Virus record (IMG/VR): IMGVR_UViG_3300034375_006485
DNA from: an uncultured virus (IMG/VR IMGVR_UViG_3300034375_006485)
Taxonomy: Duplodnaviria > Heunggongvirae > Uroviricota > Caudoviricetes
Reading direction: 5' to 3' (one strand)
DNA: 20,000 nt
The translations under genes were made by a program, and so were the position numbers. Under the pieces are notes generated by a model. The model searched no databases and was not told the origin of the DNA. It worked only from the letters and a program-made list of their open reading frames with translations. The number at the start of each line of letters is the position of its first letter. The first letter of the stretch is position 1. Positions 1-20,000 of the stretch are shown here, one piece after another.

Positions 1-125
1 TAAATCATATTATTACTTAATAACTCATGACGTAAACTAATCTGAGAATATTGTGAAGGGTATGAAAATGCTTGTTTTCGATTATGAAAAGATCCAAGTA
101 ACCATTCTGTAAACTCCTCAATCAT
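1..125 (-). CDS. cpeT: CpeT/CpcT-like phycobiliprotein lyase, N-terminal part (runs off window)
   Basis: Manual translation MIEEFTEWLLGSFHNRKQAFSYPSQYSQISLRHELL...; the G.F.N..QA...P..Y..I.L.H pattern resembles T-type bilin lyases; start overlaps the ho1 stop (ATGA). Confidence 0.65.
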   Translation of the reverse strand, partial: MIEEFTEWLLGSFHNRKQAFSYPSQYSQISLRHELLSNNMI

Positions 126-817
126 TCAGTACTACCTCTTCTTTGATGACGTATTAATGTAGAAAATAATACCTTACCAATAGCAGATATTAGATTACCT
201 TCAATTTCATTAAAGACATTCATATTTAGTTTGAATGCTAGATTAGCTTCTTTGATAATCTCATCGATTTCATTTTGATCGAAAGGAAGAGTATCTAATA
301 CATCTCTATAATCTCCCTTAAAAACTTTTTCATCTTTAATATCTTTAAAAATATAAAAGTTCATCCCAACATCAGGAACTTTTAAAGCAGATTGAGCAAT
401 ATTTTTCAATACTTGTCCACCAGAAAGATCGCCAATATACCTAGTATAATGATGTGCAATCAATAAGTCTTGATTTTCATTAGATACCTCTTTAATCCTG
501 GCAACATATTCTTTGCAAGATTTTGTTTGAGTAATCCTTTCTTTCCAATCATATCCTAGATAATATTCTAAATCTTTTTCTAAAGATTTTTTTCTGAAGA
601 GTTGTGGAAAATAAATGTTTGACACAATCATATCATCTTTGTGTCTTTCAAACTCTTCTTCCATCGCGGAATAGATATGGTACAAGTCTGATAGTAATCT
701 TACATAAGATTTCTTTTCAACCACACCTTTGAGAAAACAGGTAATGAAACCTGTATTCTCTGCCATAGTGTGAGATTTTTTAGTACCTTCTCTTATTTGT
801 TGTGATAGGTTAGACAT
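122..817 (-). CDS. ho1: Heme oxygenase (cyanobacterial Ho1-type auxiliary metabolic gene)
   Basis: REGTKKSHTMAENTGF (proximal His) and AHHYTRYIGDLSGGQ distal-helix signature; cyanobacterial-type C-terminus RRGSTE. Confidence 0.95.
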   Translation of the reverse strand: MSNLSQQIREGTKKSHTMAENTGFITCFLKGVVEKKSYVRLLSDLYHIYSAMEEEFERHKDDMIVSNIYFPQLFRKKSLEKDLEYYLGYDWKERITQTKSCKEYVARIKEVSNENQDLLIAHHYTRYIGDLSGGQVLKNIAQSALKVPDVGMNFYIFKDIKDEKVFKGDYRDVLDTLPFDQNEIDEIIKEANLAFKLNMNVFNEIEGNLISAIGKVLFSTLIRHQRRGSTE

Positions 818-822
818 AAGCT

Positions 823-2592
823 CTACTTGGTATTAGAATCCGACACCTTTCCAAGATATGGATCATAATCAGTAATCATGTTTACATCAATATCTGATCC
901 GTTCGCTTTCCAGAAGTTTAAAACTCCTCGATAAGAAGCTTTATGGAATTTATCAACATGATCTGGGTGGATTGTCGATCCTAGGTCTGTTTTATAAAGT
1001 AAAAGTGGAGTGGCGTAAGTCGCACCAGAGTTGTAGATTAGATCATCTGCAACAGGTCTTGGTTTAACACCATTGTCAAGTTTATATTTAGCGCCTCTCA
1101 CATGATTTTTTATGATTTTTTCTGCATGATGCCTTGTAATGACATAACATGCGGTTGAAAAATCATTAACAAACCTGTTATGTACGGGAACTACGATATT
1201 ACCAGTACAAATAATAGCTAGTTGTAAAACATCCCAAGAGTAAGGTGCTTTAGCAATAAAGTCTTGCCAAGTAAAGTTCCAATAGAGAACAGTCTCTAAA
1301 CTACAATCATCTTCCATGATGACTGCATAAGGAGAATCTGATGTTTCATACCAATGTTTGATTGCTTTAATATGAGAAGTAACACATCCAATCTCACCTG
1401 ATGACATCATCGGAGGATAAGTTCCTTTGATAATATCACTTAGATCATCTTCTCTACCATCGTATGCAGAGATACGCTCATAGTTTTCAATTTCCCAATA
1501 CTTAAACTGATCTTCCATCCACTTACGACGCTCAGGTTGACCATCTAGATTTAGATAATAGATAGGACCAAAGTTTTTAAGTTTGTAAGCTGCTTTGTTT
1601 TTTTCTGAGAAATCAAAATCCAACTCCATTTTTTCCTCTTCTTTAGGAACATAAGATTCAATAAGTTTTTCCATGAAGGGAATGTGATATTTCTCTAGAG
1701 TATTTTTCCACTCAAACTGTTTTGCATACTCTAGGATTTCTTGACGATTAGCGACTGAATACTCTCTGTTCTTGATGATTTCGGATTCAACATATTCAAT
1801 GTCGTTGATTTTATCTTCAGGGATTACAGTAATAAATCCTCTATCAATATCAAGATTTGCTTTACCCCATTCGCTAACAACAACACCTAGTCCTGCAGCG
1901 AATGCTTCCATACACACTAATGGATGAGCTTCTCCATCAGAAAGAAGAACTAGATTTCCATATTCAGTCAACTCATCATATAGAGTTTCTTTAGTCCATT
2001 CCCCAAGATAGTTTTTGTTAATATCAAACTTTTTATCATCAACAATACCAGCATAATAAAGAGAACTAATAGACTGGAATAGATGCTGTCGTTTCCGATA
2101 GTCTACCTTTGCGACATAAATGCTTTTATCACTTTGTTTTGGTTCTTCAGTTACTCTAAAGTTTTTCGAGTTTACGCCATTAGGAGTAACGAATACTTGA
2201 TCTTCTGGAATATTATTATTGACGTATACTTCTTTAATGCCTTCAGAAAGAGCAAATACATTTGGTTTGTAAACCTTGAATGCATCTAGTACAGCTCGAT
2301 AACCGCCAATCTTTTCTGGTTGCTCAAGATATGCATAATGTGTTGTAATCGCTGTCGGATATTTAAGATGGGGATATAGTCCGACCATATTGTCAAACTC
2401 GATATGAACAAAATCTGGATTAAACTCATCAATCTGCTTAATCGCATCAGATCCATTTGTAGTATTGACAATCTGAACTTCATGTCCAAGTTCTTCATAG
2501 CAACACTTCATGTCCCAAATAAGAATTTCTACAGCACCCCACCCTTTAGGTGGAATAGGCATCACGCCAGGACCTACGATTGATACTTTCAT
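823..2592 (-). CDS. Two-domain glycosyltransferase: N-terminal GT4-like plus C-terminal GT25-like
   Basis: N-terminal IPPKGWGAVE and EAHPLVCMEAFAAG (EX7E, GT4); C-terminal YYLNLDGQPERR, GEIGCVTSH, VIMEDD (GT25). Confidence 0.85.
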   Translation of the reverse strand: MKVSIVGPGVMPIPPKGWGAVEILIWDMKCCYEELGHEVQIVNTTNGSDAIKQIDEFNPDFVHIEFDNMVGLYPHLKYPTAITTHYAYLEQPEKIGGYRAVLDAFKVYKPNVFALSEGIKEVYVNNNIPEDQVFVTPNGVNSKNFRVTEEPKQSDKSIYVAKVDYRKRQHLFQSISSLYYAGIVDDKKFDINKNYLGEWTKETLYDELTEYGNLVLLSDGEAHPLVCMEAFAAGLGVVVSEWGKANLDIDRGFITVIPEDKINDIEYVESEIIKNREYSVANRQEILEYAKQFEWKNTLEKYHIPFMEKLIESYVPKEEEKMELDFDFSEKNKAAYKLKNFGPIYYLNLDGQPERRKWMEDQFKYWEIENYERISAYDGREDDLSDIIKGTYPPMMSSGEIGCVTSHIKAIKHWYETSDSPYAVIMEDDCSLETVLYWNFTWQDFIAKAPYSWDVLQLAIICTGNIVVPVHNRFVNDFSTACYVITRHHAEKIIKNHVRGAKYKLDNGVKPRPVADDLIYNSGATYATPLLLYKTDLGSTIHPDHVDKFHKASYRGVLNFWKANGSDIDVNMITDYDPYLGKVSDSNTK

Positions 2593-2711
2593 TCTACTTC
2601 TCCCATGTCATAGTCACACATTTCCTTTACAAGATCTTCAAAAGAATATTTTGGATCCCAGTTTAGAGTTTTTTTGGCAAAACTGGGATCTCCAACAAGA
2701 GTATTTATCTC
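2589..2711 (-). pseudogene. gmd: 3'-terminal remnant of a second GDP-mannose 4,6-dehydratase gene
   Basis: The apparent intergenic DNA translates as EINTLVGDPSFAKKTLNWDPKYSFEDLVKEMCDYDMGEVE*, collinear with the intact Gmd C-terminus [36 protein letters not shown]; preceded by an in-frame stop, no 5' start codon. Confidence 0.8.
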
Positions 2712-3517
2712 TTAGATAACTCCTGAATAAACTCGTAGTCTCTATGCTTTCCAGCATGATTTTCAAAGGCAATAAACATATCTGGATTATTTTTATAAAC
2801 ATATGCCATAGCACTTTGCTCATTGTTGATTAGATTGTTAGCGATCATTTTGTTTTGAAGGACATCATCTACAAGATCACAGAACTTACTCATGACTTCT
2901 GCTCCTCCACACCAAAGACCTCCCATTACCCACGTTCTACCATCCCACAAATCTTCTAAGGTATATGATTTAGCATTAACCAAATCTCCATAGTAAGACA
3001 TGAAGGTTTGTATTATAACATGGTCTTTGCAATCTAGCAATGTTTCCATGGCAGTCTGTGATGGATACTCCAAATCCATGCCAAAGAAAAATCTAGATAG
3101 ACCAGCATCCATCCACATAAAAAGTTCAGTATTAAAGGGATTGTCGGAAATAATCCGATTTACCCATCGAAACTTAGAATAGATAACTGAGTTATAAAGA
3201 GCTAGTTTACATTCTACTCTGTTGGGAGCTTGAACTTTTTCCTTAAAGTTATCAGAGTTTAAAATACCATCAATCTTCTCAGTTAAATGATAGTAAGGAA
3301 TATCTTCCAATGCTTGGGTGATTATCTTTGTAGGCAACCCTTCCCTACATTTTTCTACAAATGAAACAAGAGACTCTTCTACAAAGATTACCATCGGTCT
3401 GGTAACTTTTAGAGTTTCTTCAAACCAAGAAAGATATTCTTGAAACTTTCTACCATCTCCATCTTGTTCTCTATTGATATCATAAAGAGCAGTTACTATT
3501 GTGATAGAATCAGACAT
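2705..3517 (-). CDS. HtrL/YibB (WlaTC)-like glycosyltransferase-related protein
   Basis: TIVTALYDINRE N-terminus, NPFNTELFMWMDAG, NNEQ motifs; island context. Confidence 0.7.
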   Translation of the reverse strand: MSDSITIVTALYDINREQDGDGRKFQEYLSWFEETLKVTRPMVIFVEESLVSFVEKCREGLPTKIITQALEDIPYYHLTEKIDGILNSDNFKEKVQAPNRVECKLALYNSVIYSKFRWVNRIISDNPFNTELFMWMDAGLSRFFFGMDLEYPSQTAMETLLDCKDHVIIQTFMSYYGDLVNAKSYTLEDLWDGRTWVMGGLWCGGAEVMSKFCDLVDDVLQNKMIANNLINNEQSAMAYVYKNNPDMFIAFENHAGKHRDYEFIQELSKR

Positions 3518-4226
3518 GATATTTTGAATTATTTTTACTTAAATGAACAATCTTAGGTTCAAAATCACAGTATTGACCGAACATTTCTGGGTATGCAAAC
3601 TGTGGTCCTAAGACATTTGTATTATCTCGGTTTTCTATAAGAAACTTATTAAGGTGACTTTCATCATGCCACTGAGCAATTACATCATTATCTAAATCTA
3701 TTTGAACTCGACGATCGAGTTCACAAATAAGATTCATAATCTTTGAAGACTTTCCTCCCCATAAGCATCCTTGGAAATACACAGATAAATCATCATCCTC
3801 TGAAATGGCAGATGTAGATTTTTTATTCGTCTCAAACGCACCAAACTTCTGATTATGTGGGGGCATCTTAAGAAAATGGCAAGGATGATGAACACCAAAG
3901 AAATCTTTAGTATCATCAAAGAACTCTTCTTCAGTTACAGTATCTACAACTAAAGCATCCGCATCAATAAAAACAAACCAATCTGTTTCTGAGATTACAT
4001 CTTTTGCTTTTTGAATAATCTCAAATCTTTTTAGTGTGATATAAGGCCATTCAATATGCTCATAGTCATAGGTATTAATATCTTCAGGAAAATCTCCATC
4101 ACCATCAGTAAAAACTAAAAACTGTTTTTCGGTATTAGGCAAAAAATATTCATGAATATTTTCATAGTATCTGGGAAGAAAGTTTAAATACTTTCCTGTT
4201 CCAATAAAACAAATAGCAACTTTCAT
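3510..4226 (-). CDS. Glycosyltransferase family 6 (ABO-type alpha-1,3-Gal/GalNAc transferase family)
   Basis: IGTGKY, VFTD, FIDAD (DXD), YFQGCLWGG, WHDESHLNKF signature. Confidence 0.9.
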   Translation of the reverse strand: MKVAICFIGTGKYLNFLPRYYENIHEYFLPNTEKQFLVFTDGDGDFPEDINTYDYEHIEWPYITLKRFEIIQKAKDVISETDWFVFIDADALVVDTVTEEEFFDDTKDFFGVHHPCHFLKMPPHNQKFGAFETNKKSTSAISEDDDLSVYFQGCLWGGKSSKIMNLICELDRRVQIDLDNDVIAQWHDESHLNKFLIENRDNTNVLGPQFAYPEMFGQYCDFEPKIVHLSKNNSKYHV

Positions 4227-4852
4227 CGTTTTAAAAAATCATAGTTTACATGTTTACCTGCAATGTCAGAGAAGTCACTTCTTTGCCATGCCAAATGAGG
4301 TCTGAAAATATAAGTCCTTAAGTAAGATTGCAGTTTTGTATATATTACATCTAATGGTCCTTCCATCTTAGACACAAAATCAATAAGCAGATCATAGCAA
4401 CTACTGTTTATTGCATATGCATGAGTAGCGTGAGCATTATAAACTTTATATACATGATCCGTTACTTTGATTGGCGGTCTATTCATGTATGGATAGCATA
4501 ATGCATGAGTAGCACCAAGATATAAAATATCCCATTCAGGAACTTCTTTTATATACTCTGAGAAAAGTTTATCAAAGTTTGAACAAAACTCAACATCATC
4601 TTCTAAGATCAAAACATTTGACACATTATCTTCTTTACACTTTTTTAAAATGTTTAAATGTGAAAGAAGACACCCTACTTCTCCATGACTCATTTTTCCA
4701 ACACGATCATGTTTAGTGCCATCTACGGCTTCATACCTTTCAACATTAATATTATATTGAGAGAATACTTCTTTACAAATATCCCATCGTTCTGGTCTTC
4801 GTTCTAGATTGACACAATAGATTTTTTCAAAGCAGTCATTAAGAGTTTTCAT
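4223..4852 (-). CDS. Glycosyltransferase family 25
   Basis: YCVNLERRPERW, EAVDG, GEVGCLLSH, LILEDD, THAYAI motifs. Confidence 0.85.
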   Translation of the reverse strand: MKTLNDCFEKIYCVNLERRPERWDICKEVFSQYNINVERYEAVDGTKHDRVGKMSHGEVGCLLSHLNILKKCKEDNVSNVLILEDDVEFCSNFDKLFSEYIKEVPEWDILYLGATHALCYPYMNRPPIKVTDHVYKVYNAHATHAYAINSSCYDLLIDFVSKMEGPLDVIYTKLQSYLRTYIFRPHLAWQRSDFSDIAGKHVNYDFLKR

Positions 4853-5507
4853 CGTATCTTGTTAAATATTTTCTAAAAATAGAAGATCCTGCATTAAATT
4901 TTACTGCTTGAGTAAACAAATCTTTTTGCCCACGATCATGGGCACTAATGTTATTATAGATTCTAATATATCCCTTCTTTGATTTGCTGTTTAACTCTTC
5001 AATATTATCCAAGTATCTTTGCCAATTTGGACGCTCTACAATATCATTACTGTCTAGTATTTTTTTAATACAGTCTGGTTGCAACTCAAGATTAATCAGA
5101 TCTTCATAGTAAATAAAAGTTGCTTGATTTTTGCTCCAGTCATAATAACGAAGAAGATTGCAATAATCTTTTATTTGATCATTTAAAGATCTAGATGATC
5201 CTCTCTTTGAATGAGAAACAATAGCATCATAATAATCTCTAATAATAAGAGTTACTTTTGAATCTTTGATAAGTTCTTTTTCATTGAGTGTTGGATCTAC
5301 CAAATGAAACTTCCTAAGAATCGGAGGATTCTTAGGTTTAACTTCTAGGTTTCCACCAACCAGATAGTCGATTGCACTATCTGGAATGTCTTCATTAAAA
5401 TCAACAACAACCCTTTCGGTAATGTATTCAATCAAAAACCTCAATAAAGTATTACCACTTCTAGGGTAAGATATTAAACAGTTTGGTTCACTCATAACAC
5501 AATCCAA
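4839..5507 (-). CDS. Putative sulfotransferase (P-loop, PAPS-dependent); start may be slightly downstream (MSEPN)
   Basis: SYPRSGNTLLR 5'-PSB motif, IIRD...AIVS 3'-PB motif, YEDL. Confidence 0.7.
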   Translation of the reverse strand: MDCVMSEPNCLISYPRSGNTLLRFLIEYITERVVVDFNEDIPDSAIDYLVGGNLEVKPKNPPILRKFHLVDPTLNEKELIKDSKVTLIIRDYYDAIVSHSKRGSSRSLNDQIKDYCNLLRYYDWSKNQATFIYYEDLINLELQPDCIKKILDSNDIVERPNWQRYLDNIEELNSKSKKGYIRIYNNISAHDRGQKDLFTQAVKFNAGSSIFRKYLTRYDENS

Positions 5508-6280
5508 TCACTACAATATATATCCTTAGTTTCAAGGTGTGCATTATTTGGACCAAACCATTCCTTAGGAGCAACAATAGTTTTTGCCTCCGATATATAA
5601 GCTCCCCACCAACTAAAAGTACTACTAGCAGTAATGATATATTGACACTTTGTCATCAGACATAGGTCAAGATATGCATCATCAGTTTCAGAAACTAAGA
5701 ACCTATCAGAAGAAAAAATAGATTGCTTTTTGCACCATGCAGGATCATCAGAAAAGATTAGAACCTCACAATCTCCAGGAATCTGATTCAAAGCTAGTTG
5801 AAAATAGTTTTCATTCTGAGAGTTATGACTCGGATTATTTACATAATCAGTTCTTCTAATGTGAATAGCGGCAACGTTTTCACTAAAAGAATCTCTTACT
5901 TCAGTTGCAACAGATTCATATTCCGATTTAAATTTAAAATCTTTTTTGATTTCATCTTTAATATGATCAAACCATTTAGCACTTTGAAAGAAACCAAATA
6001 AGTTTACGTTTCCTTCTGGTAGATTTTCAAATAACTCTGGATCAAATCCAAACCCTTTCTCCTGAACAGTAGGAAAATCAGAGATACCACGTTGGCAAAC
6101 AATGTCAAAGCAATCGTCAATATTACTTCTAAGTTTTGTATAATAATGTTTACCAAATACCTCAGTTGGAGGAATCATAAAATCCTTACCATGCTTTACA
6201 GCAATACCTTTAGTAGCTGCGTACTGGAACATTTGATTTCCCAAATGTCCATTATTACCAAGATGATTAAACGATATCAT
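5492..6280 (-). CDS. Glycosyltransferase family 11 (alpha-1,2-fucosyl/colitosyltransferase)
   Basis: GHLGNQMFQYA, GFFQS, HIRRTDY, FSDD, SSTFSWWGAY motifs. Confidence 0.9.
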   Translation of the reverse strand: MISFNHLGNNGHLGNQMFQYAATKGIAVKHGKDFMIPPTEVFGKHYYTKLRSNIDDCFDIVCQRGISDFPTVQEKGFGFDPELFENLPEGNVNLFGFFQSAKWFDHIKDEIKKDFKFKSEYESVATEVRDSFSENVAAIHIRRTDYVNNPSHNSQNENYFQLALNQIPGDCEVLIFSDDPAWCKKQSIFSSDRFLVSETDDAYLDLCLMTKCQYIITASSTFSWWGAYISEAKTIVAPKEWFGPNNAHLETKDIYCSDWIVL

Positions 6281-7076
6281 AGTTTTCTAAAATAAAATCT
6301 TCTAGCACTCCAATCTTTTTAACACGCTCTAGATTATCTTCTATAGCATCCATTTTATCATAATAGATTTCTTCAGAAACTTCAAACTCCTCAGTGAGTT
6401 CAATAATACCTTCTGCATTAAAATACTCACTGATAGAAGGAGATCCCATATAGACTGGAATAGTTCCAGTTGCAAAACAATCTAAAATCTTTTCAGTATG
6501 ATAGGAATCGTAGAATCCATTCTCAATCGCCACTGAAAACATATAATCACAAAGTCCTTCTTCTTTCAAAGGGATTTCATTAAATCCTCTACCAAAAAGA
6601 TCCACTTGATCACCAATCATATCAACCCATTTTAGTCTGAGTTTATGTCCTGGTGTACTATTTTTATTTGATGTAATAAAAGATAGCATCTTTGTTTTTG
6701 GATATACTTGTGGATCTTTAATCCAAGTTCCATTTGGAGGACACCATTTAAATCTCTCATCAAGATCCAATAGTTCTTTATTGTGAGTGAAAATATATCT
6801 AAAAACTTCTAGATATTCTTTATAATCTCTTTTTACATCATTAACAATATCTGGAGTAACATACTTTGACTCTAGCAACCACCCATATTTAATACCTTTT
6901 ACATTATCAGAGAATGCTTGTGTCATGCTCCGATCAACATAAAATGAAATCCCATTGCTATCATCAAAAACCCACTCTACAGTTTTTGCTTCTTTCCCAT
7001 GAACAGAGTATCCTTTATTTCCATGAGTGAGATGGGTAAAAGAATCTCCAACCAAATTTAACTTAGTTTTACTCAT
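6267..7076 (-). CDS. Glycosyltransferase family 10-like (alpha-1,3-fucosyltransferase motif); start set at MSKTK
   Basis: YMFSVAIEN...YHTEKILDCFATGTIPVYMG matches the GT10 motif. Confidence 0.75.
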   Translation of the reverse strand: MSKTKLNLVGDSFTHLTHGNKGYSVHGKEAKTVEWVFDDSNGISFYVDRSMTQAFSDNVKGIKYGWLLESKYVTPDIVNDVKRDYKEYLEVFRYIFTHNKELLDLDERFKWCPPNGTWIKDPQVYPKTKMLSFITSNKNSTPGHKLRLKWVDMIGDQVDLFGRGFNEIPLKEEGLCDYMFSVAIENGFYDSYHTEKILDCFATGTIPVYMGSPSISEYFNAEGIIELTEEFEVSEEIYYDKMDAIEDNLERVKKIGVLEDFILENYDIV

Positions 7077-7422
7077 CAAATACACCCTTGTAAAGTTTAA
7101 CACTATCTTCCCTGATAGGAGTTCCATTAACAATGGAATCTTCAACTAGAAGATTAATAGCTTGGACCAGTTTAGGTCTTTTTACTTTGAAGCAGATATC
7201 GATCTTTTTCTTTAGTTGAGCAATCTCTTCATCAGTTGTTGCTTCCTGAATGGCATCTTCTAACATCCAAGTTCTAATATGAAGAATAGCAAGTTTCTCC
7301 ACAACTTCCCCAAGATTATCTGTTGCAATATACTCAACATCAGGGATCTCTCTCTTGGAAAGAAATGTTTTAATAGTTTCTTGAAGACAATCTTCTAAAA
7401 GTGTTCCGAATGTAGTAATCAT
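7069..7422 (-). CDS. Hypothetical helical protein (DUF4254-like); start set at MITTF
   Basis: LGEVVEKLAILHIRTWMLED...KKKID...R pattern; tight operon packing. Confidence 0.5.
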   Translation of the reverse strand: MITTFGTLLEDCLQETIKTFLSKREIPDVEYIATDNLGEVVEKLAILHIRTWMLEDAIQEATTDEEIAQLKKKIDICFKVKRPKLVQAINLLVEDSIVNGTPIREDSVKLYKGVFDE

Positions 7423-7423
7423 T

Positions 7424-8290
7424 TTAGTACATAATAGGTTTTTTGATTTCAGTTTCAATCAAATCATATACAACATTTAAGTTGTGTTGATCTGTATTAA
7501 CTTGCTTTGCTACTGAGTTGTCATACCAAATGCCTTCACTAGGATACTTAGAAAAACTAATATAAGTTTTTGTCTTATCCAAAAGATTTTTTTTAGTATG
7601 TGTGTAGCAATATGGACCAGATGCCCTTCCAATTATTATATCACATGATATTGAAATATATGATATTAGGAGAAGGTCGCAATCGATATTACCAGTTATC
7701 TGAGGAACTCTGATAATGCTTTCATGATTTATCTTTGTTTTATTAGTCATCAAGAAAGCAACCTTAGGATATTCTTTAGCAAGGCGCTCTATAACTGGAT
7801 CAAAATCAAAGTTTTTAATCTGACCAGACATGCAATCATTATTACATACCAAAACTATTTTGTCATAACAGGCTCTTATTGTACACAAATCATTGATTAC
7901 ATTATCTGGAACATATGGATCCATATCAAAGAACTTTACTGTAGGCAAAAGATCTTCTTCATGATCATATTTAATGCCATAGTATTGAAAGATTTCATCT
8001 GCTAGAGGAACATATCCCCTAAAAGAACATGCATCTTTTTTAACAAACTTTGCTTTTTCTTTCCCAATCCAAGTGTTGATAAGATTTTCCTTATAGTTGT
8101 TTGCACCTCTTGGGATATGAATATTTGGGTTTGTGGGACCAGCATACAATCCTGGATAATCATTTAGAATTTTAGGATTCATTCTATGATAATACTTTAC
8201 ATCAAAATCATTTTTTAAAAACTGATCGATGATTATCCTAGAATAAAAAACATCACCATTATGAAAATCATTATAAAGTTTAATAGTCAT
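7424..8290 (-). CDS. Hypothetical protein, possibly GT-B fold glycosyltransferase
   Basis: 288-aa ORF overlapping neighbours; HNGD near the N-terminus and IIIGRASGP near the C-terminus are reminiscent of GT9-like folds. Confidence 0.5.
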   Translation of the reverse strand: MTIKLYNDFHNGDVFYSRIIIDQFLKNDFDVKYYHRMNPKILNDYPGLYAGPTNPNIHIPRGANNYKENLINTWIGKEKAKFVKKDACSFRGYVPLADEIFQYYGIKYDHEEDLLPTVKFFDMDPYVPDNVINDLCTIRACYDKIVLVCNNDCMSGQIKNFDFDPVIERLAKEYPKVAFLMTNKTKINHESIIRVPQITGNIDCDLLLISYISISCDIIIGRASGPYCYTHTKKNLLDKTKTYISFSKYPSEGIWYDNSVAKQVNTDQHNLNVVYDLIETEIKKPIMY

Positions 8291-9447
8291 AATACTTCTA
8301 AAATATCAGATAAAAGTTGTAGATGATCTGGACCAACAAACTGACTGTTACCAATATAAATCCCATTTTCATGAATAAGATCTACATTTAAAGTACCTTC
8401 TTTGTTACTGCAGATTTCATAGTTTAAGTATGGTTGTCGTAACAAGTTTCCACCAACAACTGGTCGATATTCAACTCCACGGTCAATAAGAAGATCAATA
8501 AGACGCTTCTTAACTTCAACCGTTTTACAGATTAATGGAAAGCAAAAAGAACTATTTCCAAGGTTATGTGCAATGGGGTAAAGTTTAGAGCAGTTGTTTA
8601 CAATATCAACATACTCATCATAGTTTTCTCTCCTAATATCAATAATTGTATCAAGACGTTTTAGTTGAGAAGATCCAAGCACGGCACCTAACTCAGTATT
8701 CCTAAAGTTATACCCATCAGTTACAAACAAAAAAGACTTTTCAATCTCTGGGTTTTGTTTAGAATAATAGTCAAAATGATCAGATGCTCTAGCAAGACCA
8801 TGCGTTCTTTTCATCTTCATCAGATCATATAGCTCACTATTGTTAGTAGAAATCATTCCACCTTCAATGGTTGACATATGGTGTCCAAAGTAAAAACTGA
8901 ACGTAGATCCTAGACTATTAGAACCAACTTTTTCTCCAAGTAGTTCACATCCATGAGATTCGCATACATCATCTAAAAAGATGGCGTCTGGAAAATAGGA
9001 CTTATATACAGGAACATTGGCAGGAATACCAAGCAAGTGTGTTACAAAAACTAACTTAATATCTGGATGTTGTTCTTTAACATACTGCAAGGATTCTAAA
9101 TCAAATCCATAATCTTCCAAACTAACGTCACAAAAAATAGGAGTAAGTCCAAGTTGAAAGATGGGATTAATATTTGTCACCCATGTACATGCTGGTAGCA
9201 AAACTTTATCTCCTCTCTTGAGTCCATAAAGTTCCATAACTGCAGCAATAAGAAGAAAGTTTGCCGTACTGCCAGAGGTTACATAAAGAGAATGTTTACA
9301 ACCTAACCAGTTAGACCACTCATCCTCAAACTTTTTTACTCTTTCTCCTTGAGTAAATCTATCTGACGTAAGAATAAACTTTGCTAATTTTAATCTGTCC
9401 ATAAAAGACAGAGTATTTTTCATCAATGGCCAGTTATACCCTTTCAT
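8287..9447 (-). CDS. colD: DegT/DnrJ-family PLP enzyme, ColD-like GDP-4-keto-6-deoxymannose 3-dehydratase
   Basis: VTSGSTAN, DDVCESHG and FSFYFGHHMSTIEGG, with His where DegT aminotransferases carry the Schiff-base Lys; adjacent to gmd and fcl. Confidence 0.75.
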   Translation of the reverse strand: MKGYNWPLMKNTLSFMDRLKLAKFILTSDRFTQGERVKKFEDEWSNWLGCKHSLYVTSGSTANFLLIAAVMELYGLKRGDKVLLPACTWVTNINPIFQLGLTPIFCDVSLEDYGFDLESLQYVKEQHPDIKLVFVTHLLGIPANVPVYKSYFPDAIFLDDVCESHGCELLGEKVGSNSLGSTFSFYFGHHMSTIEGGMISTNNSELYDLMKMKRTHGLARASDHFDYYSKQNPEIEKSFLFVTDGYNFRNTELGAVLGSSQLKRLDTIIDIRRENYDEYVDIVNNCSKLYPIAHNLGNSSFCFPLICKTVEVKKRLIDLLIDRGVEYRPVVGGNLLRQPYLNYEICSNKEGTLNVDLIHENGIYIGNSQFVGPDHLQLLSDILEVL

Positions 9448-10378
9448 ATGTGCTCCTATTCTTCAAGAACCAATCAATAGTAATCTTAAGACCATCTTCT
9501 AAATTTGTTTTAGCAGACCAGTTTAATGATTTCATTTTAGAAGTATCCAACGCTCTCCTCGGAGTTCCGTTGGGTTTTGACGTATCCCATGAGATAAGTC
9601 CTTCATAACCAACATACTTTGCAACGATTTCTGATAACTCCCTGATACTAACTTCCCGATCTGGTCCAATATTTATAATCTCTGGATCATCATAGTTATT
9701 CATCAAAAAGATAAGACCATCTGCTAAATCATCAGAGAATAAAAACTCTCTAGTAGGACTACCATCACCAAAACAAGTTACAATAAGACTATTATTATCT
9801 TTTGCAGTGATAAACTTATTAATAAAACTTGGAATAACATGACACTTTTCGATATTGAAGTTGTCATTGATTCCATATAGATTGTTTGGCATTACAGAAA
9901 TAGTATCAAAACCATATTGCTCTGAATACTTTTTACACATAATGTAACCAGAGATTTTTGCCAGTGAATATGCAATGTTAGTCTCCTCTAAAGGAGAAGT
10001 CATTAAATATTCTTCTTTGATTGGTACTGGAGCATGTTTAGGATAGATACATGCTGATCCAAGAAATGCAAGTTTTTTAGCTGCGTTTTGATATGCTGCA
10101 TCTATAACATTTGTTTGGATCTGTAGATTATCTCTAATAAAATCGGCAGGGATTGCTTTGTTATAACTAATACCACCTACTCTTGCAGCAGAAAGAAACA
10201 CATACTCAGGTTTATGATATTCAAAAAAGTCTTCTACATCAACTTGACGAGTAAGATCTACTTTTGATTTATCTGCTGTAATAATATTGGAATATCCTTG
10301 GTTTGTAAGTTGCCTGATTAGAGCAGATCCTACTAGACCTTTATGTCCTGCAACATAAATTTTCGAATCATGATTCAT
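9434..10378 (-). CDS. fcl: GDP-L-fucose synthase / ColC-type epimerase-reductase
   Basis: [46 protein letters not shown] motifs. Confidence 0.93.
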
Positions 10379-11369
10379 TTTGACACATCTCCATAACTAG
10401 ATCACAAAAAGATACAGTTGGTTCCCAACCAAGTTGTTCTTTTGCTTTTGTTGGATCTCCCAAAAGAGTTTTTACTTCTGCTGGTCGATAATATTTTGGA
10501 TTAACTGTAACAATGGTTTTTTTAGTCTTTTGATCCATACCAATCTCATCTTCACCACTACCATGCCACTCAATATCCATTCCAAAATAAGGAGCTGCTT
10601 TTTCTACAAACTCTCGAACAGAATGCTGAACACCAGTAGCAATGACATAATCTTCAGGAGTTTCTTGCTGGAGCATCATCCACATTGCTTTACAATAGTC
10701 TCTGGCATGTCCCCAATCCCTCTTTGCATCTAGATTTCCAAGTTGCAGAAGAGTTTGCTTCCCTTCAGAGATTGCTTTTAGTCCTCGTACAATTTTACGA
10801 GTTACAAATGTCTCACCGCGTCGTGGAGATTCGTGATTAAAAAGAATACCACTACAGGCATACATTCCATATGACTCACGATAGTTCTTTACAATCCAAT
10901 ATCCATACAGTTTTGCAACACCATATGGAGAACGTGGATAAAAAGGTGTCGTTTCTGTTTGAGGAATCTCTTGCACCTTTCCATAGAGTTCGCTAGTAGA
11001 TGCTTGGTAAATACGAATCTTATCTTCCATACCCAGAAGACGAACTGCCTCAAGGACTCTAAGAGTGCCCAGTCCATCAGTCTGTCCTGTGTACTCAGGC
11101 ATCTCAAACGATACCTTGACGTGACTCTGAGCGCCAAGATTATAGATTTCGTCTGGTTGAACTTGCTGAATAACCCCTACTAGGTTAGTAGAATCAGTCA
11201 AATCTCCATAATGAAGATTAAGTTTATCGTAAATATGATCAATACGATGTGTGTTGATCAAAGAAGCACGACGAACAATACCATGAACTTCATAACCTTT
11301 TTCAAGGAGAAGTTCTGCGAGGTATGAACCGTCTTGTCCCGTAATACCAGTGATTAAAGCTTTTTTCAT
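10368..11369 (-). CDS. gmd: GDP-mannose 4,6-dehydratase
   Basis: [57 protein letters not shown]. Confidence 0.98.
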
Positions 11370-11372
11370 AAA

Positions 11373-11714
11373 TCAAACTCTTCCAAAATCATCTTCAAGT
11401 CTAACAATGTCATCCTCATCGCAAGGATCACCAATCTGAACTTCAATAAGGGTTATTCCTGTTTCGCCTCCCGTAACTCTATGCACAGTAGTTCTTGGTA
11501 CAAAAATAAAGTCTCCAACTTTTACATCTCTTTCAGACTCACCCACAATAACTTTAGCATCTCCTTGAACAACTGTCCAGTATTCGTTTCTTAAGTTATG
11601 ATACTGGAGAGAAAAACTTTTTCCAGGATCGACATAAAGTCTTTTACATTTATAGTTGGAGGTTTCGGAAAAAACTTCCTCATACCACCCCCAAGGTTTT
11701 TCAACTCTTTCCAT
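11373..11714 (-). CDS. Mannose-6-phosphate isomerase type II cupin domain protein; start set at MERVE
   Basis: KPWGWY, SLQYHNLRNEYWTVVQG, HRV, IEVQIG, EDDIVRLEDDFGR. The ORF-track extension to 11801 runs through a terminator. Confidence 0.9.
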   Translation of the reverse strand: MERVEKPWGWYEEVFSETSNYKCKRLYVDPGKSFSLQYHNLRNEYWTVVQGDAKVIVGESERDVKVGDFIFVPRTTVHRVTGGETGITLIEVQIGDPCDEDDIVRLEDDFGRV

Positions 11715-11749
11715 GTACATAAACATAGTGACTATGATATGTATACAAG

Positions 11750-11778
11750 AAAAAAGGAGGGTTATTACACCCCCCTTT
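11750..11778 (-). terminator. Intrinsic terminator at the 3' end of the structured RNA
   Basis: AAAGGGGGGT-GTAATA-ACCCTCCTTT stem-loop running into a U tract on the minus strand. Confidence 0.8.
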
Positions 11779-11925
11779 GTAGGTCTTTTCATGCACGCCA
11801 CTTGCTCTTTAGAGAAGCAAGAAACTCATATTAGGGTCATATGACTCCACCACACATTTTTGAGAGAAATGAGAAACTCCAGGGGTCAATGACCATCCCG
11901 ACCAGGATTTTTATAGACTCTCCAT
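11779..11925 (-). ncRNA. Structured cis-RNA, most likely manA RNA motif / CfrI-like (wcaG-like alternative)
   Basis: Non-coding, relatively GC-rich segment with two tandem modules (GTCA..TGACCC..GAGTTTC-stem-TTCTCT-AAA-stem-GTGG), directly 5' of a mannose-6-P isomerase gene and near tRNAs, the context described for manA RNAs. Boundaries approximate. Confidence 0.7.
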
Positions 11926-11928
11926 GTC

Positions 11929-12162
11929 TTAGGCAACTTCAACAGTTTCAAGATCATTATAAAGATATTCCATTAAAATCTCATAATCATCAAGAGGATC
12001 TCCAGAGAAAACTACTCCACTATTTCCATAAAAGCGTCGAACTTTTTTATAAAGTTTTGGATTTTTAACATCCAAAAAGATTTCTCCATTTGCAGCAGAC
12101 CTAAGTGTATTGATGTCTTTTTTGAACTTTTCTGTAAGTGCCATTTTTTTGAGTGTTGACAT
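11929..12162 (-). CDS. Small hypothetical phage protein (start may be MALTEKF)
   Basis: 77-aa ORF directly behind a consensus sigma70 promoter. Confidence 0.75.
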   Translation of the reverse strand: MSTLKKMALTEKFKKDINTLRSAANGEIFLDVKNPKLYKKVRRFYGNSGVVFSGDPLDDYEILMEYLYNDLETVEVA

Positions 12163-12166
12163 TTAT

Positions 12167-12195
12167 ATTATAATGGTTTGACAGTTTACTGTCAA
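12167..12195 (-). promoter_or_regulatory. Perfect sigma70-type early promoter
   Basis: TTGACA (12195-12190), 17-nt spacer, TATAAT (12172-12167). Confidence 0.85.
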
Positions 12196-12219
12196 TAGGA
12201 CATAAGTGGTTATGTCCAA

Positions 12220-12293
12220 TGCAGGTTAAGGGAATTGAACCCTTCTTAGCCGCTTTATGAGAACGGAGCATTCAACCAGATTGCTAAACCTGC
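12220..12293 (-). tRNA. tRNA with CAU anticodon (Ile2-lysidine or elongator Met; not initiator-like)
   Basis: GCAGGTT/AACCTGC acceptor stem, anticodon arm CCGTT-CTCATAA-AGCGG, T arm AAGGG-TTCAATT-CCCTT; no encoded CCA. Confidence 0.88.
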
Positions 12294-12316
12294 TCGTCTA
12301 GAAACTCTGCTAGAAG

Positions 12317-12517
12317 TCAAGATCCTTCTTGGTGATCTGTGTACAAGCGTATGAGTTCATCATCTGCTGGAACCATAACTGCAGTTTGCTCATTTTCTTC
12401 GTTTTTGATTCCTATATGCTCCCCATTCTCAACTCTTTCAATCAAAGTTTCCCAGTTATTTTGCCAATATTCCACTGTGTAAATTTCAATAGTTGTTGTA
12501 TTTATCATATGATTCAA
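12317..12517 (-). CDS. Small protein resembling the Phd/YefM antitoxin N-terminal domain
   Basis: YTVEYWQNNWETLIERVENGEHIGI...AVMVP pattern. Confidence 0.55.
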   Translation of the reverse strand: MNHMINTTTIEIYTVEYWQNNWETLIERVENGEHIGIKNEENEQTAVMVPADDELIRLYTDHQEGS

Positions 12518-13076
12518 AGAATATTTTTTTGTAATCAGAAATAAAATTATAGAATGCTTTTGAAGGTCTTTGAGATTTTAGATTAAATGTCAATGAAGTT
12601 GATATATGTTCTTTAGGAATAACATTTTCCAACTCGTAAACTTTTAGATAATCTATAATAAACAAAGAACAGATTTCTGGATCTAAACTTTGCATGAATA
12701 ATCTCTCAAGTCTTTCCGTAGATTCTTGACAGTTTTGAGGTATTTTATAATAGTTATCAGAAAAGTCTTTGGTTTCTATTCTATTGTTTTCTATGTGGTC
12801 TTCAATCGGGGATGTATTTTTTTCCAAATAATATCTGCAGAATCTTGTAAAGATATTTTCCATATAAACTGCATTATATTCTGCAACCTCATTGACATCT
12901 AGTTTAAAGTTCCAAGGCATTCCACTGAAGCAACATACGATATGTGCAATATCATGTGTTGGAGTTGTTGGAGGAACCTCATCACTATGTAAAGTTAAAA
13001 CTTGATTGTCAGAATAAAAAACTTTAAAGAGTGTATTTCCTTTATCCCAAGACCAAAAAATTTCTTTTACTTCCAT
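12486..13076 (-). CDS. Hypothetical protein
   Basis: 196-aa ORF on the coding strand; contains THDIAH...E. Confidence 0.7.
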   Translation of the reverse strand: MEVKEIFWSWDKGNTLFKVFYSDNQVLTLHSDEVPPTTPTHDIAHIVCCFSGMPWNFKLDVNEVAEYNAVYMENIFTRFCRYYLEKNTSPIEDHIENNRIETKDFSDNYYKIPQNCQESTERLERLFMQSLDPEICSLFIIDYLKVYELENVIPKEHISTSLTFNLKSQRPSKAFYNFISDYKKIFFESYDKYNNY

Positions 13077-13094
13077 CAGAATAATAAAGGGTAA

Positions 13095-13115
13095 TCGGAA
13101 TGACAGGATTGGAAC
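13095..13115 (-). pseudogene. 3' remnant of a tRNA (Pro-like): partial T-loop, 3' T-stem and acceptor strand only
   Basis: GTTCCAATCCTGTCATTCCGA resembles a tRNA-Pro 3' end; no D arm or anticodon arm upstream. Confidence 0.55.
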
Positions 13116-13143
13116 GTCTCAAGTTCCTGATGTAGTAATCATA

Positions 13144-13308
13144 CTACTTTTTATGCCGTTTGTCAAATGGTTCCCAATGTTCCCATCCATATTTGTGAAC
13201 TGCCCACATACCAAGGATAGGGACAAAGACGAGAGACGCTGAAAGAAATCCCATAGTCCATGGATTATTTAGTACCCATCGAGAAAAATGTGCTACTTCA
13301 TGTATCAT
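13144..13308 (-). CDS. Small membrane protein (start set at MIHEV)
   Basis: One hydrophobic segment; W-rich C-terminus GWEHWEPF. Confidence 0.65.
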   Translation of the reverse strand: MIHEVAHFSRWVLNNPWTMGFLSASLVFVPILGMWAVHKYGWEHWEPFDKRHKK

Positions 13309-13351
13309 GGATTTTAAGGTATAAAACATGAAAGTAAAATTAAAGTTTCCA

Positions 13352-13477
13352 TTACATACTCCCATTTCTAAATCCTACTATATACCCAAGTAGAAGTCCG
13401 CACATAAATGATACCCACAGGTATAGCACATGAGATGTAAATGCAATAAACTCCATCCATTCAGTATACGTCATCAT
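13352..13477 (-). CDS. Small membrane protein (41 aa)
   Basis: Manual translation MMTYTEWMEFIAFTSHVLYLWVSFMCGLLLGYIVGFRNGSM*; overlaps upstream ORF. Confidence 0.55.
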   Translation of the reverse strand: MMTYTEWMEFIAFTSHVLYLWVSFMCGLLLGYIVGFRNGSM

Positions 13478-13571
13478 CCCCCTCGTAAAGTGGGCATGGT
13501 TCTTCGAATAACAATAGCATTCGCATCTCTTTAACTTTTTCCTGCAACTTTTCGTAGTCTTCTTCAGTCAT
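13461..13571 (-). CDS. Small acidic protein (36 aa)
   Basis: Manual translation MTEEDYEKLQEKVKEMRMLLLFEEPCPLYEGDDDVY*; ATGA-coupled to upstream ORF. Confidence 0.55.
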   Translation of the reverse strand: MTEEDYEKLQEKVKEMRMLLLFEEPCPLYEGDDDVY

Positions 13572-13771
13572 AATGTGATGTTCATCCATGAGAATACGGG
13601 TGGTATTACTCCAATAAGTCGAAGTAAACCCTCAGCAAAAAGTGCAAGAACAACCCAACCAACACACATACTAATAATCGAAGCATTCCGATTATGACGA
13701 CGTATTGCAGCATCGATCATCTCCTGGACTTCACTGCGACTTACATAATCATCATCAAAAGGACTCATCAT
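13568..13771 (-). CDS. Small membrane protein
   Basis: EMIDAAIRRHNRNA followed by a hydrophobic segment; coupled to neighbours. Confidence 0.7.
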   Translation of the reverse strand: MMSPFDDDYVSRSEVQEMIDAAIRRHNRNASIISMCVGWVVLALFAEGLLRLIGVIPPVFSWMNITL

Positions 13772-13917
13772 TTCTCGTCCCCCAGATACTTTGCTGCTGG
13801 ATCTTTTTTAGTCTTTACTATAGCACAAGCTCTTTTGTAAAACATGTTGTCTGTATTCCCAGACTCTTCAAAAACAGCTTTGACCTTTACCCAGTTTTGA
13901 TAAGTATGATCGTCCAT
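13768..13917 (-). CDS. Small hypothetical protein (49 aa)
   Basis: Manual translation MDDHTYQNWVKVKAVFEESGNTDNMFYKRACAIVKTKKDPAAKYLGDEK*; ATGA overlap with next ORF. Confidence 0.65.
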   Translation of the reverse strand: MDDHTYQNWVKVKAVFEESGNTDNMFYKRACAIVKTKKDPAAKYLGDEK

Positions 13918-14039
13918 GTGTTTTTAGCTTATTTACTAGTTATGATATTATTCTAGTGACTAGTAAAAAACTTGCATGGTTTATATCGATACCGTAACAC
14001 TGTTTAAGAAAATATTAAATATTAAATATTAAATAAAAA

Positions 14040-14058
14040 GGAAGATCAGGGATTCGAA
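14040..14058 (-). pseudogene. 3' remnant of a tRNA (Ser-like)
   Basis: TTCGAAT-CCCTG-ATCTTCC reads as T-loop, 3' T-stem and 7-nt acceptor strand (would pair with GGAAGAT); a CDS stop lies 3 nt upstream, so the 5' part is absent. Confidence 0.55.
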
Positions 14059-14061
14059 GTT

Positions 14062-14322
14062 TTAGCGGACTTCAAAGTCCAACTTACGAACATTGCGTTG
14101 TCTTCTTGCCTCTTGCCAGGCAATATCTTCAGGACTTAAAACATTATTTGATTGCTTTGACTTGTAAGTGTTTAACATAACTACCTGAGATAAGTCAACT
14201 GCAGAAATATTTTCATAATCTCTAATGGTTGCCATATTTGGACAACCACAAGTAACAGTTTTTCCGACAACCCCTAAAAGTTCTTTAGAACATGACTTGC
14301 ATCTTATTTTTACAGGATCCAT
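14062..14322 (-). CDS. Small zinc-ribbon-like protein (start set at MDPVK)
   Basis: CKSC...CGCPN cysteines; late promoter upstream. The ORF-track extension crosses tRNA-Ala. Confidence 0.75.
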   Translation of the reverse strand: MDPVKIRCKSCSKELLGVVGKTVTCGCPNMATIRDYENISAVDLSQVVMLNTYKSKQSNNVLSPEDIAWQEARRQRNVRKLDFEVR

Positions 14323-14342
14323 AATATAACATGCTTTCTTAT

Positions 14343-14350
14343 TATTTATA
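14343..14350 (-). promoter_or_regulatory. T4-type late promoter TATAAATA
   Basis: Exact consensus 20 nt upstream of the ATG at 14322. Confidence 0.7.
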
Positions 14351-14351
14351 A

Positions 14352-14424
14352 TGGAGAATAGCGGACTCGAACCGCTGACAGCCTGCTTGCAAAGCAGATA
14401 CTCTACCAACTGAGCTAATTCCCC
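14352..14424 (-). tRNA. tRNA-Ala(UGC)
   Basis: GGGGAATTAGCTCAGTTGGTAGAGTATCTGCTTTGCAAGCAGGCTGTCAGCGGTTCGAGTCCGCTATTCTCCA; G3:U70 pair present. Confidence 0.97.
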
Positions 14425-14426
14425 TT

Positions 14427-14452
14427 GCCCGTTAGGTTGGACTCGAACCAAC
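14427..14452 (-). pseudogene. tRNA remnant: intact T arm plus degenerate acceptor strand (Thr-like)
   Basis: GTTGG-TTCGAGT-CCAAC followed by CTAACGGGC, between tRNA-Gly and tRNA-Ala with no room for a 5' half. Confidence 0.5.
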
Positions 14453-14481
14453 TACTGAATGTAAGGAACCAAAAGGTTCAG

Positions 14482-14552
14482 AGCGAAATACGGGATTCGA
14501 ACCCGTGACACCAACTTGGAAGGATGGGATGTTACCACTACACCAATTTCGC
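14482..14552 (-). tRNA. tRNA-Gly(UCC)
   Basis: GCGAAATTGGTGTAGTGGTAACATCCCATCCTTCCAAGTTGGTGTCACGGGTTCGAATCCCGTATTTCGCT; U discriminator. Confidence 0.95.
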
Positions 14553-14619
14553 ATTTGATGGAGTAAGTGTGATATATCTCATAAGGATATAACAGTGACT
14601 TACCCTCTATCACTTTTAT

Positions 14620-14648
14620 ATATTACACCAGTTCTTGGATATTGTCAA
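14620..14648 (-). promoter_or_regulatory. Sigma70-type promoter for the tRNA-Gly/Ala unit
   Basis: TTGACA (14648-14643), 17 nt, TAATAT (14625-14620) with a TG extension. Confidence 0.7.
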
Positions 14649-15115
14649 GTCCAAAGGTTATGGTCATATTCCCAGTGGCAATTTGGACATAATGGCATTA
14701 TGTTTTCCTTTGAGTTTATAACACTAATCATAACTTCTTCACTAAAAGAAGATATTGGTTTTATGTGAGCAATTTCTATATGTTTATTATATCCACATTT
14801 AACACATTCGGTAAATCCAAGTTTTTTTCCAAATGCTCTTGCTCGTGTTCTTACCAAAGCAAATGCTGAGGACTTGTGATGTTTTTCATATATTGCTTCT
14901 TTAAGGGTCATATCTTTTACTTCTCTATCTTTTAACCATATCAAATAGTGTTCTTTACAACGAGCACGATTTGCTGTTATTGCTTTTCCACAATCAATAC
15001 ATTTATGCTCTGGTTTTCTTTTAGGAACTTTTTTATTATTATAAGAAGCAGCACAACTTCTTCCACAAAATTTTGGATTTTTTGTTTCTACTTTACAAAA
15101 CAAGCACTTATTCAT
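14645..15115 (-). CDS. Free-standing HNH endonuclease with N-terminal zinc-binding motifs (putative homing endonuclease)
   Basis: CVKC...IEIAHIKP...N...NIMPLCPNCHWEYD HNH domain; N-terminal CLFC..FCGRSC and CIDC..RCKEH. Confidence 0.9.
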   Translation of the reverse strand: MNKCLFCKVETKNPKFCGRSCAASYNNKKVPKRKPEHKCIDCGKAITANRARCKEHYLIWLKDREVKDMTLKEAIYEKHHKSSAFALVRTRARAFGKKLGFTECVKCGYNKHIEIAHIKPISSFSEEVMISVINSKENIMPLCPNCHWEYDHNLWT

Positions 15116-15119
15116 AATG

Positions 15120-15158
15120 GAACCTTAAAGTTATTTTTATTTATAAACCTTAAGGTTC
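15120..15158 (-). promoter_or_regulatory. RBS-sequestering hairpin with T4 late promoter TATAAATA (15145-15138) in its loop
   Basis: GAACCTTAAGGTT / AACTTTAAGGTTC 13-bp stem (one G-U); the 3' arm contains AAGG 7 nt before the HNH ATG. Confidence 0.8.
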
Positions 15159-15164
15159 AAAAAA

Positions 15165-15447
15165 CGTCTCAGGAGGGACTCGAACCCCCGACCAACTGCT
15201 TAGCTTACCACTACGGATTTCCCCGCCATTTCTGTTTGTGGTCTGGACTTTCTCTTTACCATATCCTAAAAGGACTTAGGCACTTCCCGTCAAGTCTCTA
15301 CACCTTCATCTTACGATGCTTGGCTCGGGATTATCATAGTCTTAAGACTTTAGAGTTCCCCGAATTTGAGAAGTTACATTTATAAAGTTTCCCTTATAAA
15401 GCTCCTTTGTTAAAGGCAGATGCTCTTTCCAACTGAGCTACTGAGAC
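15165..15447 (-). tRNA. tRNA-Arg(UCU), split by a group I intron (exon 1 15447-15413, exon 2 15203-15165)
   Basis: Joined exons give the 74-nt cloverleaf GTCTCAGTAGCTCAGTTGGAAAGAGCATCTGCCTT^CTAAGCAGTTGGTCGGGGGTTCGAGTCCCTCCTGAGACG. Confidence 0.93.
15204..15412 (-). mobile_element. Group I intron (IC3, tRNA-Leu(UAA)-like), 209 nt, no internal ORF
   Basis: P AAATTCGGGGAA (15367-15356), Q AATCCCGAGC (15332-15323), R GTGTAGAGACTTGACGG (15303-15287), S AAAGAGAAAGTCC (15257-15245); P1 CUU/GAG with U-G at the splice site; P3 ACTTCTC/GGGAAGT; terminal G at 15204. Confidence 0.92.
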
Positions 15448-15533
15448 AAGAGACCTCCCTGTTTGTGCATCGTTGAGAGGCATGGGAGGGGTGAGACTTA
15501 TACGAAGTGTGGACCTTCGCTGCTCATAAGACA

Positions 15534-15562
15534 ATCATACCAGTTAAAGATTTGATTGTCAA
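15534..15562 (-). promoter_or_regulatory. Sigma70-type promoter for the tRNA-Arg unit
   Basis: TTGACA (15562-15557), 17 nt, TATGAT (15539-15534) with a TG extension. Confidence 0.8.
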
Positions 15563-15629
15563 GTGTTTTGAGGTCTTACTGGATTTATGAAGTGGCCAGT
15601 TTCTACACTAGTTAAAACCTCATTTTTAT

Positions 15630-15815
15630 TTATTCATCGCCCAAAACAAGATATGTCATTTCTTCTTGATCTGGAGGAATATTGATCCATTCATCAAACT
15701 CTTCTGCAATCGCTACTGCGTCAAACTGAGATTCAATATCACCTTCTGCAAGGTCATGGATTCTATTGATTGACCATTCACGAATAAGTTTTACTGGTTC
15801 AATCGTCTTTTCCAT
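15630..15815 (-). CDS. Small acidic hypothetical protein (start set at MEKTIEP)
   Basis: 61-aa C-terminal part of the ORF-track frame; the upstream part overlaps the GIY-YIG remnant in another frame. Confidence 0.65.
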   Translation of the reverse strand: MEKTIEPVKLIREWSINRIHDLAEGDIESQFDAVAIAEEFDEWINIPPDQEEMTYLVLGDE

Positions 15816-16041
15816 AATAATCTTTTCTGAAGTATCTGCTGAGGATGTTACTATTGTAGTATGCTGGTTCTCCTGTGTCAAGGGATTCGGTGAGGACGTT
15901 GTTCTGGAAGAGTTGTTTTGTTTCTTCAAAGTTTGTTTTGCCTTTTGTTTTGTGGAGGGAGAGGATAGTCCGTCTGAATATCCCCTTGCCATATTTTTCC
16001 ACATCTTCTTTAAGTTCTGGGCAAGATCCATAATAGTTTTT
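15799..16041 (-). pseudogene. C-terminal fragment of the disrupted resident GIY-YIG nuclease
   Basis: KNYYGSCPELKEDVEKYGKGIFRRTILSLHKTKGKTNFEETKQLFQNNVL...YYNSNILSRYF; in-frame stop a few codons upstream. Confidence 0.8.
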
Positions 16042-16080
16042 ATAGGTGTTATCATCTTAAGATATTTATGGAATAAAGTC

Positions 16081-16125
16081 AAGAATATTTTCAGTATAAA
16101 TATTTTTATGGTAGAAAATATTTTT
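16081..16125 (+). promoter_or_regulatory. Hairpin with T4 late promoter TATAAATA (16095-16102) in its loop, abutting the endonuclease start
   Basis: AAGAATATTTTC (16081-16092) / GAAAATATTTTT (16114-16125) stem directly before ATG at 16126. Confidence 0.7.
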
Positions 16126-16830
16126 ATGACTTGGAAGTATAACAGTGAAGATTTTATAGAGTCCCCAAAGGGGATAGAAGGATTTGTTTATCTAATAACA
16201 AACTTAACCAATGATAGAAAATATATTGGAAAGAAATCTTTTTGGACAAGAAGAAAAGATAAAAAAACTGGTAGAAGAAAAACAAAAGAAAGTGATTGGA
16301 AAAATTATTTTGGTTCCTGCGATGAACTAAATGAAGATGTAAAACTTCTTGGTAAAGATATTTTTTTGAGGGAAATTCTTTATTTGTGCCCTCACAAAAA
16401 ATCAATGTCTTACTATGAAACCATGGAACAATTCAAAAGAGATGTTCTAATGACTGATGATTATTATAACACAAATATTGAAGGAAGATTTTTTGTTAGT
16501 GAAAGATCTGGAATATATGAAGTTGTTATGAAAAATGATAAGTTTTGTGATATGAGAAGTGAGAAAATGAAAGACAAATCATATAACCCAATGTATAAAC
16601 CAGAAGTTCGTGAAAAATTTAGTAAGATGTATTCGGGTGAAGGGAATCCAATGTATGGAAGAAAACTCACAGAAGAACATAAAAAAACACTTACTACATC
16701 AAGAAATGTTAGAGTAAGTGATGGAGAAAATGTTTGGGAAAGTGTTACTTCATATATGAAAGATAAAAAAATTGGGTTTAAAAAATATAAAGCACAATTA
16801 CAAGAGGGATTAATTTTTATCGTTAACTAA
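16126..16830 (+). CDS. Seg-like GIY-YIG homing endonuclease with C-terminal NUMOD3-like DNA-binding motif (alternative start 16108)
   Basis: GFVYLITNLTNDRKYIGKK, YFGS, YYN motifs; NPMYKPE and GEGNPMYGRKLTEEHKK; the only convincing plus-strand gene. Confidence 0.88.
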   Translation: MTWKYNSEDFIESPKGIEGFVYLITNLTNDRKYIGKKSFWTRRKDKKTGRRKTKESDWKNYFGSCDELNEDVKLLGKDIFLREILYLCPHKKSMSYYETMEQFKRDVLMTDDYYNTNIEGRFFVSERSGIYEVVMKNDKFCDMRSEKMKDKSYNPMYKPEVREKFSKMYSGEGNPMYGRKLTEEHKKTLTTSRNVRVSDGENVWESVTSYMKDKKIGFKKYKAQLQEGLIFIVN

Positions 16831-16978
16831 TTCTATTATATTTTCTCCCAACGTATTGTCGTTGGTTGGAGAGATTGGTAATGTTATAAACAAAACCAAA
16901 GTAGTCCCCAATATCATCGCTATTAAAAGCTCGTTCCATGTAAATCCAAGGATTTTCATAATCAATATCGATATTCAT
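16823..16978 (-). pseudogene. N-terminal fragment of the disrupted resident GIY-YIG nuclease
   Basis: MNIDIDYENPWIYMERAFNSDDIGDYFGFVYNITNLSNQRQYVGRKY then NRIS*; late-promoter-like CATAAATA at 17012-17005. Confidence 0.8.
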
Positions 16979-17123
16979 CAAGTATATCAAGAACTTTGTT
17001 TAAGTATTTATGAGCAAGATCTCTCTCACCCTTCAATACTGATGAAGGTTCTTGATCTACCTGAGTCTTTAATTTTAGCACACGAACCTTGAGTTCGTCT
17101 TTCTTTACTCCATTGCTTGGCAT
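16962..17123 (-). CDS. Small hypothetical protein (53 aa)
   Basis: Manual translation MPSNGVKKDELKVRVLKLKTQVDQEPSSVLKGERDLAHKYLNKVLDILDEYRY*. Confidence 0.65.
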   Translation of the reverse strand: MPSNGVKKDELKVRVLKLKTQVDQEPSSVLKGERDLAHKYLNKVLDILDEYRY

Positions 17124-17146
17124 AAAAAATGTTGTATCTTCACTAT

Positions 17147-17365
17147 CTATGTTGTTATTCCAGTAAACTCATCAAGCACATCATGATTTCCAAACATAAA
17201 GTCATCATATTCTGCTGCTCGTTTATAAGCATCTAAACAAAGTTTAACTTCATCCTTGCTTGGTTTAGGAGGAGTCAATGGTTCGATTGAATCCATAAAC
17301 TCCCACTCTTCTTTATATTTTTCTATACTATAGCTTGAATCCTGAGAATGTGTTGGACTGGACAT
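17147..17365 (-). CDS. Small hypothetical protein (start uncertain; overlaps nrdB 3' end)
   Basis: 72-aa ORF filling the gap after nrdB on the coding strand. Confidence 0.5.
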   Translation of the reverse strand: MSSPTHSQDSSYSIEKYKEEWEFMDSIEPLTPPKPSKDEVKLCLDAYKRAAEYDDFMFGNHDVLDEFTGITT

Positions 17366-18509
17366 CTTGTTTAATTCCTCCTACTAAGTAAGATTCTGAT
17401 TCAGTCTCCTGAGGAGCAACTTGAAGACCTTTGGAAGAAATCCAATGCTGCGTCCATGGGAGTGGATTATTATTCGCAGAAATATCATACTGAGGTTTTA
17501 ACCCGATTGCTTTTAATCTCCTATTGGCAATCCATTCTACATACTGTTTTAGCAGTTTGTCGTTCAAACCAATCATAGATCCATCTTTGAACAAATAATC
17601 TGCCCACTTCTTTTCTTCATTTACGGCAAGATCAAATGCCTTATAAGTCCACTCTTGTTCTTCATCTATGATCTTTTTCATTTCAGGATCATCACCAGAT
17701 TTCCATTTGTTCAAAATGTTTTGAGTAATTGCAAGATGCTGATTTTCGTCTCTGGCGATGAGAGAGATAATCTTAGCGGATCCTTCCATAAGTTTGAGTT
17801 CTCCAAATGCAAACGAGCAAGCGAAGGAGACATAGAACCTAATACCTTCAAGAATATTGACATTTGCAACTGCTCTGTACAGTTTTCGTTTGACATCATT
17901 GATCTCCCATTTAGAACTTGGTGAAGATCTGAAGTCTTCTTTCCACATATTGCCAGTGCCCCACATTTGAGCACTACGAATAAAGTCATCATATGCTTCT
18001 GTAACGCTTCTAGAACGCTCTAGAATACGCTCGTCAGTGACAATCTTATCAAATACTTCAGATGGGTCTGAATAAACGTTTTTAATGATGTATGTATAAG
18101 AGCGACTATGGATCATTTCCATGAATCCCCACACTTCTATACATGCCTCAAGTTCAGGGAGTGAGCAATATGGAAGGAATGCCATATTAGGTCCACGACC
18201 CTGAATAGAATCAAGCATGATCTGATACTTCAAGTTAGAAGTATAGATGTGTTTCTGTTCTGGTTCTAGTGTTTGATAATCTCCACGATCTTTTTGTAGT
18301 GAGACTTCCTCTGGTCTCCAAAAATATCCAAGTTGTTGAGTAGTAAGTTTATCAAAGATTGGATATTTGTAAGAATCATATCTTTGTGGACCTAAAGGTT
18401 TACCAAAGAACATTGGTTGCTTTTTAGTGTTCACTTGTTCAGTATTAAATACTGTCATACCTTCAATCGTATTAATCTGTTCTTTGGTTGTCAGAAAGTC
18501 GTATTGCAT
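17328..18509 (-). CDS. nrdB: Ribonucleotide reductase class Ia beta subunit
   Basis: FWRPEEV, LDSIQGR, EMIHSRSY (radical Tyr), LEGIRFYVSF, RDENQH, QVAPQETE. Confidence 0.98.
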   Translation of the reverse strand: MQYDFLTTKEQINTIEGMTVFNTEQVNTKKQPMFFGKPLGPQRYDSYKYPIFDKLTTQQLGYFWRPEEVSLQKDRGDYQTLEPEQKHIYTSNLKYQIMLDSIQGRGPNMAFLPYCSLPELEACIEVWGFMEMIHSRSYTYIIKNVYSDPSEVFDKIVTDERILERSRSVTEAYDDFIRSAQMWGTGNMWKEDFRSSPSSKWEINDVKRKLYRAVANVNILEGIRFYVSFACSFAFGELKLMEGSAKIISLIARDENQHLAITQNILNKWKSGDDPEMKKIIDEEQEWTYKAFDLAVNEEKKWADYLFKDGSMIGLNDKLLKQYVEWIANRRLKAIGLKPQYDISANNNPLPWTQHWISSKGLQVAPQETESESYLVGGIKQDVQSNTFSGFKL

Positions 18510-18536
18510 TCGTTGCCTCGTTAAAATATAAAGTCG

Positions 18537-20000
18537 TTAGATTTTGCAGGATTCACAATCCTCTTGTTCATACTCTTCTATTTGATTTAGTAAATCTTGA
18601 AGTTCTGATTTTTCTTCATCAACTTCATCACTCTTACTATCGTAAGTATTTTGATAATAAGATGTCTTCCAACCGTACTTGTATGTGGTTAGTAAGTCTT
18701 TTGCCATTTCCGAAACAGGCACTTCTTTGTTTGGATAGTTTTCTGGATTATAAGACCAGTTTCCACTGATTGCCTGATCAAAGAACTTTTGAATGACTGA
18801 AATGCACTTGATGTATCCGTCATTATTTTCCATATCCCATAGAAGAGTATAGTTATTCTTCAGTGTAGAATAGGATGGAACAATCTGCTTAAGAGGCCCT
18901 TGTTTTGACTTTTTAATGGACAAGTATCCTCTAGGAGGTTCGATTCCATTGGTAGCGTTTGACACAACGGAACTGCTTTCTGAAGGCATTTGTGCGGACA
19001 ATGTTGAGTGCCTAAGACCGTGATCCAAGATGGATGCCCTAAGCTTCTCCCAATCACGTTCTAACTCCTGGTTGCTAATCTCGTCTACATCTTTCTTATA
19101 TGTATCAATCGGAAGAATTCCATCTGCATACTTTGTACGACCAAAGTTTTCGCACCAACCCTTTTCCTTTGCAAGTTGATTAGAAGATTTCAAGAGATAA
19201 AACTGAAATGATTCTGAGAGACCATGAATTGCATCCCATGCTTCCTGAGAGTCATATTTAAACCCTAGTTTAGCAAGGTAATGTGCTAGACCAATAAAAC
19301 CAATTCCAAGGGATCTACGTGCCCTTGTAGCGCGTTCTGCTGCCTTCACAGGATACTCCTGGTAGTCAATCAGTTCTTCGAGTCCACGGACGGAAAGATC
19401 ACACAACTCTTCAAGTTCAGAATCCGATTTAATCTTACCAACATTAATAGCAGAAAGAATACACAGAGCAATCTCACCAAACTCATCATCAATATGAATG
19501 ATAGGATCTGTTGGGAGTGTAATCTCTTGGCAGAGGTTAGACATGTTAACCTTGTCTTTAAAAGATGAGTGTGTATTGGAATGGTCGATATTCATAATGT
19601 AGATACGACCAGTCTCTGCCCTCTCCTTCAGAAGGTTTAGAATGAGTTCTTGAGCACCGATAGTTTTTCTTGGAATAGACTGATCTGATTCATAATCATT
19701 GTATAGTGCATCAAATCTATCAGTACCAAAAGCATCATACAGAACAGGAACGTCGTGCGGACTGAAGAGGGAGATGTCTTGGTTGTTGATGAAACGCTCA
19801 TAGAACAGCTTGCTGATTTGAATGGAGTAATCTAGTTTACGAACTCGGTTATCTTCTGTGCCTTTGTTGTTCTTAAGGACTAGAATGTCTTCGATTTCTT
19901 GGTGCCAGATTGGGAAGTGGACAGTCGCTGATCCACCTCTGATGCCATTCTGAGTGCAGCATCTGACAGTTGCTTCAAACTTTTTGAGGAAAGGGACAAC
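18537..20000 (-). CDS. nrdA: Ribonucleotide reductase class Ia alpha subunit (5' part outside window)
   Basis: Open frame to the window edge (TQNGIRGG, KNNKGTEDNR), SNLCQEI catalytic motif, MPSESSS, KTSYY, terminal CESC. Confidence 0.98.
   Translation of the reverse strand, partial: VVPFLKKFEATVRCCTQNGIRGGSATVHFPIWHQEIEDILVLKNNKGTEDNRVRKLDYSIQISKLFYERFINNQDISLFSPHDVPVLYDAFGTDRFDALYNDYESDQSIPRKTIGAQELILNLLKERAETGRIYIMNIDHSNTHSSFKDKVNMSNLCQEITLPTDPIIHIDDEFGEIALCILSAINVGKIKSDSELEELCDLSVRGLEELIDYQEYPVKAAERATRARRSLGIGFIGLAHYLAKLGFKYDSQEAWDAIHGLSESFQFYLLKSSNQLAKEKGWCENFGRTKYADGILPIDTYKKDVDEISNQELERDWEKLRASILDHGLRHSTLSAQMPSESSSVVSNATNGIEPPRGYLSIKKSKQGPLKQIVPSYSTLKNNYTLLWDMENNDGYIKCISVIQKFFDQAISGNWSYNPENYPNKEVPVSEMAKDLLTTYKYGWKTSYYQNTYDSKSDEVDEEKSELQDLLNQIEEYEQEDCESCKI

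Follow-up and report, generated by a model that had tools for sequence, protein, structure and literature searches.

A split tRNA-Arg gene beside a free-standing HNH endonuclease gene in an uncultured cyanophage: a candidate for collaborative homing at a tRNA gene

Collaborative homing has been put forward to explain how ORF-less introns and free-standing nucleases combine to become mobile introns. To our knowledge very few examples support it, and all of them concern protein genes. Zeng, Bonocora and Shub are said to have described, in 2009, F-CphI with the psbA intron of S-PM2, and cleavage was reportedly shown for F-CphI. At a tRNA gene, Bonocora and Shub reportedly found in 2001 that the Synechocystis tRNA-fMet intron encodes an endonuclease whose specificity is for the region of the anticodon.

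[quoted passage not shown] T4 segB, located between the genes for tRNA-Arg and tRNA-Ile, encodes a GIY-YIG homing endonuclease (PMC2330249, PMC2988022) that recognizes a T-arm motif present in many tRNA genes and does not spare a tRNA gene of T4 itself (PMC2330249); strict self-immunity is thus no rule for such enzymes. Group I introns of bacterial and plastid tRNA genes belong to subgroup IC3 and include that of tRNA-Leu(UAA), 'Leu.3Ug', among others (Williams 2020 preprint). For phages, the 2014 review stated that no introns were known in tRNA genes (PMC3984707), and our literature searches turned up no published intron of a phage tRNA; an initial sequence-only reading of the DNA studied here, which knew of no described tRNA version of collaborative homing in cyanophages, agrees with both.

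Here, we describe a locus in a window of 20,000 nucleotides from an uncultured cyanophage (IMG/VR IMGVR_UViG_3300034375_006485). We regard it as about an even call that its cyanomyovirus tRNA cluster holds a two-part selfish unit, composed of a split tRNA-Arg gene and an HNH gene. Such a unit would extend the logic of collaborative homing to a tRNA gene of a phage, in which, according to the 2014 review, introns had never been seen.

Anatomy of the locus

The anatomy of the locus is confirmed, with all features on the minus strand in the order promoter, abiF-type RNA motif, intron-split tRNA-Arg(UCU) and HNH gene. A predicted sigma-70-type promoter (TTGACA-17-TATGAT, TG-extended; 15534..15562) matches 11 of 12 consensus positions and stands ahead of the abiF-motif leader and the tRNA-Arg gene; relatives have similar promoters upstream of tRNA-Arg. 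The abiF RNA motif (RF03085; 15453..15489; 53.8 bits against an Rfam cut-off of 37) forms a leader directly 5′ of the tRNA, and the same placement before tRNA-Arg(UCU) is found in 10 of 20 related loci and in phage S-SRM01.

With introns allowed, ARAGORN calls tRNA-Arg(tct) at c[15164,15448] with i(37,209), which places the intron after the first anticodon base. The 5′ exon (15413..15448) ends in U34, the 209-nt intron (15204..15412) lies between anticodon bases 34 and 35, and the 3′ exon (15164..15203) starts with CUAAG. Removal of the intron in silico yields a cloverleaf with a UCU anticodon whose sequence equals that of an uninterrupted tRNA-Arg gene in the viral contig L114. The default ARAGORN run did not call the split gene; annotation that relies on default tRNA finders can thus overlook such tRNA-Arg(UCU) genes in phages.

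The intron matches the Rfam Intron_gpI model (RF00028) at 15222-15423 with 66.5 bits (cut-off 50; E 3.6e-15), as do nine of 10 related intron loci above the cut-off (L159 falls below it) and none of 10 loci classed as intron-less. It has the sequence hallmarks of group I: a U before the 5′ splice site (exon ..CCUU), a terminal G (..AAG) and a covarying paired core, with compensatory changes in 24 of 54 predicted pairs across 17 relatives. P1, drawn by eye, comprises only 3 bp, CUU with GAG, a U-G pair included. The intron's own strand holds no ORF of at least 40 aa, and the ORF-less group I intron first noticed in the tRNA-Arg anticodon is thereby borne out. It is 72% identical over 151 nt to the tRNA-Leu(UAA) intron of a 735-kb phage record (LR756501); this identity and the shared loop position may hint at membership of subgroup IC3. 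A search of annotated phage records, a collection that may exclude the window's own record, gave 430 matches, mostly via tRNA genes, none of which spans 80% of the query. Of the 40 matches listed, only LR756501 and LR756503 align with the intron, and none covers the HNH gene, the S-SRM01 locus being without it.

An RNA check drew on assembled contigs from X1, X2 and X4, which are RNA libraries, and from X13, whose kind is not stated. RNA-library contigs with full identity to the window extend over the leader and exon 1 and 110-124 nt into the intron (X1 record 5, X2 record 20), and also over parts of the HNH gene. They run from exon 1 into the intron, so the unspliced junction is present in them, with DNA carry-over possible. 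A junction of exon 1 and exon 2 with window-specific flanks occurs in none of the contigs of X1, X2, X4 and X13. The only exact 209-nt skip, in X13, was rejected as evidence of splicing: its shorter side is just 22 nt, and any uninterrupted gene of type A (the canonical tRNA-Arg(UCU) sequence, as distinct from type B, another tRNA-Arg sequence type) would give an identical skip, which makes it uninformative on this point.

The HNH gene (14645..15115; 156 aa) lies downstream of tRNA-Arg on the same strand, as had been noted, although its ATG follows the tRNA end after 48 nt and not the 49 nt originally given. Two further features of the sequence-only reading, a late promoter with an RBS hairpin belonging to the HNH gene and a stop codon that overlaps the next tRNA promoter, are present. 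The hairpin (GAACCUU../..AAGGUUC; 15120..15158) masks the ribosome site of the HNH gene, and its loop contains TATAAATA (15138-15145); it has a late-promoter-like ATAAATA box and AAGG in its 3′ arm. Among 20 distinct intergenic variants, the hairpin is present in 19, ATAAATA is invariant and two of the seven core pairs show compensatory changes. The design matches that of T4 I-TevI, segB and Aeh1 mobE as described in PMC2988022. At the other end, a predicted promoter (TTGACA-17-TAATAT; 14620..14648; 10 of 12 consensus positions) serves the next genes of the cluster, tRNA-Gly(UCC) (14481..14552) and tRNA-Ala(UGC) (14352..14424), both identified by tRNA prediction and an Rfam scan. Its -35 box starts at 14648, so the HNH stop TGA (14647-14645) falls inside the TTGACA hexamer.

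The protein is an HNH endonuclease by its Pfam scores (HNH_2, 34.1 bits, cut-off 21; HNH, 22.6 bits, cut-off 21.4), its PHROGs HNH families and its conserved Cys4 and His..Asn..His motif. Two N-terminal Cys-rich, zinc-ribbon-like units precede a C-terminal HNH domain, and C104, C107, H112, N138, C143, C146 and H147 are invariant in 23 relatives. A confident AlphaFold2 model (mean pLDDT 90.7) gave no match in the PDB at E ≤ 0.001 with Foldseek; the best hits, both weak, were to the HNH domains of McrA (E 0.03) and Gme (E 0.06), and a profile search of PDB sequences reached only E 0.66, so that the protein cannot be assigned a relative among solved homing endonucleases. A median dN/dS of 0.083 (78 pairs) shows that purifying selection acts on the gene. 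Decayed copies are nevertheless common, 15 of 32 relatives examined being truncated remnants beside tRNA-Arg, and a clean indel of about 520 nt separates L130 from L089; presence or absence at a fixed site and decayed copies are as expected of a free-standing homing endonuclease gene. By eye, the intron-only alleles L130 and L135 carry possible footprints of HNH deletion.

Co-occurrence of the intron and the HNH gene

The sequence-only reading had called for a survey of the two parts at the tRNA-Arg locus. In 38 viral contigs that share an exact 32-nt stretch of the tRNA 3′ exon, 19 loci carry intron and HNH, 18 carry neither, one carries the intron only and none carries HNH only. Once duplicates are taken out, 32 distinct alleles divide into 14, 15, 3 and 0 in the same order (Fisher p = 1.5e-6, uncorrected for relatedness). 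These counts fit the proposed partnership. Anchoring on HNH proteins of at least 84% identity gave 52 loci (29 distinct), at which the gene follows an intron-bearing tRNA-Arg in 40, a tRNA whose loop holds a 45-48-nt insert where the intron would lie in six, and an uninterrupted type B tRNA in five (3 distinct), with one locus unreadable. Close HNH genes beside an identical intron-less tRNA-Arg, the pattern that had been named as contrary to the partnership, are absent, the five candidate loci (3 distinct) all being type B; beside an uninterrupted type A gene, HNH was found at 0 of 52 HNH-anchored and 0 of 38 exon-anchored loci. Among 29 intron-anchored loci, 26 carry HNH and three the intron only.

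Type B genes have the intron in 0 of 29 cases and a full HNH gene beside them in 7 of 29. Since types A and B share an identical anticodon loop, the spread of the intron depends on DNA outside the loop. One HNH protein with 100% aa identity adjoins an uninterrupted tRNA-Arg (L150), and the intron is therefore not always needed; a more distant HNH (69% identity; L034) adjoins an intron-less tRNA whose anticodon arm is one base pair off type A. The exons of the window are identical to those of the L114 allele, which has neither intron nor HNH, so that, within the conserved sequence, the 34/35 junction is the sole difference between donor and susceptible alleles. Downstream of intron-less alleles, the loci have unrelated DNA. 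In alleles that have lost the ribozyme, the loop is still interrupted. The 45-48-nt insert (L030, L031, L161, L164-L166) might derive from an intron, since in L167 a tRNA of this type is split by a genuine one, but it gives no convincing alignment to the intron.

The split-tRNA call and the locus counts are what a collaborative (trans) homing pair would be expected to show, and homing of this kind, aimed at the intron insertion site, fits the loci about as probably as it does not, judging from the sequences compared. In this reading, the HNH protein would be a free-standing homing endonuclease whose family lives beside tRNA-Arg(UCU) genes. On early read-through transcripts, the hairpin over the ribosome site would hold back its translation, and transcripts starting at the late-type promoter in the hairpin loop would free that site. 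The enzyme would cut uninterrupted type A tRNA-Arg(UCU) DNA of co-infecting phages, at or across the 34/35 junction, and donor-templated recombinational repair would carry the intron into the recipient, in many cases along with the HNH gene 130 nt away. The ORF-less intron would leave the pre-tRNA by splicing, such that the tRNA still works, and in the DNA it would split the recognition site and so protect its carrier; type B genes are assumed to be immune by sequence. We infer cleavage, the cut site, splicing and the biased inheritance of the HNH/intron unit.

Mobility of the block and alternative explanations

The block from tRNA to HNH is mobile between unrelated flanks. By blastn, the flanks of the window have no homology to those of 10 other HNH loci, and in the nine of these with a full intron the tRNA and intron are 88-90% and the HNH gene 85-89% identical to the window. 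Where the tRNA begins at its 5′ end, identity jumps from roughly 40% to 100%, and it drops away sharply some 70 nt beyond the stop codon of HNH. Such sharp ends would also be expected if a SegB-like HNH cut elsewhere in or near the tRNA-Arg region and repair swapped the whole gene, the intron being a passenger. This alternative survives best, being unlikely but far from negligible: the HNH relatives lie beside at least five different tRNA-Arg(UCU) sequences, upstream or downstream and mostly without an intron, and SegB itself recognizes a T-arm motif (PMC2330249). Co-occurrence of intron and HNH can, moreover, come from linkage, as the parts are 88 nt apart and the whole block of tRNA, intron and HNH acts as a module. 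With donor and susceptible exons identical, however, a site within an exon would be present in the donor as well. Recombination breakpoints do occur between the tRNA and the HNH gene and inside the latter, yet no HNH-only type A recombinant is found in either the exon-anchored (0/38) or the HNH-anchored (0/52) set, and the persistent interruption of the loop in ribozyme-lost alleles likewise speaks against a passenger.

The two parts also have partly separate histories. The intron is found in at least four unrelated exon backbones, L028 and L159 among them, where the intervening 3′ exon was not co-transferred with HNH. L011 and L026 are 99.7% identical across tRNA and intron and 83% across HNH, and introns of 99-100% identity stand beside HNH genes of 82-92% identity in general; the parts therefore do not always travel together. 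The L011/L026 pattern is one that simple joint homing does not predict. Of the partnership first proposed, the comparative pattern thus fits, and the near-identical introns beside diverged HNH genes do not. Together with the three intron-only alleles among the 29 intron-anchored loci, these histories would suit two independent selfish elements that favour one conserved gene, the intron arriving by reverse splicing or ordinary recombination and the HNH gene homing separately. We consider this improbable, because HNH is present at the other 26 intron-anchored loci, because reverse splicing needs just the loop, which type B has in common and yet never bears the intron (0/29), and because HNH-only type A alleles are absent from the sets of 38 and 52 loci.

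It is quite improbable that the nuclease mainly serves the phage, by cutting host tRNA-Arg(UCU) genes or promoting rearrangement or amplification of the tRNA array with mobility secondary, since presence/absence polymorphism and frequent truncated copies mark a dispensable selfish gene, even though the type A anticodon arm is the form usual in bacteria (at least 120 genome loci carry it, a cyanobacterial MAG among them, and 76 of 80 retrieved yield a tRNA-Arg(tct) call), the tRNA arrays adjoining HNH vary greatly among relatives, and a 2026 paper describes SegB-driven amplification of phage tRNA genes. A role of this kind can coexist with homing. A match in Synechococcus WH7803 was rejected as a host target, being just a partial 3′ tRNA-Arg copy with no full gene.

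Within collaborative homing, we tentatively suggest, at somewhat less than even confidence, that the intron is a DNA-level immunity device, and that an HNH gene can be kept only if the phage's own type A arm is split, even by a dead remnant, or replaced by a divergent tRNA-Arg. HNH would then target the canonical bacterial-type arm, which rival phages carry and the cyanobacterial host probably does too. The alleles found in nature would represent stages of a homing cycle: an empty site, the intron only, the intron with the nuclease 3′ or 5′ of the tRNA, a decayed nuclease and a decayed intron. If this holds, the loci form a natural series for the origin of composite mobile introns, in genes said to lack introns. 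Dozens of natural alleles make the prediction directly testable: type A without the intron should be cut, and type A with the intron and type B should be spared.

Comparison with known systems

Like the IC3 tRNA introns, the intron described here is small and ORF-less, follows the third anticodon-loop base, and has U at -1 and a terminal G. The classical bacterial Arg intron occupies another loop position, 'Arg.5Ug' (Williams 2020 preprint), whereas ours resides in a phage tRNA-Arg(UCU). The Synechocystis tRNA-fMet nuclease resembles the proposed HNH in that its DNA target is a tRNA anticodon region; it is, however, encoded inside a bacterial intron, and the HNH gene lies outside the intron, in a phage.

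The HNH gene resembles SegB, by analogy, in placement and regulation without being a member of that group. Both are free-standing nuclease genes directly after a phage tRNA-Arg in a tRNA cluster, with a late promoter and a hairpin over the ribosome site, and SegB has tRNA genes as its targets and drives the tRNA region's inheritance, a likeness to the role proposed for HNH. SegB, in contrast, is a GIY-YIG enzyme with no intron involved; Pfam finds only HNH domains, and no GIY-YIG, in the protein of the window, which stands beside an intron. MobE, like the protein of the window, is a free-standing HNH enzyme adjoining an intron-bearing gene in a T4-like phage. The nrdB intron is moved by a nuclease encoded outside it, as is proposed here, but it holds a dead endonuclease ORF and interrupts a protein gene, whereas the present intron has no ORF and sits in a tRNA anticodon loop.

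The F-CphI/psbA pair is a further parallel. F-CphI uses an Endo VII motif (PMC6083498), in contrast to the HNH_2-type HNH with zinc ribbons found here, and its cleavage is reported, whereas that of the HNH protein is predicted. The F-CphI target is a protein gene and the target proposed here is a tRNA gene; in both systems, the intron insertion site is the proposed target of the nuclease.

Layout of the intron-split tRNA-Arg locus

The window belongs to a 41.9-kb IMG/VR viral contig that CheckV estimates as ~19% complete. Its gene content (including heme oxygenase, nrdA/nrdB, and a cluster for sugar modification that includes a wcaG RNA motif) and its best DNA matches, which among the matches listed are Synechococcus myoviruses, therefore identify it as a fragment of an uncultured cyanomyovirus-like phage. 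The wcaG motif (11787-11881, minus strand; 53.9 bits) is located immediately upstream of the first gene of the cluster and extends over the 5′ end of that gene, which is mannose-6-phosphate isomerase-like and is accompanied by genes for GDP-mannose dehydratase, an epimerase, an aminotransferase, and several glycosyltransferases.

The locus lies on the minus strand and opens with a promoter (TTGACA-17-TATGAT; 15562-15534), followed by a 37-nt abiF RNA motif identified with Rfam (RF03085; 15489-15453) that forms a leader directly 5′ of tRNA-Arg(UCU) (15448-15164). The tRNA, called by ARAGORN with introns allowed and missed otherwise, is split after U34 by a 209-nt group I intron (15412-15204; Rfam 66.5 bits against a cut-off of 50). 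A 48-nt spacer leads to the HNH ORF (15115-14645), the stop codon of which is situated inside the -35 box of a second promoter (TTGACA-17-TAATAT), and tRNA-Gly and then tRNA-Ala end the series. This map bears out the anatomy described in the sequence-only reading, a split tRNA-Arg with an HNH gene downstream, with the sole correction that the two are separated by 48 rather than 49 nt. Between the second promoter and the next tRNA is a leader, GATAGAGGGTAAG..CTGTTATATCC.. (14560-14625, minus strand), that is conserved in L098, L114, and L122; it is found in several otherwise unrelated loci and may be another structured leader RNA.

The abiF motif is directly 5′ of tRNA-Arg(UCU) in the window, in 10 of 20 related loci (among them L007 2632-2668, L020 2836-2872, and L086 1424-1460), and in phage S-SRM01, regardless of tRNA type, intron state, or HNH state. 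The 150-aa ORF just upstream of the window's leader has no Abi_2 match in Pfam. A 2025 preprint describes abiF-motif RNA as neutralising an AbiF toxin in the manner of a type III antitoxin; a lytic phage could use a strongly promoted abiF RNA as an anti-defence decoy.

The ribozyme and the HNH gene

Judged by its sequence, the window intron is a real ribozyme gene. RNAalifold predicts 54 pairs in 17 distinct relatives, including the tRNA-Leu(UAA) intron of the 735-kb phage record LR756501 (72% identity to the window intron), with pairing at 24 of these preserved by compensatory changes; the anticodon stem built by the two exons is among the predicted pairs. Ten related intron loci and 10 loci classed as intron-less were scored with the Rfam group I model: 9 of the former pass and none of the latter gives a hit. 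The only P1 that we could draw, reading by eye, pairs CUU with GAG and includes a U-G pair. The LR756501 record (L148), from an uncultured phage and unannotated, has its tRNA-Leu(UAA) with a 205-nt group I intron at 1443-1733.

The HNH ORF matches Pfam HNH_2 and HNH and the PHROGs HNH families, and for its confident AlphaFold2 model the only fold matches are weak ones, to HNH domains of the McrA type. In 23 relatives, two Cys clusters in the N-terminal part and a Cys4/His/Asn/His set in the C-terminal part are invariant, and dN/dS among 13 close relatives (78 pairs) has a median of 0.083 (range 0.025-0.17). Full-length relatives are located ~48-57 nt downstream of tRNA-Arg(UCU) or ~10 nt upstream, and of 32 more distant matches inspected, 15 retain only a truncated C-terminal part and directly adjoin this tRNA. 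The sole neighbour common to the relatives is tRNA-Arg(UCU). This distribution is what a homing endonuclease family attached to that gene would show. By these constraints and placements, the HNH is a maintained, mobile gene. Directly 3′ of the HNH gene in viral contig L028 (3491-3740), Rfam reports a permuted (two-piece) tmRNA (78.6 bits; cyano_tmRNA 71.1 bits).

Of 20 distinct spacers preceding close HNH genes, 19 fold into a hairpin in which GAACCUU pairs with AAGGUUC, the ribosome-binding stretch, with compensatory changes in two of seven core pairs. Its loop contains an invariant ATAAATA (16 variants read TATAAATA and 3 read CATAAATA); TATAAATA is the T4-type late promoter consensus.

Co-occurrence of intron and HNH

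The association of intron and HNH proposed in the sequence-only reading was recovered with three anchors. An exact 32-nt stretch of the tRNA-Arg 3′ exon, which recovers alleles with or without the intron, returned 38 loci: 19 with both elements, 18 with neither, one with the intron only, and none with the HNH only. With an exact 35-nt intron core, 26 of 29 loci have the HNH (one cut by the contig end) and 3 lack it. Among 52 loci (29 distinct) in viral and metagenome contigs with an HNH protein of at least 84% identity, 40 follow an intron-bearing tRNA-Arg, 6 follow a tRNA interrupted at the intron's loop position by a 45-48-nt non-ribozyme insert, 5 follow an uninterrupted tRNA-Arg, and 1 is unreadable. 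Removal of duplicates leaves 32 distinct alleles of type A, the tRNA-Arg(UCU) sequence of the window: 14 with both, 15 with neither, 3 with the intron only, and none with the HNH only (Fisher p = 1.5e-6, relatedness not corrected for).

The search for a close HNH beside an intron-less tRNA-Arg of identical sequence thus yielded none, all 5 uninterrupted cases being of a second tRNA-Arg(UCU) sequence, type B. This differs from type A in the acceptor, D, anticodon, and T stems, the 31-39 pair being T-A rather than C-G. Of 29 type-B loci recovered by an exon-anchored scan, 7 have a full HNH, 1 a remnant, and 21 no HNH; none has the intron. The insert-bearing tRNAs are type-A-like and lack a ribozyme core (L030, L031, L161, and L164-L166; for example, L031 2834-2952). 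They still have an intact HNH downstream (~85% identity), and the insert, whose first bases nearly repeat the end of the exon, could be what is left of an intron or a scar of repair.

Likely target, mobility, and comparison with known systems

L114, an allele that lacks both intron and HNH, has exactly the exon sequences of the window, and the DNA 3′ of intron-less alleles is unrelated between loci; carriers therefore differ from empty alleles only at the interruption between anticodon bases 34 and 35, within conserved sequence. This junction is the likely nuclease target. Type B has the same anticodon loop and never the intron, so intron spread would depend on DNA outside the loop; this favours homing guided by a protein over reverse splicing. 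Among bacteria, the type-A arm is the one commonly present in tRNA-Arg(UCU), with at least 120 genome loci recovered. Of 80 of these loci examined, 76 gave a tRNA-Arg(tct) call, one of them in a cyanobacterial MAG, and none has an HNH relative nearby. If this arm is the HNH target, host genes would be cut too. In Synechococcus WH7803 (L264, ~700-745), only the 3′ two-thirds of tRNA-Arg(UCU) is present and ARAGORN finds no tRNA there; the fragment resembles a duplicated tRNA end left next to an integrated element.

The window flanks have no blastn homology to those of 10 other HNH loci, in all of which the HNH is 85-89% identical to the window's. The tRNA plus intron is 88-90% identical in nine full-intron loci, matches in L031 at 76% over 15% of its length, and has no match in L020. 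L011 and L026 are ~40% identical upstream and 100% identical from the 5′ to the 3′ end of the tRNA; identity is then 75-90% through the HNH and ~30% from ~70 nt beyond its stop. By their acceptor stems (GTCTCAG, GGCTCAG, GTTTCGG, and GGGCACG) and anticodon stems (CTGCC, CCGCC, and CATCC), the exon backbones carrying the intron are several and unrelated.

Main-clade introns are 99-100% identical while the adjoining HNH genes are only 82-92% identical, and breakpoints are located between tRNA and HNH or within the HNH; the parts therefore also move or recombine separately. The intron-only locus L130 and L089 are 98.9% identical over tRNA plus intron and 70-74% in the flanks, and differ by a clean ~520-nt indel containing hairpin and HNH. 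L170 and L171 have an upstream-type HNH directly before an intron-bearing type-A tRNA. In metagenome contig L150, the HNH protein downstream of an uninterrupted type-B tRNA is 100% identical to the window's, and the DNA is 99.2% identical over 1198 nt including tRNA-Gly and tRNA-Ala; the breakpoint falls within the hairpin that precedes the ATG. That contig has two HNH genes of this family (~150-570 and 701-1168) flanking its single tRNA-Arg, one ending ~10 nt before it and the other starting 48 nt after.

The proposed tRNA-targeted homing partnership is partly supported: the co-occurrence and the lack of HNH-only type-A alleles stand, but the histories of intron and HNH are partly separate. 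In L034, moreover, an intron-less tRNA with an anticodon arm one base pair off type A directly adjoins an HNH of 69% identity, and tolerance of self-cutting is possible given that the targets of SegB comprise many tRNA genes and even one belonging to T4 itself (PMC2330249). For these three reasons, we give collaborative homing about an even chance. The other half is shared by homing of the whole block with the intron as passenger, by independent elements, and by a role that serves the phage.

Collaborative homing is described in a 2014 review, according to which every phage intron then known lay in a protein gene, although phages have many tRNA genes (PMC3984707). In the literature searched, with subscription journals mostly outside its coverage, we met with no account of a phage tRNA gene split by a group I intron; the Williams preprint counts 21 bacterial tRNA-intron settings. 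T4 segB is placed between tRNA-Arg and tRNA-Ile (PMC2988022), and the SegB recognition site is the T-arm (PMC2330249). The design of a late promoter within a hairpin is likewise described for T4 I-TevI, I-TevII, I-TevIII, and segB and for Aeh1 mobE (PMC2988022).
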